DNA from: a virus
Virus record (IMG/VR): IMGVR_UViG_3300046690_000339
Coordinates: 15,900 to 79,899 of that record
Reading direction: 5' to 3' (one strand)
Length of the DNA stretch: 64,000 nucleotides
The notes beneath the pieces are model-generated. The model had not been told where the DNA came from, ran no database searches, and saw only the letters and a list, made by a program, of their open reading frames with translations. The position numbers and the translations under genes are program-made. Of this stretch, positions 1 through 64,000 are shown piece by piece; the stretch's first letter is position 1, and each line of letters starts with the position of its first letter.

Positions 1-787
1 CTCCGTTTGGAGCAATACCGGATAGGGTCAACGCCCCGACTGTTGGCCTGATTAGCGTTGACTGTACCGCCGAAGGAGCGACCCCGGTCAGCGTCAGAGT
101 ACCGACTGTCGGCGTGATGACGGTGCTTTGGACAACCGCGGGCGCGTTTCCGGAAAGGGTCAACGTGCCGACCGTAGGAGTAATCGCATCGGCGCGCGCA
201 AGGCTAGGTGCGTTGCCGCTTATTGTCAGGGCGCCGACTGTCGGCGTGATCAGTCTGCTTTGAACCGGGCTCGGGGCGACGCCCGAAAGTGTGAGCGATC
301 CGACGCTGGGAGTGAGACGGAAATCCGTGAGAAGGGTTGGAGCGTTACCGGTGAGCGTCAGCGTCGCAGCAGGAGGACCACGGATCAGGGTTTGAGTCGG
401 CGCCGCTGCGATCGGGACGAATGTCATCGCCCCGACTGTTGGAGTGATCAGAATCGATTGCACCGCCGATGGTGCGACACCGGCAATCGTCAAAGTTCCA
501 ACCGCCGGCGTAATGAATATATTTTGCCGCGTGCTAGGCGCGACACCGGCAAGAGTCAAAGCGCCGATTGTTGGCGTCAGTACCGTACTTTGAACCGGAC
601 TCGGCGCAACGCCGCTTGCGGTCAATGTACCGACCGCTGGCGTGATGAAAATATCCTGGCGGACGGTCGGCGCAACACCGCTTGCGGTCAGAGTGCCGAC
701 TGCTGGTGTAATTGTCGGCGACTCGCTGACAACCTCGGCAACTCGAACGAAGCTAAAATATTTGCTCGTTCTCTGGATAAAACTCAT
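1..787 (-). CDS. Thr/Ser/Val-rich 22-aa tandem repeat protein (putative fibre/virion protein), runs off the left edge
   Basis: Not in ORF track. Manual translation from ATG at 787 (ATGA overlap with upstream stop) gives MSFIQRTSKYFSF... then 11 repeats of ITPxVG(T/A)LTLxG(V/N)APSxxQSxx, with no stop before position 1. Confidence 0.85.
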   Translation of the reverse strand, partial: MSFIQRTSKYFSFVRVAEVVSESPTITPAVGTLTASGVAPTVRQDIFITPAVGTLTASGVAPSPVQSTVLTPTIGALTLAGVAPSTRQNIFITPAVGTLTIAGVAPSAVQSILITPTVGAMTFVPIAAAPTQTLIRGPPAATLTLTGNAPTLLTDFRLTPSVGSLTLSGVAPSPVQSRLITPTVGALTISGNAPSLARADAITPTVGTLTLSGNAPAVVQSTVITPTVGTLTLTGVAPSAVQSTLIRPTVGALTLSGIAPNG

Positions 788-1524
788 CTGATCTTTTCCG
801 ACATCGACATGCCGTCGCCGACTTTGATGAACATGTAATTATTGAAGGCAACTGGCTTCGGATCTTTTTGGAAACTCGCAAGAATCCCCGTCGCAACCAA
901 GCTGCCGACGCCCGGCGTTAAAACTGTACTTATTTGCAATGCAGGGAGAAGAATCCCCGCAGCCGTTAAAGCGCCGACAAGCGGAGTTCTGGTCGCAGAC
1001 TCGGCGACAATTATCGATGGGACTTGGGCATAGGTGCCGGTGAAATCAGTGCCATTATTAGTGACTCGCAGGCCAATGAGATCGCCGTGAGAAACGTCGG
1101 CACCACGGATCTGAATGGAATATTCAACTTCAAAATTACCGCTCGCTGCTATGTCGAGTGATGCACCGCCCGCTGCGCCATCTGCTTCGTCAAAGCCGGT
1201 CAGCCCCTGGAAGGTTCCGGTCCCGCCGCTTAATTGCTGCGTTAGATCGGCGGCGTCGGCAAGATTGGGCGAAGCGGTTGCCCTGACTACGGTACTTGCG
1301 CCGGTGACGTTAGTAGATGCGCCACCGTTGAGAGTAAATTCAAGCTGAGCGACGAGATTATTGAGCGCCGTCGTCCCGGCGTTCTGCATGAGAAACCGGA
1401 CGCGAAAGTTGGTGTCGACCTGCTGCGTCCAGTTGACATTTTGCGCGGCTTTGAACGTCGCGGTCGTTTCATTGCCGTCATCGTTGCGACCGCGAAATCC
1501 GGCTTGCCCGATTGTGACTGCCAT
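784..1524 (-). CDS. Putative virion/tail-associated beta-rich protein with two C-terminal copies of the 22-aa repeat
   Basis: G/T/A-rich ORF; ends with TPLVGALTAAG and LTPGVGSLVATG; coupled to neighbours. Confidence 0.7.
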   Translation of the reverse strand: MAVTIGQAGFRGRNDDGNETTATFKAAQNVNWTQQVDTNFRVRFLMQNAGTTALNNLVAQLEFTLNGGASTNVTGASTVVRATASPNLADAADLTQQLSGGTGTFQGLTGFDEADGAAGGASLDIAASGNFEVEYSIQIRGADVSHGDLIGLRVTNNGTDFTGTYAQVPSIIVAESATRTPLVGALTAAGILLPALQISTVLTPGVGSLVATGILASFQKDPKPVAFNNYMFIKVGDGMSMSEKIR

Positions 1525-1540
1525 AGACTCACGGCAAACT

Positions 1541-2104
1541 TTAGTTCAGCGCTTCGAGCGTATATTGCAGCCCGAGAATAATATTGCTCGCGCTATTGCC
1601 TCCCATTTGTGCGGTTAAAGCCAGCGCGGTGTCCGCCGTCAAATCCAGCGTCGCTATTGCTGGCGTAACCTGGCCACCGTTCGTCATCGGTGCTATCGCT
1701 GGTGCGCCAGTCGCAGAACCGATCGTCGGAGCATTCGCACCGAACATGCGCGCGACGCCGTTGCCGATGACTGTGCCGGTGGCACCATTGCTGCGAACCG
1801 TCACATAGATTTCGACATCCCAAAGTGCAGCAGTCAATGAAATGACCTGCGTGATCGTTCCCGATTTACAAATGACCGTACCAGCCACGCCGCCCCAACG
1901 AAGCTCAAAGATATTCGTGACCGTACCAGAGCCTAGCGTCGAATGACTTCCGATGGCTTTCAGTCTCAACGTTCGACCATCGGCCAAATAGTTCGCCGGG
2001 ATCGTGATGTTCGGAAAAATAATCGTTTCGCTCGTGCTGGTATTGATCGACGCGCCGCTTGCCGTAGCCCAAGCGAGAAGTTCGTTCCAGTATTGTCTCG
2101 ACAT
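1541..2104 (-). CDS. Putative virion structural protein
   Basis: 187 aa beta-rich ORF with AAGGAG SD, in the late operon. Confidence 0.65.
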   Translation of the reverse strand: MSRQYWNELLAWATASGASINTSTSETIIFPNITIPANYLADGRTLRLKAIGSHSTLGSGTVTNIFELRWGGVAGTVICKSGTITQVISLTAALWDVEIYVTVRSNGATGTVIGNGVARMFGANAPTIGSATGAPAIAPMTNGGQVTPAIATLDLTADTALALTAQMGGNSASNIILGLQYTLEALN

Positions 2105-2113
2105 TTTTTCTCC

Positions 2114-2776
2114 TTATCTTGCTAGACCGGGAGCGAAGATACGCGGCCGGATTATGCGTTGAATATTTTTGCCTGAAGGCAATGGTGGATCAGCAGCCGC
2201 GCTTCCCCCAACAAAGTTATCGCCAATCTGACTGATGTTAGTCATCACGCCAGGTCGCCCAGTAGTGAGCGGTGAAACGGAATCGACATAGGACTGCCCG
2301 GTGAGCACGCTGTTCTTGAAGCCGGTCAGCGTCGGCGGGTTGCCGATGCACTCCAACTCGACTGTGTCGTTTGGCGCCCAAACGATGGCTCCCGTCACTT
2401 GCACGCTCTCCACACCGTTTTTGCAGTGCCCTAATTGAGTAGTCCTTGACGCCGACCCGGATGTGCCCGCAGTTTCCATCACGCGATAAAAATAATAATC
2501 CCTGTTACCGTCGACATCGCCTGAGGCACGGCAAATGACTCCCAGCATCACATCGAGACTGCCGGTGGCATTGATGGTAATTATCTGAGCCACAGCGTAT
2601 TGATCAGGAAAGGCATCGAAGTCGGTCCCTGACCAGCGAGCAGGATTACCACTGGTGATAGAGTGGACGGACGTAAAATGGCTACCCGTTACCGAAAAAG
2701 TCGCGCTACCTGGTACCAATCCTGTCCAGTTCCCAGCCGAATCGAAACCGTCTGTTATTATTGTGATGCGCGACAA
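2114..2776 (-). CDS. Putative lectin-like beta-sandwich virion protein
   Basis: TTG start abuts the upstream TAA; beta-rich composition; Pro-rich linker and short C-terminal tail (RPRIFAPGLAR). Confidence 0.55.
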   Translation of the reverse strand: MSRITIITDGFDSAGNWTGLVPGSATFSVTGSHFTSVHSITSGNPARWSGTDFDAFPDQYAVAQIITINATGSLDVMLGVICRASGDVDGNRDYYFYRVMETAGTSGSASRTTQLGHCKNGVESVQVTGAIVWAPNDTVELECIGNPPTLTGFKNSVLTGQSYVDSVSPLTTGRPGVMTNISQIGDNFVGGSAAADPPLPSGKNIQRIIRPRIFAPGLAR

Positions 2777-3850
2777 TTAAAACCACTTCCTTTCGTCGCT
2801 CGAACTTAGTTCTCCAGTTTTAAATCTATCAAACGCAAAAATTGAAGAGCCCGAACCGCCTACAGGTAGAGCAGGCGCGGCCGATTCATCGGCGCCAAGA
2901 TCCCAAGAGTTATCGACGGGTCTAGTTGTGCCGTCGATATCATCTGAAAAGGCGATATTAGCGTCTGCACTCAAATCAACACCGTTATTCCGAACGCCTG
3001 AGTCGTCTGTGCTGTGAATATGAAGATCGCCGTTAGTTTCATCAACATAGAGCGGATGACGGTTGACAAAGACGTTGGAACCCGGTGCCGATGCGTCGTC
3101 AGAAAGATTATTACTGCTTCCGGTCGTGGTAGCGCCTGGAAGGAGGTATGCTGCTGAATTGACGTCAGGATTCGCCCCTCTGTCACCTATGTTGTTTTTG
3201 AAAACCATCGTCGGTGTCGCGCTCAGCTCGACGGTATAGCAGGCAGCGAACGGGCCAAAAATTCGGCCCACCACGGTATTGTTGTACAGATAATGCGTGC
3301 CGCTACTGCCGGCGAACATCGTGTTCCAGTCGTCCGTCAAGGTTCCGTCAGAGCCTGACATGCAGTTCCAAATCTTAACTCCGCTGGTGCTGTTGAAGGT
3401 TCGACAAAATGCCCGGTCGTTGGTAAACGTGCTTAAATAAATTTTACTGAGTCTGATATCAGATGATCCACCGCAGTCGATATGAAAGCCGCGATCGCCA
3501 TAGAACGGACCGGCTTCCGAAACCAACGCGATACCCTCCATGCGCACATTGTCTTCGCGAATATCACCGCCATGTCCAAAGCCACTAATGACTAGCTGAT
3601 ACCCTGTACCGCGAGTTGCTGTGTGCTGTTGCCCAACCGCCACATAAGCGCGAATGTAGCGAGTCGCGTCGGTCGTCCAACCATCCCAAAGAACTCCATC
3701 ACCGACTGGCACATCCCGAAACGCATAACATTCCGCCTGTTTGATCTTGTCGGCAGTAACGAGATTCACCTGTTCCGCCGCTTCATAAGCCGTAAGCGAA
3801 GAGTAATCGCCACCGGCCGACTTCACTGTTTTCGTTTCAGTCGTTGGCAT
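2777..3850 (-). CDS. Right-handed beta-helix (pectin-lyase-like) protein
   Basis: GGDYSSL N-terminal motif, YNNTV and FKNNI repeats, C-terminal DIDGTTRP...WDLGADE motif. Confidence 0.7.
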   Translation of the reverse strand: MPTTETKTVKSAGGDYSSLTAYEAAEQVNLVTADKIKQAECYAFRDVPVGDGVLWDGWTTDATRYIRAYVAVGQQHTATRGTGYQLVISGFGHGGDIREDNVRMEGIALVSEAGPFYGDRGFHIDCGGSSDIRLSKIYLSTFTNDRAFCRTFNSTSGVKIWNCMSGSDGTLTDDWNTMFAGSSGTHYLYNNTVVGRIFGPFAACYTVELSATPTMVFKNNIGDRGANPDVNSAAYLLPGATTTGSSNNLSDDASAPGSNVFVNRHPLYVDETNGDLHIHSTDDSGVRNNGVDLSADANIAFSDDIDGTTRPVDNSWDLGADESAAPALPVGGSGSSIFAFDRFKTGELSSSDERKWF

Positions 3851-3851
3851 A

Positions 3852-4280
3852 TTACGCCGCCAAAATCAGACTGCGTCGGCCACCCATTTGTTTTTTATCG
3901 AGCATGGCGTTGATGAATTCAGACCAAACAAGATTGACGATCTCGCCGCGATAGAGCGCCAGCCGTTTCTGCGGCGAGACTAGTTCCGCGCTGAATTGCC
4001 AGCGTCGTCGCGTTAGCGTGTTCGATTTGAGCTTGTGCGCGTTGTCTCCGCGCAGCCAGATATAATCCTGCGCGTACTCTGCATAGCAGAATTGGCGCAT
4101 TTGTAATCGCTCGATGCCCGGCACGCGCACGCGCCAGAATGTAGGGATAGTTTCGAGCCTGCCCCACGTCCAGCCGTCGCGCATGACCACGACTGGATCG
4201 CCGCGCTTATAACAGCCACGGCGATCCTTTATCGGGTCGGGGTGTGACGCTGAAATCGCTTTGATGAGAAGTTCGGCCAA
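3852..4280 (-). CDS. Hypothetical phage protein
   Basis: Coupled ORF, MAELLIKA...CYKRGDPVVV...WTWG. Confidence 0.6.
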   Translation of the reverse strand: MAELLIKAISASHPDPIKDRRGCYKRGDPVVVMRDGWTWGRLETIPTFWRVRVPGIERLQMRQFCYAEYAQDYIWLRGDNAHKLKSNTLTRRRWQFSAELVSPQKRLALYRGEIVNLVWSEFINAMLDKKQMGGRRSLILAA

Positions 4281-4281
4281 T

Positions 4282-5139
4282 TTAATTTTTAAAACAGGAG
4301 CACGTCGGGCAATGCTGTTGCTCGTGAACTCGCGCTCCCGGTGGTTGTTGCTTTACCCATAACTCTAAATTCTCTGGTCTATTATCACTTCGGATTCCGT
4401 TCCTGTGATGTACTTGCTCCTGCGGCAGCAAATAGCGTCCAAGTTGTTTTTCCATGATTAGGCGATGCTCGAAGACGTAATTTTTGCCAATTGTATTTTT
4501 CCTCGATGGATGGTCCGGGCACCACGTTAAAATATATCCACGGCGATCAGGCCTACTGCCGCCCTTCCAACTTTTGCTTTTAGAGCCTTTGTATCGTCCA
4601 GGATTTAATGCGTTTACAGCCTTCAATCCACAACTCCTAGAGCAATGCAATTGCTTGCGCGAATGGAATACATTGGCAAGAAATCTTTTGCTACAGATAG
4701 CGCATTTCTTAATTGATGCGCGTGAACGTTTATGAGGTTTTGTCCCTCCAGCCAAATACCACCATTGCCCTTTGTCGTCTTGCGAGTATCGCGGGTTATC
4801 CGAATTGATGAGCTTTTCAAATTTTCCTTGTTTAGTCGTGCTTGGCTTGCTTGCGTGCATCTCAGTAGCCGCGCAAACATGAGAACAAAATTTAGTCGTC
4901 GGTTTATGCGGAAAAAATTCTCTACCGCAGCCAACGCAATTAACTGTCTCATGTTCACCGTAAACGCTCTTTCGCTTACATTGCTCAGAGCAGAATTGGA
5001 TTTTCCGCCAGTTAATAAACTTCGCGTTACAAAATTCGCAGCGAAATACTTTACCGCGAATTCGACGACCATCGCTGAATGTATGCCACCAGTCACCGTC
5101 TTCATCTTGTGCAAACTCAACTGTTTTCGATCCGCGCAT
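4282..5139 (-). CDS. Free-standing HNH homing endonuclease with CxxC...CSxxC zinc-ribbon repeats
   Basis: C-terminal EHRLIMEKQLGRYL...VHHRNGIRSDNRPENLELW (HNH_3 type). True start is likely ATG 5139 after GGAGGT, not 5304. Confidence 0.85.
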   Translation of the reverse strand: MRGSKTVEFAQDEDGDWWHTFSDGRRIRGKVFRCEFCNAKFINWRKIQFCSEQCKRKSVYGEHETVNCVGCGREFFPHKPTTKFCSHVCAATEMHASKPSTTKQGKFEKLINSDNPRYSQDDKGQWWYLAGGTKPHKRSRASIKKCAICSKRFLANVFHSRKQLHCSRSCGLKAVNALNPGRYKGSKSKSWKGGSRPDRRGYILTWCPDHPSRKNTIGKNYVFEHRLIMEKQLGRYLLPQEQVHHRNGIRSDNRPENLELWVKQQPPGARVHEQQHCPTCSCFKN

Positions 5140-5169
5140 GGGAGCACCTCCGGCTAAAAGATGCTCCCA
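5139..5169 (-). promoter_or_regulatory. SD-sequestering hairpin of the HNH gene
   Basis: TGGGAGCATCTT pairs with GAGGTGCTCCCA (includes G-U pairs); a TTGACT-17-TATTCG promoter-like sequence lies just upstream. Confidence 0.65.
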
Positions 5170-5207
5170 CGAATATCTCTTTACTAATGCTAAGTCAAAC
5201 AGTTTAC

Positions 5208-5702
5208 CTATGCAAGTGTAAACACGCCCGTTGCAGCCGGTAATATCGTCAGAGTGTTCGGGCTCGTGATGGTAAACGCCGCGGTCGATAGCGTGCAGAA
5301 ACAAAGCACCTTGCCCGCGCCCGCGCCCGACGATGTCCGAATCAGTGCATACTTGATGTTAGTCAAGCTCGCGCCGCTCGCCGTGAAGACAAGCCCGACT
5401 GTGGAGTAAGTAAATTTTAGTTGCTTAGTAGAAGCGCCGGTTGTCCACGTGCCAGTAGCGGGTAGCAGGTTGCGGCCGCCTGCAACGTATCCGCCTGTTG
5501 CGCTGATATCGCCGGGAACGGAGGCGAACGTGGAGATCCCGCCGATCGAGACTTTGAGGATGGCAGCCGATGCCGATGCGCGATGCAGCGACATTTTAAA
5601 GACGCCAACGCCGAGCGTGATGCCGCCCGAGGTCATCGCGGCGCCGCCGGTGCCGATTATTTTCTTTGCCTTGGTATAAATTTTCCATGTTCCAGCAGCC
5701 AT
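5208..5702 (-). CDS. Putative virion/tail protein
   Basis: Small-residue-rich 164 aa ORF with AAGGAG SD; ends GVFTLA. Confidence 0.65.
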   Translation of the reverse strand: MAAGTWKIYTKAKKIIGTGGAAMTSGGITLGVGVFKMSLHRASASAAILKVSIGGISTFASVPGDISATGGYVAGGRNLLPATGTWTTGASTKQLKFTYSTVGLVFTASGASLTNIKYALIRTSSGAGAGKVLCFCTLSTAAFTITSPNTLTILPAATGVFTLA

Positions 5703-5703
5703 T

Positions 5704-5746
5704 GTGAAACTCCTTTTCCGATTTGCACCGGGTTAAGGAGCTTCAT
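5704..5746 (-). promoter_or_regulatory. Hairpin occluding the SD of 5208..5702
   Basis: GAAGCTCCTT pairs with AAGGAGTTTC on the - strand. Confidence 0.6.
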
Positions 5747-5772
5747 GGCGATGCCGAACTGCTCGTTAATAT

Positions 5773-5970
5773 TCATCTGCGTCTGATTATCTGATGGATT
5801 ACGGACTCATCTTGTTTTTCGAACTCGTCGGATGGCTTAGTTCTAGTCACCCCGCCTATCTCCATCTTCGTCACGCCGTTCTGATAGCATTCCAACTCGA
5901 TAACCACCTTGCCCGTCGGCGGCGCTACGAACTTGCGGATGGTTTCGTGAACCCAATTGGGTAAGTTCAT
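5773..5970 (-). CDS. Small protein, loosely YezD/DUF2292-like
   Basis: GKVVIELECYQNGVTKMEI pattern; TAATG coupling with the upstream gene. Confidence 0.4.
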   Translation of the reverse strand: MNLPNWVHETIRKFVAPPTGKVVIELECYQNGVTKMEIGGVTRTKPSDEFEKQDESVIHQIIRRR

Positions 5971-7490
5971 TAGTCCAGCTTGATCTCTTGTATCTCAGCC
6001 TGCGCCGCCCCGACCTGCAAAATATGGCTCAACAATCCATCGCCCTTCACATCAAGCTCGATCTCATCGCCAAGATACTTGATCAGGTCTAAAAATTCAT
6101 GCGCCTGCGATATCATCCAAGTATGACAATGAAACAACCGCCCACCCGGATCGACTATCACTGGCAACACTAACTCTGCGTCGTTTTCTTTCTGCTCATA
6201 GGCGTGGTGAACATATTGCAAATCATAAGCCGGCTGGCCGGCCAGCTTGCCATTTCTGTACTGTCGAACTTCGGCTTTATATTCCGGCGACTCGTATTCT
6301 TGCAGGCACGAATCGCACCCGTATAGAATAAACTTCCTATAGCCAAGCATGCGCATTAAAGGAATCGCCCTGAGCAATACCGTCGAGCCACCGGGAATCG
6401 ACCACCAACGGAGCGGGTAGGCTTCCTGCAATATGTCCTGAATCATTTCCGCCGTGGTGTGCCAGATGAAGGTCCGCTCCTTCGGCAGATGCTCAAACAC
6501 CGAAGGGTCGCACTGCGAGGAAATGAGATATTTGCAGCCATCCACAATAGGGTCGACAAACCGCGCATTAAACGCCCGCGCATCAACGACGATCTGCGCC
6601 GAAGGGGTGATGCCGTGACGCACTGCCCAGTTATATGCTCCGTTGAGCGTGAGCAATTTCACCCCGTCGGCGCGATTCTTTTTGATTTCGTCTTCAAACG
6701 CCGCCATGGATGGGCCGCCGCCCAAAATCATGCACTCAAAATCATTGCCCTCGTGAGGCTGGCATGGCGTCCAGCCCTGCGCGCAATTGTGCCGGACATT
6801 GGCGCGTATCTGTTCCTGCTCGGTATTCAAGACGCCATGCTCGACGATCGCTTTGCCGTCTTGCCATGCGGTGACATAGAACTGGGCCGACCCATTGTCC
6901 TGTTGTGACCAATGGATAACACAGTCGCGCGCCTCAAACTGTTCCTTCCACCAGTCGAAGGGATGTACCGACAGGTGCAGGGTTTCACCGATCATGCCGC
7001 CGCAGGAATCATCAAACATAGCGATTGAAAACCAGACGTGCTGCGCGGCTTTTAGAATATTGTCAAGCACGACGCCGACCTTGTCGGGCGGGATATGTTC
7101 CATGACATCCGTGCAGAAACCAAACTCGGCTGTTACCGGAATAGTTTTTTCTAAGTCCGCTTTGATGAAATACAATTTCGGGTCTGGACCATCGACTATT
7201 TCTTTAACGGCTGGATCAAGGCAATTCCGCACAAAGTCGATCATCGTCACTTGCAAACCAGCCTGCGCGAGCTTGGCGCCGCCGCGGCCCGTACCGCAAC
7301 CGAAGTCGATCACCTTCGCCCCTTGGGCCGGCTTGGCGGTCAACATGAAGATGGTGGCAAAAAACTCGCCCGGCGCCATTGCGCGATATTCCGCCCGCTC
7401 CCACATGCGGCCATACTTCTGCGCCTCGGGATTGCCCGGCGTGACCTTCACTTCTGGCGCGTAGCCTTGCCACAGTTCGTTGGTCGTCAT
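5970..7490 (-). CDS. Class I SAM methyltransferase fused to an MptE/DUF115 (Maf-like) domain
   Basis: VIDFGCGTG and CTDVMEHIP, then ILGGGPSM, LNGAY, GGSTV and LYGCDS motifs; likely start ATG 7490 after GAGGA. Confidence 0.75.
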   Translation of the reverse strand: MTTNELWQGYAPEVKVTPGNPEAQKYGRMWERAEYRAMAPGEFFATIFMLTAKPAQGAKVIDFGCGTGRGGAKLAQAGLQVTMIDFVRNCLDPAVKEIVDGPDPKLYFIKADLEKTIPVTAEFGFCTDVMEHIPPDKVGVVLDNILKAAQHVWFSIAMFDDSCGGMIGETLHLSVHPFDWWKEQFEARDCVIHWSQQDNGSAQFYVTAWQDGKAIVEHGVLNTEQEQIRANVRHNCAQGWTPCQPHEGNDFECMILGGGPSMAAFEDEIKKNRADGVKLLTLNGAYNWAVRHGITPSAQIVVDARAFNARFVDPIVDGCKYLISSQCDPSVFEHLPKERTFIWHTTAEMIQDILQEAYPLRWWSIPGGSTVLLRAIPLMRMLGYRKFILYGCDSCLQEYESPEYKAEVRQYRNGKLAGQPAYDLQYVHHAYEQKENDAELVLPVIVDPGGRLFHCHTWMISQAHEFLDLIKYLGDEIELDVKGDGLLSHILQVGAAQAEIQEIKLD

Positions 7491-7500
7491 GTTTCCTCTG

Positions 7501-8130
7501 TCAATTCGGATCAGGCAAAGAATTCGGATTGACCGGCTGTAACTTTTCCATGTCGCTGAATCGCGGCATGAGGCCAACCATTGAACGTGAAACGGCTTTG
7601 ACGGCAGCGTTAGTTTTTGAAAGCAATACCGCGCCCTGCGGCGTAACACGATCGGTCGGTATGTGATAAATCCGCTTCGACGTAATGGCGATCAGGTACT
7701 CGCCCTCGGCGTCCAATATTAAAGCCCCGCCTTCGGCGAAGGCATTTGCGCGAGCGTCCGGTTTAATTATCCCTAAAACTTGTAAAAGAAAATTCACGCC
7801 GGCTGCCAATCCAGTAATGATACCGGAGCCTGCGCCCGCAGCACCCGCAGCAACAGCACCCGTACTCAAAGCCGCAACAGTAATCGCGCCGCTCGTGGCT
7901 AGGACTTCCGTGTTCATGGATCTCACGCCCCACTTATCCAGCACGGTGTGTGCATAGCGCATGATTCCCAAATCCGAAAGGCTGGTCTTTGCCAGCGGAT
8001 CGACGGCTCCGCCTTTGGGCTCAAGCTGGTCCATGATCGAGGGCGTCTGCATCGAAGCGCAGCCGGCCATGCTCAAGAGAATCGCCAGCGCCAAGGCGAC
8101 CGCATAGGCGATGAAGCTTGCCTGTTTCAT
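7501..8130 (-). CDS. Lipoprotein
   Basis: Signal peptide with lipobox MAGC. Confidence 0.65.
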   Translation of the reverse strand: MKQASFIAYAVALALAILLSMAGCASMQTPSIMDQLEPKGGAVDPLAKTSLSDLGIMRYAHTVLDKWGVRSMNTEVLATSGAITVAALSTGAVAAGAAGAGSGIITGLAAGVNFLLQVLGIIKPDARANAFAEGGALILDAEGEYLIAITSKRIYHIPTDRVTPQGAVLLSKTNAAVKAVSRSMVGLMPRFSDMEKLQPVNPNSLPDPN

Positions 8131-8180
8131 TTAGCCCTCACTTGGCGGCAATAATATCCTCGTAAACCTTATAAATGATT

Positions 8181-8321
8181 TCAGATTCGGTCATGCAATT
8201 TCCAAATGTAGCGCAGGATAAGACACGAGAGCAGGAGCAACAAAATAATAAGCCAGTTGTCGAGTACGACATTCAATGCGCTGACGACGAAGATTACAAA
8301 CAAGTACCATAGGTCTTTCAT
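8181..8321 (-). CDS. Small membrane protein (46 aa)
   Basis: Manual translation MKDLWYLFVIFVVSALNVVLDNWLIILLLLLSCLILRYIWKLHDRI; fills the gap between genes. Confidence 0.5.
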   Translation of the reverse strand: MKDLWYLFVIFVVSALNVVLDNWLIILLLLLSCLILRYIWKLHDRI

Positions 8322-8322
8322 G

Positions 8323-8562
8323 TCATCCGTTTGGCGGCGGTTCACCCTTGAGCTTCGCCGATGATTCCGGCGTTTGCTTTAAAGCCTGTTGGATAGTACG
8401 CGCCGCCGATACGAGGCCGCCGACTGCTGCGAGCAACCACACCGGATTGCTAGGCATCGTCACTTCTTTAGTCGCGACCATAGCCGTTGTAAGACCGGTC
8501 CCGCCTGTAATGACGGCGTCAGTTAGGGCACTGATGAGAAGAATAATCCATTCGATCTTCAT
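8323..8562 (-). CDS. Holin-like membrane protein
   Basis: Two hydrophobic segments and a charged C-terminus, in a cluster of membrane genes. Confidence 0.5.
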   Translation of the reverse strand: MKIEWIILLISALTDAVITGGTGLTTAMVATKEVTMPSNPVWLLAAVGGLVSAARTIQQALKQTPESSAKLKGEPPPNG

Positions 8563-8565
8563 GGA

Positions 8566-8766
8566 TTAGACCTTCCACCAATTATCGAATCGGCCCTGCA
8601 ATGCGCCGATGATTGCCAACAGACCGAGAATCACGAACACGACTTTCAAAATATCAATAGGCACGCTTAGGCCGAGCATCGCTAAAACCCAGATGACTAC
8701 GTAATAGGCCAGCACCACGAACGCGAGAGCCAACAGCACTTGGAGCACCCGAATAAATAAACTCAT
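8566..8766 (-). CDS. Two-TM small membrane protein
   Basis: Two long hydrophobic helices. Confidence 0.65.
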   Translation of the reverse strand: MSLFIRVLQVLLALAFVVLAYYVVIWVLAMLGLSVPIDILKVVFVILGLLAIIGALQGRFDNWWKV

Positions 8767-9095
8767 GAGTTCTCCTTGTTATCTTTGTCTCTTTCCTCTT
8801 CCGCTATTTCCGCTCTAGCCAATCCCCTGCCTTCCACTAAAGCAAGTTTGCGGGTAGTATCGACTAAGGCGTCTTTGATAGAATTTGTGTTTTTTTCCAA
8901 ATCGCGAAAACTGTCGGCTAAATCATTAAACTTAAAAGCTACAACGACTGTCGTAAGCGTCATCAAAACCATTGCGCCAAGGATTATCATTGAGACAATA
9001 AAGGCTTGGTAAGCTGATTGAGCCGCGCTATTCGCCGCTACGGCTGCACTAATAATCGCTTCAGGATTAGCTAGAGATTGAACTAAAATATTCAT
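8763..9095 (-). CDS. Membrane protein with coiled-coil C-terminus
   Basis: TM segment followed by LEKNTNSIKDALV. Confidence 0.6.
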   Translation of the reverse strand: MNILVQSLANPEAIISAAVAANSAAQSAYQAFIVSMIILGAMVLMTLTTVVVAFKFNDLADSFRDLEKNTNSIKDALVDTTRKLALVEGRGLARAEIAEEERDKDNKENS

Positions 9096-9394
9096 CTTAC
9101 CGGCCTCGCATTCTCATAGAGAAATTTCGGCACGCAGCTATAAAGATCGACGGGCATCTTGCTCCAATCCAACGGCTCGCCTTTAGGCAGCGTATAGATA
9201 AACAAGTTGAGCTTTATCATACACACGATCTGATCGTGTTCGTCGCTGCGCTTTGAATGCTCCCAAAACGTCAATCCTGCCTCGGCTAATATAGTGATAA
9301 ACAAAAACGTAATAAGCGCGTCTCTGCCAATGAGCTTGAAACCGAATAGACCGGTTTTAAATTCTGCGCTATTTTGTGCGTCTCCATTCGCCAT
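9092..9394 (-). CDS. Single-TM protein, paralogue of 9439..9756
   Basis: Shared WEHxxRxxEH, CxxKLNLF, TLPKG and SCxPK motifs. Confidence 0.65.
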   Translation of the reverse strand: MANGDAQNSAEFKTGLFGFKLIGRDALITFLFITILAEAGLTFWEHSKRSDEHDQIVCMIKLNLFIYTLPKGEPLDWSKMPVDLYSCVPKFLYENARPVR

Positions 9395-9438
9395 TTATCC
9401 TACTAAAAAAAGCCACCACTATTTAAAGCTGACGTTTT

Positions 9439-9756
9439 TCAACGAATACTTTTTCGCTCATCAATGAAATTCTTCGGCATACAAGACCAATATTCCTGCG
9501 GAATATCCTGCCAACCGATTGCTTGACCCTTCGGCAATGTTTGGGAAAAGAGATTTAATTTACTGGTGCAGATTACCGCATCCATCTTTATTCTAACCGA
9601 TTCATTTTCTACCCGAATTAACGATTCAAGCGCTCGGTGCTCTTCTTTGCGGTTGGCATGTTCCCAGATTCCCATTACTGTAAGCGCGCTTATAACGACC
9701 ACGATAAACACTGTTCCGGCTGCGCTCCAAATATCCGTTGTGTTCGCCAATACCAA
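9439..9756 (-). CDS. Single-TM protein, paralogue of 9092..9394
   Basis: Same motifs as 9092..9394. Confidence 0.6.
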   Translation of the reverse strand: MVLANTTDIWSAAGTVFIVVVISALTVMGIWEHANRKEEHRALESLIRVENESVRIKMDAVICTSKLNLFSQTLPKGQAIGWQDIPQEYWSCMPKNFIDERKSIR

Positions 9757-9869
9757 CGTTCACGTCCTCGACAGCAACATTTCGAGCTGACTCTTTTTCC
9801 GGTTCAAGGCGGCAATTTGTTCCTTGGTCGCCTTCAGTTCCGCCTGTAGTTTCTTCCGTTCCTTCGCCG

Positions 9870-10070
9870 TCATGCTGCACGGTCCACTTGATCGCGTTCC
9901 AAGCCTCTCAGGATTGCCCGCCGCTCGAAATCCTCGATCCATTTCAGCCGGATCATGATCCACTTGATTCTCTCCTCGGCATATTCAAGCCGGATTGCCA
10001 GCGATGTTTTCTCATGCGGTATCGGTCCAGTAGCGGCCTCCATCAAGGCGTCTATATCGAAATGATTCAC
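9870..10070 (-). CDS. Hypothetical protein
   Basis: Overlap coupling with the upstream gene. Confidence 0.4.
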   Translation of the reverse strand: MNHFDIDALMEAATGPIPHEKTSLAIRLEYAEERIKWIMIRLKWIEDFERRAILRGLERDQVDRAA

Positions 10071-10375
10071 CTTAGCTTTAACCCGCCCGGCGCATTCGGC
10101 GCCTTGGCGCTATTCGGTCCCGATACATACTCACAAGCCCCAATGTCCGGCGCTGCTCCCGACCATTCCTGGCATCCGCTTGGATCAGGCCCCGGCGCCG
10201 GGCAATGAAAGCCGGCGATCCATGCACCCTTGTCCATCAGCGTGTCACCGGGTTTCGGCAGCAAGTCCGCCGTCACGCATTCCACAGGACCAACCCATAC
10301 ATAAACCCCATCGGTCCACATGTTGGTCGATCCTGGCAGAAGCGTAACGGCGGCGGCTAGCATCAGTCCGATCAC
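10067..10375 (-). CDS. Secreted small protein
   Basis: Signal-like N-terminus, APDIGACEY motif, C-terminal APNAPGGLKLR. Confidence 0.55.
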   Translation of the reverse strand: MIGLMLAAAVTLLPGSTNMWTDGVYVWVGPVECVTADLLPKPGDTLMDKGAWIAGFHCPAPGPDPSGCQEWSGAAPDIGACEYVSGPNSAKAPNAPGGLKLR

Positions 10376-10593
10376 GGCACATTCGCTGCCAAGGCGTCGG
10401 CGACCGCCTGATCATTCGAGTTCACACTGTTGAACACGCCGTCAATTGCCGCTTGCTGAGCAGGGGTTAATTGACCAACCTTAGAAAGCGCGTCCACTAA
10501 CGCGGCTTTCAAGGTCGTAGTAAGCGCGACAAGCGAGCCGGTGTCGGTCGTTTCCTTTGAAACAGCCGCGACAACATCATCAATTGTAGCCAT
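10372..10593 (-). CDS. Ala-rich helical phage protein
   Basis: MATIDDVVAAV start follows an AAGGAGG SD. Confidence 0.6.
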   Translation of the reverse strand: MATIDDVVAAVSKETTDTGSLVALTTTLKAALVDALSKVGQLTPAQQAAIDGVFNSVNSNDQAVADALAANVP

Positions 10594-10627
10594 AATTTGT
10601 TTCCTCCTTTCGCCGACACCGAGCCGG

Positions 10628-10819
10628 CTATTTATTATTTTTGAGCGCTTCGTCCACCTTGGGGTCATTTTCCTGAAGCGCAGCAAACATGAAATCCAGT
10701 TTCGATTGATCCTCCGGACTCACATGGGTTTTGCCGAATAGATCCAATACAAATTTCGCAAAGCGCATAAATTCATCGACGGTCAATCTGCCCGGCTCCT
10801 GCGGATGGTCCATTAGCAT
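10628..10819 (-). CDS. Hypothetical protein
   Basis: Coupled ORF. Confidence 0.5.
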   Translation of the reverse strand: MLMDHPQEPGRLTVDEFMRFAKFVLDLFGKTHVSPEDQSKLDFMFAALQENDPKVDEALKNNK

Positions 10820-11253
10820 TTCCTCTCAAATTCCATGGCAGCCTTAAACAGTTCGGCTTTCACTTCAGGCCGCCAAACATAAGGCGCGCCGATATAGTTG
10901 GCACGCATAGCGGCGCGAGCTTTCGCTCCGACCCGCTGCCATATTTTTCTTATCAAGTCCCGATTGACGATTTCCCCTTCGATGGATTTTGTGATGTGCT
11001 CGTATTCGCGCGGTTCGACTAGAATCGGTTTGTCGTGTTTACTCTTGCGATGCTCAGTTTTACCAAACTCCAAATATTTCCAAGCCTGCCGAACTGCGTC
11101 GATTGGATCTTTACCCCGCCATTCCGCAAATAGTGCTTCCTGCATAAAGTCGCTAAACGTCTCTCGATAATCGCTTTGCGTTCGACTCGCCCATTTCTTT
11201 GCCCACTTACGAATAAATGTCATCTGCTCCGCAGTCACTGCGGATAAACCCAA
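10813..11253 (-). CDS. Hypothetical protein, weakly sigma-region-2-like
   Basis: WAKKWA...DFMQEALFA pattern. Confidence 0.35.
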   Translation of the reverse strand: MGLSAVTAEQMTFIRKWAKKWASRTQSDYRETFSDFMQEALFAEWRGKDPIDAVRQAWKYLEFGKTEHRKSKHDKPILVEPREYEHITKSIEGEIVNRDLIRKIWQRVGAKARAAMRANYIGAPYVWRPEVKAELFKAAMEFERKC

Positions 11254-11591
11254 TTTCCATCGATCTTGAATACCGTTTCGTTGCTGGCATCGCCGAGCGG
11301 ATCGACAGAATCGCTATCATTGGCGCCCATCGCGATGCAATAATAAATACCGTTTACCCGCGGCACGACCTGCCAGACGTATAAGGAAGTCGACGTGCTG
11401 GTCGTCTTTGCAAAGCGCGTGTATTGTCCGGGCGCGGTTCCACAGGAGAGCTGAAAATATTTCGTCCAGCTATCCGGCACCCACTGCCAGTAAAACCGCG
11501 CCTGGTTATAATTGCGCGGCTCTGCCTCGACGAATGATGCCAGCAGGGCAACGAGCAGAACGGTAAAACCGAAAAACCGCACCTGCTTCAT
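11235..11591 (-). CDS. Secreted fibronectin-III-like protein
   Basis: Signal peptide; W...YxLSCGTAPGQY...YYCIAMG...SNE. Confidence 0.6.
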   Translation of the reverse strand: MKQVRFFGFTVLLVALLASFVEAEPRNYNQARFYWQWVPDSWTKYFQLSCGTAPGQYTRFAKTTSTSTSLYVWQVVPRVNGIYYCIAMGANDSDSVDPLGDASNETVFKIDGNWVYPQ

Positions 11592-11995
11592 CTGACGATC
11601 AAATTAGTCGGCGCGTTAGACGGCAGCGGCGGGATAACCGGCGTCGTCCAGCATGCTTGAGGACTCGGCGCGCTAGGCGCGGCGGTATTGACCGCCAGCA
11701 CGTCCCAGCAATGGGCGACGTTTCCTGCATCCGTAAAAACATTCTGAAAAGTTACGACCGGTACATTGACCGTACCGATCTGGGTTTTTGCCCCGGCACC
11801 ATCCGCACGTCGGATCGAATAACTAGCCGGCGCGTCATGGGTGGCATCGGCTACTGAAGCCGTCCAATCCAATGTCGCCGTACAGTTTTGGCTTGTAGCA
11901 CTAACGCGCGTGCAGGTCTTTTGCGCCTCGGCATTGGACACCATCCATAAAAAGGCGATGACGAATCCGACAAGAGGCAACCAAGCTTTTGTCAT
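11588..11995 (-). CDS. Secreted fibronectin-III-like protein
   Basis: Signal peptide; TLDWT...YSIRR...CWDVLAVN...SAPS; ends PSNAPTNLIVR. Confidence 0.65.
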   Translation of the reverse strand: MTKAWLPLVGFVIAFLWMVSNAEAQKTCTRVSATSQNCTATLDWTASVADATHDAPASYSIRRADGAGAKTQIGTVNVPVVTFQNVFTDAGNVAHCWDVLAVNTAAPSAPSPQACWTTPVIPPLPSNAPTNLIVR

Positions 11996-12021
11996 ATATT
12001 TCCTTTCTCTGCGTAAACAAT

Positions 12022-12058
12022 AAAAAAGGCCGGGAAGCTATTACGCTCCACCGGCCTC
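12022..12058 (-). terminator. Intrinsic terminator/attenuator-like hairpin
   Basis: AGGCCGG...CCGGCCT followed by a U-tract on the - strand. Confidence 0.65.
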
Positions 12059-12099
12059 TTGGACCTGAAAGACTTAAACCGAACGGCCTCTATGGGCCT

Positions 12100-12327
12100 T
12101 TAGTTCTTACGGGGTTGGTCGTCTATCGGTGTTGCCTCCACGGTAAACACCACCATAAATTTGCAGCGGCACCGGATCTCGCCCACCAACACGCCCTTAA
12201 ACCACAGCCTGTCGCATTTCGGACATCTGACTTCGGGCAGGCCATCACCCCCGCTTATACAGGAAACCGCCTGGCTTTGCACATCTATCTTTCGCCTCGG
12301 ATTTTCTACCATGACCCCTTGTTCCAT
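12100..12327 (-). CDS. Mu Com-like zinc-finger RNA-binding regulator
   Basis: EVRCPKCDRLWFKG...EIRCRCK matches the Com pattern. Confidence 0.65.
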   Translation of the reverse strand: MEQGVMVENPRRKIDVQSQAVSCISGGDGLPEVRCPKCDRLWFKGVLVGEIRCRCKFMVVFTVEATPIDDQPRKN

Positions 12328-12448
12328 GCAGTTTTGCTCCTTAAAATCTTAACAGGCCTGGGCGGGTGGGATAGACAAGGGCCTCATATCGCGGGAATTG
12401 CGCCCGGATTACTGATTTGGCTCGTTCTATCCGCCCGCTTCTCACTCG

Positions 12449-12853
12449 TCAGCTTGCGCTGACTACTCTCACATTGGTGCCGTCACAGTAAAGAATCTTA
12501 GTATCGCCATTCGCCAGCGCGATCCCGGTGCCGGCTGCGGTTTTGACGGTCGCATTAAAACCGCCCGTTGCTTCATGTTTGAAGATATAAAGCTTCACGT
12601 TATCCGGCACGATGATATTTCGCGCGCCGGTCATGGCACCGGATAGCACGAAGAAAACATTGCGCAGCGCCTTGTAAAGATTGGAGGCGGTATCCTGATC
12701 GCTGCCGGTTGTCAGATCGATATCGGCCACCGTGACGGTGATCAGGCCGAGCCCGCTGATCGCCGCTATCGCCTGCGCCAGCCCGGTGTTCGCCTGAATG
12801 TAATTCAGATTCGTGTTTTGGCTGACTTCCTGAGTATCTAAATTGTTCGCCAT
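12449..12853 (-). CDS. Tail fibre-like protein
   Basis: LSGAMTGARNIIVP...ATGGFNATVKTAAGTG...LYCDGTNV. Confidence 0.65.
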   Translation of the reverse strand: MANNLDTQEVSQNTNLNYIQANTGLAQAIAAISGLGLITVTVADIDLTTGSDQDTASNLYKALRNVFFVLSGAMTGARNIIVPDNVKLYIFKHEATGGFNATVKTAAGTGIALANGDTKILYCDGTNVRVVSAS

Positions 12854-12863
12854 CTTAATCCTT

Positions 12864-13118
12864 TTAGGTGACTACATAGACATGACAGGTATCATTTGAG
12901 CCCGGCACAAAATTGCGCGTGACTACGATCCGCGCCATTTGAGTAAGATCCAGACGAGCAGGCGGCCGCGTAACAGTCACCCTGGCCATCTGTGTCGCTG
13001 TCACCGGGACATTTGCCCGAGTGACGGCAATACGCGCTAACTGAGTTGCATCAACCGGCGAGGATGGATCGGTCGTGACTGCGACCCGCGGCTGTTGCGT
13101 TGTTACAATGTTGGGCAT
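12864..13118 (-). CDS. Small protein with three TQ(L/M)ARxxVTR repeats
   Basis: Repeats visible in the translation. Confidence 0.6.
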   Translation of the reverse strand: MPNIVTTQQPRVAVTTDPSSPVDATQLARIAVTRANVPVTATQMARVTVTRPPARLDLTQMARIVVTRNFVPGSNDTCHVYVVT

Positions 13119-13120
13119 CT

Positions 13121-14179
13121 TTAGCTGGTCTTTTCTATGCCGATCTCAGCGCCATTTAATTCGGTTGCCGTAAAGGCCGCGCTAGTCGCCGGGCTCACCA
13201 TCATCAAATCCTGAAAGTAAGCATACGACCCGGCGCTCGGCGCCTGATCCGCGCCCGGTGTGTATTCGGTCGCGCCAATCTTGACGTTGGTCTTAAAGGT
13301 CGCCGCGCCCGCCGTAGATTTTTTCGCGTAGGGCATCATACCTGCAGCAACAACTTCCTCGGTCGTCGGAATCGTCGCATAAGTGAGCAGGATTTTATCG
13401 CCGACGTTCACCAGCTCCGCATAAGTTGTGTCATTATCAGGCGGTGCCTCATCGGTTGCTTGCCTACTGTCGGCCGCACCAGTCGCCACGCCATCATCAA
13501 CCGAGCCCGTACCAGTCGGAAGATCTTCGCGCACCCGGCAGTCACCTAAAAACGCCGCATCATTCGTCACCATATCGTCAAACTTCACTGTAGTCGCCGG
13601 CACTTGATTAGCAAGATTGGTTATCATAGTGGCGCCGATCGTGATCTCCGTCACAGTACCTGCGCCGCCGTTTTTGGTATCCTGACCGGTCAGGCTCAAG
13701 ATCGACGCGCCATTGACCAGAATATCGATCGTTCCGGTGGAATCGTCGATCACTGCTTTCATTTCGACGTGATAGAAAACATTTACAGAGGCAACAAAGC
13801 TGCCGGTCCCGAGCGCTGTTCCCGCGCGCGTGACTCTTAACGTGCCGTCCGGGAACAATCGGACATCAATGTGAACCGTACCAGACTCGCGCAGTTCCAA
13901 AAGAATGAAAGCTTGGCTGGCCACCGGTAAAACATTCGTAGAGAAAGCGAACGATTGATAGATCGTCGATAGGGCGGCCGGCAGTGTCTTGACCGCCTTG
14001 GCTCCTGCGTTTGAGCTGTTCGTATTGTTCGGAATTAGTGCCAACAGCCCTTGCGTCGAGTTGCGCCCGCCCGCGCCGATCGTGATCGTAGACGTACCGG
14101 TGATCGACGTCGAAGTAAAATAATGCAGCACGGTCGTATCGACCTCAAAGCCCATTGCCATGCCGTTCGGGATCGTCAT
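13121..14179 (-). CDS. Tail-associated lectin (ConA-like) protein
   Basis: FYHVEMK...GTIDILVNG...FDDM pattern. Confidence 0.6.
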   Translation of the reverse strand: MTIPNGMAMGFEVDTTVLHYFTSTSITGTSTITIGAGGRNSTQGLLALIPNNTNSSNAGAKAVKTLPAALSTIYQSFAFSTNVLPVASQAFILLELRESGTVHIDVRLFPDGTLRVTRAGTALGTGSFVASVNVFYHVEMKAVIDDSTGTIDILVNGASILSLTGQDTKNGGAGTVTEITIGATMITNLANQVPATTVKFDDMVTNDAAFLGDCRVREDLPTGTGSVDDGVATGAADSRQATDEAPPDNDTTYAELVNVGDKILLTYATIPTTEEVVAAGMMPYAKKSTAGAATFKTNVKIGATEYTPGADQAPSAGSYAYFQDLMMVSPATSAAFTATELNGAEIGIEKTS

Positions 14180-14671
14180 TTACGTTCTCCTGCCAAAGAT
14201 CGAAAAGCCGAAGACCGCGAGCGTCGGATCGGGCGAAGCTGGATTGTGTACGGTGATATAATCGGTCCCACCGATAAAGCTCGTATCGCCGGGAAAGCTG
14301 AAGCTCGGCACCGTTGCGGCAGCGCCGACATTCATAGTGCCAAACTCAACGCCATTTTTTTTAATCGAGAAAGTCGTCGAGCCCGTAGCAGCGAACAACG
14401 CCTTGCCCGCGCTACGATTCCCCGCTGATGGAATAGTTATATCCTCAGTCGGGACGCCGATCGCTATCACTGCGTTTGCTACCTGCGGCTCCAGCATCAT
14501 GCCGCCGAGCACATAAATCCATTTATCGATCAGATCGCCGCCGCTCTGCATAAAGTCATCGACGGTCATCTTCTTGCTGCCGGATGCGCCTAGAGACGGT
14601 CGCACGACATAGACAAGATCGCCGGTGACTAGCGTCGTGATTGCGGTTCTTCCTGTTAATGGTCCAGCCAT
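14180..14671 (-). CDS. Tail-associated protein
   Basis: AATGSTTFSIKKNGVEFGT; downstream of the tip protein. Confidence 0.6.
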   Translation of the reverse strand: MAGPLTGRTAITTLVTGDLVYVVRPSLGASGSKKMTVDDFMQSGGDLIDKWIYVLGGMMLEPQVANAVIAIGVPTEDITIPSAGNRSAGKALFAATGSTTFSIKKNGVEFGTMNVGAAATVPSFSFPGDTSFIGGTDYITVHNPASPDPTLAVFGFSIFGRRT

Positions 14672-14674
14672 AAT

Positions 14675-15877
14675 CTATTGCTCAAATTGCATCGCTGCGC
14701 CGTCCTCAAACTCGATCACGTTGCCGTCTTGGAATAGCATCTCGAAGGCGCCGAAATCGGCGGCGCCCGACGGATTGATGATCGCGTGCCCAGGATAGCC
14801 GCGCCCGACTTCGGCGCTGATTTGGTAAATGTTGATATGTAAGTTGGTGCCCTTTAGCCCACCGAAATCGGTTGTCTGATCCGCATCGTTATACGTGAAG
14901 GCTTCGGTCGTCGAGGTCAGCGTGCGAAGCACTGCGCTTTCATCATCCTCCAAGATATCCAGTTCGTAACTTTCCGCCGTCTCGGCAAGAGGCGGATCGT
15001 AAAAGTCCCGACCGTTGCGTCCTTGTAAACGGCTGCGCCGCTTGAAAGTAATCTGGACGTCATCCCCGATATCGGCCAAGCCACGAATGTCCACTGGAGC
15101 CCATGGCTTCAACGATATGCCGGTGTCGGTAAACGTGGTCGCTTGCGCACCGGTTATGTCCATGCCAGACGATACGGCTTTGAATTGCCGCGGCTGGCTA
15201 ATCACGGCCAGCGCATCGTTGATGCGGAAGGTAATCGCCTGGCGTAAAAGAATCGCCCGCTCATTCAGCAAGTGCGTTGCCATCGCCCACTCGGTTCCCT
15301 TATAGCCGCGCACCATGGGACCGTCCAAGCTCCAGCGCGTCGCCGATAGCTGGCTGACATTCTGAGACAGCACGATTTCATCGCCGATCAAGTAAGCCAC
15401 TTCGCCTTTCAGCATCTCTTCCAATGACATGCTTTCCAGCGTGCCGCCGATCAATTCGATCTCAAGCGTGTTGGCATAATCCAGCGTATTGATTTCGCCG
15501 GCCGGCAGCACTTCCTTGGCGAAACCGATCGGCGACGCTTGATCAACCGTTTTCACCTGCTGAAAATCCGCGGTATCATCGTCACTTTGCCAGAGGCTCG
15601 CCGCGCCCCAGGTCGCCAACGCGCCGCGCATGGCGACATAAAAGCCCGCGCCATCATCGGCATCGCGCAGCGTCGGGATATCCATTAAGCGCAGGATCGT
15701 CGAGCCCGGAACATTGACCGTCTGGTTCGGGAAGTTCGCCCGGACCGCTGTGACCGGATCGCCGAGCGCCTGACTGAAATAAATGGCGGGATCTTCCCGG
15801 TAGATTTTTACCGTGATCAATCCCTCGGCGGCCAGCGTCGCCTCGGCAATTCTTGCGGTGATATCTCGGGTTGCCAT
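14675..15877 (-). CDS. Tail tip (RcGTA gp15/megatron-like) protein, C-terminal part
   Basis: MDIPTLRDADD...GFYVA...W, EIV...A...W...RGYKGTE and PLAETAESYELDI motifs; begins mid-domain. Confidence 0.8.
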   Translation of the reverse strand: MATRDITARIAEATLAAEGLITVKIYREDPAIYFSQALGDPVTAVRANFPNQTVNVPGSTILRLMDIPTLRDADDGAGFYVAMRGALATWGAASLWQSDDDTADFQQVKTVDQASPIGFAKEVLPAGEINTLDYANTLEIELIGGTLESMSLEEMLKGEVAYLIGDEIVLSQNVSQLSATRWSLDGPMVRGYKGTEWAMATHLLNERAILLRQAITFRINDALAVISQPRQFKAVSSGMDITGAQATTFTDTGISLKPWAPVDIRGLADIGDDVQITFKRRSRLQGRNGRDFYDPPLAETAESYELDILEDDESAVLRTLTSTTEAFTYNDADQTTDFGGLKGTNLHINIYQISAEVGRGYPGHAIINPSGAADFGAFEMLFQDGNVIEFEDGAAMQFEQ

Positions 15878-18226
15878 TTAAGCCATTGCCCCTAACAGCG
15901 GCGCATCGTCATAACAACGCCGATTTCCCAGCTCACAATACTTCCGCTCCAAGTCCATCCCGATGCCGCGCCGGTTCATCTTGTCAGCGACTAGCGCCGT
16001 CGTCCCTGAACCGCTGAACGGGTCAAGAATGATCGCGCCGGGCTTCGATACCAGCTTGATGAGATACTCGATCAGGTCTTGAGGCTTGACGGTCGGATGA
16101 TTGTTGCCCTCGCCACGGTCGGCCTTGTCGGCCTTGGCGGTATAGTGAAATCTATTTGCTGAGTCCGCTTCCCCACGAACCGTATTGAATAGCGTGATGT
16201 TGAATGTGGCAGGCTCTACAGACCCATTTGATTTCCAGCGGCTTATTGTAATCGTCGTGATGTCGGTCCGCCTTTGGGTTGCCGCAATTTTCACAAGGCA
16301 ACCGTTCGGGAAAGGCTTTTCTTGCTGCAGCTCGGGCGAGACATTTTTTTCTAAACTCAGAATTGCTGTGATAAGCGACTCGCAAAGTTTTCTTAACTCT
16401 CTCGGCGTTGCGCTCATAAAATGGTGCGTTGAATCGCTTAATCCAAGTCGTCCTTGGCTGGCCAAAATTGCTGCATGACTTAGAGCAGAAGCGACGTGAT
16501 CGCTTGACAGGAAAGAAAGGTCGTCGGCAGTATTCGCAAGGTCTTGATTCCATGCTATTATTATAGCCTTGGCGTTGCAAAAAAGCGACTCAATTTCATT
16601 CAAAGAAACAGTTTTAAAAAACCGTGACGCGCCGCCGGTGTCGCCATACCAGTCAATCGGGTCTGCCCCTCTACTCTCTGCACCATAAACATTGCCTTGA
16701 TGACCAGACGTTGTTTTGGCGCGACTAACTGTTTTACCGCTGGTCAATTCCCCGCTCTGCTCATCGAGCAGCGCCGCCGCTTCTTCGTCGAGGATTAGGT
16801 TGGCGGGCCAACGACCGACGTTGCTGTGATGATTCGCTTTTGTCGGATCGTAGTTATCGCCAAGGCCGGTTTGAGACGGTCGCCCATTCGCGCCGCATTT
16901 ATAATCGCCATCGAGGTTGATTCGACACCCGTCGATATTCAGCGCCCCGGTACCGTATCGCTGCACGTTTTCGGCTACAGTGCCGATGATCGGCTTGCGG
17001 GCGACGATGATCGGCTGGAACTTAGGCCGTAATCCCAGCCCTATTTCTTCCGGGTGTAAGCGCTGCGCCTCGTCGATAGCATCGCCTAGAACAGAAAGCT
17101 CTTGGATGGCGTTGATGCTCGTGACGACGGCGTTCAAATATCTTGCCGCAGGCAAGGCATTTAACTGTAACCCAGGCGCTTGCAACTCTGCCTTTATGAT
17201 GATGCTTGGAGTGAGCGCCGATAAGCATAACTTCAAGATTTTTAGGTCGATTGTCGGATTTGTTTTCGATTCCCTCTCGCTTGTGGTGGACGTGCTCATT
17301 TCGTCGAAGTGGGCGACCAAGGCGCTGCGCCATGACGACACGATGCTCAAGCTCGTATTTATCGCCGACACGCACAGCGACGTATCCGTCTTTGCGCGTA
17401 AATCGTCCCAAATATTCTTTGGCTGCTCGACATCCCATCGAGCAAAAGCGAGCGCCGCGTCGTGCTCTGCTTGGCTTAACTTGAAATGTTGTTCCGCAAT
17501 TCTCGCAGGTAATATCGACCATAGTTGCGCCTCCAATTTCAATAGGTTCGCAACTATTATACTCCGTTCCGTTGATTCTGGAAATGGTTTTTGTGCTACT
17601 ATGATATTTTCCCATGCGGGTTTAAGCGCCGTGCCCCAGCCTTGCCACTCTTTTGCGGCGTCGGTAGATGGTGCAGTGAGTTTTTCTATTCCATAACCAA
17701 AGATAGCAGTATTGTTTCGATTAGCTTCAGCTGCGGCCATCGTGACGCCGTTTCGTTTTGCCGCCTGAACATCTCCCCTAACTTTTTCTCCAACAATCTC
17801 CCGCTCCGCTCCTGCCGCCTTATCAATCGCCTTACTCACGTCCAACGATTTCGGAAATCCGCTGCCGTAGAGCCACATGATGCAATCACGAATCTCAAAG
17901 CCTGCGTCCTCGATTGCGCAGGTCAGCCGGTGAAACGTCCGCGTGCCGCCGAAGGCGAGCAGGTAAGCGCCGGGCTTGAGCACGCGGAGGGCTTCGAGCC
18001 AGTATTCAACTCCCGGCACAACGGCGTCCCATTTTTGGCCCATGAATCCGCCGCCAGTTGTTACACGCGAGCGACCTGCAGGAGATTTCAGATTCAACGA
18101 AGCCGCGCCGCTTCCGCCTTTTTTGTTTTGAGTAAGTCCGTAAGGCGGATCGGTGATGATGGCGTCCACCGAATTATCCTTCAGCGGTACTTGTCTTGCG
18201 TCGGCGTTGAGAATTTTCCAGCTCAT
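15878..18226 (-). CDS. Beta-class N6A/N4C DNA methyltransferase with two in-frame insertions
   Basis: TDPPY, WLYGSGFPKS, GWGTALKPAWE, GRWPAN, HPTVKP and DPFSGSGTT motifs. Confidence 0.9.
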   Translation of the reverse strand: MSWKILNADARQVPLKDNSVDAIITDPPYGLTQNKKGGSGAASLNLKSPAGRSRVTTGGGFMGQKWDAVVPGVEYWLEALRVLKPGAYLLAFGGTRTFHRLTCAIEDAGFEIRDCIMWLYGSGFPKSLDVSKAIDKAAGAEREIVGEKVRGDVQAAKRNGVTMAAAEANRNNTAIFGYGIEKLTAPSTDAAKEWQGWGTALKPAWENIIVAQKPFPESTERSIIVANLLKLEAQLWSILPARIAEQHFKLSQAEHDAALAFARWDVEQPKNIWDDLRAKTDTSLCVSAINTSLSIVSSWRSALVAHFDEMSTSTTSERESKTNPTIDLKILKLCLSALTPSIIIKAELQAPGLQLNALPAARYLNAVVTSINAIQELSVLGDAIDEAQRLHPEEIGLGLRPKFQPIIVARKPIIGTVAENVQRYGTGALNIDGCRINLDGDYKCGANGRPSQTGLGDNYDPTKANHHSNVGRWPANLILDEEAAALLDEQSGELTSGKTVSRAKTTSGHQGNVYGAESRGADPIDWYGDTGGASRFFKTVSLNEIESLFCNAKAIIIAWNQDLANTADDLSFLSSDHVASALSHAAILASQGRLGLSDSTHHFMSATPRELRKLCESLITAILSLEKNVSPELQQEKPFPNGCLVKIAATQRRTDITTITISRWKSNGSVEPATFNITLFNTVRGEADSANRFHYTAKADKADRGEGNNHPTVKPQDLIEYLIKLVSKPGAIILDPFSGSGTTALVADKMNRRGIGMDLERKYCELGNRRCYDDAPLLGAMA
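16152..16553 (-). CDS. Nested HNH-like endonuclease inside MTase insertion 2 (alternative frame)
   Basis: PCEYC...FCSKSC and CENCG...HHDDYNKPLEIKWVCRACH; TATAAT 6 nt upstream of ATG 16553. Confidence 0.8.
   Translation of the reverse strand: MESRPCEYCRRPFFPVKRSRRFCSKSCSNFGQPRTTWIKRFNAPFYERNAERVKKTLRVAYHSNSEFRKKCLARAAARKAFPERLPCENCGNPKADRHHDDYNKPLEIKWVCRACHIQHHAIQYGSWGSGLSK
17022..17522 (-). CDS. Nested HNH endonuclease inside MTase insertion 1 (alternative frame)
   Basis: EHRVVMAQRLGRPL...VHH...DNRPKNLEV with flanking zinc ribbons; GGAGG SD at 17530-17534 before ATG 17522. Confidence 0.85.
   Translation of the reverse strand: MVDITCENCGTTFQVKPSRARRGARFCSMGCRAAKEYLGRFTRKDGYVAVRVGDKYELEHRVVMAQRLGRPLRRNEHVHHKREGIENKSDNRPKNLEVMLIGAHSKHHHKGRVASAWVTVKCLACGKIFERRRHEHQRHPRAFCSRRCYRRGAALTPGRNRAGITA
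17521..17584 (-). promoter_or_regulatory. Internal sigma70-like promoter plus SD-occluding hairpin for the nested HNH
   Basis: TTTCCA-17-TATAAT (-10 at 17556-17561); 9-bp stem ATAGTTGCG/CGCAACTAT at 17521-17557. Confidence 0.7.
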
Positions 18227-20530
18227 TTAAGCCGCTACCCTCAAGTTCACCGGATCAGCCGCATCCAGCGCCACATATTTTCTAGGCAGCATCAGCACGC
18301 GCGGATCGCGTTCGAGCCAGTGCGTCGCGCTTAAAACCTCGGCAATCTGTTTCGCCTTGGTCGATGTCATCACAATAGCAAGATCTACCGTAACCACGTT
18401 TTTCGATTCGCTGTTTAATCGACCTGACGAAACAACGTGACCGGTTTGATAGCTCGCATCCTGATCTTTAAACCGTACGTGGACAATGACAGGGAGTTCG
18501 CTTTCCTGCGAGCGCGTGATTTCCTGCACCGGCGGAAGAGCGGCGTTCAAGTCGAGCCGCGCCGCACAATCCCCCTGCAGTATCGTCGCCACGGCATTAT
18601 GTCCGCGCTTGCGGAAGTAAAGCATGTTGTCGCTTTCCGGCCCGTCATAGTAGGCATAGCGCTGGAGCGGTAGCGTGGCGTCGCGGCCTGTCATCTGCTG
18701 ATCGAGGGTGAAGCCGCGCACGCAATCGGTAAGCTCGGTGACGTTGAATTCGTTTTCTTCCATACCGCAAGCGATGCAGATATCACGCTGGATTTTCCAC
18801 AGCGGACAGCACAGACCCTCGGCACCCGGTGCCCAGGCATGAACGGTGAAGTCATAAAATCCCCAAGTGCCAAAATTCCCGGTGTACCAAATTCCATTTC
18901 GGACAAAGAGCGTACCGTCGAGGCCCGAGTTGACATGAGGAGTCGCCGATTGACCAAGAAAAGTTATTTCGCCATCGTTCCAATCCCAAAAGAGCGCCGA
19001 GCCGAAAGTCTGTCCGGTATTGCCAAAAAGTCTTATTCGGGTATCGCTCTCGACGAAAAAATTTCGGACTTTATTCGTGCCAAGATCGTAACTTTGCACA
19101 AGCGACATATCTTCGGGGTCGAACTTATAAAGCATCGCGTGCGCGAGAATATTTCCGAATGCGTCAAAATTGACTCCGCGCAAGGCCCACAAAAAGTCAT
19201 CGCCCATATTGATGCTGCTAAGACCGCCATGATCCGTCCAAAAGCTGTCGGCGATCTTACCGATCAATGCACCGCCATCCGCGTTGAATCGCTCGATCAG
19301 TGAAAATTTTCCTCCTGTCGGGACCCGACGCATCAAATAAAGATCGGTTCCCTTCTTCGCAAAGAAATCATAAGGCGGCTGCGGCGGCCCGATTGTTGTG
19401 ATAATTTTTCCTGCACGCACGAGCCAAGCTTTGCCGTCACTCGCGAAGAGCGCAGCCGGTTCGTCGCTGACTCCAGTCGCCATCACGCCGCCCAATTCGC
19501 TTGGGCTCGAATTGTCTGTAAAGACTGCCGGCGGTCGTTCTTCTTCGATGTATGATCCATCCGATAGCAGGCGAAACGCGCGAATGAAATACTCGCCTGC
19601 ATTGGGGCCGCTCGGAATGATGTCGGTATAGACTTGGCTCCCATGACCGACCATCATCAGAATTTCGCCGTTAGGATCGACATAGGACCAACTGCCGAAG
19701 CTACCGCTTGCGCCGCCCTCATCGGTCATCTGCCAGTAGCCTTTTTCCTGATAATTTTCATCGCCGTCCGTGTAGCACTCAAAAGAAAGATTCGGGATAG
19801 TCCCGTACTCCGTCGTCTCGAAATCTTGAAAGACGGCCAAGAATTGATTTCTATACGCCGTGGTATTACCGACGCCCTCGAAGGCTTCGATTAGCGCGGG
19901 CGGCAGCTGTTCTTCGTTGCCATCATAAAAAGTAACCGAGCCGGCGTTTCTGCCTTCGAGATTCTGCCCGGTGCCAATTAGGCTTTGCAGACTGGCATCC
20001 ATGCTGTGATCATAAATTAATTTTGGCCCGGCCCAGATTCGGATCACGCCACGGCAGTTCGACGCGCCATTTATCGCCACGGCAAAGTCGGCAAAGTACG
20101 TAAACGTTTCACCCGACGACCCACCTTTGCCCTTACCGCCGACGGTGTGCTTAAATGTGCGAATGCCACGACCGCCATGGCCGTCCGAGCCGATCCAGAT
20201 CAAATTTCCTGCCATGCGATCGACGCCCCAGAATCGTTTGATCGGCGAGCCGAATGCGGCCGATTGAATGTGTGCGTCTTTCAGGCGCGGTCCGGTTACG
20301 CTTTGGTTTGCGCCTTGGAATATTGAAAACAGAGTTGAACTTATTGACCACGCCAGTTGCGCACTGGTGAGAATCGAGCTTACCGACCACGTTGCGGCGG
20401 CGGCAGTAGCGCCGGCCGCAACCTCGGCAGCAACCGCGCTCGCCGCCGCCACTCCGGTCGTCGCAGCTGCGCCGCCAGCGCCAATCTCGGCGGCGGAGCC
20501 GACTGCCGCCATTATTGTAACAAAACTCAT
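18227..20530 (-). CDS. Tail tip (gp15/megatron-like, Phage-tail_3) protein, N-terminal part
   Basis: FGSPIKRFWG...GNLIW, YFADFAVAI, RIWAGPKLIY, AYR and ELPVIVHVRFKD motifs; ends at LDAADPVNLRVAA. Confidence 0.85.
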   Translation of the reverse strand: MSFVTIMAAVGSAAEIGAGGAAATTGVAAASAVAAEVAAGATAAAATWSVSSILTSAQLAWSISSTLFSIFQGANQSVTGPRLKDAHIQSAAFGSPIKRFWGVDRMAGNLIWIGSDGHGGRGIRTFKHTVGGKGKGGSSGETFTYFADFAVAINGASNCRGVIRIWAGPKLIYDHSMDASLQSLIGTGQNLEGRNAGSVTFYDGNEEQLPPALIEAFEGVGNTTAYRNQFLAVFQDFETTEYGTIPNLSFECYTDGDENYQEKGYWQMTDEGGASGSFGSWSYVDPNGEILMMVGHGSQVYTDIIPSGPNAGEYFIRAFRLLSDGSYIEEERPPAVFTDNSSPSELGGVMATGVSDEPAALFASDGKAWLVRAGKIITTIGPPQPPYDFFAKKGTDLYLMRRVPTGGKFSLIERFNADGGALIGKIADSFWTDHGGLSSINMGDDFLWALRGVNFDAFGNILAHAMLYKFDPEDMSLVQSYDLGTNKVRNFFVESDTRIRLFGNTGQTFGSALFWDWNDGEITFLGQSATPHVNSGLDGTLFVRNGIWYTGNFGTWGFYDFTVHAWAPGAEGLCCPLWKIQRDICIACGMEENEFNVTELTDCVRGFTLDQQMTGRDATLPLQRYAYYDGPESDNMLYFRKRGHNAVATILQGDCAARLDLNAALPPVQEITRSQESELPVIVHVRFKDQDASYQTGHVVSSGRLNSESKNVVTVDLAIVMTSTKAKQIAEVLSATHWLERDPRVLMLPRKYVALDAADPVNLRVAA

Positions 20531-21096
20531 TATTTGCCCTCGGTGATCATTGCGGTGAAATCCTCGATAGCGCGTCGAAGCTCAAGATCGGCGGCCGTCG
20601 AGAGCAATCCAATCTCTTCATAGTTCTCGGCGATTAATTCATCTTCGATCTCGTCAATGTGAGATTCGTCGCCAAATTTAGTTAGATGGACGGTAAGCCA
20701 AAGCGTATCTTCGAGCGCCATGCCAACGCGCTTGGTTCCTGCTTCTGCAATAAAAACATCGCCCGCCTCATAAGCTATTTTGCCCGCCTCGGTAAAAGTT
20801 GCTCCCTTGCCTTTGAGCACAACTGTCATTGTCGCATGTCGATGGATCTTCCCGAACGTGACCGAGCCTTTAGGAATAACCACCTTTCGACCATAGACGC
20901 AGCATCTATACTCTTCATGGATCGGCGTGAAGTAATGCGTTAGGATCGCTTGGTCGGCGATATCTGTGAGTTGACCATCCTCAATCGCTTGCGCGATATT
21001 CTTTTCGCTCTCCAAAATAATCTGGCGCATCTCGATGCGCTCTCGCGAATTGATCGCAGGTCGAAAATTTTCAATGACTGGAAGATGCTTACTCAT
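20530..21096 (-). CDS. Cupin-fold protein
   Basis: HYF...VYGR...IPKG...GKIHRH...GTKRVG...WLTVH. Confidence 0.7.
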   Translation of the reverse strand: MSKHLPVIENFRPAINSRERIEMRQIILESEKNIAQAIEDGQLTDIADQAILTHYFTPIHEEYRCCVYGRKVVIPKGSVTFGKIHRHATMTVVLKGKGATFTEAGKIAYEAGDVFIAEAGTKRVGMALEDTLWLTVHLTKFGDESHIDEIEDELIAENYEEIGLLSTAADLELRRAIEDFTAMITEGK

Positions 21097-21517
21097 CTTC
21101 GAGTCCTTTATATCGATAGATTGCTACGATTCGGGTTTCTAGCATTGACTCGATCGGCGCTTCTTCGACATCCCGGTAATTCACCGCCTGAATCAGCGTA
21201 TTGCGAAACGTCAATATTCCAAGGTGCTGCGCATGATCGACCGAACGCATCCACGGAATATCACCAGGTAGGCGCTCATCTTTCGGCACGCGCAGAAACA
21301 ACCGATCAAGCGCGCCTTTCATCTTGATCGGGTCCGGCTGGCGCCCGTAGCCTTTGATGTCTGCCGAGCCGTCGTGCGGCAAGCATCCGCAGGTCAAGCC
21401 GACGCCGAGTACTATGCCGGCGCAATCGACGCCGACAGATTTCAAACGACCCTGGTGTGCCCAAGGAGTTCCCTTCCAGGTCATTGCTTCGGCGACTATT
21501 TCATTGCGCGTCGGCAT
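21089..21517 (-). CDS. NlpC/P60 tail peptidase (gp14-like)
   Basis: WKGTPWAHQG...GVDCAG...HLGI. Confidence 0.9.
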   Translation of the reverse strand: MPTRNEIVAEAMTWKGTPWAHQGRLKSVGVDCAGIVLGVGLTCGCLPHDGSADIKGYGRQPDPIKMKGALDRLFLRVPKDERLPGDIPWMRSVDHAQHLGILTFRNTLIQAVNYRDVEEAPIESMLETRIVAIYRYKGLEDE

Positions 21518-21995
21518 TGATCATCTTGCTTATCGTCTTAATCCAAACAGCATCAGGTCGACGCAGTAGCCGACGATGTTCTTCGCTGACCGGCGTTCCT
21601 TCCCAATTGAGGCCGACCGAGGTCAATGTCCTTCCATTCTTCCATTCCTGCAAACTTAAAAACGTCCCGCCATTAGGCACGTCGCCGACGCGGTGCCAAT
21701 CATCCGGCCCGACGTGATACTGCGCGCTCCAATTGGCTTTGCCGTTTGAAAGGTCTTTTCCATTGACGATCAAAGGGACATGGTCGGACATGCAGTATTC
21801 AATGCTGTCCACATCGGGATGCCTGTGGTCACGCGGGAATCCGAGGTTAGGGCGGATCATAAAAAGCTCGGCCTGAAATTGGCCCAAGCGAAACAAGATT
21901 TGTGAAAGCACTGAGCCATAATCGTAAAACTCCAAAGCGCGCAAATCGCCCAGCGGTTGGGCAATAAATAGTGGTACAAAACTCTCAAATTTCAT
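21501..21995 (-). CDS. Cupin-fold protein
   Basis: HRHPDVDSIE...WH...GGTFLSLQEW. Confidence 0.65.
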   Translation of the reverse strand: MKFESFVPLFIAQPLGDLRALEFYDYGSVLSQILFRLGQFQAELFMIRPNLGFPRDHRHPDVDSIEYCMSDHVPLIVNGKDLSNGKANWSAQYHVGPDDWHRVGDVPNGGTFLSLQEWKNGRTLTSVGLNWEGTPVSEEHRRLLRRPDAVWIKTISKMINADAQ

Positions 21996-24826
21996 TGCGG
22001 CCTATCCGGCGTAAGTAAGGCAACATCCGTTCCGGGCGTCTCATCCTCTGCCCTCCGGTTATAAATATTTCTAAACTTAAATTTACACATCGCCTTTGAA
22101 AGATCGCAGCCCGCGCTGGCGACATACTCATCGCCCAGCTCAATATCGAACGGCATGCGCTCGAACAATTCAAATTGCCCAGGCCCGGCCAGAATATTGC
22201 CGTCCACCGTCGCATCGGCGATCACGCTGCCAACCGTGATCTCGGTCTGATCGGTCCCGATGTTATAGAAAACAGCGACGACATTGTATTCGGTATCATT
22301 CCCGGTGGATCCCGCGACCGCCAGGCGCTGGCCCACAATAAAATTCGCCGATACATCGCCATCAAGCATAAACTTAAAAGCGCCTTGATTGACTGCGACG
22401 ACCGGATACTGAGCCAGGGTAAATTCCTTTATCTCCTGCGTTATGCCGACGTTCAAACCCGTCAGGAAAGTAAGCAACCCGTTGGTAAAAAATCCGCTTG
22501 CCAGAGCATTCGGCGCAGCAACCGTACCGCCTGCGCGGTCATCCGGTATCGTCTCGGCAACGGCGATCCTTGTCCGCCCAGATACCAGCGATGAAACCGT
22601 GACGGTATATGTCGCATCGTTGGCAATCGATTCCGTCACGGCAAAGGTCGTACCTGGCAAAAAGACGCGGGTTAAGTCGCCGCCCTCAATCTCAAAATAG
22701 TTGCCGCTGACACTGGCAGCAACTATCGCGAATAAAGCAATCTGCGTATTGATGCCGATCCCGGTCGTCGGCGGTTCATAGCGCCCGCTGTCTTGAAAGA
22801 ATCTTCTATTGATCGCGCCGGTAACCGAGCCGAATACTTCCAGCGCGAGGATTGCCCGCCAGGTTACGCTGCCATCGGTTGTCGTCGCGCCGACTGCCAG
22901 ATTCCAAGCGGGCTCGGTCTGCGGCGCAGGATATATTGCCGAAGTTCCAGCTATCGTGCATTCAAAATGCCGACCGTTGTAAATATTCGGTTTGACCACC
23001 GAACCGATCGCCGCGTCGTTTGGCGGTCGCACCGTATAAGCAGTCTCGCTACGCCAAAAAGGCGGATCGATCCTCACCTTGCAGCCGAACCGCTGCTTCT
23101 TGTAATCATGCGCACCAGTACCATCGCCGACATCATCGCCCACGCGCGCGCGGCAGAGCTTGCTGATCAGGTCGCCGAAAGTCTGTTGCAGAAAATATTG
23201 CTTCCCGCGCGTCTCAGCTTCAAAGGTGCCGCGCTTAGATTTGATTTGCCCGATGCCGCCAGAGCTTGGCAGAAAATATTTGCCCATCGACAGGTCTTCA
23301 TAATTGACCAAAAAAAGCTCATCGCGCGCGTTGTCGAAGCGACCGATCTCGATATCTTCGTCAGTTAAAACCCCCTTGATCAAAAAGCCGAGTTGGTTCG
23401 CAATCGCTTTGTTAGCCATGATGCCGACGAGCTCGCTGTTGTCCACGGACAGATCGGCGCCGCCCTTGATTGACCGTGGCGCATAGCCGGCAGCGGCGCG
23501 ATAGGTCAAACCGCCAGCAAATTGCCTGACTGTGCTTTGGATGGAAATCGACCCGTTGATATTGTAAGCAATCACGACGACGAGCGTCTGTCCTGGTGGA
23601 AGCGGCACTGAACCGGTCGGCGGCAAGCCAGTACCGACACCGGGTATATCGACCGTGTCGCCATCGCTGCCATAATCGATCGTGCCTCCACCTCCTGGCG
23701 GCAGCGGATTCGGCGTGACTACTACGACTGGAGTCGGCAGATCCTCGCCGCCGAATTCAAGCGCTCCCGCGTCAGGAGAAGAACCGGTATAGGCAACCCC
23801 ATCAACGATCACGCCGAAATCGATCGCTGGAGATCCGAGCGTTAAATGGAAGTCGTCGCTACCGGGACTTAAAAAAAAAGGGTCGGTCATCAGATTGTGG
23901 TCTTCAATAGTGCCTGTTCCGCCATCCACGATCACATCCGTAGTGTTCTGGTAGAAAATATTGTTGCGGTAAGTAAGGTTCGATCCTTCAATCGAGATGC
24001 CACCGACGTTTTGGACAATCGTATTGTTGTAGACTTTATTGTCGTTACGGCGAATCACAAACCCGAAATAGCAATCACGGACGATGTTGCCGTAAGCTAT
24101 GTTGTTGTTTCCAGAAAATAAAATACCGGCTTCGTTAGCGGCAAACCCTTCGTCGTAAACCCTGCAACTTCTTACTACATAATTGTTTGCCTCAGCCGGG
24201 TTGCCGTTATCGTAGATGTGAACCCCATAGCCCACATTGGTATGGATATCACAATTATCGACTAGGCCGTCATTCCCGCCCAGATACAGACCGTGACAAA
24301 ACCCGATGGTTGGCCCCAAAGCTTTACCGTTATCGTGAATGTGGCAAGCTATATATTCATTATGATGCGTAAGCTGCGACTCCAGAACTCCCGAGCCTTG
24401 CGCATTCTTTAGCTCGCAGCCTCTTAACCTGATATGATGACTGGTGGTTGAAAGTGTCGGGTTATTTGGTCCGGTAATCTTCACGCACTCCAGCTCTGCA
24501 CCACTCGTCCCGTCTATAACGAGCCCGTTGATTTCTATGTAATGCTGCGATGCTCCGTTGACCTGTTGGAAATGCAAAACCCGATCGCCTGAAGAGGGCT
24601 GTAGCGTTACAGCTTCGCCGTTGTAGTTAGAAACTAAAGTGAAATCGCTCCAGCTTGTCCCCGAAGGGAGGCTGTCAAGGATGCTTTCGACATACACGCC
24701 CGTCCGGATGTACAACGTATCGCCACCGCTCAGCAATCCGATACCGGCAGCAATCGTCAGCTTTGGCTGAGCGAGGCTGCCTGGATTGCCATCGTTGCCC
24801 GTCTTAGCGACGTAATAAATAGCCAT
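21992..24826 (-). CDS. Beta-helix domain fused to the C-terminal part of the DUF2163/BR0599 baseplate hub
   Basis: YYVAKTGND...PDAGALEF beta-helix, then TYRAAAG...DLSVDN...GRFDNA...CRARVGD...GCD...C..KF. Confidence 0.85.
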   Translation of the reverse strand: MAIYYVAKTGNDGNPGSLAQPKLTIAAGIGLLSGGDTLYIRTGVYVESILDSLPSGTSWSDFTLVSNYNGEAVTLQPSSGDRVLHFQQVNGASQHYIEINGLVIDGTSGAELECVKITGPNNPTLSTTSHHIRLRGCELKNAQGSGVLESQLTHHNEYIACHIHDNGKALGPTIGFCHGLYLGGNDGLVDNCDIHTNVGYGVHIYDNGNPAEANNYVVRSCRVYDEGFAANEAGILFSGNNNIAYGNIVRDCYFGFVIRRNDNKVYNNTIVQNVGGISIEGSNLTYRNNIFYQNTTDVIVDGGTGTIEDHNLMTDPFFLSPGSDDFHLTLGSPAIDFGVIVDGVAYTGSSPDAGALEFGGEDLPTPVVVVTPNPLPPGGGGTIDYGSDGDTVDIPGVGTGLPPTGSVPLPPGQTLVVVIAYNINGSISIQSTVRQFAGGLTYRAAAGYAPRSIKGGADLSVDNSELVGIMANKAIANQLGFLIKGVLTDEDIEIGRFDNARDELFLVNYEDLSMGKYFLPSSGGIGQIKSKRGTFEAETRGKQYFLQQTFGDLISKLCRARVGDDVGDGTGAHDYKKQRFGCKVRIDPPFWRSETAYTVRPPNDAAIGSVVKPNIYNGRHFECTIAGTSAIYPAPQTEPAWNLAVGATTTDGSVTWRAILALEVFGSVTGAINRRFFQDSGRYEPPTTGIGINTQIALFAIVAASVSGNYFEIEGGDLTRVFLPGTTFAVTESIANDATYTVTVSSLVSGRTRIAVAETIPDDRAGGTVAAPNALASGFFTNGLLTFLTGLNVGITQEIKEFTLAQYPVVAVNQGAFKFMLDGDVSANFIVGQRLAVAGSTGNDTEYNVVAVFYNIGTDQTEITVGSVIADATVDGNILAGPGQFELFERMPFDIELGDEYVASAGCDLSKAMCKFKFRNIYNRRAEDETPGTDVALLTPDRPQ

Positions 24827-25188
24827 TAGAGACCTATCTCCAGATTGCGATTGAAGTTAGTAAACCCGATCACACGCCTTGCCTCGCCTTTTCCTTGGTA
24901 AAAATTAAAGCTCGTCGAGTCTTCATTGATCTGAAAAAAGTAGTCACTGACCTTGAGGATCGGAAATTCTCTAAAGTTCAATTCCGTCATGCCTCGCACA
25001 TTCATTATTTTGACGACATCGCCGTCGACGTAGCCGTGCGGCCATAGCGTTTGGATCAAACAAGGATCGCTGTTGTAAATTCTGAGAATCCGCGGCTGAT
25101 GCTTGACCAGAATCAATTTGACACACATTGCTAAGGACGTACGCTCTTGCCTGACATGCCGCACCATCGCTTCACTGCTCGATTTCAT
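24826..25188 (-). CDS. N-terminal fragment of the DUF2163 hub with an inserted beta-domain
   Basis: MKSSSEAMVRH...TSLAMCVKL...IGFTNFNRNL resembles the DUF2163 N-terminus. Confidence 0.7.
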   Translation of the reverse strand: MKSSSEAMVRHVRQERTSLAMCVKLILVKHQPRILRIYNSDPCLIQTLWPHGYVDGDVVKIMNVRGMTELNFREFPILKVSDYFFQINEDSTSFNFYQGKGEARRVIGFTNFNRNLEIGL

Positions 25189-26345
25189 AAGTCATCCACC
25201 ACTCGCAACTCGATCACCGGCAGCTCAACGCCCGCCGCTTCCCACGCGACAAACGTCATCGGAATAGAATCGGTATCGAAGCGCACCGGGCAATCAAACT
25301 CGAATCCCGCGGTCACGCGCTCAGCTACGGTGAAAGTCCCGCCGCCTGAATAGGTCGTATAGAGCACCGAATTTTTATTGATGCGAAAGGTAGTAGGCGA
25401 TGGCGTCTCGACTACAATTGCTTCTACGGTGTTAAGTTGCGTCATGCCACCGATAGAAGCGAACACGCCGACATCGCCTGGCACCAGATTGTGAGCGCCG
25501 GATGTCGTCACCAAAGCACGGACGTGCTTGCTGATCGCCGTGATAGAAAGGATCGACGAGACGGATTGGCGCTGAGTGTTGATTGTGCCGCCCGAAGTAA
25601 ACGCGGTGAAGCCGGTGGAATTGATATCGACGGTGATATGCGTCGAATCGCCGACCGCTGTCACCTTGCCGCGCAGGCCGCGAATCTGTGTAGTGCCGCC
25701 GACCGTCATGGAGAAATGGACCGAGTCATTGATTGAAAGGCCATGCGCGGCACTGGTTTCCACGATCGTAGTCGCGCCCAGCGTCAGGCCGGTGATTGTC
25801 TTTTGAACATTCGCGCCGAGTGTCACGCGCCCGATTGTTTCGTGACCTTCGAGCGCCTGCGTTTCTGGCACATAGGACAGATTCCAGCCGCTGCTCGGGA
25901 TCTCCACGCCTTGGATCGCAATCGAGACCGTCCCAATGACCGGCTTGGCGATGAACCGGCGCGTCGCGAGGAAGCCTACATAATACGTTTTCATCAACTG
26001 GAACTGATCCGTGGTCGTCGTATTAATACTGATCACCTGATCGAAAGCCGAGGTCGTATTGCGAACGAAATGCGCAGTGCGGCGAACGCTCTGGTAATCA
26101 TTCCAATCGCGATAGCGAAACCCGTGCGTGCGACCCTTAACCGCGCTGAAGAAGTCGAGCACCGTTGTAACCTTATCGAGTTCGCGGACTCCGTAGCCGA
26201 TATTCCACGTGCCGCGCGATTGATCCCAATATTGATTGCGTTGCTCGAAGCCGCTTTCGAGGATAGCAACATCGGTGTTGAAGCCAGGTCCACCCGGCTT
26301 GTTGAAGCCGATGTCCGTCGGAAATCTCACGCTTTCCAAAAACAT
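25185..26345 (-). CDS. DUF2460 distal tail protein (gp12-like) with two inserted beta-domains
   Basis: FPTDI...GGPGFNT...SGFEQRN...GFRYRDWND; AGFEFDCPVRFDTD. Confidence 0.9.
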   Translation of the reverse strand: MFLESVRFPTDIGFNKPGGPGFNTDVAILESGFEQRNQYWDQSRGTWNIGYGVRELDKVTTVLDFFSAVKGRTHGFRYRDWNDYQSVRRTAHFVRNTTSAFDQVISINTTTTDQFQLMKTYYVGFLATRRFIAKPVIGTVSIAIQGVEIPSSGWNLSYVPETQALEGHETIGRVTLGANVQKTITGLTLGATTIVETSAAHGLSINDSVHFSMTVGGTTQIRGLRGKVTAVGDSTHITVDINSTGFTAFTSGGTINTQRQSVSSILSITAISKHVRALVTTSGAHNLVPGDVGVFASIGGMTQLNTVEAIVVETPSPTTFRINKNSVLYTTYSGGGTFTVAERVTAGFEFDCPVRFDTDSIPMTFVAWEAAGVELPVIELRVVDDL

Positions 26346-29300
26346 CAGCGGTTCCTCTTGCCAGATTCCATGGCGGCGGCTAGTTGAGCGCTGGCCTGGC
26401 CGACCGATTGACGGTTTTGAAATTGCGGGTTGTTGAAAATCGCGACGTTGGCGGACGGCCCGTTGTTAATTCCGCGTGAGCCTCCCGGCAACATTAGCGA
26501 TGCTTGCGGAATTGTTCCCGCTTGAAAGGTCGTCGATGATGGCGCGTCCGTCCTGCCCGACGACCATTGGGGAATGGAACCGATATCGTTGGAATCGATC
26601 AGGCCGCCTGTGCTGAACTCGCGAATCATCCCGCCGAAATGAAATCGCGGCGTCACCGTGGCCTCGGCGCGGTTCAGCTTTTGGAGCTTGTCCGCACCGA
26701 TTGTCATCGCCGTTTTTTTGTTGATGACGAACTCGCCATCCTCGGCGATAATCATGCGCTCGCCGGGCTTTAAGTCCGTGCCCTTCACGCCTCCGTGCGA
26801 CATTTGTCCGCCACTGTGGAATCGTGGGAGATTTTGCGATGAAGCAAGAGAAACGGAGCGAGTAAAAGTTGGCGAATGACCAATGATGCCGCCGCGGTGA
26901 TATCCTAGCGCGAGCAGACCGCCGCCGACGGCTTGTGCCCCTGTATCGGCCGCCGCGCCGCCACTGCTAAAAAGAGAACCAAGAAGAGGAATGCTACTCG
27001 CCAGATTGCTTCCATTAGAACCAACGCTATTGGCAGCCCCAGCCGCTTCGATCGCCGTGATAGCGACAGCCTGCAATGCGGCTATGCTCGCTTCCGTCGC
27101 CGCGCCAAGCGTAGTGATTGTCGTTTCTGCAACACCGAGACCGGCCTGAATCCCGGTCATCGATTCCGTCGATACTGCCTGAATACTCGTCTGTGTAGTT
27201 AGCCCGGTAGTTTGTATCGCCGCCGACGCTTCGGTCGCGACGGTTTGAATTGCTATTATCGCCGGCTGAGTCTGGCTAGCTGCACCGGCAATCTGTCCGG
27301 CTGCACCTGGAATACCTACGCTCTGCCCTGCCGGTATTGCGCCGGGAATGGGCAGCTTGAGAAACCCGCCGAATAGATCGTTGGTCTGTTTCTTGATCCA
27401 CTCTTCAAACGGCTTCGTTATCAGTGCGTCGGTGATGGCCCGGTTGATGTTGCTGGCAAGCCTTTTCGCTACGTCCTTGATCTTGGCGCCGTCGGCCAGA
27501 TCGGTCAGCGCGTCAATAGCGGATCTGCCGATATCCTGAAATGCTTGAGCAAAATGCTCGGCGGCTTTGGCGTCTTCGAGCTGGGCTTTTACTACTTCAA
27601 TTTCTGGACTGAGAGGCTTGAAGCCTTCCGCCCTGAGACGTTTGAGAGCTTCGGTTAGCGCGTTGATGCTTTCGCTCGGCAGATCAATCGCACCGCCGAG
27701 GATTTCGGCGTCCGCTCTGATATCTTCGAGATTCTTTTGCAGGTTCGAAAATATGTCGGCGACTTTGAGGTTTCGTAGTTGCTCAGCTAGTTGTTTCGCT
27801 TCTTCAACTGAGGATTTTAAACCGCCTGAAGCCATCTGTGCTAAATGACTTTGAACGACTTGCACGCGCGCACCGGAGAGATCGAAAGTCCGTCCTAACA
27901 ACGCCGCCTGGACGTTTGCGATTTCCAGTTCACGGTCGACATCCTCAAAGGGTTTGGCGAGTTGTTTTTGATCAAGCTGGGCGCTGAGCTTATTGACTAA
28001 GTCGTGCGCTTCGGGAGTTTTATCAGCGCCTCTATCAACCTTCAGTGCGTTTGCAAGTTGAGTTTTTAAGGATTCAATCTTCGCTGCGGATTCGTCGAAT
28101 GAGTTGGCAAAAACTTTATTAACAGCATCGGCGGTGCGTTCGGCAGATTCAAAATCAATAAGAACCTGCTCCTTGATTGTCTTTAACTTTGAAGTATCGA
28201 GCTGCGGTTCAATTTCTAGCTTTGCGTTTATAGCTAAATTTTTGACTACTGGGCTGGTAAACTTATCGGCAATTATTTTATCAAGCGCGTCACTTGCCTT
28301 TTGTAATGCATCCGTGTTGATACCAGAGATATTTGTCGAAATGTCCCCAGGTTTATTTTTTATTTCGGCGAGATTTTGTTCGCTCTCTAAAGTATTCTTA
28401 ATCTGCGGAATCTCAGCTTCCGCAAGAGCCTTGTGTAATTCTCGTTGCTCTTTAGCAGCTTTGCGCGCAGCATCGCCCATATTGCCGAGCTTCGCGTTAG
28501 CGATTTCGTAAGACAGCGCAAGGTCATCGGCAGATGCTTTGCCTTCGACCATCGTGGCGATTTGTATTTTTAGAGCTTGATTTCCCTTGGTGAGTTGATC
28601 GGCGAATTGTGCTTGCTGAAGTTCAAGACTTACCTTTTTAAATTTTTCTAACTGTGCAACAAATTCCGCATTGGCCGTAGTGAGATCAATCAATCCGGCT
28701 TTGGTCACAAGCGCGGCGGCTGCGTTGGCGATCTGCGCTTCCTTGCTCGCCGTAAGCCCAAGCACCTGCGAGCGTAAACTTTCGATTGTCTCATCAAGAG
28801 ATTTTTTGAATTGGATTTGATTGTCGGTTTCTTGTGGACCGACACTAAGTTTGGCTATTTCACTGGGCGTGCCGAATGTCGCCTTGGACAAATCGATAGG
28901 TCTTGCACTGATTGGTGCGGGGAAATTTCGGAATGTCGTTGATTGCTTCGCGGCTTCAAGCTCCGCTTGCGGTGACGCTGGAACTTCTGATGCCGCCTTG
29001 TTCTGCGCAATCAGTGCCGCCACATCTTCGCGAGTAGGCCCGAACGCAGGTAATTTCTCTCGCAGCTTATCTATTTTATCAATAACAAGATCAACGGCCT
29101 TGCCGATTTTTACAAAAAGGTCGAAAACCTCTAAAATTCGGACAGCCGCAAGAGCTTCCAGACTTATCTTGGCTCTATCAAAGGCCGCCGTTACGCTGTT
29201 AATCGCTGCGATCTGCTCACTAGTGACGAGCGGCTTTTCTGCTTGAATACCCTCTATTCCACCGCGTTTCTCGATCCCAGCAAATGCCGCCGCCAATTGT

Positions 29301-30172
29301 GGACCGCCACGCGCTAGCAGGTTACGCGTTACTTGAACTCGCGTTGCCTGATCGGCGATACTTGCTAACCCCTTTGATAGCTTTCCAATCAAGCCTTCCG
29401 GATCGTCGGCGAACTTTAGGAGTTCATTGGCAGTGAGGCCAATTTTATGAAGCGCCTCGACAGTTGCGGGCGACCCTTCAATGACTGCTTTCTGAAACTG
29501 ATTGACGCTTCTAGCAAAGTCCTCGATTGAACTGCCGGTGTCGTTGGCGATTGGCTTTAACTTGAGAAGTGTTTCGCCGGTAAAGCCAGTCTGATCGGCT
29601 AGGTTATTTAATGCACCGGTTGCGTTGAATGCTTCCTTAATAAAACCGACGGCAAAGCCGACGCTAAAGACAAGGCCGACAGACTTGGCGACGGCAAGCA
29701 GACTGCCCATCGAGGACGTTAAACCGCTTGCGCTCGTGGCACTTTCGGCTAATGAACTGTTAACATTTTTGGAGCCTGCCCTGACGCTGTCCTCGAAGTC
29801 TTTGAACGCGGCGCGGCTGGCAGTTAAGGCGTCTTGACGGATTTTCTCGAACCGAGCGAATTCCGCCGCATCGCTCTTGACGCCAGTGGTAGCACTAGGA
29901 GCACGCGGAGCCGCGCCCGCGAGATTCGCAGCGGCTAAAGTGGATATGTTTTTAAAGCCACCCGGCGCAACCGTATTGACGGCTGCCGCTGTCGCCGCTT
30001 GATCGGCGCGAAACTTTCGCGAGGCGGCATCGATTGAAGCGAAACTTTCAATCCCAGCGGCGCCGATGTTGGCAAAGCTCGTCTTGAAATCATTTTCAAG
30101 AGTCTTGATGTCGTTTTGTATCGTCGCGATATTCGCTTCGATGACAATAGTTTGTTTAATCTCGTCAGCCAT
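26345..30172 (-). CDS. Tape measure protein
   Basis: 1275 aa Ala-rich helical ORF after the chaperone; C-terminal YHRGG/FHSGG...GEFVI motifs. Confidence 0.9.
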   Translation of the reverse strand: MADEIKQTIVIEANIATIQNDIKTLENDFKTSFANIGAAGIESFASIDAASRKFRADQAATAAAVNTVAPGGFKNISTLAAANLAGAAPRAPSATTGVKSDAAEFARFEKIRQDALTASRAAFKDFEDSVRAGSKNVNSSLAESATSASGLTSSMGSLLAVAKSVGLVFSVGFAVGFIKEAFNATGALNNLADQTGFTGETLLKLKPIANDTGSSIEDFARSVNQFQKAVIEGSPATVEALHKIGLTANELLKFADDPEGLIGKLSKGLASIADQATRVQVTRNLLARGGPQLAAAFAGIEKRGGIEGIQAEKPLVTSEQIAAINSVTAAFDRAKISLEALAAVRILEVFDLFVKIGKAVDLVIDKIDKLREKLPAFGPTREDVAALIAQNKAASEVPASPQAELEAAKQSTTFRNFPAPISARPIDLSKATFGTPSEIAKLSVGPQETDNQIQFKKSLDETIESLRSQVLGLTASKEAQIANAAAALVTKAGLIDLTTANAEFVAQLEKFKKVSLELQQAQFADQLTKGNQALKIQIATMVEGKASADDLALSYEIANAKLGNMGDAARKAAKEQRELHKALAEAEIPQIKNTLESEQNLAEIKNKPGDISTNISGINTDALQKASDALDKIIADKFTSPVVKNLAINAKLEIEPQLDTSKLKTIKEQVLIDFESAERTADAVNKVFANSFDESAAKIESLKTQLANALKVDRGADKTPEAHDLVNKLSAQLDQKQLAKPFEDVDRELEIANVQAALLGRTFDLSGARVQVVQSHLAQMASGGLKSSVEEAKQLAEQLRNLKVADIFSNLQKNLEDIRADAEILGGAIDLPSESINALTEALKRLRAEGFKPLSPEIEVVKAQLEDAKAAEHFAQAFQDIGRSAIDALTDLADGAKIKDVAKRLASNINRAITDALITKPFEEWIKKQTNDLFGGFLKLPIPGAIPAGQSVGIPGAAGQIAGAASQTQPAIIAIQTVATEASAAIQTTGLTTQTSIQAVSTESMTGIQAGLGVAETTITTLGAATEASIAALQAVAITAIEAAGAANSVGSNGSNLASSIPLLGSLFSSGGAAADTGAQAVGGGLLALGYHRGGIIGHSPTFTRSVSLASSQNLPRFHSGGQMSHGGVKGTDLKPGERMIIAEDGEFVINKKTAMTIGADKLQKLNRAEATVTPRFHFGGMIREFSTGGLIDSNDIGSIPQWSSGRTDAPSSTTFQAGTIPQASLMLPGGSRGINNGPSANVAIFNNPQFQNRQSVGQASAQLAAAMESGKRNR

Positions 30173-30557
30173 TATCGATCATCTCAGCTCGACTAACTTT
30201 GCGCCGGCCTTTGGGAGCGCGTTGTTTGTGTTGCGAGAGGATGCCGACGAAAAACATATCGATTTCGGCGGCTGTCGCTTCGCGCACGTGAGGGTCTTCG
30301 TCACCTGATGATTTGAGCCCAGGAAAGATATCGGCTGCGGTGAATGGATTGTGATGCCGCTTGGTGTCGCGATAGACGTTATAGGTCGCCGCAGCGATGG
30401 TGCCGGCGCAAAGAAATTCTCGCTCGGTTTTTTCTCGATGGCGCTTGGCGAGAGCATGAAACTCCGTGAAGGTCAGGTTCCAGAAACGTGCCTCACTTAG
30501 CCCGAGCTCGACTACTGCAAAGGTCCAGAGGTCGAGCCAGGGCGTAGGGCCAAAGGG
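30165..30557 (-). CDS. gpT-like -1 frameshift extension of the tail assembly chaperone
   Basis: Slippery CCCTTTG at 30551-30557; the -1 frame reads WLDLW...LGLSEARFWNLTFTEF... to TGA at 30165. Confidence 0.75.
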   Translation of the reverse strand, partial: PFGPTPWLDLWTFAVVELGLSEARFWNLTFTEFHALAKRHREKTEREFLCAGTIAAATYNVYRDTKRHHNPFTAADIFPGLKSSGDEDPHVREATAAEIDMFFVGILSQHKQRAPKGRRKVSRAEMIDNG

Positions 30558-30940
30558 CGTTCATCAGTCGCTCCGTTTGTCTTAGCCTGATCGGCCTTGG
30601 TGGTAGCCGTCAAATAGTAATCCCAGATCAATGTCAGGATCTTGGAGCGCGTGAGCGGCGAGACTTCGATCAGGTCGGGTACGTCATCAATGGCCAGGTT
30701 CGGCTCTTCGTCGGTCAGTCCGGCCCACAACAAGACCATCAGCAAATCAAGCGGAAAACTCCCATTGTCATTAAGCGAAGTCTTGGCGCCCTGAATGATC
30801 AAAAAATCAATGGAGGCAAACTGGCCAATTTCGGCGCCGCGCCGTCGGTTGATTTCCCGCTCGGCGCGCATCAAGGCTTTTAGGTTGAGCTTGAATTTCC
30901 GTTTACGATCTAATTCGATTTCGATCGGTTCATATAGCAT
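30512..30940 (-). CDS. Tail assembly chaperone (gpG-like)
   Basis: Lies between tube and tape measure genes; LLWAGL motif. Confidence 0.8.
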   Translation of the reverse strand: MLYEPIEIELDRKRKFKLNLKALMRAEREINRRRGAEIGQFASIDFLIIQGAKTSLNDNGSFPLDLLMVLLWAGLTDEEPNLAIDDVPDLIEVSPLTRSKILTLIWDYYLTATTKADQAKTNGATDERPLALRPGSTSGPLQ

Positions 30941-30991
30941 TTAAACATCTCCGAGCTGATTGCGCCCTGTTAATCTGAGCCTGAATTTTGC

Positions 30992-31426
30992 TTACGACAT
31001 CTCGATCGCTGATGGCAGACCGGTTACCTTGATACTCCAGTTGAGAAATACCAGCGCCGAGAAATCCAGCGGCAAATCGAATTTGGATACACGGCCCTCA
31101 TATTCCCAACCATCAGTTAGTTCAGGCGCCAACAATGTCCGCCAGAGCAATTTCGTCTGATCGATGAAGTCCTGATAAAGCTGTTTGTGCATGGCAATAT
31201 TAGTGCTGTAAGCCAACACTAGCGTTAAATCATCGCCTTGCTTGATCGTCGGCACATTCTCTTCAAAGCTGCCCGGCGAGTCGTGATTGGTTCCATCGGC
31301 GTAGACTTGCGTCGCCGAAGGCGCAGGAATGATTCGCATCTGCGGCACGGCCTCGAAAACTAAAGTGTCCGGGTTGCGGCGATAGAGCTGCGAACCTTTG
31401 GCATAAGTGAGTTGACTTGCGGGCAT
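30992..31426 (-). CDS. Major tail tube protein
   Basis: TNHDSPG...EE.VPTIKQG...IKVTG; strong GGAGG SD. Confidence 0.8.
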   Translation of the reverse strand: MPASQLTYAKGSQLYRRNPDTLVFEAVPQMRIIPAPSATQVYADGTNHDSPGSFEENVPTIKQGDDLTLVLAYSTNIAMHKQLYQDFIDQTKLLWRTLLAPELTDGWEYEGRVSKFDLPLDFSALVFLNWSIKVTGLPSAIEMS

Positions 31427-31452
31427 TGGGTAGTCCTCCTATGGATTACGAT

Positions 31453-31905
31453 TCAGGAATTAAAAGCGCTCACGCTTGGATCTTTTTCCTCTGTTGCGTA
31501 GGTGATAACAAAATTAATATCTGCCCCGGCACGGGGGTAATGTTCGTCGAGAAAGAGCCATTTAGTCCCGATCTTAACCGTATCGGCAGCGAATCCTCCG
31601 CGCTTGGTGTCCACGAGCAGGGCCTTATGCACGTCTCCGATAATTGCACCAAGCGTTTTACGAGATCTTTCTGCTCCTTCGTCAACGACCACCCGGACGG
31701 CGACGCGAAGTTTTTCGAGATAGGCATCATCGTTGGGGCCATGCGTCATGTTTTCAGTGACTTCCTCGTCTGGAATCACACCGACCGCAGGCCGAGAGAC
31801 CTTGTAAAGCTCGAAGGTTCCCTGCGCTATCGTCACTATCGATTCGACTTGAGACAACGTCTCTTCGATATCGTCCAGAATGAGATCCTGAATTGTGTCG
31901 GCCAT
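31453..31905 (-). CDS. Tail terminator (gpU-like)
   Basis: Position, acidic composition, ITY...DP C-terminus. Confidence 0.65.
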   Translation of the reverse strand: MADTIQDLILDDIEETLSQVESIVTIAQGTFELYKVSRPAVGVIPDEEVTENMTHGPNDDAYLEKLRVAVRVVVDEGAERSRKTLGAIIGDVHKALLVDTKRGGFAADTVKIGTKWLFLDEHYPRAGADINFVITYATEEKDPSVSAFNS

Positions 31906-31908
31906 TAT

Positions 31909-32469
31909 TCATCCGGTCACAAAGCGAAACGCGCGCGCGACTTCCAGCGGTACTTTCTCGCGCAGGTATTCTATGATCTTGCCCTTGATTTTTTTCCGTG
32001 AGAAAACCAGCGCAACAGACGGGCCGAATAATTCTTGGATCGGCAGGCGCGACTTGCTGCTGCGCTTGAAAACTCCGATGTGGCCGCTTCTCACTCGCGC
32101 AATGAACGATCCTGGAATTAGCTTCGACTGCGTTCCGTATCTGACGCCGCCCTCGGGCCTGCGCTTGGTCACGCTTTTAGGTTTCGGCTTCATCTCGTAA
32201 ATCGGAATGCGGTCTTTCTTCGATGAAAACGCTGTCAAGCGCGCCTGCGGTTTCGCGCCTGTCGCCTTGGTGAGCGTGATGTTTCGCCGAATCGTCTTTT
32301 GCGAGCTGGCCCCGATATCGGCCTGGACCTCGCGCACGGCCAATGTAAATGCGCCCGCAGCGGGTTTGTTGATGCCAGCGGCGGCCAAGCTTGGATAGCG
32401 TTTGACCTTCTGGTCGAGCTTGCGCGCCAGGCCGGCGGCGTCGGTGGTGACTCGTAAGGTGTTGGCCAT
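31909..32469 (-). CDS. Tail completion protein (gpZ-like)
   Basis: Basic; GSFIA...GVFKR...RLPIQELFGPSV; start ATG 32469. Confidence 0.8.
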   Translation of the reverse strand: MANTLRVTTDAAGLARKLDQKVKRYPSLAAAGINKPAAGAFTLAVREVQADIGASSQKTIRRNITLTKATGAKPQARLTAFSSKKDRIPIYEMKPKPKSVTKRRPEGGVRYGTQSKLIPGSFIARVRSGHIGVFKRSSKSRLPIQELFGPSVALVFSRKKIKGKIIEYLREKVPLEVARAFRFVTG

Positions 32470-33230
32470 TAGGCCGCCTCTTTCGCGTGATAGTTCTCGA
32501 CGACCCAGGGAGATTCGTATGTCGTTTTCTTCTCGATGATGGCCCACGGTTTGACGCCGCCGTAAAAAAACACGATGCGCGCCTGCTCCGGTAAGCGCCG
32601 TTTATGCTCGGCCCGAATGCTCGGCCAGCCATAGACGCCGTCGTCCTGACTCCAGCCCTTCTCGTCGGGGCCCAGCACATGACGGATCCACGCCTGGTCG
32701 GTGCCCATGTAGGAGCTCGCCGCGCGTACGCTCGGGTTGCCGTAAAACTCTTTCCATACCTGCTTTCTCGCGCCGGCGGACATCATCCACATCGAGCCCT
32801 GGTAGCAGTTGACCAGGTCGAACGGGATCGCCTGAACATGACGGCGATAAATCAGGAAATCTTCCGGCCGGTCGAAAAGGCTGTCGAGGTTTTGCAAAAC
32901 GACACAGTCGAGATCGATGCTGACAAAGCGTGGACCGAAAAACTCCGCAGCCTCCTCGCTGAAGGCTTTGAGCCGGACGTAACAATGAGCCCTGCCGCGA
33001 CCCCATCTCTCGTTTCTCACCGTGCGCCAGTCGTCCCACAGCGGGATGGGAGTGATTAAAGGATCATAGGTGGCGTCGGGCTGATCGGTGGCCAGGACAA
33101 AACGGTGCGGCAAAGTCAGGTTCCGATGAATCATGCGCGCCCAGGTGTTAACATGATCCGCCGTGTACGTGACTTTGCCGTTGTCCTGCTTCCAGAGCCA
33201 GCCGACTATGGTCAACATGAATCTCGCCAA
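32469..33230 (-). CDS. GT-A-like glycosyltransferase
   Basis: HVN...RFVLATD...SIDLDCVV (DxD)...TDQAW; paralogue of 42950..43657. Confidence 0.7.
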   Translation of the reverse strand: MARFMLTIVGWLWKQDNGKVTYTADHVNTWARMIHRNLTLPHRFVLATDQPDATYDPLITPIPLWDDWRTVRNERWGRGRAHCYVRLKAFSEEAAEFFGPRFVSIDLDCVVLQNLDSLFDRPEDFLIYRRHVQAIPFDLVNCYQGSMWMMSAGARKQVWKEFYGNPSVRAASSYMGTDQAWIRHVLGPDEKGWSQDDGVYGWPSIRAEHKRRLPEQARIVFFYGGVKPWAIIEKKTTYESPWVVENYHAKEAA

Positions 33231-33232
33231 TC

Positions 33233-34261
33233 TTACGAAGCGTTATCCAGTCCGACCTTGATGACTGCGTTCGGCCGCTTGTTGATCGGCAGAGGATTGC
33301 TCTGAGCCTCGAACTGGACACCCTTGTCGAAATCCATCAACTTCTGTTTGCTGTAGTAGGGCAGCCCGATCGTGTTGACGGTCTCGACGTAGTTGGCCGG
33401 CGCAAAATAGGTCTTCCACATCTCGGGAACACCAATCGGGAAAACGAAGGCTTCGTCGGCTTCGATATAATTCGTGCCGTTGACGTTGCCGCGGTACTCT
33501 TCCCATACGATGTTGCCGATGCGAACCGCGCCGTAGCGCAAGTCATCTTCGCGGAAGAAACGAGCGTCTTGCCAGTTGAGGTAATATTGCGCGACTTTCG
33601 CGTGACCGAGCAGGGCATCGATGAACTCTGATCCCGCAAATCCATGAATCGCCTGATAGGTGAAAGCGCCGAGAGCCGACTCGATCTTGCGGATGATCTG
33701 ACGACACTGTCCGACCACGTCCGTTCCAGCAGTGCTGAGCTCCATGTCATGAGTTTGCTGCGTGACATTGAGCTGGGTGAAAAGATCGTAGAGCGTGGTA
33801 ACGTTGCCGGACTTGTCGATCTGCAAAATCAGCCCCTTCAGCGCGCCGATCTTCATCCACTCGATCGTCACATCGAGCTTGTCTTTCATGCGCTGGAGTT
33901 CGCGGTTGACCTTGGCGTCGATCGCGTCGCGCTCCGTCTCCGAGCCAAAGGCGCGGATGCCCTGGACTTCGTCGGCCATGACGGCGCCTTGTTGGGGCAA
34001 ATGCGGGACGGCCAAGTTCCGCAGCACCCGCTTGTCATCGACAACGACTGATGCGGGCGCATTGCGCGCAACGGTCGGAACGAGCGATAACGAGCCGCTG
34101 ACCTCTTCGATATCAACACTCAAGGTGTCGATGCCCTGCTCCTCGAAAAGACCCATCTCGGAGAGGCGCATGGGTTTGTGCGGGAGTTTGTTGATGGTGT
34201 CGGTGAGCGACGTCAGGCTGTAGCCATCCGCCTTAAATACATCGAGCATATTACCGGGCAT
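33233..34261 (-). CDS. Major capsid protein (lambda gpE family)
   Basis: SLTDTINKLP, DEVQGIRAFG, GALKG and QSNPLPI motifs. Confidence 0.92.
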   Translation of the reverse strand: MPGNMLDVFKADGYSLTSLTDTINKLPHKPMRLSEMGLFEEQGIDTLSVDIEEVSGSLSLVPTVARNAPASVVVDDKRVLRNLAVPHLPQQGAVMADEVQGIRAFGSETERDAIDAKVNRELQRMKDKLDVTIEWMKIGALKGLILQIDKSGNVTTLYDLFTQLNVTQQTHDMELSTAGTDVVGQCRQIIRKIESALGAFTYQAIHGFAGSEFIDALLGHAKVAQYYLNWQDARFFREDDLRYGAVRIGNIVWEEYRGNVNGTNYIEADEAFVFPIGVPEMWKTYFAPANYVETVNTIGLPYYSKQKLMDFDKGVQFEAQSNPLPINKRPNAVIKVGLDNAS

Positions 34262-34308
34262 GGGTTTTTCTCCTTTGTTCGTTCAGCGCTTGGAGCCGCT
34301 GGTTTTTG

Positions 34309-34674
34309 TTAGTCGCGGACAATAATTCCGAGCGCCAAGAGATCCGCCCGTCCGGCAGTAATCGCTGTGCCGTCGCTGCTGCCCCAATCGAGCATTGCGG
34401 CCTTGACGACGCAGTCGCGGACAATCACCGCAGCCTTCTTATCGCCGCCGCTGGCGTCGCAGTCGTCAAAGAGAATTCCGGCAGCCGCTTGCGTGCCGTC
34501 GCTGGCGCCGTTGTCGTAAACCGCATATTTCCCGCCAGAAGTGATTTTGCCGAGTACCTTGCAGGCCGTGAGGTTCTGCCCGCTGACGACGGTCACTTCC
34601 TCGCGCGAGCGATCGTAATTCGCCTCGCTCAGAATAAATTCGCCGCTATGTTTGCCTTCAGTTTTCGCCGCCAT
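34309..34674 (-). CDS. Head decoration protein (gpD-like)
   Basis: EFILSEA...SRE...GQNL..VLG...LGIIVR. Confidence 0.88.
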   Translation of the reverse strand: MAAKTEGKHSGEFILSEANYDRSREEVTVVSGQNLTACKVLGKITSGGKYAVYDNGASDGTQAAAGILFDDCDASGGDKKAAVIVRDCVVKAAMLDWGSSDGTAITAGRADLLALGIIVRD

Positions 34675-34701
34675 GTTTTGTCCTCCTGAGTTTTGGAACG
34701 T

Positions 34702-35805
34702 TTATTTTTGCTGTTTTCGGCGCAGCGCGTAGATCTCTGCCGCGGTTGATGTCGGCTTCGTTTTCTCCGTGCGCCGCTCGGCTTCAGGCGCAAGCTTGTT
34801 ATCGATCTCCGGCCCCTGGCGCGCGATCAGAACGTCGAAAAGATCGTCGGCGACTTCTTTCACCGACATGCCGGCTTTGATGTAGTTATTCGCCCGGTCC
34901 GGAAGTCTGGCGGCAAGGCAGCGCGCGCGAATCTTGGTGGCGTCGGCGAGCTTCGATTTGACCTCGTCCGCGCTCAGCCCACGGTCGAGGAACGACGCGG
35001 CGGCTTCCGGCACGCCGGCATCTGTGCATGCAGCGAGAATATCGCGGGCGCGTTTCTCGCCCGCCTTCTGAGCGTTCTCTACATTTTTGGCGCTTTGATG
35101 GGCAGCTTCTGCTTCTTCGGCGGCAATCTCCTCGGCGGTTTTCGCCGGTGCCGCTGGCTCTGGCTCGGTGACTGGTGCCGGTTTCGGGTCGGGTTCCGGT
35201 GTTTCGGCAAAAGGCTTGAGAGCAGTGGGAAGGTTTTTGAAAGTCGCAAGGTTCGCATTTGCCGCCATCTTCACCGAGTCGGTGACTTCATCGGCCAGGC
35301 CCGCATCGAGCGCTTCCTGAGCGCTGAACCAAGTGTCCTCGTTCATCCATTTTTTGACTTCTTTTTCGCTTTTGCCGGTTTTGACCATGTAGGTCGATTG
35401 CAGGGCACCGGCGATCTTCTGCAGCTCGTCGGCCACGCTGATCATGTCTTCGGCGTCGCCGATGACGATGGCGAGCGGGTCGTGAATAAACATAAACGTG
35501 TTGGCCGGCATGATGACTTTGTCGCCGGCCATGGCGATGATCGAAGCGATTGAAGCGGCGATGCCATAGACCTCGACCGTGACGTTGGCGGGGTGGCGCT
35601 TGAGCGCGTTGTAAATGGCGATGCCGTCGAAGACCTCGCCGCCGTTTGAATTGATCCGCACGCGGATGTTTTGAATATTGTCGCCAAGTGCTTTCAGATC
35701 GCCGATAAAATCCCTGGCGCTGATGCCCCAATAACCGATGATGTCGAAGATATCGATGAGCGCTTCGTTCTCGTTCTGAGCTCTGATGGAATACCAAGTT
35801 TTCAT
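34702..35805 (-). CDS. ClpP-type head maturation protease/scaffold
   Basis: INSNGGEVFDG, AASIASIIAMAG, FIHDP and TWFSAQEA motifs. Confidence 0.92.
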   Translation of the reverse strand: MKTWYSIRAQNENEALIDIFDIIGYWGISARDFIGDLKALGDNIQNIRVRINSNGGEVFDGIAIYNALKRHPANVTVEVYGIAASIASIIAMAGDKVIMPANTFMFIHDPLAIVIGDAEDMISVADELQKIAGALQSTYMVKTGKSEKEVKKWMNEDTWFSAQEALDAGLADEVTDSVKMAANANLATFKNLPTALKPFAETPEPDPKPAPVTEPEPAAPAKTAEEIAAEEAEAAHQSAKNVENAQKAGEKRARDILAACTDAGVPEAAASFLDRGLSADEVKSKLADATKIRARCLAARLPDRANNYIKAGMSVKEVADDLFDVLIARQGPEIDNKLAPEAERRTEKTKPTSTAAEIYALRRKQQK

Positions 35806-35824
35806 TTTTCACCTCGTAGAAACG

Positions 35825-35866
35825 AAAAAAGCCGCCCGACTCCCCGAAGGAAGTGGGCGGCTTTTT
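35825..35866. terminator. Bidirectional terminator-like hairpin
   Basis: A6-GCCGCCC...GGGCGGC-T5. Confidence 0.7.
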
Positions 35867-35914
35867 AGCGCCAAGCCGGCGGCGCGGTTATGAAATCAGT
35901 TGATCGTTCTTAAA

Positions 35915-36112
35915 TTAATCGCTCTCAGTCGTCAAGTCTGTTTTTCCGTGCCCCTCATAGAGCACTTTCACCGGTTCGCCGTTTTTCGCACCCAGGATGA
36001 CCTCGAAGTGGATCTTGGTGAGCGTGCGGTCGATCTCCAGCACCTTATCGCGGCGCGCAAGCTCGCGAATTATGACCTCGCTGATCCTTGTCGCTCGCGG
36101 TAGCATCAGCAC
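35915..36112 (-). CDS. Small hypothetical protein upstream of the hairpin
   Basis: Coupled ORF. Confidence 0.5.
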   Translation of the reverse strand: MLMLPRATRISEVIIRELARRDKVLEIDRTLTKIHFEVILGAKNGEPVKVLYEGHGKTDLTTESD

Positions 36113-36288
36113 TTCCCTGCTTCTTTGACCGTTTCCAAATCGACTACAGTGTCCATGATCTCGGCCATGCGCGGCAAGCCAACCTTTAACAATTCAAAAA
36201 AGATGTGAGCGCGATTGTAAAACTCAACGCCGTCAAAGCCGTAATTAGCCAGTGGAAGTGGATCGGGAATTAAGATGACTTGATCCAC
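36106..36288 (-). CDS. Hypothetical protein
   Basis: Coupled ORF. Confidence 0.4.
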   Translation of the reverse strand: MDQVILIPDPLPLANYGFDGVEFYNRAHIFFELLKVGLPRMAEIMDTVVDLETVKEAGKC

Positions 36289-36289
36289 G

Positions 36290-36523
36290 CTATCGCCCTA
36301 TTGTGTTTCCTTGTTTGTCTCTAACGTGCCAGCCTCTAGACACTTTTTCGATTTTCATTCCGCACAGAGTGGTATCTGGCGCTATATGATGGCTAAACTT
36401 AAAGCCAATTCCTCTGATGCACTCATCGAGATCGGCTTCGCTGGCCACTAATGTTAGGTCCGGCTTCTCCGCGTAAAGTTTCATAAACTCGTGACTCGCC
36501 CAAAGAAGATCGCCCAATTTCAT
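36290..36523 (-). CDS. Hypothetical protein
   Basis: MKLGDLLW start just after the portal stop. Confidence 0.4.
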   Translation of the reverse strand: MKLGDLLWASHEFMKLYAEKPDLTLVASEADLDECIRGIGFKFSHHIAPDTTLCGMKIEKVSRGWHVRDKQGNTIGR

Positions 36524-36524
36524 C

Positions 36525-38102
36525 CTAGTAGCCCGCCCCAGCCTGACTAGGGTCGGCATTTGGATCAGCATTCGGGTCGGCATTTGGATCCGCCTGCGGC
36601 GGCTTGCTTGCCGATGATCCAAAGTCTGAAACCAGGCCCAACTCGCGGTCGCGCTTCAAATCTTCCTGACGCTCCAAATCGATTTCTCTCACATCCTCGC
36701 CGTCTTCGCTCTTGATCCTCTTTCGGCTGGTGAGTCCGGCCTTGAGCGCCTGCACGTCGGCTTCCACGTCCTGCAGCGCATGGAGATATGGCCAGCCTTC
36801 CGGATGGCACGCGACTTTCTGATAATCCTGCGGCGCAACGCCGACCGGTTCCGGAAGCGCTCCGGATAAAATCGCTATATCAATAAAGTCCTTCCAGATC
36901 GGAAGGCAGACTTGCGGGATCGTCAATTGCCAGCGGTCCTGCTCGACGGAGCGATGATACTCGGCCAAAACAACGCGCAGCGTGCGGTCGTTCAGCTTGG
37001 AAAAATCGCCGCTGATGAATTCATAGGGCACGTCCTGGCCGGCGCCGATGCCGAGGAGCTGCTGGCGAACGAAATCGGCATAGCCGCCGCCACTACTATC
37101 GCCCTCGAAGAGCTTCACATCCTCGCCCGGCAGTGTCGTGAAAAACTGTCCGGCCTGAATGTCGGTCACAGGGATGCCGTTGAAATCCTTGTTGATCGGT
37201 TCGCCCGTCAGTGGGTCGAAAAGATCGTCGACGTCGGGCGTGTAAGTGGGGCGCGTGATCGCACCGGTGAAAGCCGAGCGGTTTTTCTTCCTGACGAGCT
37301 CGGCGTCATCATACTCATCGAAGTCCTTCGCCTTGATGAGCGCCTGGACGATCGCCGGCACGCCGCGGATCTGACCGGGCCGCAGCGGCGCGTAGTGATG
37401 AATCACCGACTCTGCAGGTATGGCTATAAGCTCCAGGTCGCGGAATTGCCCCAAAAAGAAATCGCCCGGGTGACTCCGATACATCCAATAGGCGCGGCGC
37501 TTGCCGATAGGGTCGAACTCGATGCCGGCGCGGACCGTCCGCCCGCCGGCAATGAACGAGTTTTGATCGTGCGGGCAAAGCTCCGGTTCGATCAGTTGGT
37601 ATTGCAGCGGGACCGGCAGACCGTCAGAGGAACGGCGCAGTCTGCGGCGAATGAAGATCTCCCCTGCCGCGCGGCGGGTGCGGACGATCTGGCTCAGCAT
37701 GCCACTAAAATCGAACATCCCGTCGGCGTCGAAATATTGCGATTGGCGCTCCCATAACTTGTCGGCCATCTTGCGCCACTCTTCATCAGGTGCTGCGGAT
37801 TTGAAAGTAATCCCACAGCCGATTTCATTGGCGACCCAGGAATTGACGCCCCTGGTGATCCAGGGATTGTTGCGGATCAAATCACGGCTGCGGTTTCTCA
37901 GCTGAGTCAGATCGCGGAGGATGGCCTGATTAGGACCGATCGCGCCGGGAAGCCAGCCAGCGAGGCGCCGGCCCATGGCACCGGCTTCGTATTGATTGCG
38001 GACTGATAGGCGCGAGGATGTTTTGGCGGTGCCGGTTTTTTTGGGCTTTGGTTTGCCGCGCTTGGCTTTGTTGCGCGGACGCGGTTTGCCTCTGGCGTTC
38101 AT
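36525..38102 (-). CDS. Portal protein (lambda gpB family)
   Basis: LRNRSRDL.RNN, GIEFD..G, RPGQIRGVP, GDFS and P.WPY motifs; start probably ATG 38102. Confidence 0.93.
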   Translation of the reverse strand: MNARGKPRPRNKAKRGKPKPKKTGTAKTSSRLSVRNQYEAGAMGRRLAGWLPGAIGPNQAILRDLTQLRNRSRDLIRNNPWITRGVNSWVANEIGCGITFKSAAPDEEWRKMADKLWERQSQYFDADGMFDFSGMLSQIVRTRRAAGEIFIRRRLRRSSDGLPVPLQYQLIEPELCPHDQNSFIAGGRTVRAGIEFDPIGKRRAYWMYRSHPGDFFLGQFRDLELIAIPAESVIHHYAPLRPGQIRGVPAIVQALIKAKDFDEYDDAELVRKKNRSAFTGAITRPTYTPDVDDLFDPLTGEPINKDFNGIPVTDIQAGQFFTTLPGEDVKLFEGDSSGGGYADFVRQQLLGIGAGQDVPYEFISGDFSKLNDRTLRVVLAEYHRSVEQDRWQLTIPQVCLPIWKDFIDIAILSGALPEPVGVAPQDYQKVACHPEGWPYLHALQDVEADVQALKAGLTSRKRIKSEDGEDVREIDLERQEDLKRDRELGLVSDFGSSASKPPQADPNADPNADPNADPSQAGAGY

Positions 38103-38359
38103 AATCCCTTGCAATACCTCGACCGAATAATCATCCGCCGGTGGCCGGTGACCTGCGCCAGTTCGTCTTGAAGCTCTTTTAAGCGCGCCTGGAGATCTTT
38201 ATAGGATGGACGCACGCCTTGCTCGCTGCGATCACCCTGGATACCCATGACTAAAGCGTTGCGGAGTCCGACGCTACCTTCCTTCGTCGACTCCATTTCT
38301 TTCAGCGCGCAACGAATGCGCTCGATATCAGCGTTGATTTCTGCGGCAGTGCGAGCCAT
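38099..38359 (-). CDS. Head completion protein (gpW-like)
   Basis: Position before the portal; S..DL...L..EL; ends KGL. Confidence 0.7.
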   Translation of the reverse strand: MARTAAEINADIERIRCALKEMESTKEGSVGLRNALVMGIQGDRSEQGVRPSYKDLQARLKELQDELAQVTGHRRMIIRSRYCKGL

Positions 38360-38435
38360 TTCTGCGATACGCTAAATTAAATTGCGCAGTCGCGCAACTG
38401 CAAAGCACAACTAATTGGGGTTTGATGGGTCGGCG

Positions 38436-39113
38436 CTAGAGAGAGGCTCTGGTTGGTCGTTTCGCCAGCAACAGCCTCAATAGATACCCGCCGGCGCTGC
38501 CGATATCGACCGCGTGAATCCCGCGACTCGCCAGCCGGTTCGCAAGACAGGTCGCCGTCGGTCCACAGCACAACAGCGCCACCTCGGGCTTGGACCTGAC
38601 GATTTCGTCCTCGAGCCGGTCAATCTCGGCGTAGGCCTCGCGGCTCGGACATGGAATCTTTTTCATTCTTTTGGCCGAGAGCCTGACAGCCTTCACGATT
38701 TTGTTTTCCGGTTCCGAAAGCACGGCTACGCGCTTGTCTTTCCAGATCGACTCGACTTTCGCGGCAAACTTGCCGACGTTGATCCATGGAGCGGAGTCCG
38801 GCCTGGTGATAAATGCGCTGTGATAGCACACATCGTTGGGCCGCAGAATCTTAGCGAATCTTTCGGCGTGACGCATCCAGTTGTCATACTTCGGCCCCGC
38901 CGGAGACATCGTCGGGATACCGACCAGGCAATTCACGTCGGGATCTTGCAAAACCTTTAACAGTTCTGAGCCGAGCTCCGCGCAGCCCGGCTCGCGCATA
39001 TAGCCGCCGCCGTCCATCAGCTTCAGCTCGCCGTCACCGAAGCGGGCGAGCGACTTGCCGCTCAACACGGCGTTGATGGTTTTGAATTCGCCTATGACTT
39101 GGGGATAGGTCAT
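38436..39113 (-). CDS. GT-D fold (DUF1792-like) glycosyltransferase
   Basis: SLARFGDGE, SAFITRP, LCCGPTA..LA..L and AVDIG motifs. Confidence 0.8.
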   Translation of the reverse strand: MTYPQVIGEFKTINAVLSGKSLARFGDGELKLMDGGGYMREPGCAELGSELLKVLQDPDVNCLVGIPTMSPAGPKYDNWMRHAERFAKILRPNDVCYHSAFITRPDSAPWINVGKFAAKVESIWKDKRVAVLSEPENKIVKAVRLSAKRMKKIPCPSREAYAEIDRLEDEIVRSKPEVALLCCGPTATCLANRLASRGIHAVDIGSAGGYLLRLLLAKRPTRASL

Positions 39114-39145
39114 AGATTAAACAGATGACACCAACATCGTGCTCA

Positions 39146-39949
39146 TCATAATTCCCTCGTCCAAGGAAACCGCAACGGGTTTTTCGGCTTCGGATTGCCT
39201 TTTTCCATCACCGCCAGGCGCCGCTTTTTATATTCCATCTTGTCGCGCGGCAGTGACCAATCGCTGGCGTCTTTGATCACGTCGCGGGTATAGACCTCCA
39301 AGCGGATCGGCGCCGGCAGTAGCAGCGGCGCACCATGCAGCGCCTCCAGCCGATGCAGGAAAGCGTTGCCGCCGCCGATGGCGCCGGAAAAATCTTCGTT
39401 GTAGCCACCGACCTTATTCAAATAAACGTCGCGGCGTACCAGATAAGAATCGACGTGCGGGTGAATCTCGCCATATTCCTGCTCGTCGGAGATCTTGTCT
39501 TTCTTGCGCGTCTCGTCGGCGCGGCCGACGCGCCAGCGCGGAAAGCGATACCAGTGCTTAGGATCCGGCGTGAAGTTCAGCAACTCGGCTGCTACGTCGG
39601 CGGGTAAAATATGATCGACATCTACAGGTAAAATCCATTCGGTTGTCGCGACGTGAGCGCCGAGATTTCTCGCGCCGCCGCGGTTCCAGGGAATATCCTT
39701 CTCGATGCGGTATAGGTTGAGCGGTGCTTCGCGGAGAAACGGAATCGGGTATCGGTTTGGTTCGGCAAGATGACGCCGTCCGAATGCGCGCTCGGTGATA
39801 ATCGGTAATGCTGCCTCGGGGCTGCCATCGTCGACGCAGATCACCTTGATGCCCTCGGGATAGTGGTTCCACTCTTCGACCTGGCGCTCTAACATAGAAA
39901 TATTGCGGTAGAACGGCACTATCAACGTCACTTCATTTAGCGCATTCAA
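39146..39949 (-). CDS. GT2-family glycosyltransferase
   Basis: VDDGS, WNRGGARNLG, DVDH and GGYNEDF motifs; start likely TTG 39949. Confidence 0.8.
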   Translation of the reverse strand: MNALNEVTLIVPFYRNISMLERQVEEWNHYPEGIKVICVDDGSPEAALPIITERAFGRRHLAEPNRYPIPFLREAPLNLYRIEKDIPWNRGGARNLGAHVATTEWILPVDVDHILPADVAAELLNFTPDPKHWYRFPRWRVGRADETRKKDKISDEQEYGEIHPHVDSYLVRRDVYLNKVGGYNEDFSGAIGGGNAFLHRLEALHGAPLLLPAPIRLEVYTRDVIKDASDWSLPRDKMEYKKRRLAVMEKGNPKPKNPLRFPWTREL

Positions 39950-40550
39950 AGACGATATCCTCTCCGACTCGTTCGACCGGGCGATAATCCAATGGTGCAA
40001 GAAGGGACTCCAAATCTCCATATTTATAACCTAAACGGTGCGCTTTTTTGTTCTCTTCTAGCACGAGCAGCGGCCTGTATTTACCAAGAGTCGCCTGCGC
40101 TCCCTTGAGCGCCGGAATTTCGTAACCCTCAAGATCCAGAAAGATCGCGTCGCAATACTCGAGCGCGAGATCGTCAATCCGGAGCATTGGTATCGGCCCG
40201 GCTGTCTCATCGATCTGGTGACCGCCGCTGTTCTTGCCCCGTATGAGCGCGGCCCCACGGTGATTTGTGCCGAGTGCGGCGCGCATCGCATAGACATTCG
40301 GCAGCGCTGCATTTATCGCAAGACAGGCGAAGTTCTCCCAATCGGGCTCGAAAGTGTAAACGTGTTCAAAATCCTCGGCCAATTTCTTCGGGTAAATGCC
40401 GATATGGCCGCCCGCCTGGATCGCAACGCGCCGCTTGCGCACGCGATTAACGTGTCGATCGAGTTCGAGCGATCGATGAAGATACACCGACGGACCGGAA
40501 AGCGTAGGCGGACACCACCAACCATCTACTTGTTGCGTTCCCTCGATCAA
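39933..40550 (-). CDS. FkbM-family methyltransferase
   Basis: QAGGHIG, FEPD.ENF and LDLEGYE motifs. Confidence 0.8.
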   Translation of the reverse strand: MIEGTQQVDGWWCPPTLSGPSVYLHRSLELDRHVNRVRKRRVAIQAGGHIGIYPKKLAEDFEHVYTFEPDWENFACLAINAALPNVYAMRAALGTNHRGAALIRGKNSGGHQIDETAGPIPMLRIDDLALEYCDAIFLDLEGYEIPALKGAQATLGKYRPLLVLEENKKAHRLGYKYGDLESLLAPLDYRPVERVGEDIVFECAK

Positions 40551-40740
40551 ATTTTTCGCTCCACGCGTCTCGCCAGGATGATTTCAGCGTGAAAAGTGAC
40601 ACTTCTAAGCATTAGAATTGGTTGGAAAGACTTCAAAAGCGGTATGTTGATATGCCTTTTTTCCAAAATCTCGCCACGCTCAACCACGCTCGTTTACGAG
40701 CTGGTCGATTTTTCTTCAAAAGCTCGCGTCCGCAAGTCTT

Positions 40741-41352
40741 TCATGCCTCCACAGCCCGTAGCCAGTTTTTTATCCTGTCCTCATGCGTAGGCCCGCGCAT
40801 CACATCTTTCGAGAATGCCACGCGCGGAAATCCAAACGGCTCAAGCCTGGTTCTCAGTTCCGCCTCGCGGTGCTTTTGACTCGCGATCTTACGCACGTCA
40901 AAATCGATCATGACAAACCAAACTTTTGCGAACTCGTTGGAGTCCAAAAGATCGTCAAGAATGTCACACTCAGCGCCTTCACAATTGAGCTTGAGATAAA
41001 CGATATCGCGGTGATCGACGTTTTTCTGAAACCAATCGGTTGCGCGGACAAACTGACACAGTTCGGAAGCATCCGACCGGGCTTTGTCCTTGTGCCAAAC
41101 GCTTCCGCCCAGCCTACCGGGCTCGTGTATTATCCATTCGCAGCTTCGATTCCATAGTCCGAAGTGCTCGATTCTCACCAAGACCGTTGGGGGAAAGACG
41201 GCGCGTAAGTCGGCGATCTCCTGTAAATACGGCCAGCATAATTCTACCGGCTCAAAGCAAACGATCTCATCGAAGCGAAAGATCGGGTCGAGAGCCGCTG
41301 CCAGGCTTTGGCCGGTGTTGGCGCCGACGTCCAGGAATATGCGGCGGGTCAT
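40741..41352 (-). CDS. FkbM-family methyltransferase
   Basis: LDVGANTG, FEP and KLNCEGAE motifs. Confidence 0.8.
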   Translation of the reverse strand: MTRRIFLDVGANTGQSLAAALDPIFRFDEIVCFEPVELCWPYLQEIADLRAVFPPTVLVRIEHFGLWNRSCEWIIHEPGRLGGSVWHKDKARSDASELCQFVRATDWFQKNVDHRDIVYLKLNCEGAECDILDDLLDSNEFAKVWFVMIDFDVRKIASQKHREAELRTRLEPFGFPRVAFSKDVMRGPTHEDRIKNWLRAVEA

Positions 41353-41552
41353 TGACCCTCCAGCTTAAAGTCATTCGGCTTGAATTCGTCCGGCACGTCC
41401 GCCCAATCGATGATTCCTTTTTTAACCGCGCAGATGGCCAGCTCCTTGACGGAGTGATCGCTTAACTGACCATGCCCATCAACGGTACAAAGACGACCTT
41501 GGCCAAGCGCATACCAGTCCCAAAACTTTTGCGGGAACCTTTTTTCTTCCAT
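41349..41552 (-). CDS. Hypothetical protein
   Basis: MEEKRF start next to the upstream stop. Confidence 0.4.
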   Translation of the reverse strand: MEEKRFPQKFWDWYALGQGRLCTVDGHGQLSDHSVKELAICAVKKGIIDWADVPDEFKPNDFKLEGQ

Positions 41553-41554
41553 TT

Positions 41555-42247
41555 CTACGCCTTCACCATTTGCAGAATACGCTGCCTTCCCGGCCACGGA
41601 ATTTCTGTGAGCGAGTAGCCTAGATCGCTCGCGACTCTTGCGTAAAACGAAAGTGGATGCTTGAACTGTTTCAGCCCGGTCCGAGTGTTGTCAGGCAGGT
41701 CTGTAGGAACATAGCTGAAATAGAAGTTACGGCTGCGCGGCGCGATATCTGCGATGGTCTCGGAGACGATAGCGGACGGAAGATGAATAAAAACCGAAAA
41801 CGCCCATGCGTAATCAAAGCACGGCCAAGTCGGCCAAATCTGCGCGTCAAAAGAATCCACGAAAACAGGACCCTTGAGCGCCCAGGCTTCTGTCACCGAT
41901 AGAGTACGGCAGTGCGCCAGCGCTTCGGCAGAAATATCGATACCGGTATAATTGCCCGCGTTGAGACAGGGAACAATCGCGCGCGCCAAGCGGCCAGTAC
42001 CGCAGCCGAAGTCGAGCAATCGATCCTCCGGACGTAGTCCCTGCGCGATCAAGAAATCCCGCTGAACTGCACCGTAAAACTCCCAATCCCCACCGATGGC
42101 TTGCTGCGGATCGGCTTTCACGCGGGCGTCGGTGTGCTTGCCGTAGGCGGTGAGAAAGTCGTTCTCGCGGTAGAGTTCGACGATATCAGGGTCGCGGCTC
42201 GACTTGTCCGTGAGCCGAGCGATTTCATCCTGGGTAATCCGGTCCAT
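41555..42247 (-). CDS. Class I SAM methyltransferase
   Basis: LLDFGCGTGR, GIDIS and SVFIHL motifs. Confidence 0.8.
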   Translation of the reverse strand: MDRITQDEIARLTDKSSRDPDIVELYRENDFLTAYGKHTDARVKADPQQAIGGDWEFYGAVQRDFLIAQGLRPEDRLLDFGCGTGRLARAIVPCLNAGNYTGIDISAEALAHCRTLSVTEAWALKGPVFVDSFDAQIWPTWPCFDYAWAFSVFIHLPSAIVSETIADIAPRSRNFYFSYVPTDLPDNTRTGLKQFKHPLSFYARVASDLGYSLTEIPWPGRQRILQMVKA

Positions 42248-42756
42248 TAATCTCCGTGCGCCTTGCGCATGTGGTTGTCGCGCGAGCTCGGCGTCGGAAA
42301 CGTCAGCACGCAGTCATCGTCGGTGCACTCGAACTTATAGCCGGTGCCGCCGCTTCTGTGCTTGATCCGGTTGTGAGCGTCAAGTCCGCGATGATTGAGG
42401 AACGGCTTCTGATGCTCCTCACAATAATAGTCGCCGCGAGCGCTACTCTTTCGCGCTATGCCGTGCTTATTCAGCCTGTGATTGTTGAGATGACCAAGGA
42501 CGGCATAAGAGGTCTCGCACCCGGGATGATCGCATCTGAACTTCAAGCGAGGGAGATCGACGGGCAGGTCTTCGGGCAGCTTCTCGACCAACGGCAAACG
42601 CGCGTGGTCGGTATCATCGGACAGATCGCCAATGAAGGCACGCGGCATATCCGTGAACCTGGCTTTCAGCGTCACGTTCTCGCCAGCCGGAAACTTAAAG
42701 CCCTCGTGGAAAAGCTCGTCCAGGTCTGAGGTTTCTAGTTCGATAATGTGCCGCAT
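42247..42756 (-). CDS. Protein with three C2H2-like zinc fingers
   Basis: FRCDHPGC...HRLNKH; YYCEEH...HNRIKH; FECTDDDC...HMRKAH. Confidence 0.7.
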   Translation of the reverse strand: MRHIIELETSDLDELFHEGFKFPAGENVTLKARFTDMPRAFIGDLSDDTDHARLPLVEKLPEDLPVDLPRLKFRCDHPGCETSYAVLGHLNNHRLNKHGIARKSSARGDYYCEEHQKPFLNHRGLDAHNRIKHRSGGTGYKFECTDDDCVLTFPTPSSRDNHMRKAHGD

Positions 42757-42949
42757 CTGTCACCTTTTAGAATTCTGCTACGGCCATATAATCCCCGCAA
42801 TCTCCCACGATGTTTTTATCGAAAGCCGGCCCTCCCCCCATTCACGCCACACGATGCCGAGAAACAGCCATAGGCGTTTTAGATATATTTGCCAGCGGGG
42901 ATAATGCTTCATTCTTTCACCTCACCATGTAGAGCGTTTATCATACGCT

Positions 42950-43657
42950 CTACAATTTCCAATGCTCTTTTAGCCATGGATACTTTTTCTTCTGTTCTTT
43001 GCTCCAGGGAGGATATGCGCCGCTAGTAAACACCATGCAGGCGGCCGGCGCCTGGCGCGATCGCGCCGGTGTCCAGTTGATCTTCATCAAACCGTCGTCG
43101 TTGCTCCACTTGCCTGGCGGTGGATACATCTTGAAGCTCATCCAGCCCTGATCGGAGCCACGATTGCCCGCTGCGGCGGCCTGGGTCGGCGATACGAGCG
43201 GATCGAAGTCTTCCCATATATAAGGATGGGTCCCGGTCCGGAGCAGATAGACACCGCCGGCGATCTTGCCCCAACCGAAGCGCTTGTCGCACCAGCCGAC
43301 GAAATCCTCGTCGCGGTCGACCAGCGGCCTAATGTCGCCGAGGATGACACAATCGATATCGAGCGACAAAATCCGCTCACCCAACACGACTGCTTCACGT
43401 GAAAAACTCCATAACCGACAGTAACAGCTTGGAAATCTCTCGCCGTGCGGGCTCTTGATGTCGTCGAAGCGCACCGGCATCGGCATAGCCTCGATGCGCG
43501 GATCGAGATCTTTAGCGTCGTCGGTAATGCAGATGAAGCGAAACTCGCGCGGATACCAGCGGGCAACCATGGCGTAGAGCACGTTGACGTGTTTGGCACG
43601 AAACTTTCGCCGGCTGCTGTTCGGGTCGCGCCATTTCCAGGTGACGAAGGAAATCAT
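42950..43657 (-). CDS. GT-A-like glycosyltransferase
   Basis: WKW...HVN...CITD...SLDIDCVI...SDQGW. Confidence 0.7.
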   Translation of the reverse strand: MISFVTWKWRDPNSSRRKFRAKHVNVLYAMVARWYPREFRFICITDDAKDLDPRIEAMPMPVRFDDIKSPHGERFPSCYCRLWSFSREAVVLGERILSLDIDCVILGDIRPLVDRDEDFVGWCDKRFGWGKIAGGVYLLRTGTHPYIWEDFDPLVSPTQAAAAGNRGSDQGWMSFKMYPPPGKWSNDDGLMKINWTPARSRQAPAACMVFTSGAYPPWSKEQKKKYPWLKEHWKL

Positions 43658-43966
43658 TCAAGGGAGTGCGGCCTGGGCCGATGACTGGGTAGGTGGCCGG
43701 TCACTCGGCGCCGCACGAATGGCAAATTTCCAGAACGAGCATTCTCTAACGTATGAAGGGACAACTGGAATCCCTTCATATCCTGCACGCCCTGAGCCTT
43801 TGCAGGTCGGGCAAACATCGGGGCGGAGCTGCATTGGGGGTTCCGGACTCATTGGAAATCTAAATTGATAGCCTTCGCCACAGCAGGCTTTGCAATCTTC
43901 GATCATCGCGTTTCCCTCGGCGTAATTTGTCTGGCCGCTCGCCGGCTCAGCGCGTTTATAGCTCAC
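43658..43966 (-). CDS. Protein with DnaJ-type CxxCxGxG repeats
   Basis: CKACCGEG and CPTCKGSG. Confidence 0.5.
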   Translation of the reverse strand: MSYKRAEPASGQTNYAEGNAMIEDCKACCGEGYQFRFPMSPEPPMQLRPDVCPTCKGSGRAGYEGIPVVPSYVRECSFWKFAIRAAPSDRPPTQSSAQAALP

Positions 43967-44136
43967 CGCTCCTGGCTCTCGATCTGCTTCAGCGCGAGCT
44001 CAATCGCCTTGGATATTTTGGTTTGGCCGGTCTCCCAGCGAATAATGCTCAGCCTCTGCACCCCAATGCGCTTGGCGAGCTCCTCCTGAGTGAAACCGAG
44101 CCGCTCGCGGCGTCTTTTCATATCTTCGCCAGTCAT
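43963..44136 (-). CDS. XRE-family HTH regulator
   Basis: RERLGFTQEELAKRIGV...IIRWETG. Confidence 0.85.
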   Translation of the reverse strand: MTGEDMKRRRERLGFTQEELAKRIGVQRLSIIRWETGQTKISKAIELALKQIESQER

Positions 44137-44147
44137 GGTTTCTCTGT

Positions 44148-44162
44148 GTACCATAATAATAC
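44148..44162. promoter_or_regulatory. Operator-like palindrome, copy 1
   Basis: GTACCA-TAA-TAATAC upstream of the XRE gene. Confidence 0.5.
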
Positions 44163-44176
44163 ACCGTAGCGCAAGC

Positions 44177-45091
44177 CTAATCGAGCAAACTCAGCGCCTG
44201 TTGGGTAGCCTTGGCCCGGTTGAGAGCTTCGCGGATACGGCGCAGATGCGCCATGATGATGTCCAGGCGTTGGGCCCTGAGTTCGGTATCGCCGTCGAGG
44301 ACCGACGACAGCACGGCGACCTCGTCGCTCTTGAAGCTCCGGATGACAAGCGACTCCACGCGCGCCATCAATTCGTCATACTTCGAGGTGATCTCGCGCC
44401 GGTGCTTTTGCTCGTCAGTGTTGCCGGTGTCAAAGAGCTGTGTCTGCTGCTCGTTCTGCGCCATGGCGTCGACCAGCAGCCACCAATGATTGAGATTCAT
44501 CGAGCCGGCCTTCTTGAAAGCGAGCATCTGGTTCTGGTGATTGATCTTCGTCAGGTGCAGCGCCTGGGCCGGGCTAATGGCGCCGTGCACCACGCCCTCG
44601 CGCATGGCGGCGCTCAGCTTCTGGAGCTTTAACCTGTCGCGCACGAAGGTCCAGGGTTTGCCGATGATCTTGGCGACCTCGGCCTCGTCGATGCCACCGC
44701 GGGTTTTCTGGAGCTCGGCCAGGGCGTCGCTCTCCTCGATCACGTTTAAATCCTTGCGATGCAAATTCTCGATGATAGATAAGGTCCGGATGCGCAACGG
44801 GTCGCCATCGTCATTTACGAGCGACTTGATGGTGCCCAGGCCGGCCAGTAGATGAGCCCGCCAGCGCCGCTCGCCCGCGACAATCATCCATCGCGCGCCG
44901 TTGGGCCGGATCGTGATCGGCTGCATCAGCCCGTCTTTCTTGATCGACTCGGCGAGCTCCTCGAGGTCGCGGTGCGTGAATTGCCGTCGTGGTTGACCTG
45001 GGTCCGCGTCGATATCGGCGACGGGAATTTCTATGACGCTGGTTTTCATCCGGCGCATTCTATGATCTTCGATCTCAATCACCTTGCTCAT
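44177..45091 (-). CDS. ParB/Spo0J-like protein
   Basis: QPRRQF, GLMQPI, AGERRWRA and ENLHRKDL motifs. Confidence 0.9.
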   Translation of the reverse strand: MSKVIEIEDHRMRRMKTSVIEIPVADIDADPGQPRRQFTHRDLEELAESIKKDGLMQPITIRPNGARWMIVAGERRWRAHLLAGLGTIKSLVNDDGDPLRIRTLSIIENLHRKDLNVIEESDALAELQKTRGGIDEAEVAKIIGKPWTFVRDRLKLQKLSAAMREGVVHGAISPAQALHLTKINHQNQMLAFKKAGSMNLNHWWLLVDAMAQNEQQTQLFDTGNTDEQKHRREITSKYDELMARVESLVIRSFKSDEVAVLSSVLDGDTELRAQRLDIIMAHLRRIREALNRAKATQQALSLLD

Positions 45092-45253
45092 CTGTTCTCC
45101 TCGGCTTGATGATGAGTTGATTATCGAATTGCTGGTTCTCGAATTGCTCGCAGCGCGCGCAGCCTACGGCATCAAAGAAAACCACCCACTCCCGCTGGAA
45201 GTAATCAGCATTTGCTTGCGCTTGTTGCTTTGCGCTTTCGAAGTCTCTGCAAA

Positions 45254-45520
45254 TCATCGCGCACCTCCCTCTGCGTCCGAGATGTGTATCGCCAATTCCT
45301 GCAGGTCGTCCCAAACTTCTTTGAGCTTGTAAACGCGGACGGTGTACTCTTGGACCGCCGTGTTGATTGCGTCGGGGCCTTGCGGATAGTAGTCGCGCCC
45401 GTTGGGTGACGCGGCTTCGAGCGCCTTCAGGGCCTCGTAAACCTTGTGACCAGCTTCCAGTACCTGTTCGAGCAATTGATCGCGGCCTGTGCCATTTCGG
45501 TGAATGGTTGGCTTGATCAT
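45254..45520 (-). CDS. Hypothetical phage protein
   Basis: PTIHRNGTG...PNGRDYYPQG; start MIKP. Confidence 0.6.
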   Translation of the reverse strand: MIKPTIHRNGTGRDQLLEQVLEAGHKVYEALKALEAASPNGRDYYPQGPDAINTAVQEYTVRVYKLKEVWDDLQELAIHISDAEGGAR

Positions 45521-45711
45521 GATCGGCCTCGTTTCGCCCGTTCGATTTCGGTCAACACTTCTGTTTTCTTGGGTGTGATGCAGGGCCATGGATCGCCGAG
45601 CGATACCCACTGGCCGCACAAGCGGACCGACACCCAGGTATAGGTGAGACTGCCATAGCGCCGGCGCACCAAGCTGATCTCGTCGCCGGTCTTGAGTGTT
45701 TGGACTGTCAT
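45517..45711 (-). CDS. Hypothetical protein
   Basis: Coupled ORF. Confidence 0.45.
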   Translation of the reverse strand: MTVQTLKTGDEISLVRRRYGSLTYTWVSVRLCGQWVSLGDPWPCITPKKTEVLTEIERAKRGRS

Positions 45712-46141
45712 GGCGGAAATCCCATCACGACCATCATCAAGCCAAGGAATATGGCGATGATGATGAGTAGGGCGACCTTCAAAATCGTTTTCATCATCAG
45801 CTCTCTACCACTCCAGCAGCGCGCAAACCGCGCCGCCGAGGATGATGATTGCAAACGCCACGTATCCAGCAGCCGCAAGAATAAGTCCCGACTGCAACTG
45901 GATGCCGATTAAATTTAACGCTGTTTCCATGATTTTCTCCTTGTCTGTATTGAATTGATACCAATGCGGATAAAAAAATATCGACCTATTTCTCGCACGC
46001 CTTTTTGCAGTCGCCGCAGAGCGGTTCCCAAAGTGCGAACTCATCTGGTTTGCTTTGCGGATAGCTCAGTGCGAGCACAACGCCGCATTTACAAGTTTTT
46101 AAGCCGAGCGCTTTGGATTCGTTGTTTGTTTTCATATTCTT

Positions 46142-46170
46142 AATGTAACATTTTGATACGTAGATGTCAA
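46142..46170 (-). promoter_or_regulatory. Sigma70 promoter with operator (copy 2)
   Basis: TTGACA-17-TACATT; palindrome GTAACA-TTT-TGATAC at 46145-46159. Confidence 0.7.
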
Positions 46171-46186
46171 GAGGAAAGATTATTTT

Positions 46187-46384
46187 TCAGCCTTCTCTTT
46201 TGCTCGCCGCCCGTTGATTCCAGTATCGCTCTGCATTTCCGGCGCTCTTAAACCACGGTCCTTGTGCGCCACAGGATCTACACCTTACAAAGTGAGCCCA
46301 TGCGTCAGGCTCACCGTCTTGGCATCCATCGCGGAGTGATTTGGCTAGCATTCCTTGACCCGCACAGAATGGGCATGGCTTCAT
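46187..46384 (-). CDS. Lar-like zinc-ribbon protein
   Basis: MKPCPFC...CRSCGAQGP...WNQR. Confidence 0.75.
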   Translation of the reverse strand: MKPCPFCAGQGMLAKSLRDGCQDGEPDAWAHFVRCRSCGAQGPWFKSAGNAERYWNQRAASKREG

Positions 46385-46596
46385 TTCTCTACTCCTTTTC
46401 CTTTGCGCTCATCGTGGCCCGAGCAATCCACACCGGATGCAACTCAACGATGACTTGGTTCGTGATCGATCCGTCGTCATGCTTCACCATCCGATCGACC
46501 GTGACGAGCAAGCGTCCCTGGTCGAGTATCTTTTCCACCTGTGCGCTCCCATAAGGCAGCACATTAACTTTTTCTCCGCGTCTCGGTTGAATCATG

Positions 46597-47388
46597 TTAG
46601 CTCCTCTCCTGTCCCGGCAACTCATCGCCGCCGGCCGCTTGGTTGAGTTTCTTCACCAGATCGAGCCTTAAAAACTTGATGTGCGCGTGGCCGTTGCCGT
46701 AGCACTTGATCTCGAAATAGTCGTCGCTCCAGGACTCGCCTGTACGCTTGTCTTTCATGCCTGTGTTGAACCTGGTCCTGAAATCGTGCGGGTATTTCTG
46801 GACGCCCTTGCCGTCGAGCAGGGAAAACACGTTGCCCAGGGAATTGAAGTTAGCGTCGTGGTAGTAATCGATCTCGAAGCCGCCGCTATAAGTCGGTCGT
46901 ACGCCGGAAACGATGACGCGCGGGCCGATCTTCCATCTCTGGTTTGTTTTGAGAGCGCCCGTACCCAGGCGCTATGTGGTCGTAGCCAGTCAAAGACCTC
47001 TTTTATCGACTCGTCGAGAAGACCCTTGACCCTGCCGGCCAGCCCCTGCAAGGTGCCCATGATGTTGTCGGCGGTCAGCGGCGGCAGCTCGTTTTTCTGG
47101 ATCTGCTCCTCCATCTCCTTGCGCCGTTTCTCCGTCATGTAGTGCTTGAGACCGGTCTGGTCCAGGATGTATTTCCAGGCGTTGCGGGTGAGGTGATCAT
47201 AAACTTCTTTCTCGGATCGCTCCTCGAACACCGAGTCGCCGTAGTTGTGGGAGCTTGGAAGGATGTTGTGATAATAGCCGCCCTTATCACCGAGCGTCGC
47301 CTGGAGCCGCGCCTTTGCACCGCGCAGCGTCTCAAAGGCTTGCTTGATTTCGAGCTTCTTCTGGCCTACTATTTTGTCGAACGTCATG
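46597..47388 (-). pseudogene. DUF4942-like protein, frameshifted near 46965 (possible homopolymer error)
   Basis: VFDWLRP continues in another frame as LKTNQRWKIG...FSLLDGKG...YFEIKCYGNGHAHIKF. Confidence 0.65.
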
Positions 47389-47959
47389 CCAGTCCTGAAC
47401 AAAAACGTGAAATTATCGATGCATATATTCTTGGAAAAGATTTAACGCAATGGTATCCGCTTTTGATAATGCATGACAGCAGGCCAACCCAGGCGATCGA
47501 CCAAGCCTGCAACAACATCTCCAGTCCACCGGCCAAATCCCGCAATCCATGTCAATCAAAACCTCAATATATAGTGGCCATGCTGCACCTCGTGAGCTTC
47601 GGTGCTAGAAAAGTTTGACTTAACGCCGCTTTTTGACTTAATTTGTTCTCTGTGGGGGCTGCTGAACGACGTCACAAAAAAATCGACCTGGATATCTTCA
47701 AAGGCCAGCGCCAGTTCGGTGTCGATTGGCCGGGTATCAGCGATTACACGGCTTAGCACGCTTTGATCTCTGCCCACTACTACCGCGAAAACTTGTCATT
47801 TGCTCTGTCAAGCATAAAGTTCAGTTTAATGAATAAATATGCGAATTTTGCATTTTGGCATTGACAAAGCCTTTCCGGCCAAATATAAGAAACAAGCATG
47901 GCGCTCTTAGAACAAACACCTGTGCAATTCGTTAGGGAATTGATGGAAAAGCGCGGCTG

Positions 47960-48678
47960 GAACCAAGCTGCTCGTTGACGTTGGCACCGCCTGCGGGAAG
48001 TATCACCATGAGCATGTGCGCAATCTGAATACCCGCCGCGTCCAGGCCGATGAAATTTGGTCTTTCGTCTATGCGAAGGCGAAGAATGTACCGGAAGAAA
48101 AGAAGGCGCCTGGCGTTGGCGATGTTTGGACCTGGACGGCGACGGATGCAGACGCGAAGCTAATGATTTCCTATCTCGTTGGAGGGCGCGACGCTGGCTT
48201 CGCTTTCGAGTTTATGCAGGACGTTGCCTCGCGCCTTTCGAATCGCGTACAGCTAACCACAGACGGTCACAGACCCTATCTCGAAGCCGTTGAGGATACT
48301 TTCGGCGCTGATATCGATTATGCGCAGCTTGTGAAAATTTATGGAACAGAGCAGCTACCGAGCGAATCGCGGTATAGCCCGCCGAAATGCCTCGGCGCTC
48401 GGCCTCATACCGTGACCGGCAATCCCGACGAAAAGCATATCAGCACCAGCTATATCGAGCGACAGAACCTAACCATGCGGATGATGAATAGAAGATTTAC
48501 CAGATTGACGAATGCATTCTCCAAGAAAATCGAAAACCATAAGCATTCGGTTGCGCTTCACTTCATGCACTATAATTTTTGCCGGATTCACAAAACCCTG
48601 AGAGTGACGCCAGCGATGGAAGCGGGACTATCGAATCATGTATGGGAAATCGAGGAAATTATCTCGTTACTGAATTAA
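47960..48678 (+). mobile_element. IS1-family-like DDE transposase, 5' truncated
   Basis: QADEIWSFV, TTDG, ISTSYIERQNLTMR and RRFTRLTNAFSKK motifs; frame open from TKLLVDVG. Confidence 0.8.
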
Positions 48679-48684
48679 ACTATT

Positions 48685-49215
48685 TTATGCTGGCGCATAT
48701 TCAAGAAGGGTGGAAGTTTCGGGTGCCTCAGTTTGGAGTTCCAGCCCTTTTCGCCATTGTTTCCGAATATGTTTGCTTATAATAAATGCTTGTAGGCACT
48801 TGATTGCAACAGACTTTAGAAGTGAATGTCTGTCAACAACAAATAGTCCCAAGATTTCTGTATATTCATTATGGATTGATGCAAGGCATTTGTTCTTTGG
48901 CTTAGATAACTCACGTTGCAAATGCATCCGAGCCCGTAAGATCTTTTCTTGTTTGCGAAGCACAACGGGAGTAAAGACGATACGCCATATTGTAATCCGT
49001 TCCAGAACATCAATCGTCTTTGCAATAGAGCTATCAAGATACTCAAACACCCAATTCCTTGAATTGACTTCTTGGTTAATCGCTGCTTCTCGTAATTTAT
49101 CTCTAAGCGCGTACAACTCAAACTGGTGTGTTAGTACAATGGTTGTAATGTGCACCCTCATTAGCCTATCGAACGCGATCATTGCGAAAAGCATGAACAA
49201 CCAGAAAAAAACCAT
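48685..49215 (-). CDS. Low-GC passenger protein with N-terminal TM segment
   Basis: AT-rich ORF convergent on the transposase. Confidence 0.55.
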   Translation of the reverse strand: MVFFWLFMLFAMIAFDRLMRVHITTIVLTHQFELYALRDKLREAAINQEVNSRNWVFEYLDSSIAKTIDVLERITIWRIVFTPVVLRKQEKILRARMHLQRELSKPKNKCLASIHNEYTEILGLFVVDRHSLLKSVAIKCLQAFIISKHIRKQWRKGLELQTEAPETSTLLEYAPA

Positions 49216-49218
49216 AAT

Positions 49219-49473
49219 TTATTTCTTTTTTTTGGGCGGCGGAGGATTTTCTGTATGGTGCAGGATGGTGGCAATCTGTGCTTGCTGGCGGTCACTCTTC
49301 CATTGACTTAGCCTTTTCACTTCCAAATCCAACACTTTTACCCTACCTTTCCAATAGCGGTTCTGCGCTAAAAACACAAGTATACCAATTATAAGCTTGG
49401 CCTGTTCGACGTTGTCGCAGATCGCCGTCACGGTCTGGTGCTCGATGAGTTCCTTGGAATCGGTTTCAATCAT
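49219..49473 (-). CDS. Hypothetical protein
   Basis: Coupled ORF. Confidence 0.4.
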   Translation of the reverse strand: MIETDSKELIEHQTVTAICDNVEQAKLIIGILVFLAQNRYWKGRVKVLDLEVKRLSQWKSDRQQAQIATILHHTENPPPPKKKK

Positions 49474-49527
49474 TGGCCTTGACTCCTAGCTCTCGCCCGT
49501 CTGTCGATCTCCACCTAACGGGCCACG

Positions 49528-49671
49528 TTAGGATTTGTCACTGCGGTTAATTTTCTTTGCTTCCCTAACTTTCACCATTGCTCGAGCTTGCTCCGGTGTC
49601 AGTACGCGCTTGGATTTCTTGCCACCTTTAGAGCCGATCGCTGCTAGGTATTGTTTGATCGCTTTATTCAT
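49528..49671 (-). CDS. Small basic protein (GSKGG...LTPEQAR type)
   Basis: Manual translation MNKAIKQYLAAIGSKGGKKSKRVLTPEQARAMV. Confidence 0.5.
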   Translation of the reverse strand: MNKAIKQYLAAIGSKGGKKSKRVLTPEQARAMVKVREAKKINRSDKS

Positions 49672-49867
49672 GTGTCAAATCGGCTCCATGCAATTCAACG
49701 GCAGTGAAATAATCCTGCCAGTCGTCAAATTTGAACTTTGCGACCTGCAATCTACGCAAAGCTTCACGGCTTGCTGCTCTTGTTTCCATGTTCAGCTTAG
49801 ACTCTAGTGCAGTCATGATCTCCTTATGGAGCCGCAATGATCGAATTATTCGTGTGTTGGTTTTCAT
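49664..49867 (-). CDS. Hypothetical protein
   Basis: AAGGAGG SD; TTGACA promoter upstream near 49913-49918. Confidence 0.5.
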   Translation of the reverse strand: MKTNTRIIRSLRLHKEIMTALESKLNMETRAASREALRRLQVAKFKFDDWQDYFTAVELHGADLTHE

Positions 49868-50357
49868 ATCGTACCTCCTTGATGATGGTAATATAACTCA
49901 TGCCGGTTATGATGTCAAGCTATTCCGCTTATGATATGAAAATAAATATTCTAAACATATTCTTGAGGTAATTCCTGACATATACCTCCTAACTTAGTCT
50001 GATATGATTTCCAAAGTTGGCACGATTATTTCCCTTTAATATCAAGGGGGCATTGCGAGCGTTTGACAAGCTTTTCTAGTTTAGACTACATTTAAATATC
50101 CGGCTTCAACCACCGCAAGCATTAGATTGCGCGCACGCACTTTGTGATTACCAGCTGCTGCTGTTTGACTCCACCACAAGTTTACCCTACCACTACAGCA
50201 ATGTGGATTTTATCCAAATCGATCCAGAGGAAACAATATTTGCCGTGTACCGTACCGGCTTCGATTTTTGCAGCTTCGTCCGCCGCTGCGCTATGATTGA
50301 TGGCCACCAAATAATCGATGGAGACGAATTCGCCGCCGCTGACTGCGAAGGTACTGC

Positions 50358-50879
50358 ATGAGCAAAGCGGAACCGGGATATCCACGTAAAAGAATACCGC
50401 TGGCTAAAGCTGCTAATGCTCTAGCCTATAGCGATCTAGGCTATCCAAATAATCAAATCGCCCAACTTGCCAATATTAGTGAAACTAGCGTTAGGGAAAT
50501 ACTGAACCAGCACGGCAGATGGGGTGTAAATCTAAAGGGTGTAGATAGAGCCGTGTTGGCGAGGCTTCGACAAGAGCAAAACGCTGTACTTGAGCAAGCT
50601 TGGAGAACCGGCGCAGCTCAAGCAATGGCACGTGCATTTACACCAGATAAGATGGAGAAAGCTAGCTTTTTACAACTTACAACCGGCGCATGTCAGGCAA
50701 TTGACAAGTCTTTGCTGCTAAGTGGAGCACCAACACAAATAGTTGGTCACATTGAGGACCGCCGCAGCATCGAATCACTCGAAGCACTTGCCACTGCACT
50801 CAGTCAAATGGTGACTGGGCATGAAGTGGGGGCAACTATGGGGGCATCCGTTGATGTTACCCCAACCAAACCAGAGTAG
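50358..50879 (+). CDS. HTH protein, probable terminase small subunit of a second phage
   Basis: N-terminal HTH; DKSLLLSGAPT; lies upstream of a TerL fragment. Confidence 0.5.
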   Translation: MSKAEPGYPRKRIPLAKAANALAYSDLGYPNNQIAQLANISETSVREILNQHGRWGVNLKGVDRAVLARLRQEQNAVLEQAWRTGAAQAMARAFTPDKMEKASFLQLTTGACQAIDKSLLLSGAPTQIVGHIEDRRSIESLEALATALSQMVTGHEVGATMGASVDVTPTKPE

Positions 50880-51106
50880 TATCATATACTTACAACAGCA
50901 ATGTGATTGCGTGTTGCTCTATCACATTGACATGACAGTTGAACTGCTACTGGACTTGGAACCCCCCCGCCGGGCAGCATTGGGCAGGCATTAACCCCCG
51001 CCACTGTAAATCCACAAAAGGGGCAAAGTTTTCGAACACCCCAAAAAAGGCCAGCTAAAAAAACAAAAAGCTTGACACCACAAACATTACCTGCTTATCA
51101 TGCGCA

Positions 51107-52132
51107 ATGACTCACATTGATTTATTTTCCGGTATTGGCGGGTTTGCATTAGCCGCACAGTGGGCGGGATTTCAGACAGTAGCGTTTGTGGAGATTGAGC
51201 CTTATGCGCAAGAGATCATCAAGCAGAACTTCGGGGCTGTGGCCGACGCCGCAAGCGCAGGAATGTCAGAAACAAGTGGACCGCTACGATCCAACAACGG
51301 GCCGGTGTTACCAGGCAACGGGGAGCGACTTTGGAATGTGTCTGACTCAAGCTGTCCAACTCTCCACTCCGATATCCGACAGTTCGACGGAGTCAGATAC
51401 AGGGGCGCAACTCTGCTTACCGGGGGGTTTCCATGCCAGCCATTTTCCCAGGCCGGGAAGCGAAGAGGTGCGGCAGATGACAGAGCGCTCTGGCCGGAAA
51501 TGTTCCGAGTTATATGTGAAGTCAGGCCCACTTGGGTGCTTGGTGAGAACGTTGCTGGAATCGTCACGATGGAACTCGACAACTGTATTTCTGACCTGGA
51601 AGGTGAAGGCTACTCCGTCCAACCGCTTATTATTCCAGCTTGCGCCGTCGATGCCATACACAGACGGGACAGAGTTTGGATTGTGGCCCACTGTGACACA
51701 GGACTCAGCGAATCAGCGGAGCCGAAAGTATGCGCAGGGGGGGATGCCGTTAGCTATGTGGGCTACGGTAACAGAGCAGGACAGCAGCAACGATGGGGGG
51801 CCGAGTCAGTACAAGCGGCACAGTTTACCGCTCAATGCACAGGTGAAGATGTGGACGACACCAACACAGAGGGATTACAGAGGGGCGTGCTTGCCGGAAC
51901 GAATCAACGAGAATGGCCAGAGAATGAGCATAGCCACGCCAGGAATGAAACACGGATTAAACCTGACGGACCAAGTCGGTGGCTCCCTGAACCCGACGTG
52001 GGTAGAGTGGCTCATGGGGTATCCGACCGGGTGGACCGCCTTAAAGGACTCGGCAACGCGATTGTTCCGCAGGTCGCGTATGAAATCCTCAAGGGAATCG
52101 CGGTTATCGAAGGAAAAACCCAAGTCCGATGA
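51107..52132 (+). CDS. C5-cytosine DNA methyltransferase (alpha-like chain)
   Basis: DLFSGIGG, GGFPCQPFS, ENV, HRRDRVWI and LGNAIVP motifs; no motif IX in this frame. Confidence 0.9.
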   Translation: MTHIDLFSGIGGFALAAQWAGFQTVAFVEIEPYAQEIIKQNFGAVADAASAGMSETSGPLRSNNGPVLPGNGERLWNVSDSSCPTLHSDIRQFDGVRYRGATLLTGGFPCQPFSQAGKRRGAADDRALWPEMFRVICEVRPTWVLGENVAGIVTMELDNCISDLEGEGYSVQPLIIPACAVDAIHRRDRVWIVAHCDTGLSESAEPKVCAGGDAVSYVGYGNRAGQQQRWGAESVQAAQFTAQCTGEDVDDTNTEGLQRGVLAGTNQREWPENEHSHARNETRIKPDGPSRWLPEPDVGRVAHGVSDRVDRLKGLGNAIVPQVAYEILKGIAVIEGKTQVR

Positions 52133-52295
52133 ACGTCCAGGACTTACTGGCCCAGGTGCCATTGGATTTACCGCCAGCCGAGAAGCAGGCGGCATTTCGG
52201 GAGATTCTGCTAAAGCTGAGTCCAGAGGACAAGGAGAAGGTAGCCAAGGAGACATTGGGGCATTTGCGGGATGCCCGGCAACTAAACCAGATTGA
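51186..52295 (+). CDS. Overlapping +1-frame ORF, probable beta chain (TRD-like repeats plus motif IX)
   Basis: Four WxT(P/V) repeats and LNPTWVEWLMGYPTGWT; true start uncertain. Confidence 0.6.
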   Translation: MWRLSLMRKRSSSRTSGLWPTPQAQECQKQVDRYDPTTGRCYQATGSDFGMCLTQAVQLSTPISDSSTESDTGAQLCLPGGFHASHFPRPGSEEVRQMTERSGRKCSELYVKSGPLGCLVRTLLESSRWNSTTVFLTWKVKATPSNRLLFQLAPSMPYTDGTEFGLWPTVTQDSANQRSRKYAQGGMPLAMWATVTEQDSSNDGGPSQYKRHSLPLNAQVKMWTTPTQRDYRGACLPERINENGQRMSIATPGMKHGLNLTDQVGGSLNPTWVEWLMGYPTGWTALKDSATRLFRRSRMKSSRESRLSKEKPKSDERPGLTGPGAIGFTASREAGGISGDSAKAESRGQGEGSQGDIGAFAGCPATKPD

Positions 52296-52760
52296 GTATT
52301 ACCAGTTGGCGAATCCTGACGCGATTGGGGTGCATTTGGCGACGACGAAGGAAGTGATAGCGGTAGGGGGGAACAGGTCGAGCAAGACGGACACTATTTT
52401 AGCTGATGTGGTTATCTGCATGACGAAGATCGTGCCGAGGTCGTTGGCGGATATTTATCCCAAGGAGAAATTGCAATGTCCGATGCGGGTCCGATTGATG
52501 TGCGAGAGTTTGACGAATACTTGGGAGCCGGTAATCAAGCAGAAGTTGCAGTGGGACAAGTGGAACGGGCGTGGGGAACCGGGTGGGCCATTCGGGCATT
52601 GGGGCTGGATACCCAGGAGTTTTCTTTTGAAGGGCCGTTGGGACGAGTCGTGGAGCGAGAAGAACCGCACTTTGACTCTTGTCTGTGGTTGCACCATGCA
52701 GGTGATGAGTTACGATCAGGACGTGGAGGACTTGTCTGGGGCATCGATTCATCGAGTAAT
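52129..52760 (+). pseudogene. Terminase large subunit N-terminal fragment (second phage)
   Basis: GGNRSSKT Walker A-like motif; breaks off just before the expected Walker B. Confidence 0.65.
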
Positions 52761-53179
52761 TAAGCAAGTTTCGGATCATCCGCTGGATTATTGCCAAAAC
52801 CGAAAACGTCGTAGAATTCTTCTGCCGTAGGGGAATAATGCGTTTCACTTCCTACTGGTGTATCCTTGCCGCGGTAAACTCCTAGCGTTGTTAAGCCACG
52901 TAGTTTTTGAAAAACACCATCCATCGGTTCGTCAGTATATTGCTTGATGGCGCTGCCACTAGCATCGGTCCAGACACCTACGGCGGTGAGTGTAGCGGCG
53001 ACATTGGCATCTATCTGATTGGCTCCATTCTGCGTGGTAAAAATATGTATGCTGTACATACTAGAAGCATCATCTGCACTACTACGCACCACGGCATTGC
53101 GCCTAAAGATGTTGCTTGGCTCGGAATCAAGGCATTGATGGAAGTAGAGGAACGCGTGGCCAAGTTGGAAGCCAAATGA
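52760..53179. pseudogene. Peptidase S74 chaperone domain split by an inversion
   Basis: WTDAS...K...HYSPTAEEFYDVFG on the - strand; GIAPKD...IKAL...KLE on the + strand. Confidence 0.55.
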
Positions 53180-53403
53180 CTGTTGAAGAAATAATCAAGG
53201 AATTGGCGATCAAGCCTGACATGGTTTTTATTGATGGCGATCATAGTTATGAGAGTGTGAAGATCGATTTGGAAAAGTGGAAAGATGCGCCGTTTTTATG
53301 CGGTCACGACGCGACTTGGTATACCGTCAGACAAGCGCTGGATGAATTTGATCGCGATATTGCTTTAGTTGAAGGCACGGATATCTGGTATGCGACAAGT
53401 TAA
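53176..53403 (+). pseudogene. Methyltransf_24-like fragment
   Basis: VFIDGDHSYE and GHD motifs; N-terminal half missing. Confidence 0.55.
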
Positions 53404-53840
53404 ATCCAATCATCCTGCTGGCACCGTCGGATACATCCAGGCCAATCGGCCACGTTTTCAGGGCTTTTATGATTCCGTGGAACGGCTGCAAGTGCCTGAG
53501 GGCACGGCATTGGAACGTGCGAGCAATTATAACGCCGCGCATAACCGAAACGAATTAATTAGTGGCATTGAAGGAGAATGGATTCTATTTTTAGATGACG
53601 ATCATGTTTTCGAGGATACCGCGCTTCTGCGCTTGCTTGATCGTAATGTCGATATTGTTTCTGCTCTTTATTGTCGGCGTTATCCGCCCTTTGATCCAGT
53701 GGTGTATCACGGCATTGATTTGGCAGAGAAGCGGATGGAACTCTATACGTGGGAAGGATTAAGCGAGGAATCGGGACTTTTGGAAATCGCCGGTTGTGGC
53801 GCGGGCTTTATGCTGGTTAAGGGAAAAGTGCTTGAGGCAT
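53390..53840 (+). pseudogene. Glycosyltransferase fragment
   Basis: RN, FLDDDHVF and GAGFMLV motifs; truncated. Confidence 0.6.
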
Positions 53841-53867
53841 CGGCACGTACAGTAACCTCCACCACTG

Positions 53868-54052
53868 TCGATGCTCAACGCGTGAGAGCCGTTAAATCTT
53901 CGGTCATCAGGGACCAAAACGTCCAAGTGCGGTGACTCGGTCACGCTTTGCCGCTTCCCGCTCCAATAATCTCGCAGCGATGAATAGCGGAGAACTTTCG
54001 CCGTTCAGGTCCTGTCCTAATTGGAAAACGGCCAACTTTTCAATTATTAGGT
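53868..54052. repeat. Copy of the 58986-59193 region: 46 bp inverted plus 140 bp direct
   Basis: 53868-53913 is the reverse complement of 58986-59031; 53913-54052 equals 59054-59193. Confidence 0.9.
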
Positions 54053-54139
54053 GCGAAAGAACTGCCGTCCAGGTATCCAGCGATGCGCGCCTGAGATATT
54101 GCCAGCCGGTGCTCTTGTTCCGCTCATTCCCATGTTTCG

Positions 54140-54168
54140 AGTGTATCAAATTGTTACATAGATGTCAA
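54140..54168 (-). promoter_or_regulatory. Sigma70 promoter with operator (copy 3)
   Basis: TTGACA-17-TACACT; palindrome GTATCA-AAT-TGTTAC at 54143-54157. Confidence 0.7.
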
Positions 54169-54180
54169 GTAGGAAAATAA

Positions 54181-54612
54181 TTATTTCGCCAGCAGCGATT
54201 GAAGCTGCGAGTAGGGGCACTCCATCACGTCGCAGCCGTCCGTGGACAGCTCCTCGGCGATCTTGAACACACCATGGTTCTTCATGTGAAAGATGACGGC
54301 CTGGGAGTTGGGCGGAATGTGGCGCGTCGTCTTCTTGATGTGCAGCGGCTTGCCGTCGCCGTCGATCTCGACGCTCGACTCCTCGCAGTCATAGCCCTTG
54401 ATGAGCTTCTGCAGGCTGTCTTTGGCGAGCGTCGCCCAATAGTTCCGACCGTCCTCGACGGCGGCGAAGAACTCTTTGTGCTGCTGCCACTCCTTGAACA
54501 GCTCGGCCGACAGACCCATCTCCTTGGCGATCTCCTCGTCGCTCAATCCCCAGCGGGCAATCCAGCGGGCGAGCTGCGGGTGCAAGCTGCGGCGGTACTT
54601 GGTTTCTTTCAT
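54181..54612 (-). CDS. HTH protein of terminase-small-subunit-like type
   Basis: GLSDEEIAKEMG...W...EF..A...G; PPNSQAVIFHMKN; start MKETK. Confidence 0.6.
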   Translation of the reverse strand: MKETKYRRSLHPQLARWIARWGLSDEEIAKEMGLSAELFKEWQQHKEFFAAVEDGRNYWATLAKDSLQKLIKGYDCEESSVEIDGDGKPLHIKKTTRHIPPNSQAVIFHMKNHGVFKIAEELSTDGCDVMECPYSQLQSLLAK

Positions 54613-54668
54613 TTTCGCTCTACACGTTTCGCCACCTTCGATACGCAAAGGAAAGTGACACTGCCAAG

Positions 54669-55022
54669 CTATTGAGATTGTTGAATAGACCTCAAAAGCC
54701 TGGTGGTTATATGTAATTTTCGCAAGTATTCGCCACGCCTCATTACGCTCGAATGGCTAGGCAGTGGATTTTTCAAAAATTGCCTCGCCAGCGCTCTGCT
54801 CCAGATAGGACTCGGACCAGAGCAGCAGACACTTCCATGCCGCGTCTTTTGCCTCGGGATTATCGGCCTCGCGTTTTCTTCGAGGTGATCGAGCATATCA
54901 ATCGCTACCACTGCGAGCTTTACTCCGATCAAACCAGTGATCTGGCCGAGTGCCTCGTTTGCGGCGTCCAGCCCCTCAAATGAATCTGGCTTCAGCTGTT
55001 CACTATTTTTATTCGTGGCCAT
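54669..55022 (-). pseudogene. Probable ParB-like partner gene broken near 54868
   Basis: AVVAIDML..LEENAR followed by apparently unrelated sequence. Confidence 0.35.
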
Positions 55023-55777
55023 CGATAGTCCGTAGTCTTTGCCGCCTTGCGCCTGTTGCATGTTTTGCAGAGCGGCTGAATGTTGCCGATTAAATTTGGA
55101 CCGTGCTTTACGAGCGGAATGACGTGATCCGGTTCAAGCCTTATTTCCGGCTCTCGCCGTCCACAGCATAGGCATCTGTGGTCATATAGTGCTTTAAGAG
55201 CCGTCCATTCTTCTGGCGTATATCCTTCGGCGGTTTGTCGGCGGCGGCGAGCGTTAAGGGCGGCCATCCAATCTGGGTTGGCGCGGCGCCACGCCCTTTG
55301 CGTTGCCTGGTATCTGGCCTTCCTGTCCGGATTGTTGACGACGTTTAGGCGTCTCCACCTTCCATTGCTCGCGATTATGATCGCCTTATTTTCGTTGTAA
55401 TAACCACGGATTTGCTCAAGAGCATGTTGCCGATTTTGGCTATAACGGCGCCTGCGCTCGATGCTCTTACAGTCTTTGCAATAAGGAAACTTGCCATCGT
55501 CCGCCGATTTGTTTTGATGAAACTCGCTGAATGGTTTTTCGAGTCGACATTTTAAACAGATCTTGCCGCCGTTTTTTGTTAGCTTTCGAATAGCCCGAGA
55601 TGTAATTCTTGGAATCGGATGCAATGCGCGATGGCGCTCCATGCTCCTCTTTTTTGTGCAGTCCTTGCAGCTATTACCGGAGCCTGCGTAAAACTCCCTG
55701 ACGGAATCTTTTTTCTTGCCGCATTGGATACAGATCCTTCTCTTTAGCTTTTTGTTTGGCCGTGGTTTTTTTTCCAA
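54992..55777 (-). CDS. HNH endonuclease with CxxC repeats
   Basis: CLCCG...DHVIPL..HG.N...NIQPLCKTCN. Confidence 0.85.
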   Translation of the reverse strand: MEKKPRPNKKLKRRICIQCGKKKDSVREFYAGSGNSCKDCTKKRSMERHRALHPIPRITSRAIRKLTKNGGKICLKCRLEKPFSEFHQNKSADDGKFPYCKDCKSIERRRRYSQNRQHALEQIRGYYNENKAIIIASNGRWRRLNVVNNPDRKARYQATQRAWRRANPDWMAALNARRRRQTAEGYTPEEWTALKALYDHRCLCCGRREPEIRLEPDHVIPLVKHGPNLIGNIQPLCKTCNRRKAAKTTDYRWPRIKIVNS

Positions 55778-57042
55778 AATTCAAACCCTTCTTCCAGACT
55801 CCAGCGGCCCGGCGCCGCGATGTAGTTGAGCATGCCTTCTTTGCGCAAATGCAGTTTGAACAAACCGCGGTATTTCTGCGACACCGGCTTGTTGGTAAAG
55901 GCTGTCGTGCCGATCGATTCGATCCTGCGGTTTTGCTGCATCTCGCAGAGCGCGCGGGCTTCCGTCGACAGGCATGCGGCGAGGACCAGCTTAGAGAGCC
56001 GCTTGTAAATAGACGGACGGATGGCGAGATCCGTCATCATATATACATCGCAGAACGACCCATAGGCCGGTGGCGGCGTGAAGCTGAACGCCCCGGCGAC
56101 CTCGCCGACCAGAACGGCGAAGTTCTGTTGCGCCGCCGCCGGCTTGATCGTCGGCGCGAGGTATTGAGAACGGAGACCGTTCATCTGTGGTGACGTGATC
56201 GGAGCAATCTTCAGCGCGCCGCTGGCTATCGCGGTCAGCCGGTTGACCAGGACGGGCTCGATCTTTTGGACCGGTCCCACCACTCGCGCGGCGGCATTGC
56301 CCCCAGAATAGACGTAGACCGGCCTGGACAGCGCGCTCGTCTGCATCTTGCACCTCAGGTGCCCCTCGAGCTCTGGCACCACGCAGTCGCGCATTGTGAG
56401 CCATTCACGCTTGGTTTTCATCGTCTCGATGAGTTCGATATAGCGGTTATCGTCGAACATCGCGTAACTCGGCTGGTCCCAGGCAAAGATCTCGTCGACC
56501 TTTTTATAAAGCCGTTCGTATCCTTTATTGTACGTCGGTGGAAAACACGCGAAGACGCAGTCTTCCGGCGCCATTGCGCAGAAATCGACAACATCACCGG
56601 CGAAAAAGGATTTGAGCACGATGCCGTCAAGCGCGGCTGTGACCTTCTCGATAGTCTTCTGCATGAGATCAGGCCATTGCTTCTGATAGGCTTTGATCAT
56701 TCTGAGATGATAAACCTCTTGGCGGTCCGCCGACTGGAACATTTCCATGCAGAGCAGCAGCGTCGCGATCGTGCCGACGCCGCCGGTCAAATACTGTGTC
56801 AGCCACTCCCAATCCGGTCGCTGCACCCTGACCTCGATGTCGTTGCCGGCCAGGTGCGAGCCCAGCACGCAGCTGTACAGCGAGACGTCGTTGCCGTGGA
56901 GCTCGGAGGGAGCGAACTGGGAGACGATCCTCTCCACCGTGGCGTTGCCGGTGCAGCCGACATAGACGTTGGCGCCCTTCCAGCGATGCGCGATCTCGGC
57001 GACCACGGCGCGCAGGTTTTCGTTTATGGCTCCGATGAACAT
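55744..57042 (-). CDS. DNA-modification fusion: adenine-MTase-like fold plus C-terminal Mom-like GNAT domain
   Basis: N-terminus: VGCTGN, GNDVS and FPPTY (variant of DPPY). C-terminus: LKIAPI-helix-FAVLVG..AGAFSF, TDLAI, KRLSKLV, TTAF and KYRG in GNAT/Mom order. Recognised by eye. Confidence 0.6.
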   Translation of the reverse strand: MFIGAINENLRAVVAEIAHRWKGANVYVGCTGNATVERIVSQFAPSELHGNDVSLYSCVLGSHLAGNDIEVRVQRPDWEWLTQYLTGGVGTIATLLLCMEMFQSADRQEVYHLRMIKAYQKQWPDLMQKTIEKVTAALDGIVLKSFFAGDVVDFCAMAPEDCVFACFPPTYNKGYERLYKKVDEIFAWDQPSYAMFDDNRYIELIETMKTKREWLTMRDCVVPELEGHLRCKMQTSALSRPVYVYSGGNAAARVVGPVQKIEPVLVNRLTAIASGALKIAPITSPQMNGLRSQYLAPTIKPAAAQQNFAVLVGEVAGAFSFTPPPAYGSFCDVYMMTDLAIRPSIYKRLSKLVLAACLSTEARALCEMQQNRRIESIGTTAFTNKPVSQKYRGLFKLHLRKEGMLNYIAAPGRWSLEEGFEFWKKNHGQTKS

Positions 57043-57043
57043 A

Positions 57044-57241
57044 ATTTCTCAGCTTGGGTCAGGTCGTTCCTTTTAGGCTTCCTGGCCGATTTAGCTCGAC
57101 GCTTTGATTCGCGGGCTGCGCGCTTCCCGTCTGGCAGCTTCGGCCACTCGCCAGCGAAGTTCCCCGTCTATCCGTGAGTGTTCGCATCAGGAGTTTCACC
57201 CTTGCGGCCTATTCGTGCCAACCTAACCCAAGCTCAGAAAT
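57044..57241 (-). promoter_or_regulatory. Structured leader closed by a 21-bp stem
   Basis: 57221-57241 pairs with 57044-57064 (19 Watson-Crick, 1 G-U, 1 mismatch); the stem ends 1 nt before the ATG. Confidence 0.7.
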
Positions 57242-57242
57242 C

Positions 57243-57318
57243 TGGAGCGCTGCGGTCGGTGCTTCCCCGCCCTTTCCCGGCTGGTGGCCGGGCGTGTCAA
57301 TGGTTTCACTTGCAGCGC
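57243..57318 (-). ncRNA. Non-canonical tRNA-Gly-like RNA (anticodon ACC, encoded CCA)
   Basis: GCGCTGC AA GTG AAACCATTGA CAC G CCCGG CCACCAG CCGGG AAAG GGCGG GGAAGCA CCGACC GCAGCGC T CCA; 76 nt cloverleaf. Confidence 0.8.
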
Positions 57319-57638
57319 ATATCATGGCTATCTTCTTGGTCCACAGGGACTGAATATACTCCTTGAACCGCTTTTTGGACTCGCGACGAAATGGGCAGAG
57401 AAACCGGATTTAAAAGTCGGAACTCTGACCGGCCCGTTGAAACTATTTTCTTAGTCTCCGCCTCTTTGGCTGCAATCCACGTCTGCAAGGCTTCCTCGCG
57501 GATGCGCCAGACTTTTTTACGACGACCTGCACGGAGAATGATTCCCGGTAGTTGGCCGCTTTTAAGCATTGTCGTGACGGTCCAGCGGCTTAATCCCAGG
57601 ATGGATCCAGCTTCCGTAATTGAAAGTAGCTTCAACAT
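57306..57638 (-). CDS. Excisionase-like HTH protein
   Basis: LLSITEAGSILGLSRWTV..ML.SG.LP...WRI. Confidence 0.75.
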   Translation of the reverse strand: MLKLLSITEAGSILGLSRWTVTTMLKSGQLPGIILRAGRRKKVWRIREEALQTWIAAKEAETKKIVSTGRSEFRLLNPVSLPISSRVQKAVQGVYSVPVDQEDSHDMRCK

Positions 57639-57649
57639 CGGTGTAGCTC

Positions 57650-58900
57650 CTACGTAATTCCGAAATTTGCCGGCGGTGGCGGACATTCGCACAAGCCTCC
57701 GGGGTTAGCGCTATAAAGCGCGCACAATTTACGGACGGCCGTCGGCCAGTTAGGGAATCTGCAAATAGGCGTGAGCCATTTCAACATCTGCTGTATTTGC
57801 AGCGCTTTCGATTTCGCATCCCATTGGGTTTGAAGCTGACTTATCGTGAAATTGAAAAACCAAATCGCAAGACACAGTTCGTCATAACTGAACGGCGCAT
57901 CATTGATTCTAGGCCATATCGTTTCGCCGAACGCGACTATTTTTTGTTGTCCATGGGGCATTTTTGATATCGACTGTTCTCGGCGTTTCTCTTCGCGTTC
58001 GACTTGGCGAGCTCGATACAACTCCTGCACCAAGATTGGTAATCTCGCCGGGTTTCTGGCGAGTTCTTCTTGATGCCGAATAACAACTGGAAAAACGTCT
58101 TGTTGGATCTGTGCGCGTTCGGCTTTTTTCGTTAGATCATATTTTTTCGCGTATGATGGCGGACACCACGGCAAGACAAGCCGCAGGTTTGGAAGCGTCG
58201 CATATTCTGTCGCAGTGGGCTCGCCGAAAGCGCCTATCGCTAAGGATTCAACTAGTAAATCCCAGATGGGTCCCTTTCGTTTGTTGATAAGGCGAGCGAT
58301 ATTACTTCGCATGCGTGCATTTGTAATGTAACTTAGGACCAAATCGGCGTTCGGCAGCGTGGCGAGCGCTCCTTTTGGTTTCCGGTCAACTTTTTTATCT
58401 TCTTCATGGTGCTCATCGAGATTTTCCTCTTTGTTATCCGTCGATTCTTCTGCTTTCTGTGGTTCATCTACGGGCACTCCCGTCTTCTCAACGCTGAGAA
58501 GACGTGCCTCAATTTCGTCTTGCCAAATAAGTCGGAGGGATCTCCTGTCGGTTTCCTCTAACACTCGGCGCGTAATTTCGGCATGTTGCCCCATATTTAT
58601 TAATGCTGCTCGGTCATCTTTGTTGAAATAGTCAAGATCGTTTTCAACAAGCCATAGACCAAATTCGACATTTGATCTAAATTCCTGGCGTGCTCGGAAC
58701 AATTCTTTAGCCAGCGCCAGCGTTGCTTTGGCCCATTCGACGGTTGCCTCCCGCCAACCATCAATCACTTCGCGCAGACAGTCCGCGCGCGCAGTCTTCG
58801 GTACCATCCTAATCACGTTATTTGTTTCCACGGTCTTTCTCCTAGTGATATAATTCTTCTCACGTCTACGCTCTCCGTGAAGTGGAGAGCGTAGGGTCAA
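57650..58900 (-). CDS. Hypothetical protein (DUF3102-like N-terminus)
   Basis: L..AR.......FG.WL motif; long ORF. Confidence 0.5.
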   Translation of the reverse strand: MTLRSPLHGERRREKNYITRRKTVETNNVIRMVPKTARADCLREVIDGWREATVEWAKATLALAKELFRARQEFRSNVEFGLWLVENDLDYFNKDDRAALINMGQHAEITRRVLEETDRRSLRLIWQDEIEARLLSVEKTGVPVDEPQKAEESTDNKEENLDEHHEEDKKVDRKPKGALATLPNADLVLSYITNARMRSNIARLINKRKGPIWDLLVESLAIGAFGEPTATEYATLPNLRLVLPWCPPSYAKKYDLTKKAERAQIQQDVFPVVIRHQEELARNPARLPILVQELYRARQVEREEKRREQSISKMPHGQQKIVAFGETIWPRINDAPFSYDELCLAIWFFNFTISQLQTQWDAKSKALQIQQMLKWLTPICRFPNWPTAVRKLCALYSANPGGLCECPPPPANFGIT

Positions 58901-58912
58901 AAGAGCTATTTG

Positions 58913-59929
58913 TTAGGCTGCGACCGCCGAACCCTCATCACCACCAAGGTAGTGGGGGTCCGGTACGTTTTTGGGCTTCATCGCCTCCCTGATGACCGAA
59001 GATTTAACGGCTCTCACGCGTTGAGCATCGAGTAAAAATGCCTTAATCGCCGCACCAAAACGTCCAAGTGCGGTGACTCGGTCACGCTTTGCCGCTTCCC
59101 GCTCCAATAATCTCGCAGCGATGAATAGCGGAGAACTTTCGCCGTTCAGGTCCTGTCCTAATTGGAAAACGGCCAACTTTTCAATTATTAGGTCCGACGG
59201 CCAATCCGACTTTAGTAAAATAAAAGCTAGGGTCTGTGCCTCGGGTGTTTGAAACGTCGGCTTTGCAATACCCTTTACCGAATTCTCACCAAGATGCATG
59301 GCCTGAACCAAGAGATCGTTGTTTTCATAAACCGCTTCGATCTTTTCTGGATTCGATTGAAGCTTTTTGCTGTCATCGGTCTTACTCAGGACCGAATATG
59401 CTCGCTGAAGAATTCTGCTTTTAATCTTCGCGTCGTCGAGGTGTTCTATTTCCAGAGCATCCGCAGGTGGTCGGGGTTTCCCAGTATCGATAACGCGAAT
59501 CGCTTTTTGATCCATTCCAATCGTTACTTGAACCGGTAAAATCCGGCCAGATAAAGCAATTGCCGCCAACCGATGCTGTCCGTCACCAACATCGCCTGTT
59601 GTAAGAAACCCGATCCCCTGATTTGTAAATTGCCATTCTCCATTGGTGATTTGTCGACCGTACTTTTCAGTAAGACTGAATTCCCACTTTCGGTTCTGCT
59701 TGTTATGGTCAAAAAATAAGAGGGCCGCCATGCCGGGAGTTATATCCAGCAGCTTAACCCCGGGCGCAGCACCGACAGCGTCTTTTTTTAACGCTGTCAC
59801 CGCTAGTTTGTCCGATTCGGTTGCGGCGGTATAAACCGCCATAATTTTCTCCTCGCAAGCCGTGGCAGCTGGAGTTCTTTTCTTTTCAGTAGCCATTTTA
59901 TTTGGCCGTCCCTTCTTGCCCGTAGGCAT
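58913..59929 (-). CDS. ParB-superfamily (DGQHR) protein
   Basis: NR...GEW...QGIGF...DGQHRLAAI...IDTG. Confidence 0.7.
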   Translation of the reverse strand: MPTGKKGRPNKMATEKKRTPAATACEEKIMAVYTAATESDKLAVTALKKDAVGAAPGVKLLDITPGMAALLFFDHNKQNRKWEFSLTEKYGRQITNGEWQFTNQGIGFLTTGDVGDGQHRLAAIALSGRILPVQVTIGMDQKAIRVIDTGKPRPPADALEIEHLDDAKIKSRILQRAYSVLSKTDDSKKLQSNPEKIEAVYENNDLLVQAMHLGENSVKGIAKPTFQTPEAQTLAFILLKSDWPSDLIIEKLAVFQLGQDLNGESSPLFIAARLLEREAAKRDRVTALGRFGAAIKAFLLDAQRVRAVKSSVIREAMKPKNVPDPHYLGGDEGSAVAA

Positions 59930-60068
59930 TTTGACTGCCGAAACCCGTAGGTAGGCAGGTTAAAGATATTAGCCGGCGCATTAGCTAACCGTTCCCTCAT
60001 CTATGCGCTAGTGTTTCATGTGTTACCCCCTTCCGTGCCCGCCCGCGGTTTCGACGTTGGCTGATTCT

Positions 60069-60395
60069 TCATCGCCGCCGCAATCTCTTCGCGGACAATC
60101 TGACGAATATATCGAGAAGAGCATTATTCATCGTCGTATCTTTGTCCTCGCTGGCCTTGACCCATCCCGCAGAATCGAATCCCTTTGATCCCTTCGTAGA
60201 ATTTTTTCCCAGCCAACGATCAACCGCATCGGCATATATCCGAAAGGTTTTCTTTCGAGAACCCGACCTGATTATGACGGCAGGAATCTCGCCGCGATGA
60301 AGCATCTCGTGAATTGTGGCGCGCGAAACCCCCAACAATGTCACAAGGTCTTTTGGTTTCAACAGCACTCCCGACGATATACCGCTGTTATTCAT
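60069..60395 (-). CDS. Excisionase-like HTH protein
   Basis: LLKPKDLVTLLGVSRATIHEML.RGEIP; ATGA overlap with the TerL stop. Confidence 0.75.
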   Translation of the reverse strand: MNNSGISSGVLLKPKDLVTLLGVSRATIHEMLHRGEIPAVIIRSGSRKKTFRIYADAVDRWLGKNSTKGSKGFDSAGWVKASEDKDTTMNNALLDIFVRLSAKRLRRR

Positions 60396-63300
60396 CGTAT
60401 CCGTATCCTCACCGGCCTGATGCCTATCGTCGGCGTGCGTTTCGGTGGCCCGCCACTCGCCGGTGGAGCTCCGCCGGTCGGTGGTTTGTCGCCGCCAGGA
60501 GGTTCTTTCGGCGGCGTCGGTTCGGTCGGTGCACTGCGCACCAATATCTCCCAGGGAATAGATCGAGCGTATAGGACCGACAGCGCGTAGGCGCGCCGGT
60601 CCAGTGCTTCGTTCCGGACTCCAGGCGGCTTGTGCCATTCCCTGATGGGATGGCCCTTGACGAAACGCGCCTGGACTTTCTCCGAGGTCAACTGCTTGAA
60701 AAACTCGTGGTCGTAGGACAACGGGAAATGACAATAGCCGGGCCCCTCGTCCGCAATCCTGAGCCGTGAATAGATGGCGTCTTTGGCCGTGTCGACTCCG
60801 AGAATCCAGACCTTGTGTCCTTTATACTTCTTGCTGCCGCCCGATTTCGGAGGCCACATCGGACGGCTGCCGGCCATGCCCTTGATGGCGTAGATCTGCC
60901 GGCCGCGACGCGGCGTGCAGAACTTGTAGACCTCATCGGCGTGATGACCGCCGGTGTCGATGGCGACCGCCTGGAGGCGCAGCCGCCGGCCGTCTTCGGT
61001 CGTCCAGTCGCGGCGCAGCACCTCGTCGAGCTGCTCCCAGATATCGGGCTTGGCGGGATCGCCGTGCAAGATGATCACCTCGACGCCCCAGCTTTCCTCC
61101 GGTTGGTTGCGCTTCTCGGCGCGCCAGCCGATGATCTCCGTTTCGAGCCTGTCGTCCTGGACGTCGACCCCGGCTGTCAGATAGAGAATCCGATAGGGCA
61201 GGCAGTCTGCCGCGTATTGCTCCCGCCTGGAGAGCAGCGGGTCCGCTGAAACCGTCTCGGCCTTTTCTTCCCATGTTTGGCCCAGGGTCGTGTTGACGAA
61301 AGCTTTCATGGGCTCGTTGTCGCCTTGCTCCTGTTTCAAGTGAGCAGCCAGAAAGCTTTCGACGATTTCGCTGAGCCTGACCCATGGGTTATAGGCTTCC
61401 CAGAGATGAAAGCCCGCCGTACCGTTGAATTCCGCCTCGGCGATCCATTCGCCTTCCATCACCGACTCGGCGCGTTCGGCGTCGTTCCACCCGGCCCCGC
61501 AATGAGAGCAGGCATAGAGCGCGGTTTTTGGATCGCGGTTCTCGAATTTGACCTGGGCCCACTCGAGCTTTTGCTTTTGCTTGCAGGCCCAGCACGGCAC
61601 GTGGAAATAGCGGCGGTCCGATGCCAGGAAAGACGCTTCTATGGCCGAGATGCCTTTAATGGTGGGGGAGCTCACGAACAATTTCTTGCGATTCCAAAAG
61701 GTTGTCGTTCTTTTACTGGCCAGTGAGATCGGATTGCCCTCGGCGCCGGCGCTCGGCGCATAGCGGTCGATCTCATCGCAGATCAGGATTCGAATCGGGC
61801 GACTCGCCAGACCGCTCGGGCTGTTGGATCCGGCGAGCGTGACATGGCCCCCCGGAAAACGTTTGTGCAAAATCGTGTTCCCGGTGTCGCGCGATCGCGC
61901 TTCCTGAATCAGCTGGGACAACACCGGCGTGTCGCGCACCATGGGAGCCAGGCGGTCCTTGCTGTAGGCTTCCGCGATGTCCAGGGTTGGCTCGATCACC
62001 AGGATCGGCGATGGGTCTTGATGGACGTAGTAGCCGGTGACGTTTAAGCACAGCTCCGTGTTGTGAGTCGGAATCATTGTCTTGCCGGCTAAATACAAAT
62101 GACTCGGACTGTTTACCTGAATGCACCTTACCGGGACCGATGGACATGGTTCGACCGCAACGATTCGACGCCTCTCTGTTTCCGTTGTGCGTCGGCCTTC
62201 GCGAGCTGGCAACAAGTCCAGCTTTCGCTTTAACCTGAAGACCGGCTTCTCGTTGTAGACCAGGAATGAAAATCGCCATGCCGGCGCACAGTCGACGGAA
62301 CACCCGAGATAGGTTATCCGTGGAGAAACTTTGTAGATGGTATATTTGATGCCAAGGCTTGAGAGGAGCTCGCCGAAGCCGTCCTGAATTCCGCTGATCG
62401 TGGTCGAAAATTCGCATCGCCCTCGGTGGCCGATCGATCCGTCTGTATCCATTAGCCCTTGGAGTAATGCCAGTCGCTGCTCGTAACTGGCCCTCAAATA
62501 AGTTAACGGGATGTGCTTCTTGTATAGATTCCGTGAACTCGAAAGTAATCCGAGTTTGGCAAGTTCCCTCGCCATACTTGGGACGGGGTTGACCACAGGA
62601 TCTAACTTGCCGCCATACTGGTGAAATTTGCTGGTTTGCCTCGCGCATTCTGCGCAATACCCCTTTTTTGTCAGACCGAGTTTCCGAGTATCGTGATTTC
62701 GAATGCAGAATGGCACGCGAGAATACGGATCTAGATGCAAGTTGCAGGTGCTTGGATTGCGCTTGTCCGACCCTCTGCGTTCGACTACTCTGACTCCGCA
62801 TTCTCTTAAGTAGTCTGCGATTTCCAAATCTTTTTCATGAAGGGTGACTTGAGTGCTGCGGCTGTTGCCGTCACCGAGCCAGACCCCTAACGCGTAAGGG
62901 TGTAAGGGCAAATCGCGTCTCGGCAGATCGGCCAACGCCGCAGCAACCGGGACCGCATATCGATTGCAACTTTTATCCTTAAACAGGACGCGAGTCGCGA
63001 ATATTTCATGAGTCGTTAAAATTCGGTAATTGCATTTCCTTTCGTGGCCGTCGTGGACCATCCATCTGTGCTGACTGTCCGCAACGATCTCGCTGCCATC
63101 CGAAAAGCCCAGCCGAAAGCATTCGCGGTCCTGCATGATCGGCGTAATAAATGTGACATAGCAATTCTTTCCCGACTCGTCGAAAACTATATCTCCGACC
63201 CGCAGATCCGCCATCGACTTCCAGCCATCCGGGGTCGGGATCGGCGTGTCTACTGCGAGAGCTTTCCCTACCTGACTCGATGACTCGATGATGAGCGTGT

Positions 63301-63517
63301 GCACGTCGGGGTTGGTCACCTCGCGCATCGGTTCCCGCATGTATGGGGTTCGCGAGGTGTACCATTTCCCAGGCTCGGCGCTGCTCTCCGGGCTAAGCAT
63401 CCGATACTGGTCCGCCCACTCGTCGATCGTTAGCTTCGGCGGCGGCGTGAAGATCTTGAAAGTACCGTTCAGCGATGTCGTCCACGGTCGCGGGGAAACG
63501 GAGGCTGCTGAGTTCAT
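60392..63517 (-). CDS. terL: Terminase large subunit (lambda gpA family) containing an intein
   Basis: RTPYMRE, QVGK|T, DEIDRY, SSPT, AGVDVQ and RNEALD motifs. Confidence 0.95.
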   Translation of the reverse strand: MNSAASVSPRPWTTSLNGTFKIFTPPPKLTIDEWADQYRMLSPESSAEPGKWYTSRTPYMREPMREVTNPDVHTLIIESSSQVGKALAVDTPIPTPDGWKSMADLRVGDIVFDESGKNCYVTFITPIMQDRECFRLGFSDGSEIVADSQHRWMVHDGHERKCNYRILTTHEIFATRVLFKDKSCNRYAVPVAAALADLPRRDLPLHPYALGVWLGDGNSRSTQVTLHEKDLEIADYLRECGVRVVERRGSDKRNPSTCNLHLDPYSRVPFCIRNHDTRKLGLTKKGYCAECARQTSKFHQYGGKLDPVVNPVPSMARELAKLGLLSSSRNLYKKHIPLTYLRASYEQRLALLQGLMDTDGSIGHRGRCEFSTTISGIQDGFGELLSSLGIKYTIYKVSPRITYLGCSVDCAPAWRFSFLVYNEKPVFRLKRKLDLLPAREGRRTTETERRRIVAVEPCPSVPVRCIQVNSPSHLYLAGKTMIPTHNTELCLNVTGYYVHQDPSPILVIEPTLDIAEAYSKDRLAPMVRDTPVLSQLIQEARSRDTGNTILHKRFPGGHVTLAGSNSPSGLASRPIRILICDEIDRYAPSAGAEGNPISLASKRTTTFWNRKKLFVSSPTIKGISAIEASFLASDRRYFHVPCWACKQKQKLEWAQVKFENRDPKTALYACSHCGAGWNDAERAESVMEGEWIAEAEFNGTAGFHLWEAYNPWVRLSEIVESFLAAHLKQEQGDNEPMKAFVNTTLGQTWEEKAETVSADPLLSRREQYAADCLPYRILYLTAGVDVQDDRLETEIIGWRAEKRNQPEESWGVEVIILHGDPAKPDIWEQLDEVLRRDWTTEDGRRLRLQAVAIDTGGHHADEVYKFCTPRRGRQIYAIKGMAGSRPMWPPKSGGSKKYKGHKVWILGVDTAKDAIYSRLRIADEGPGYCHFPLSYDHEFFKQLTSEKVQARFVKGHPIREWHKPPGVRNEALDRRAYALSVLYARSIPWEILVRSAPTEPTPPKEPPGGDKPPTGGAPPASGGPPKRTPTIGIRPVRIRIR
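62060..63262 (-). mobile_element. Class-3-type intein (Ala1, WCT motif) with LAGLIDADG endonuclease, 401 aa
   Basis: ALAVDTPIPT...HRW...LGVWLGDG...LQGLMDTDG...VRCIQV...PTHN|T. Confidence 0.9.
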
Positions 63518-63938
63518 TTAAGATCTCCCGAATCAACTCTTCCGAAATCGCCACCTGCTTGGCGGTCATCTGCGGGCTCTGGGACTTGAGCCGGCTTGGG
63601 ACGGCTAACAGTTTGGTTCGTAAGGTGCCGTGGAGAAACGACAAAGCGTCCATCAATGCCGCCATTGGAATCAGTTGGCCGTGTCGTTCGCCGAGCTTTA
63701 TCTCCAGTTCCTCGCGCCTTCGACGGTCCAGCAGAGCGGCCTCTTGGATACGGTCGAGCAGCCCATCGCGCGAGCTCCATCCGGCTGCGACGCTGCGAAG
63801 GTTGGTGAGGTATTCTTTGTGCCATTGCGAGATCGGAGCGCCCCTGGTCAACACGCCTTTTCTTAGTAGCTGGGAAACTTCCGGCTGGCTGATGAAAACC
63901 AGTTTAGCGAACCGCTCCTGGGTGTCTGTTTTCGCCAT
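63393..63938 (-). CDS. terS: Terminase small subunit (Nu1-like)
   Basis: TQ..FAKLV.ISQ..VS.L HTH plus coiled coil; directly upstream of TerL. Confidence 0.85.
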   Translation of the reverse strand: MAKTDTQERFAKLVFISQPEVSQLLRKGVLTRGAPISQWHKEYLTNLRSVAAGWSSRDGLLDRIQEAALLDRRRREELEIKLGERHGQLIPMAALMDALSFLHGTLRTKLLAVPSRLKSQSPQMTAKQVAISEELIREILNELSSLRFPATVDDIAERYFQDLHAAAEANDRRVGGPVSDA

Positions 63939-64000
63939 GCCAAAATTATAAGTGGCTTAGTGTCACCTGAACCTAGAAAAAAATTGAGAGTCGTCTTACC

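Follow-up and report, generated by a model that had tools for sequence, protein, structure and literature searches.

The 64,000-nt viral sequence analysed here (positions 15,900 to 79,899 of IMG/VR record IMGVR_UViG_3300046690_000339; the whole stretch is called the window) carries a DNA methylase gene with a 594-nt insert, named insert 1, in which an HNH endonuclease gene lies out of frame while the methylase frame stays open. We put the probability at about 0.7 that insert 1 is a homing cassette of the type hidden in the methylase of mycobacteriophage ShiLan, which persists without splicing and is translated through in the methylase frame. It had been assumed that a homing endonuclease gene can persist within another gene only with the help of a self-splicing intron or an intein, or by splitting its host. 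The hidden HNH elements published from mycobacteriophages in 2023 and 2025 suggest a splicing-free route, so far a hypothetical one, and insert 1 extends such an element far outside the actinobacteriophages. It also means for annotation that long phage "methylase" coding sequences may conceal an unannotated nuclease gene.

Anatomy of insert 1 and its host gene

The host gene is a single 782-aa ORF (15878..18226, minus strand), which was assigned to the N6/N4 beta-class DNA methylases from the ORF list and a PF01555 match (E 7e-31), with the DPPY motif in the N-terminal and the DPFSGSG motif in the C-terminal part. It holds two hidden-HNH inserts. The second one contains a hidden HNH ORF of 142 aa (16152..16580, minus strand) that is unrelated to insert 1 and lies in frame +2, and there the methylase frame is open as well. 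Delimited by means of the empty-site motif (LKPAWE / insert / PIIVARKP), insert 1 occupies 17015..17608 on the minus strand, that is 594 nt or 198 codons, and the methylase frame passes through all of it without a stop, adding about 200 residues inside methylase motif VIII. By this count its first residue is Asn207, its last Gln404 and the +1 residue Pro405, and by the boundary of PMC11855218 the first residue is Pro203. The methylase-frame peptide of insert 1 matched no family.

The hidden HNH gene runs from its likely start, ATG at 17522, to 17022 on the minus strand and encodes 166 aa in frame +2 relative to the methylase; the ORF in full is 17022..17615 (minus strand), which gives 197 aa if ATG 17615 is used. 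The protein has an HNH core between two CxxC zinc ribbons with the catalytic H/N/H residues conserved, and it matched HNH families of PHROG, while its profile matched no sequence in the PDB.

A duplicated motif marks the two ends of the insert. The upstream (N) copy, L201-P214 (LKPAWENIIVAQKP; 17585..17626, minus strand), has an AT-rich, cassette-like right half, and the downstream (C) copy, L399-P412 (LRPKFQPIIVARKP; 16991..17032, minus strand), has the empty-site consensus as its right half. Both fit LKPAxE-xIIVAxKP and are spaced by exactly 198 codons. The initial annotation had described copies exactly 594 nt apart that are alike as peptide and recoded as DNA, with the HNH frame ending at the second copy, and this description was right: 8 of the 14 residues are common to both copies but only about 19 of the 42 bases (about 45% identity), and the HNH stop TAA (17024..17022) falls within codons P401/K402 of the C copy. 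The first 11 or so residues of insert 1 mimic those 3' of the insertion site, and the C copy also mimics the upstream half of the site (LRPKFQ vs LKPAWE). Across 60 loci, K2, P3, E6, A11, K13 and P14 of the N copy were invariant or nearly so (A11, K13 and P14 were kept in 59-60 of the 60) and third codon positions were near random. An AlphaFold2 model of the 782-aa protein was poor overall (mean pLDDT 55) and was used only to ask which motif copy forms the strand; it gave the downstream copy as a confident core strand (residues 406-410, pLDDT about 82) and placed insert 1 outside the confident core.

Relation to the ShiLan hidden HNH

The HNH protein was 55% identical to an ORF hidden in the methylase of Cylindrospermopsis phage Cr-LKS3 and 48-50% identical to ORFs in mycobacteriophages ShiLan, Bipolar, MISSy, Mantra and Starcevich, all of them under coding sequences annotated as methylase. 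The tblastn match to ShiLan (48.5% identity, E 2e-30) lay under the ShiLan methylase CDS, and in four of these phages that were read frame by frame we found the same motif, the same frame +2 and an open methylase frame. The ShiLan domain is the out-of-frame HNH hidden in a mycobacteriophage DNA methylase that was described by Gosselin et al. 2023 (PMC9957025) and by Arsenault, Gosselin and Gogarten 2025 (PMC11855218). Because the HNH of insert 1 is homologous to the published ShiLan HNH (about 49% at the amino acid level), at the same site and with the same frame offset, insert 1 is of a kind already known, a precedent of which the initial annotation was unaware.

The two elements share the methylase family, the insertion site (LKP/AFEPIVVARKP in ShiLan), a third-frame gene for an HNH protein with a pair of zinc ribbons, the stop of this gene at the 3' edge of the insert, a methylase frame free of stops, an insert start that mimics the residues after the site, and the lack of intron or intein signatures. 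In contrast to ShiLan, insert 1 comes from a soil/rhizosphere phage outside the actinobacteriophages, on a contig with a GC content of about 54%, its C-side copy mimics the upstream half of the site as well, and its host gene contains a second, unrelated hidden HNH. Pacc40 gp60 (PMC11855218) likewise has an out-of-frame nuclease ORF in an open methylase frame at another site, but its methylase family, site and nuclease lineage appear to be different.

The methylase frame is kept free of stops

The initial annotation had read the insert as open in both frames, and this dual coding recurred throughout the family. In all 62 metagenomic viral loci, with GC from 0.28 to 0.71, the methylase frame over the HNH gene had 0 stops against 2-25 in the control frame, although these loci share ancestry and 62/62 does not amount to 62 independent trials. 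There were also no methylase-frame stops in the three bacterial-genome copies (the only close copies that a scan of genome contigs found) or in the four phage loci read frame by frame. On the other hand, 15 distant HNH homologues without methylase motifs in that frame, which are apparently free-standing, had 2-12 stops there. For the window itself, resampling of the HNH codons with the window's codon usage gave 5.5 expected stops in the methylase frame and P(0)=0.0009. A synonymous shuffle within the gene gave P(0)=0.08, which is not discriminating because the codon choice of the gene is already adapted, so the resampling with background usage was used instead. The survey raises the absence of stops, until then an observation on a few GC-rich phages, to a clear signal of selection that holds for all loci down to 28% GC. 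Beyond stop avoidance, no clear amino-acid constraint was detected in the insert body in the methylase frame: identity was 0.317 against 0.298 in the control frame, and both exceeded the synonymous-randomised null by similar amounts. The insert body in this frame behaves as a spacer.

These data bear on how the host gene could survive the insertion. Phage group I introns commonly carry HNH genes, and insert 1 might be removed as RNA by an unrecognised self-splicing or host-assisted intron, the open methylase frame being incidental. The start of the insert does resemble the sequence just 3' of the site, as has been noted for some group I introns (PMC11855218). But an intron needs no open frame, yet the 62/62 and 3/3 relatives are stop-free even at GC 0.28-0.30. 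The conserved P3-P9 core of a group I intron with a homing endonuclease gene was not found by covariance model, since Rfam gave no match at E<=1 on either strand over 15000-19500, and because promoter and HNH ORF fill essentially all 594 nt, there is no room for a ribozyme core. RNAweasel and MFannot found nothing in the ShiLan copies either (PMC11855218). We regard removal as RNA as very unlikely.

The insert could also be translated and then removed by non-canonical protein splicing or proteolysis, with the motif copies as the context of ligation or cleavage. Like an intein with a homing endonuclease, insert 1 sits in frame in a conserved phage motif, would be co-translated and is sporadically distributed, and both junctions are conserved as peptide. 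However, its endonuclease is in another reading frame, a Pfam search found no Hint/intein domain, and the splicing residues are absent, there being no Cys, Ser or Thr at insert residue 1 (Asn207), no His-Asn at the end (Gln404) and Pro405 at +1. Both absences speak against an intein, and an encoded splicing fold cannot be reconciled with an insert body whose constraint does not exceed that of the control frame, which makes any removal at the protein level highly improbable. Together with the movement between methylases described below, these results uphold the earlier claim of a homing element that is neither intron nor intein.

The initial annotation had left open whether the insert is a tolerated loop or is skipped by translational bypass between the motif copies. 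In a bypass, ribosomes would leave the message at the first copy and resume at the second, in the manner of T4 gene 60. Such a jump requires codons that match at take-off and landing, usually with a stop directly behind the take-off site, and the gap in gene 60 is 50 nt. Similar peptide motifs do flank the gap in our case, but with recoded DNA (about 45% nt identity) and without a stop behind the first copy, and the 594-nt gap is about 12 times that of gene 60. Bypass is disfavoured because the frame of a bypassed gap would be under no selection to stay open, so we consider it extremely improbable, and the tolerated loop is favoured. A split gene does not apply, as the host methylase stays one ORF.

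Translation through the insert leaves the question of what the long protein does. DPPY, NxHPTVKP and DPFxGSG were invariant across 30 insert-bearing methylases, so the insert-bearing methylase looks functional and the long enzyme is probably active, a point on which the structural model is too poor to serve as evidence. An inactive protein that is still read through may be the product instead. In that case the open frame would only let ribosomes reach the end of the gene, either for coupling to the abutting gene or for avoiding polarity. The overlap of the methylase stop with the start of the next gene in the window (TAAATG) would fit this, as would the insert body without amino-acid constraint and the close relatives of ShiLan that have no methylase altogether (PMC11855218). 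But the catalytic and SAM-binding motifs on either side of the insert are invariant in the 30 genes, whose genomic surroundings differ widely, the peptide of the rebuilt junction motif is conserved, and stops are avoided in every context sampled. A dead methylase is therefore unlikely, and translation through the insert into a working enzyme is the reading that we follow below.

Putative expression signals of the cassette

A sigma-70-like promoter, TTTCCA-17-TATAAT (17556..17584, minus strand), is predicted where insert 1 begins, and thus inside methylase coding sequence. The SD sequence GGAGG (17534..17530, minus strand) is 7 nt before ATG 17522 and in the loop of a 9-bp hairpin (17521..17557, minus strand), in which 17557..17549 pairs with 17529..17521. 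The -10 box and the 5' arm of the hairpin share sequence, and the AU of the start codon belongs to the 3' arm. All of these signals, as listed in the initial annotation, could be located, and their support comes from conservation in relatives and not from window statistics: the -35 box of the window is weak (4/6), promoter-like sites were not enriched in the region (3 found against 1.8 expected), and the 91-nt fold was unexceptional by itself (z -0.67).

In the relatives, TATAAT preceded the HNH start by exactly 39 nt in 25 of 59 loci, and in 40 of 59 if one mismatch was allowed. Several had TTGACx 16-17 nt upstream of TATAAT, and most had GGAGG 7 nt 5' of the HNH start. The first Ile codon of the box was ATA even where contig GC was above 0.6, as seen by eye in the aligned rows and not as a separate count. 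In many loci an HNH-frame stop lies between the TATAAT box and the HNH start, so the box is not conserved as HNH coding sequence. For the hairpin type of the window, 95% of cells paired in nine relatives, with compensatory changes in four of the nine pairs, and 0 of 500 shuffles reached this, the set having been picked by eye for pairing. A second hairpin type, that of Cr-LKS3, was not significant (one compensatory pair; 38 of 500 shuffles reached the score).

[quoted passage not shown] The T4 logic of hairpin plus internal promoter to which the initial annotation had pointed recurs in the relatives with compensatory changes and agrees with that work; in silico, insert 1 has the T4-type arrangement of a promoter overlapping the 5' arm of a start-occluding hairpin. 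Common to both are an SD about 7-8 nt before AUG, a hairpin that would hide the start on read-through transcripts, a transcript from the cassette's own promoter without the 5' arm, and a position inside a host transcription unit. But T4-type genes are found in introns, or else between or within split genes, and the host is rescued by splicing or splitting, whereas the putative regulatory module of insert 1 is itself translated in the host frame. Similarly, mobE in nrdA of Aeh1 (PMC2988022) is a separately regulated HNH cassette within a conserved phage gene, but there the host gene becomes two ORFs and here it stays a single one.

Thus the promoter, GGAGG and hairpin probably form the cassette's own expression module. 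The hairpin would hide the HNH start codon on read-through methylase mRNA, and because the -10 box overlaps the 5' arm, it could not form on transcripts from the internal promoter. No RBS was found for the ShiLan HNH, and leaderless initiation at GTG was proposed (PMC11855218); unlike ShiLan, insert 1 shows a promoter that can be recognised, together with a canonical GGAGG-7-ATG and a hairpin occluding RBS and start, and these signals bear on the question raised in that study of how hidden genes are expressed. I-TevI represses its own promoter (PMC2988022). By analogy, the N copy, which abuts the -35 box, may be a non-cleavable mimic of the homing site that is bound by the HNH protein to repress its own promoter.

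Proposed mechanism and mobility

In the mechanism that we propose, the presumed target of the zinc-ribbon/HNH enzyme is the conserved LKPAxE/PIxxARKP site of methylase alleles without the insert, where it would cut or nick the DNA. Homing would follow, with the filled allele serving as the repair template and so passing on the cassette. Rescue of the host gene would involve neither RNA nor protein splicing: because the cassette is a multiple of three, stop-free and has a rebuilt motif at each junction, ribosomes should read straight through to 782 aa. The enzyme would then carry the insert as an internal excursion that separates its catalytic N-part from its TRD/SAM-binding C-part. A more general view is that the cassette brings its own repair kit in the form of both rebuilt motif copies, and that hidden HNHs represent a third general means, next to introns and inteins, by which a homing endonuclease can occupy an essential-fold motif, namely by surrogate strand and stop-free overprinting. 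This view is tentative and seems to us doubtful as yet.

The comparison with insertion-free homologues, which the initial annotation had suggested, was informative, as at least 72 of 80 methylase relatives had an empty site (for example LKPAWEPIIVARKP in relatives L086 and L098). HNH identity did not track exon identity (r=0.04). Cassettes that were 0.89-0.99 identical as DNA were found between flanks only 0.47-0.69 identical, and both motif copies travelled with the cassette. This showed that the cassette moves between diverged methylases and that the histories of cassette and host gene are decoupled. The disjunct distribution is consistent with homing at the level of the family. The window's own copy had no recent transfer partner, its best HNH identity being 63%.

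Contigs of four soil/rhizosphere runs were compared over 15400-18700, and no clean insert-free allele of the same phage was found among them. Two joints, 16822>17615 and 16951>17884, were considered as empty alleles and rejected, as their sides were only 27 and 22 nt and came from methylases of other organisms. Three other samples contained the same phage at low depth, and contigs of it span both insert junctions.

Hidden HNH gene in the methylase of the window

The methylase ORF (15878..18226, minus strand) encodes 782 aa, and each end of the protein matches N6_N4_Mtase (PF01555). In homologues that lack the insert, for example mycobacteriophage Target gp60 (331 aa), LKPAFEPIVVARKP forms a single continuous motif, which is split in the window's methylase by insert 1, a 594-nt cassette. 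As the initial annotation had claimed, two motif copies were found, LKPAWENIIVAQKP at residues 201-214 and LRPKFQPIIVARKP at residues 399-412, exactly 198 codons further on. The interval between them holds, in frame +2 relative to the methylase, an HNH ORF (17615/17522..17022, minus strand) with an HNH core and two CxxC ribbons, whose TAA stop falls within the second motif copy. It gave weak Pfam matches to HNH_3 and Zn_ribbon and matched PHROG HNH families (best E 7e-16). Reading of the ORFs confirmed that this HNH is encoded in another frame while the 782-aa ORF stays open. The methylase gene adjoins its neighbours directly at both ends through the same 10-mer GGCTTAAATG (15874-15883 and 18227-18236, minus strand), and stop TAA overlaps ATG.

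A tblastn search of phage records placed the insert 1 HNH under CDSs annotated as DNA methylase, with a 55% match in Cylindrospermopsis phage Cr-LKS3 and 48-50% in mycobacteriophages ShiLan, Bipolar, MISSy, Murica, Mantra, Starcevich, and others. All four phage loci read frame by frame had the HNH ORF at the same motif in frame +2, with the annotated methylase reading through. This element is already in the literature, as the "ShiLan domain" in Gosselin et al. (2023, PMC9957025) and as a hidden out-of-frame HNH lacking an intron or intein signature in Arsenault, Gosselin and Gogarten (2025, PMC11855218); those authors also pointed out mimicry at the insert start and detected no RBS, and their proposals were a tolerated loop and leaderless initiation. 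Insert 1 belongs to this published kind, so it is a further member and not a new kind of element. The window copy stands out through its non-actinobacterial setting, its complete predicted regulatory module, and its host methylase, which hides two different HNH genes.

Stop avoidance and read-through

With the HNH profile, 77 viral-contig loci were gathered, of which 62 were close homologues (GC 0.28 to 0.71) and 15 were distant HNH relatives. The methylase frame over the HNH gene had no stop in 62/62 close homologues, against 2-25 in the other frame, and in most of them the open frame contained DPPY, GWG, two A.KP copies, and DPFxGSG. Three bacterial-genome copies (a Betaproteobacteria MAG, Kribbella, and one uncultured bacterium) were likewise stop-free. 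The 15 distant relatives, without methylase motifs in the corresponding frame, had 2-12 stops there and are apparently free-standing. For the window, codon resampling with local usage predicted 5.5 stops in the methylase frame (P(0) = 0.0009). Among 16 diverged cassettes, identity was 0.53 in the HNH frame, and the methylase frame (0.32) hardly differed from the control frame (0.30), so apart from stop avoidance the insert body behaves as a spacer.

Neither an intron nor a ribosomal hop would need an open frame, and the simplest reading is that ribosomes translate through the insert. From these sequence statistics, we consider splicing-free read-through the best-supported mechanism, with a probability of roughly 0.7. 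The earlier proposal of an HNH homing cassette that is neither intron nor intein is supported, including the tolerated loop, but translational bypass is not. In one cassette, that of L032, a methylase-frame stop (ERDIIL*NL, around 2975) lies in the leader just upstream of the HNH start, outside the HNH gene; possible causes are a sequencing error or decay of the host gene.

Across 60 loci, K2, P3, E6, A11, K13, and P14 of the upstream copy were kept in 59-60, while its third codon positions were only 31-43% identical; in the downstream copy, P7, A11, R12, K13, and P14 were kept and the left half was looser. Each junction is thus rebuilt to resemble the native motif, and this likeness is maintained at the protein level. 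In an AlphaFold2 model (30-sequence alignment, mean pLDDT 55), the downstream copy formed a confident strand (406-410, pLDDT about 82), the upstream copy scored below 50, and the insert was helical and outside the confident core; this evidence is weak.

Mobility of the cassette

The motif was uninterrupted in at least 72 of 80 viral methylase relatives collected with the N-terminal part of the window's methylase. HNH identity and 5'-exon identity were uncorrelated (r = 0.04), and cassettes with 89-99% DNA identity were flanked by sequence only 47-69% identical. In the two pairs that look most recent, high identity spanned the whole stretch between the first and last residues of the two motif copies (edges at +4 and -9 nt in L028/L029), which indicated that both copies move with the cassette.

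Four viral contigs (L061, L066, L067, L068) had relatives of this HNH at another methylase site, some 60 aa upstream and following GFPK(G/S)LN; there too the methylase frame is open, and the LKP..ARKP motif occurs once, an arrangement that resembles site switching inside the host gene. In the methylase relative on viral contig L150, the insert that follows LKPAHEPIMVGQKP looks different and has an open stretch of 165 codons in frame +2, which may represent a further lineage of hidden ORFs at the same site.

Predicted expression module

All on the minus strand, a promoter-like TTTCCA-17-TATAAT (17584..17556) and GGAGG (17534..17530) precede the HNH start ATG (17522), and a 9-bp hairpin has its 5' arm (17557-17549) overlapping the -10 box and its 3' arm (17529-17521) covering the start-codon AU. 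These signals, noted in the initial annotation, were all present; tested alone in the window they were not significant, and their support comes from conservation across relatives. The ungapped block GGAAC..TATAAT..GAACCTA..TGGAGGC..TATGG was conserved, with TATAAT exactly 39 nt ahead of the HNH start in 25 of 59 loci (40 when at most one mismatch was allowed), GGAGG 7 nt ahead in most, and TTGACx 16-17 nt upstream of the -10 in several. The Ile codon in the box was ATA even at contig GC above 0.6, as read from aligned rows and not separately counted. HNH-frame stops separated box from start in many loci, so the box is a DNA-level signal and not HNH coding sequence. GAACCTA, between the -10 box and SD (alignment columns 52-58; window 17549-17543), was nearly invariant in most cassettes and includes the rare Leu codon CTA even in GC-rich contigs; it could mark where transcription starts or where a protein binds.

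Nine relatives share the window's hairpin type; among them 95% of cells paired and four of the nine pairs had compensatory changes, one coupling TATAAT>TATAAC with ATG>GTG. None of 500 shuffles matched this result, in a set selected after the pairing had been noticed. The second hairpin type of the Cr-LKS3 group, which overlaps the SD instead, had no statistical support. The same arrangement was demonstrated for T4 I-TevI, I-TevII, I-TevIII, segB, and Aeh1 mobE (PMC2988022), and the suggested likeness of the predicted layout here to T4 homing endonuclease genes agrees with that scheme. For this lineage, the module offers an answer to the translation question left open in PMC11855218.

A second HNH ORF (16152..16580, minus strand), unrelated to that of insert 1, lies downstream in the methylase gene at the same frame offset, and the methylase frame is also open across it. 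Its insert is flanked by motif copies ASRFF / ANRFH. A perfect TATAAT (16565-16560) lies only 6 nt ahead of the in-frame ATG (16553, minus strand), and RNA transcribed from it would have little or no leader. In the HNH frame of both inserts, the -10 box codes for Tyr-Asn.

Follow-up and report, generated by a model that had tools for sequence, protein, structure and literature searches.

The window, a stretch of 64,000 nucleotides from an IMG/VR virus record (IMGVR_UViG_3300046690_000339), carries on its minus strand a DNA methylase gene with two in-frame insertions, each of which holds an open reading frame of nuclease type. A tail gene of the source phage resembles the tail genes of Caulobacter and Rhodobacter phages. 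The features of the methylase locus, by position in the window, are:

15878-18226, minus strand: methylase gene, 782 aa, beta-class N6/N4 DNA methyltransferase
17015-17617, minus strand: insertion 1, a ShiLan-type in-frame insertion between GTALKP and FQPIIVARKP
17022-17522, minus strand, -1 frame: HNH-1, nested in insertion 1, with a likely ATG at 17522
16616-16645, minus strand: first copy of the flank motif, GDTGGASRFF, a well-conserved methylase motif immediately 5' of insertion 2
16145-16615, minus strand: insertion 2, 157 codons (471 nt), methylase residues 538-694, delimited against uninvaded homologues
16560-16565, minus strand: TATAAT, candidate promoter element, read as Ile-Ile in the methylase frame
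16152-16553, minus strand, -1 frame of the methylase: HNH-2 nuclease ORF, ATG at 16553 to TAG at 16154-16152, 133 aa
16145-16174, minus strand: second copy of the flank motif, GEADSANRFH, degenerate, the final 10 codons of insertion 2
16130-16144, minus strand: YTAKA, where the methylase motif resumes after insertion 2

The gene is recognized by Pfam as an N6_N4 methylase (PF01555, E 6.8e-31), and the motifs DPPY, HPTVKP and DPFSGSGTT are intact in its product. Alignment with uninvaded homologues shows that insertion 2 splits the methylase between ...GDTGGASRFF and YTAKA... An earlier note, made from the letters of the DNA, had placed this element at 16151-16624, and it was right about the element and a few bases off in the coordinates. 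It had also described a duplicated motif (GASRFF and SANRFHYTAKA, 471 nt apart) and a methylase frame that stays open. Indeed, the insertion is of exactly 157 codons, its second flank copy is degenerate, and the methylase frame crosses it with zero stops. The second copy overlaps the C-terminus of HNH-2 (WGSGLSK) and its stop codon, which falls within the N-R codons of the copy, and in all of the 11 insert-bearing members R-hydrophobic-x stands immediately before the Y. The GC content is 0.46 in insertion 2 versus 0.54 in the remaining methylase gene, and in five of five DNA copies of the element the insert is lower in GC than its host gene. Among non-overlapping 8-codon windows of the methylase, the site of insertion 2 ranks seventh in nucleotide conservation, and other insertion sites are also within the top 12.

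Insertion 1 differs in its nuclease. HNH-1 and the hidden HNH in the ShiLan domain of Mycobacterium phage Starcevich share 50% identity (E 9e-46), and insertions of this kind are also found in mycobacteriophages and in one cyanophage. Judged by its sequence, insertion 1 and the published ShiLan domain (PMC11855218) are homologous. Both insertions are stop-free, lie at conserved motifs and hold their nuclease in the -1 frame. The AlphaFold2 model of the 782-residue methylase has low confidence across both insertions and the region between them, with a pLDDT below 50 at both RFF copies and over the whole of 441-537, while at the site of insertion 1 GWGTALK and FQPIIVARKP are placed in the confident core.

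The nested putative nuclease of insertion 2

The HNH-2 ORF, which encodes HHDDYNKPLEIKWVCRACH, takes up 133 of the 157 codons of insertion 2, and an alternative start (TTG at 16580) would extend the product to 142 aa. The protein has an N-terminal CxxC...FCS..C zinc ribbon followed by a C-terminal beta-beta-alpha core with CxxC, HHDDYNKP and CxxCH, which are invariant in 19 sequences. It matches the phrog_2340 endonuclease in PHROG (8.6e-10). The AlphaFold2 model of HNH-2 (mean pLDDT 82) places strands at 95-99 and 108-112 and a helix at 113-124 over HHDD...CxxCH. Other comparisons gave less. HNH-2 has no match in Pfam, and its relatives give just single weak HNH and HNH_5 matches; Foldseek with the model gave a weak best match (E 0.3, the HNH of Cas5-HNH); and PDB sequence and profile searches returned nothing useful, merely a weak FCS zinc-finger match. 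With VIA-align, structure matches are weak overall (Z up to 3.8), and those to the HNH domains of GVE2, ZRANB3, T4 endonuclease VII and Hpy99I have Z of 2.5-3.1. From the motifs, the one PHROG match and the secondary structure of the model, HNH-2 is a putative nuclease of the His-Me/HNH type. The earlier note had seen here a different HNH-like family (HHDDYNKPL...), encoded in the alternative frame and ending at the second motif copy, and had called the two nested nucleases unrelated. Both views are borne out by the position of the -1 frame ORF and by the comparison of HNH-2 with HNH-1, in which just the N-terminal zinc ribbon is common.

The perfect TATAAT that had been reported 6 nt before the HNH-2 ATG is present at 16565-16560 of the minus strand. 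A sigma-70 scan at the HNH-2 start called no full promoter because the -35 element is absent. Of the related copies, L007 has TATATT-N6-ATG at the same place, L087 and L089 have a Shine-Dalgarno-like AGGA before the nuclease start, and L088 has GAGGG directly abutting the nuclease ATG, so a start signal common to all five DNA copies was not seen. A leaderless HNH-2 transcript may be proposed here from geometry only.

Selection on the two frames and distribution of the insertion

The methylase frame is open across the insert in all five DNA copies. In the same relative frame, the 14 free-standing relatives of HNH-2 have 4-13 stops (5.2 per 100 codons), and therefore chance does not explain the open frame. 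Stop-prone codons are avoided when the gene is nested, given that xTA and xTG make up 22/117 of the xTN codons in the nested genes versus 211/415 (Fisher p = 2.5e-10). When the nuclease is recoded with host codon usage, the probability of an open frame is 0.004-0.044 in four of the five copies. Synonymous shuffles with the element's own codon usage give a probability of about 0.25 each, a null that is too lenient because this codon usage is itself adapted.

In the nuclease frame, the third codon position is the most variable in all 10 pairs of copies, with the order third, first, second in 7 of them, and the copies are 44-63% identical in amino acids. When the insert is read in the methylase frame, the second position is the most variable and amino acid identity is 24-46%. 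These substitution patterns show selection on the nuclease frame, and the methylase reading of the insert is a passenger that is merely kept open. In the methylase 3' of insertion 2, HPT.KP and DPFxGSG are kept and the third position is the most variable, which indicates that this part is still under purifying selection. For this reason, the methylase is not considered a pseudogene.

The pattern of substitution also bears on whether the copy in the window is an inactive relic, that is, an element that once homed, whose nuclease is now dead and whose insert persists as harmless. Homing endonuclease genes commonly decay after fixation, and the variety of start signals among the five copies would fit such a fate. 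Nonetheless, the ORF is intact, all 11 of the family-invariant residues are present in HNH-2, and the copies vary in the manner expected of purifying selection on the nuclease frame, so that a relic is improbable.

A further alternative is that insertion 2 does not persist in the gene product. It might be a cryptic self-splicing intron, of a type not described so far, or it might be excised from the protein by some unorthodox route, and the open frame would then be incidental or serve another purpose. The flank repeat does recall the similarity of the intron 5' end and the 3' exon discussed by Arsenault et al. (PMC11855218). Against this, Rfam at permissive thresholds gave no match in 15000-19000 of the window nor in the four related loci (L007, L087, L088 and L089), and RNAalifold on the five copies gave no conserved structure (-30.6 kcal/mol over 579 columns, with a covariation term of -0.04). 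A group I intron was rejected, given that a ribozyme core (P3-P9) was detected neither by covariance model nor by covariation, and since the open stretch of the nuclease leaves only about 26-98 nt of the insert uncovered, there is too little room for such a core. An intein was also rejected on account of the residues at the junctions. The insert opens with K, A or F, and in a single database protein with Q, and it closes with H, K, R or F before a Y; the Cys, Ser or Thr nucleophiles of an intein are therefore absent. Moreover, splicing of the RNA would remove any point in keeping a frame free of stops, by specific codon choice, in five diverged copies. Removal of the insertion is thus an unlikely explanation. 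Real inteins are found in Lilac, Starcevich and L200, and provide a contrast to insertion 2. A programmed -1 frameshift into HNH-2 at TTTTTTAAAA, after RFF, was rejected as well, given that the heptamer is out of phase and that in the window a stop in the nuclease frame lies between the heptamer and the ATG.

The same insertion, with the same site, the same frame offset and an open host frame, is found in four other metagenomic or viral methylases (L007, L087, L088 and L089). Six further database methylases have the same in-frame peptide, from which alone their hidden ORFs were deduced. Insertion 2 is therefore conserved and not unique to this locus, and given that both insertion types recur in other phage methylases, the proposal that they form a general class of element rather than an accident is upheld. 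In a tree of 60 sampled methylases the insert is present in 5, at 3 places; it needs 3 changes, and none of 200 bootstrap trees can explain it with 1. The nuclease tree pairs the copy of the window with that of L007 (82/87), unlike the host-gene tree, and the support for this incongruence is moderate. The distribution is patchy, and the history of the insert would differ, with moderate support, from that of its host gene. Given that no near-identical empty-site allele of the methylase was found (the closest in IMG/VR is 55% identical), homing is inferred from the distribution alone.

This distribution is also relevant to the possibility that nuclease and methylase work together as partners, with no homing involved. 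The two would form a compact pair similar to a restriction-modification or addiction system, in which DNA left unprotected by the methylase, such as that of competing phages, would be cut by the nuclease. Several HNH families, unrelated to one another, are associated with this methylase family, L076 has a C5 methylase with an HHDDYNKP-family member fused into it in frame, in the ShiLan-bearing mycobacteriophages the gene immediately upstream of the methylase is a separate HNH gene, and for some relatives the annotation is that of a PacI-like restriction enzyme. A partnership does not account well for an insert that is missing from most of the sampled methylases, whose conserved DNA site is always the same, which comes with a flank repeat and a lower GC, and which shares one methylase with a different nuclease; in addition, the free-standing relatives of HNH-2 adjoin unrelated genes. 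For these reasons, little weight is given to the partner explanation.

A probable homing-type element and its known counterparts

Insertion 2 is probably a selfish homing-type element of the "hidden out-of-frame HNH" kind. According to this proposal, a His-Me/HNH gene of the free-standing type would have settled in the codons of GGASRFF/Y.AKA, among the most conserved DNA stretches of the methylase, and its codons would be chosen such that the methylase frame crosses it in the -1 relation without a stop. Most likely there is no splicing, and the methylase would be a single chain of 782 aa in which the off-frame reading of the nuclease gene makes a candidate extra loop that is poorly conserved. 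At the 3' junction, the short copy of the split motif (A-S/N-R-F-x) would rebuild RFxY.AKA. The nuclease would be made separately from its own internal start (a conserved ATG-GAA) and would cut methylase alleles that are free of the insert, after which recombinational repair would copy the cassette in.

A host gene with a group I intron is made whole again by RNA splicing, and the intron usually contains stops in the frame of that gene; free-standing homing endonuclease genes sit between genes or split them. Insertion 2 differs from both in that its host frame reads straight through. What it has in common with the intron-borne and free-standing homing endonucleases of phages (I-HmuI, I-TevIII and T4 mobE; PMC2790892) is an HNH at a highly conserved coding site and a sporadic occurrence. 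Inteins with out-of-frame or antisense homing endonucleases (bioRxiv 10.1101/2025.01.02.630785), of which L200 is one example in this methylase family, also have a nuclease in another frame of an in-frame insert, but they carry splicing blocks, which insertion 2 lacks, and are removed from the protein.

The closest counterpart is the ShiLan domain with a hidden HNH, described in mycobacteriophage methylases (Arsenault, Gosselin and Gogarten 2025, PMC11855218; Gosselin et al. 2023, PMC9957025). It resembles insertion 2 in the methylase family, in the stop-free host frame with the nuclease in the third (-1) frame, in a nuclease that fills almost the whole insert and stops at its very end, in the short flank repeat, in having no intron or intein signature, and in its patchy distribution. 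It differs in that its nuclease is of another family than the HHDDYNKP core of insertion 2, with a similarity limited to the zinc ribbon, in its site (ALKP/AxEP versus RFF/Y), in its length (approximately 200 codons versus 157) and in its occurrence in actinophages, whereas insertion 2 is found in a non-actinophage host and in environmental contigs. Insertion 2 was for this reason rejected as a ShiLan domain proper, given the other site and the mere zinc-ribbon motif shared by HNH-2 and HNH-1, while insertion 1 qualifies. The Pacc40 gp60 helicase-methylase (PMC11855218) is a further parallel, with an independent out-of-frame HNH-like ORF in a stop-free insert of a phage methylase; its hidden protein is unrelated to HNH-2 (E 0.92), and its methylase family and site are others. 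Given that insertion 1 is homologous to the published ShiLan domain (PMC11855218), the element class, published in 2025, is already known, and what is new in insertion 2 is the nuclease family, the site and the non-actinophage host.

The two cassettes bracket the region between the ALKP..ARKP and RFFY motifs, which is presumed to be the target-recognition part of the methylase. The usual view is that a homing nuclease gene can lodge harmlessly in coding sequence only within an intron or an intein. It is conceivable, although doubtful, that cassettes such as these are, after introns and inteins, a third general means by which homing nuclease genes reside inside essential coding sequence, one that is never spliced, that is recoded free of stops, whose degenerate repeat rebuilds the motif and whose loop the host tolerates. 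A third arrangement was suggested in the 2025 report on ShiLan (PMC11855218), mainly from one nuclease family in actinophages. Insertion 2 extends it to a second, unrelated nuclease family, which shows this architecture in environmental phages, at a different conserved site and in one gene together with a ShiLan-type insert. It also adds quantitative support for a general class, in the stops of the free-standing relatives, the codon avoidance and the selection on the nuclease frame. If such a third means exists, homing with co-conversion could move the bracketed part between methylases and swap their specificity. The anatomy also provides a search rule for genes missed by gene callers, namely a long in-frame insert at a conserved motif, together with an open off-frame ORF and a flank repeat.

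Anatomy and identity of the nested nuclease

The methylase of the window was aligned with 59 IMG/VR and metagenomic methylases and with two short homologues, those of Mycobacterium phage Nala and Gordonia phage Clown. Two long in-frame insertions are found in it, insertion 1 (17015-17617, minus strand) and insertion 2, within which the nuclease ORF HNH-2 is nested. The features of the locus are as follows.

15878-18226, minus strand: methylase ORF, 782 aa, N6/N4 DNA methylase family PF01555 (E 6.8e-31)
16145-16615, minus strand: insertion 2, exactly 157 codons (aa 538-694), flanked by GDTGGASRFF and YTAKA
ATG 16553 (or TTG 16580) to TAG 16154-16152, minus strand: HNH-2 ORF, -1 frame, translation of 133 aa
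18227-20530: N-terminal part of a tail gene, 767 aa, abutting the methylase
14675-15877: C-terminal part of the tail gene, 400 aa, abutting the methylase

In GEADSANRFH, encoded by the final ten codons of insertion 2, the upstream flank recurs in degenerate form. The sequence thus confirms what the earlier note had claimed, namely that the flanking motif is duplicated with the methylase frame left open, that an HNH-like ORF in an alternative frame stops at the second motif copy, and that a TATAAT lies 6 nt ahead of its ATG. The whole methylase gene is set within a GTA-type host-specificity (tail) gene (14675-20530), with GGCTTAAATG at both junctions (15875-15884 and 18224-18233). In Caulobacter phage BL47 the tail-gene homologue is a single CDS of 1196 aa, the C-terminus of which is matched by the C-terminal part in the window.

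HNH-2 has an N-terminal zinc ribbon (CxxC...FCS..C) and carries CxxC, HHDDYNKP and CxxCH at its C-terminus. It matches PHROG 2340 'endonuclease' (8.6e-10), and its C-terminal third is matched by annotated endonucleases in phage genomes, some of them labelled PacI-like. Eleven columns are invariant among HNH-2 and 18 relatives (C87, H98, H99, D100, D101, Y102, N103, K104, P105, C112 and H116), and the window protein retains all of these residues. AlphaFold2 (mean pLDDT 82) predicts two strands and a helix exactly over this stretch, which corresponds to the beta-beta-alpha arrangement of His-Me finger nucleases. Given the PHROG match, the endonuclease relatives, the invariant residues and the model fold, HNH-2 is probably an HNH-type nuclease, an assignment with good but not complete support. 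The family is not covered by Pfam, and structure searches gave weak matches only, many of them to HNH domains. HNH-2 has no relationship beyond the zinc ribbon to HNH-1, the nuclease nested in insertion 1, and none at all to the ORF hidden in phage Pacc40. In L076 (3422-4873), the motifs FSGIGG and GGFP of a C5 cytosine methylase are separated by a nuclease of the HHDDYNKP family that is fused in frame; after this fusion the frame breaks ahead of an ORF carrying the ENV motif.

Recurrence, mobility and relation to known elements

Scans with the nested protein retrieved four metagenomic or viral loci with full-length HNH-2 relatives (L007, L087, L088 and L089; 46-67% identity). Each of these nuclease ORFs is nested, like HNH-2, at RFF|Y in a methylase that belongs to this family. 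The frame offset is identical and no stop interrupts the methylase frame anywhere in the insert, so that insertion 2 is not confined to the window. When the methylase-frame translation of the insert was searched against 5.8 billion proteins, six further methylases were recovered that contain this peptide in frame at RFF|Y, and these probably also hide the nuclease ORF. Many other relatives, as well as the more distant L008 (42% identity), are encoded by ordinary free-standing genes.

The GC content of the insert is below that of the host gene in all five copies. A maximum-likelihood tree built from 60 methylase cores, 55 of them with an empty site, has the insert-bearing genes at three separate positions, and a single origin of the insert is compatible with 0/200 bootstrap trees. 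The nuclease tree groups window HNH-2 with that of L007 (support 82/87), and their host methylases share 44.5% identity and stand far apart on the methylase tree. RFF|Y ranks seventh in nucleotide conservation among 8-codon stretches of the methylase gene family; the GWGTALKP, WLYGSGFP and DVSKAIDK insertion sites, and HPT.KP, the flank of one further insertion site, are likewise among the top twelve. Homing nucleases typically target such highly conserved stretches. No near-identical methylase allele with an empty site was found, and homing of insertion 2 is inferred from its distribution.

An intein, an in-frame LAGLIDADG domain and an unexplained 'ShiLan domain' are known from the same methylase family (Gosselin et al. 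2023, PMC9957025). The ShiLan domain conceals an out-of-frame HNH gene without intron or intein features and has 11 flanking residues repeated, and one further out-of-frame case, Pacc40, was reported (Arsenault et al. 2025, PMC11855218). HNH-1 shares 50% identity with the ShiLan nuclease of phage Starcevich (E 9e-46), and insertion 1 is, judged by sequence, a ShiLan homologue; the arrangement also occurs, unannotated, in Pollywog and cyanophage Cr-LKS3. Insertion 2 has the same architecture as ShiLan, but its nuclease family, site, size and host range are different, and an element at RFF|Y is described in neither PMC9957025 nor PMC11855218. The element class is already published, while its RFF|Y member is new.

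The earlier proposal that two unrelated nucleases with the same architecture represent a general element class is supported. In a quick survey of 63 related IMG/VR methylases, hidden HNH genes were found at four or more sites, including one within an intein, which agrees with a wider occurrence of these elements as stated by Arsenault et al. 2025 (PMC11855218). Hidden and free-standing HNH genes include the following.

L238:544-1002: hidden HNH gene, between ERN.GLEG and HPT.KP of the same methylase family
L007:2986-3513 and L197:2153-2911: hidden HNH genes, around the GFPKS motif of the same methylase family
L001:1079-1435, L002:1079-1435 and L258:4743-5105: free-standing upstream HNH genes, mycobacteriophages

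The methylase at L200:1417-3666, of the same family, is interrupted by an intein at WLYG|S, and an out-of-frame HNH gene (nested open frame 1796-2695) is hidden in the central part of this intein; out-of-frame nucleases in inteins have been reported (bioRxiv 10.1101/2025.01.02.630785). The same hidden type is nested in L007 and L197, where it occupies the +1 frame, not the -1 frame, and the flank repeat in L197 reads IGWAHQK versus LAWKYGTGFPKS. The annotated free-standing genes of mycobacteriophages lie directly upstream of a hidden-HNH methylase, with a 4-nt overlap with its start.

Reading frames, splicing and the repeated flank

In 14 free-standing relatives the methylase-equivalent frame contains 4-13 stops (5.2 per 100 codons), and in the insert of all five nested copies it contains none. 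A methylase-frame stop arises where a nuclease codon xTA or xTG precedes a purine, and these make up 22/117 of the xTN codons in nested versus 211/415 in free-standing genes (Fisher p = 2.5e-10). When the nested proteins were recoded with the codon usage of their own host genes, the probability of an open frame was 0.004-0.044 in four of the five. Between nested copies, position 3 of the nuclease frame is always the most variable and position 2 the least in 7/10 pairs, with 44-63% amino-acid identity; in the methylase reading, position 2 is the most variable and identity is only 24-46%. Stop avoidance and these substitution patterns indicate that the nuclease is what selection acts on and that the insert, as read by the methylase, is a passenger that is only kept stop-free. 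The evidence that an open frame is selected for is new. Downstream of the insert, HPT.KP and DPFxGSG are retained in all five methylases, and substitutions follow a purifying-selection pattern, which implies that translation must cross the insert and would give a working methylase C-terminal part.

Removal of the insert by splicing was also considered. Rfam at permissive thresholds gave no match in the window or the four related loci, covariation is absent from the consensus fold of the five inserts, and only ~26-98 nt per insert lie outside the open stretch of the nuclease frame. The insert starts with K, A or F (Q in one database protein) and is followed by Y, which excludes known intein chemistry. 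These observations argue against splicing, with a small probability left for an unknown mechanism.

The nuclease stop falls in, or just before, the second motif copy. In 11/11 members Y is preceded by R-hydrophobic-x, as in uninvaded RFFY, and the full SA(A/S)RFF is kept in the copy at the 5' junction. In L089, R-V-F of the second copy lies beyond the nuclease stop, so that its retention serves the methylase rather than the nuclease. Insertion 1 has a larger-scale flank repeat (ALKPAWENIIVAQKP versus GLRPKFQPIIVARKP), which is also found in its relatives in other phages; in the AlphaFold2 model the confident core includes, from each copy, the half that is well conserved, and the degenerate halves belong to the insert, which is modelled with low confidence. 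For insertion 2 the model is uninformative on the placement of the motif copies. The repeat may give each half of the split motif a stand-in for its lost neighbour. The database methylase P0005 (848 aa) carries insertion 2 and a further ~230-aa insertion with flanks SLDVSKSIDGAERK and ILKHKAIDKAAGAQR, again a flank repeat at a conserved motif, where a hidden ORF may be present.

Expression of HNH-2

HNH-2 of the window and its counterparts in L007 and L087 all start with ATG-GAA. In the window and in L007 a -10-like hexamer lies 6 nt 5' of the start; AGGA is found at Shine-Dalgarno distance in L087 and L089, and GAGGG directly abuts the ATG in L088. A second ATG in L007 is preceded by a strong Shine-Dalgarno sequence. 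The promoter scan called no full promoter at the HNH-2 site of the window. A leaderless HNH-2 transcript is possible in the window, but such transcripts are not general in the nuclease family. Within insertion 1, a promoter-like site on the minus strand (17556-17584; TTTCCA, 17 nt, TATAAT; 10/12 matches) lies upstream of the HNH-1 start.

Follow-up and report, generated by a model that had tools for sequence, protein, structure and literature searches.

A virus-encoded, non-canonical tRNA-Gly beside a Dam-like/GNAT fusion gene: a probable private glycyl donor for modification of phage DNA

The Mom protein of phage Mu moves glycine from Gly-tRNAGly to N6 of dA in double-stranded DNA (Silva et al., Nat Commun 2026, PMC13219725), which bears out the statement, in an earlier note on the DNA studied here, that Mom uses Gly-tRNA as donor. 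The essentials of Mom reported in that work are R111, S124 and R151, along with an HTH-like insertion at about residues 175-209. A second relevant system, also cited in the earlier note, is that of the staphylococcal GNAT-fold Fem enzymes (FmhB/FemA/FemB), which use a non-proteogenic tRNAGly that binds EF-Tu weakly and has UGC in place of UUC in its T loop (PMC7826273). Our literature searches turned up no paper that connects a phage tRNA-Gly with Mom or with PF22555/PF22559 GNAT genes, and none on the PF22555 + PF22559 protein family or its function.

The locus described here belongs to a soil phage with a complete record of 79.9 kb, of which 64 kb (the window, meaning the whole stretch of DNA analysed) was examined. 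Its features, in the order of the minus strand, are as follows.

57306..57692, minus strand: upstream HTH_17 (excisionase-like) gene (Pfam PF12728, 8e-10; phrog_66)
57243..57318, minus strand: non-canonical tRNA-Gly of 76 nt (sequence, covariance model match, alignment with 16 relatives)
57043..57242, minus strand: leader of 200 nt from RNA to gene, with a predicted long-range stem of ~23 bp running from right after the CCA to right before the AUG
55744..57042, minus strand: Dam-like/GNAT fusion gene encoding P0001, 432 aa (PF22555, 1e-77; PF22559, 1e-40; phrog_7858)
56248..57039, minus strand: N-terminal Dam-like domain, residues 2-265 (PF22555; Foldseek to E. coli Dam)
56530..56544, minus strand: motif IV equivalent F167-P-P-T-Y171, replacing DPPY (alignment of 40 homologues)
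55762..56214, minus strand: C-terminal GNAT-fold domain, residues 277-427 (PF22559; domain model pLDDT 90.4)
54992..55777, minus strand: HNH endonuclease directly downstream, start of the packaging module (PF01844, 3e-10; phrog_1035)
54181..54648, minus strand: small terminase subunit (phrog_309, 1e-18)

Direct reading of 57243-57318 (-) recovers every listed feature of the exact 76-nt cloverleaf that had been proposed from the letters alone, the only refinement being that the D-stem has three rather than four standard pairs. The acceptor stem is GCGCUGC/GCAGCGC (7 bp), followed by A8 and A9, and the D-arm reads GUG-A / AACCAUUG / A-CAC, that is 3 bp plus an A.A pair around a loop in which G18G19 is absent. 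G26 precedes a 5-bp anticodon stem (CCCGG/CCGGG) whose loop, CCACCAG, holds C33 and the anticodon ACC. A variable loop AAAG leads to the T-arm, GGCGG / GGAAGCA / CCG-A-CC, with 5 bp and a bulged A63, and the 3' end consists of U73 and an encoded CCA. The 7-bp acceptor, 5-bp anticodon stem, 7-nt loop and T-arm are seen alike in the sequence, in the fold and in the covariation of relatives. Folded alone to minimum energy, the RNA forms its acceptor, anticodon and T arms at -33.4 kcal/mol (z -2.4, with 4 of 200 shuffles equally good), a modest signal.

Two sets of positions behave differently in this RNA. G1:C72, C2:G71, G3:C70, U73, C35 and C36 are all present and form the complete bacterial Gly identity set (PMC9976931, PMC10464925), as the earlier note had stated of the acceptor and anticodon bases. 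In contrast, the canonical U8, G18G19, U33, T54-Psi55-C56 and A58 are not found, their places being taken by A8, AACCAUUG, C33 and GGAAGCA; the losses first described (U8, the D-loop GG, U33 and the TTC T-loop, with a bulge in the T-stem) are thus all visible in the sequence. Among natural variants, contigs of four soil and rhizosphere runs have the RNA unchanged, though 76 nt at ~1% divergence are uninformative. A 531-nt 'joint' in two of these four runs, with no more than 21 letters on one side, is regarded as spurious.

Standard tRNA finders are blank here, as had been anticipated. ARAGORN reports zero tRNA genes, be it for the window or for the entire 79.9-kb genome, and, with relaxed thresholds, makes 116 spurious calls while still missing the element at 57243-57318. 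An Rfam scan at E<=10 gives no tRNA match (RF00005 included), the sole match being a chance gntR-DTE. A covariance model, R2, was built from 70 tRNA-Gly genes adjoining homologues of the neighbouring gene with the window left out. Over the 64 kb it produces a single full-length match, exactly at 57243-57318 (-), with 46.9 bits, an E-value of 3e-9 and coverage of model positions 1-74; the runner-up scores 11.9 bits. By this match the element lies far beyond chance.

The surroundings of homologous genes were searched for a covarying cloverleaf, a check put forward with the earlier note, and an R2 match was present within 3 kb in 117 of 160 homologous loci of the Dam-like/GNAT gene. The linked RNA is upstream on the same strand in 104 of the 117 (median gap 72 nt), downstream in 11 and on the opposite strand in two. 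The window RNA is itself a match to this gene-linked family and, on the same strand, is separated by 200 nt from the ATG (57042) of its PF22555/PF22559 gene, just upstream as originally noted. Other tRNA types called by ARAGORN at the homologous loci amount to two tRNA-Arg. In 37 loci with sufficient flank, many of the window's closest protein relatives among them, there is no tRNA-Gly inside 3 kb, so the RNA is not obligatory.

Family statistics were taken over 107 unique RNAs. The identity set is nearly invariant, with G1:C72, C2:G71 and C35C36 in 107/107, G3:C70 in 104/107 and U73 in 105/105, while acceptor pairs 4-7 vary freely. Positions related to decoding are relaxed (U33 in 55/107, U8 in 62/107, the D-loop GG in 67/107 and TTC in 71/107), and position 34 is U in 57 RNAs, A in 26, C in 23 and G in one. 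UGC occupies the T loop in 18/107 and in many of the Mom-linked sub-family described below. Canonical tRNA-Gly genes of the same Streptomyces genomes keep U33, U8, GG and TTC throughout. With 97.7-98.3% of cells paired and 0/500 shuffles as good, these comparisons of sequences establish a large covarying tRNA-Gly family travelling with Dam-like/GNAT genes. They also argue that the window RNA is a real and conserved tRNA-Gly relative in which GlyRS identity has been kept and the canonical elongator positions lost. Cultured carriers of the kit are Mycobacterium phage Jeon and its relatives and Gordonia phages Soos and Clawz; in Jeon, the tRNA-Gly(tcc) adjoining the homologous gene carries the annotation of a plain tRNA.

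When IMG/VR was queried with the D-arm motif of the window, 35 RNAs with the same bulged T-stem came up. Of these, 32 sit at the 3' end of genuine Mom genes (PF25680, E 1e-42 to 1e-56), inside the final ~25-30 codons of the ORF. The window RNA has the traits of this sub-family, namely the D-arm AAGUGAAACCANNGACACG, the T-stem GGCGG/CCG-A-CC, a length of 76 nt and an encoded CCA. In the gap-free, 76-column alignment A7 of the window and 16 relatives, 97.6% of cells are paired, 9 of 20 pairs covary and the bulged A is invariant. The RNAs of loci L231 and L203 share the window's T-loop exactly, and the former departs from the window's RNA in three anticodon-stem pairs, all fully compensatory, and in two single bases. 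No T-arm seen deviates more than that of the window. An RNA sub-family almost identical to the window's is thereby shown, by alignment, to travel with true Mom genes. Because a near-identical RNA sits on the end of such genes, the window RNA most likely gives its glycine to phage DNA and not to ribosomes. We further incline, by a small measure, to the view that this is a portable cofactor gene, a tRNA-Gly chargeable by GlyRS and unusable by the ribosome, which would move between true Mom, where it lies in the last codons, and the sequence-unrelated Dam-like/GNAT fusion.

The fusion protein exceeds the Pfam cut-off in both domains (261 and 139 bits vs 27) and matches phrog_7858 at 3e-86. The same architecture is found in 254 homologues; 39 aligned ones are of the same length with 41-62% identity, P0002 (61%) and P0003 being among the closest. 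The family is spread over phages and prophages, from soil, gut, Streptomyces, Micromonospora and mycobacteria. Related loci in IMG/VR were retrieved with an alignment as query, whereas a query with the single protein yielded no locus. The protein is without an NCBIfam model, and a profile search of PDB sequences with alignment A1 gave chance antibody matches only. In the soil and rhizosphere runs, 19 of 20 differences in the gene fall in the GNAT half and most are spaced like third codon positions; in these natural variants the gene is under purifying selection.

An AF2 model of the protein (pLDDT 90) predicts a Rossmann-type methyltransferase fold for the N-terminal domain, with Foldseek probabilities of 1.00 to E. 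coli Dam (4rtj/4rtr/2g1p). The catalytic motif IV, (D/N/S)-P-P-(Y/F/W), is not present. Across 40 homologues P168, P169, T170 and Y171 never vary and F167 is kept in at least 90%, and the sole local match of the family profile to E. coli Dam in hhalign, which is not significant, sets D181-P-P on F167-P-P. Because the motif reads FPPTY across the family, methylation by this domain is unlikely, and the suggestion in the earlier note that an extra methyltransferase-like domain may add a second step, if taken as a methyl step, is not supported.

For the GNAT domain, the top structural match of the predicted model is Mu Mom (8bv8_B; Foldseek E 1.2e-4). VIA-align likewise places Mom first (Z 11.3, rmsd 2.8 A over 131 residues), with generic GNATs next at Z 10.7, so that the lead is less than one Z unit. 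In sequence, the protein has no match to PF25680 at E<=0.1, and aligning the GNAT profile to Mu Mom with hhalign gives a probability of 0.6%, which is not significant. The proposal of a Mom-like GNAT therefore survives as regards the fold, with Mom ranked first and generic GNATs nearly level, but not as regards sequence: the domain is Mom-like at fold level only and is not a Mom-family member. It is 162 residues long vs 202 in the Mom profile, and the HTH-like insertion may consequently be missing. Since a search at E<=1 finds no Mom gene (PF25680) in the whole genome of the window, the fusion is the only candidate partner of the RNA.

The HTH_17 gene shares its last 13 nt, up to the stop codon, with the 5' end of the RNA. 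A ParB-like gene lies 10.7 kb from this locus. Between RNA and fusion gene, no promoter- or terminator-like sites were found in the leader (57043..57242). Folding of 57030-57330 (-) gives -121.9 kcal/mol (z -4.4, 0/100 shuffles as good), and the cloverleaf is preserved in the same fold as the long-range stem.

From these observations a mechanism can be proposed. We consider it probable that the phage makes a private glycine tRNA together with an enzyme that would use it to decorate adenines of phage DNA. The HTH gene, RNA, leader and fusion gene would be co-transcribed late, just before the HNH and terminase genes, and the RNA cut from the transcript with its CCA already present. Host GlyRS would charge it, because U73, G1:C72, C2:G71, G3:C70, C35 and C36 are intact. 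Charging could nevertheless be poor, since the T-arm is deviant and GlyRS requires an L-shaped tRNA (PMC10464925). With U8, G18G19, U33 and the T-loop lost and the T-stem bulged, the RNA should serve EF-Tu and the ribosome badly, so that its glycine would remain available to the fusion enzyme. The disabled Dam-like domain (FPPTY) would select the target adenine and flip it out of the double helix, and the GNAT domain would transfer glycine from A76 to N6 of that adenine. By analogy with Mom, glycyl-dA would then rearrange to N6-carbamoylmethyl-dA or a related adduct, which would protect the phage DNA against restriction. The adenine adduct or the target-site logic of the fusion enzyme may differ from Mu's. 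Of the private-donor idea as advanced in the earlier note, the core appears well supported by comparison (linkage at 117/160 loci, 32 Mom contigs), while the methyl step is unlikely and the likeness to Mom holds for the fold only.

Other readings of the RNA must be set against this. It might be an ordinary tRNA, carried by the phage to help translate Gly codons and placed next to a GNAT gene by accident: tRNA genes are frequent in phages, that of Jeon beside the homologous gene bears a plain annotation, and U33 is kept in about half of the family and TTC in two thirds. Such a reading is already strained, and we hold it to be very improbable. The window RNA has none of U8, G18G19, U33 and a canonical T-loop, no other tRNA-like gene occurs in the 79.9 kb, and its ACC anticodon is mismatched to the main Gly codon of the phage (GGC 378 vs GGU 139). 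A34 is very unusual for a bacterial tRNA-Gly, the common isoacceptor GCC occurs in 1/107, and the linked RNAs are of Gly type only, across many phyla and beside two different GNAT enzymes. Phage tRNAs can also replace host tRNAs that have been cleaved, a precedent for a decoy or spare tRNA-Gly that would shield the infection from host weapons targeting tRNA-Gly, whether TacT-type GNAT toxins that acetylate Gly-tRNAGly or anticodon nucleases. U73 and G71, which TacT recognises (PMC9976931), are invariant here. A decoy leaves unexplained both why the RNA is so tightly linked to an enzyme of DNA type (Dam-like domain, Mom) and why it lies by the packaging genes, and a translation-competent spare would need the very features that are lost; we give this explanation very little credence.

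An unlikely possibility is that the RNA is a tRNA-shaped processing or control element, in which cuts by RNase P and RNase Z, together with the leader stem, time translation of the modifier and glycine is irrelevant. The overlap with the end of the upstream ORF here and with the last ~25-30 Mom codons elsewhere, the strong stem from CCA to AUG and the want of a promoter or terminator between the genes would all fit. For processing, however, a tRNA shape suffices, and the invariance of six GlyRS positions and the NCC anticodon, while other stem positions vary, is left unexplained. A dual role in processing and glycine donation is possible. As to a decaying tRNA pseudogene or attachment-site remnant without function, the enzyme then using host Gly-tRNA or acyl-CoA, one may point to the aberrant T-arm, to the silence of ARAGORN and Rfam and to the close protein relatives, and Mu Mom likewise, that have no linked tRNA. 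The 76-nt design with its invariant bulged A is nevertheless seen in 35 contigs, where changes in the acceptor and anticodon stems compensate one another, and this covariation has already largely refuted decay, which we find scarcely tenable. An attachment-site remnant was rejected, the RNA lying within a complete phage record, flanked by two genes and not at an end, with no Pfam integrase domain among the scanned ORFs beside it.

If the private-donor reading is true, there would be no earlier example of either a virus-encoded non-proteinogenic tRNA or a tRNA dedicated to DNA chemistry. If the RNA is moreover a portable cofactor gene, glycylation of DNA adenine from a tRNA would be common practice among phages, served by a dedicated RNA. 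The large, unstudied PF22555/PF22559 family would gain a testable function. It would follow too that tRNA finders systematically overlook such RNAs and that some annotations of phage tRNA-Gly as supplementing translation are probably wrong. Enzymes and RNA could become tools for site-directed DNA aminoacylation. As cultured phages (Jeon, Soos, Clawz) have the kit, direct testing is possible.

Comparison with known systems places the locus between several of them. With E. coli Dam and other alpha-class N6-adenine methyltransferases, the N-terminal domain has in common its fold and its motif order (Gly-rich at about residue 30, PP-x-Y at about 170); it differs in that all members of the family have Phe for the Asp of motif IV (DPPY) and an extra Thr ahead of the Tyr, and there is no significant sequence similarity. 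P0001 is a clear member of the PF22555 + PF22559 proteins, some of which bear the NCBI/UniRef name 'putative antirestriction adenine methyltransferase'; the methyltransferase activity which that name implies seems doubtful.

The staphylococcal non-proteogenic tRNAGly offers the nearest parallel to the RNA's proposed role, as an extra, GlyRS-charged tRNA-Gly that EF-Tu and the ribosome use badly and that is reserved for GNAT-fold aminoacyl-transferases (FmhB/FemA/FemB; PMC7826273). D and T arms deviate in both, and the UGC that replaces UUC in the staphylococcal T-loop recurs in the 18/107 RNAs counted above. The staphylococcal RNA is chromosomal and serves peptidoglycan synthesis, whereas that of the window is virus-borne, lies beside a DNA-type enzyme and stands further from the canon, with C33, A34, a bulged T-stem and no TNC triplet. 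Evasion of EF-Tu, shown for the former, is a proposed property of the latter. Mom of Mu (PF25680; PDB 8BV8) and P0001's C-terminal domain are both of phage GNAT fold, and Mom is, by a narrow lead, the best solved structural match. P0001 is fused to a Dam-like domain that Mom does not have. In Mu no tRNA adjoins mom and any host isoacceptor serves, whereas the Mom homologues of 32 IMG/VR contigs have what is essentially the window's private RNA on board.

Read directly from the sequence, the minus strand from 57318 to 57243 yields a 76-nt cloverleaf upstream of the Dam-like/GNAT fusion gene.

Features of the RNA and of the fusion gene
57318..57243, minus strand: window RNA, cloverleaf
Acceptor stem: GCGCUGC/GCAGCGC
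Positions 8 and 9: A8, A9
D-arm: GUG(A)/AACCAUUG/(A)CAC
Anticodon stem: CCCGG/CCGGG
Anticodon loop: CCACCAG, containing C33 and the anticodon ACC
Variable region: AAAG
T-arm: GGCGG/GGAAGCA/CCG-A-CC
3' end: U73 and CCA
55744..57042, minus strand: fusion gene, 432 aa
Protein residues 2-265: PF22555 (Dam-like), Pfam 1e-77
Protein residues 277-427: PF22559 (phage GNAT-like), Pfam 1e-40

Every structural feature that the earlier note had listed for the RNA is confirmed by this reading. Its expectation that standard finders would miss the RNA was also borne out: neither in the window nor anywhere in the 79.9-kb virus record does ARAGORN call a tRNA, and an Rfam search gives no tRNA match. Folded thermodynamically on its own, the RNA gains only modestly over shuffles (z -2.4).

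Homologues of the fusion protein are numerous (254 at E<=0.001 in a large protein collection; PHROG match phrog_7858), and all 120 listed of the 254 share the PF22555 plus PF22559 architecture; a few bear the name 'putative antirestriction adenine methyltransferase'. Among 160 loci encoding homologues, drawn from IMG/VR and GTDB genomes, ARAGORN makes 89 tRNA-Gly calls, two with ambiguous four-base anticodons, and the only other tRNA types are two tRNA-Arg calls. A covariance model, R2, was built from 70 unique upstream tRNA-Gly sequences, with the cloverleaf set by hand and the window RNA excluded. Run on the whole window with filters off, it returns one strong match, exactly 57243-57318 on the minus strand (46.9 bits, E 3e-9; the runner-up scores 11.9 bits). 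The similar RNA sought upstream of homologous genes is indeed there, an R2 match lying upstream on the same strand in 104 of the 160 loci at a median gap of 72 nt. The match is downstream on the same strand in 11 loci and upstream on the opposite strand in two; 37 loci with an upstream flank of at least 400 nt have none, and in six the flank is too short to judge. On a FastTree of 141 proteins RNA presence is patchy and changes at least 19 times; the window protein groups weakly with RNA carriers. We regard it as almost certain that the window RNA is real and that it is a member of a conserved non-canonical tRNA-Gly family.

Individual loci show variations on this arrangement (coordinates local to each). 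Two related loci have an opposite-strand tRNA-Gly 49 nt upstream of the gene (L046:149-222 and L098:2880-2951, both minus), and elsewhere two tandem private tRNA-Gly copies precede it (L040:1478-1626, L058:2761-2924, L069:2812-2970, L070:2805-2970). In Gordonia phage Soos the homologue gp26 is preceded, at a distance of 55 nt, by a tRNA-Gly-like RNA absent from the GenBank annotation (L162:2321-2394, record ~12467-12540; R2 50.8 bits). For Mycobacterium phage Jeon the annotation does include the counterpart, a tRNA-Gly(tcc), which overlaps gp68 at its called start.

Conserved and relaxed positions among 107 unique RNAs
G1:C72, 107/107
C2:G71, 107/107
G3:C70, 104/107
U73, 105/105
C35-C36, 107/107
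U33, 55/107
U8, 62/107
D-loop GG, 67/107
T-loop TTC, 71/107
Position 34: U 57, A 26, C 23, G 1

The set of invariant positions coincides exactly with the published glycine identity elements of bacteria (PMC9976931, PMC10464925). Acceptor pairs 4-7 and every anticodon-stem pair covary freely; overall, 97.7-98.3% of cells are paired, with 0/500 shuffles as good. In three Streptomyces genomes with a linked RNA, the canonical tRNA-Gly genes keep U8, GG, U33 and TTCGAWT. This pattern is consistent with RNAs that are selected to be charged by GlyRS and whose use in translation is under relaxed or negative selection. The Streptomyces kronopolitis chromosome has, 74 nt ahead of a canonical tRNA-Gly(GCC), an odd tRNA-Gly(UCC) whose T-stem is weak and whose T-loop is of the UGCAAU type (L183:1501-1573); it may be a cell-wall (non-proteogenic) isoacceptor.

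Since HNH endonuclease and small terminase genes follow the fusion gene, the RNA/enzyme module heads the packaging genes. Upstream is an HTH_17 gene whose final 13 nt overlap the RNA, and no promoter- or terminator-like site was found between HTH gene, RNA and enzyme gene. The 200-nt leader (57043-57242, minus strand) forms a long-range stem of ~23 bp from 1 nt past the CCA to just ahead of the AUG (z -4.4), which could mask the start site or have a role as a processing site. The phage is present in soil and rhizosphere DNA runs; no RNA runs containing it are listed. Strain variants from two soil/rhizosphere runs differ at 20 sites, 19 of them in the GNAT half (window 55847-56231 and 56099), which also has a 3-nt insertion. 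The spacing of most is compatible with third codon positions, and none of the 20 falls in the RNA or leader, these and the Dam-like half being nearly unchanged. A recombination tract, or a GNAT domain that evolves faster, may account for the clustering.

The predicted structure (AF2 pLDDT 90 overall, 90.4 for the C-terminal domain) bears out part of the Mom-like assignment of the earlier note. The C-terminal domain model is a GNAT fold whose best match is Mu Mom, 8bv8_B, both with Foldseek (E 1.2e-4, 350,542 PDB chains) and with VIA-align (Z 11.3, rmsd 2.8 A over 131 residues; 48,161 representatives). However, the next matches, generic GNATs, reach Z 10.7, which puts Mom's lead within noise, and sequence methods do not connect the domain with Mom. 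For the N-terminal domain, the matches are to MTases, E. coli Dam among them. The suggested second step by this domain fares less well: motif IV is F-P-P-T-Y throughout the family and the sole local Dam alignment sets D181-P-P against F167-P-P, making methyl transfer unlikely. DNA binding and base flipping are a reasonable inference for its role.

A connection to true Mom genes emerges from the RNA. Searching IMG/VR with the window's D-arm motif AAGTGAAACCANNGACACG gave 38 stretches, 35 with an R2 match, and all 35 RNAs share the unusual T-stem GGCGG/CCG-A-CC with its bulged A; the window's T-loop recurs in L203 and L231. Of the 35, 32 sit right at the 3' end of a Mom gene (PF25680, 1e-42 to 1e-56) whose ORF continues through the RNA; two are instead beside a Dam-like/GNAT gene (L206, L228) and one is at a contig start. 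The sub-family alignment, A7, is gap-free over 76 columns, with 9/20 pairs covarying and A63 invariant; between the window RNA and that of Mom-linked L231 the only differences are three anticodon-stem pairs, all fully compensatory, and two single bases. The embedded tRNA forms the final ~25-30 codons of open Mom ORFs (L231:7781-8464, L204:2160-2843, L213:432-1259 on the minus strand, L211:570-1406 and ~28 more IMG/VR loci), and its excision, if it occurs, would leave a mom mRNA without a stop codon. A ParB_N gene is directly upstream of Mom-plus-tRNA at L204:1631-2188 and L213:1256-1894 (minus); the sole such gene in the window is ~10.7 kb from the enzyme gene (match ~44759-45040, ORF 44177..45091). 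Two genes upstream of Mom-plus-tRNA in L231, a GHMP-kinase-family gene (6161-7207) may hint at further tailoring chemistry.

The best explanation, and in our view a fairly probable one, is that the RNA is a dedicated glycyl donor for Mom-like DNA adenine modification by the fusion enzyme. GlyRS would charge the RNA with glycine, the charged RNA would avoid the ribosome, and the enzyme would transfer the glycyl group to a DNA adenine, with a product that may resemble Mom's. No Mom gene was found in the window's genome, nor, within the literature searched, any paper tying a phage tRNA-Gly to Mom or PF22559 enzymes. The donor role of Gly-tRNA that the earlier note mentions proved correct: work from 2026 showed that Mom moves glycine from Gly-tRNAGly onto N6 of dA in dsDNA and accepts all three E. 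coli tRNAGly isoacceptors (PMC13219725). Unlike the Mom-linked loci, phage Mu carries no RNA of this family beside mom. A precedent for the linked tRNA-Gly is the staphylococcal non-proteogenic tRNAGly, which is reserved for Fem transferases, binds EF-Tu weakly and has a T loop in which UGC stands in place of UUC (PMC7826273); the corresponding TGC is found in 18/107 linked RNAs.
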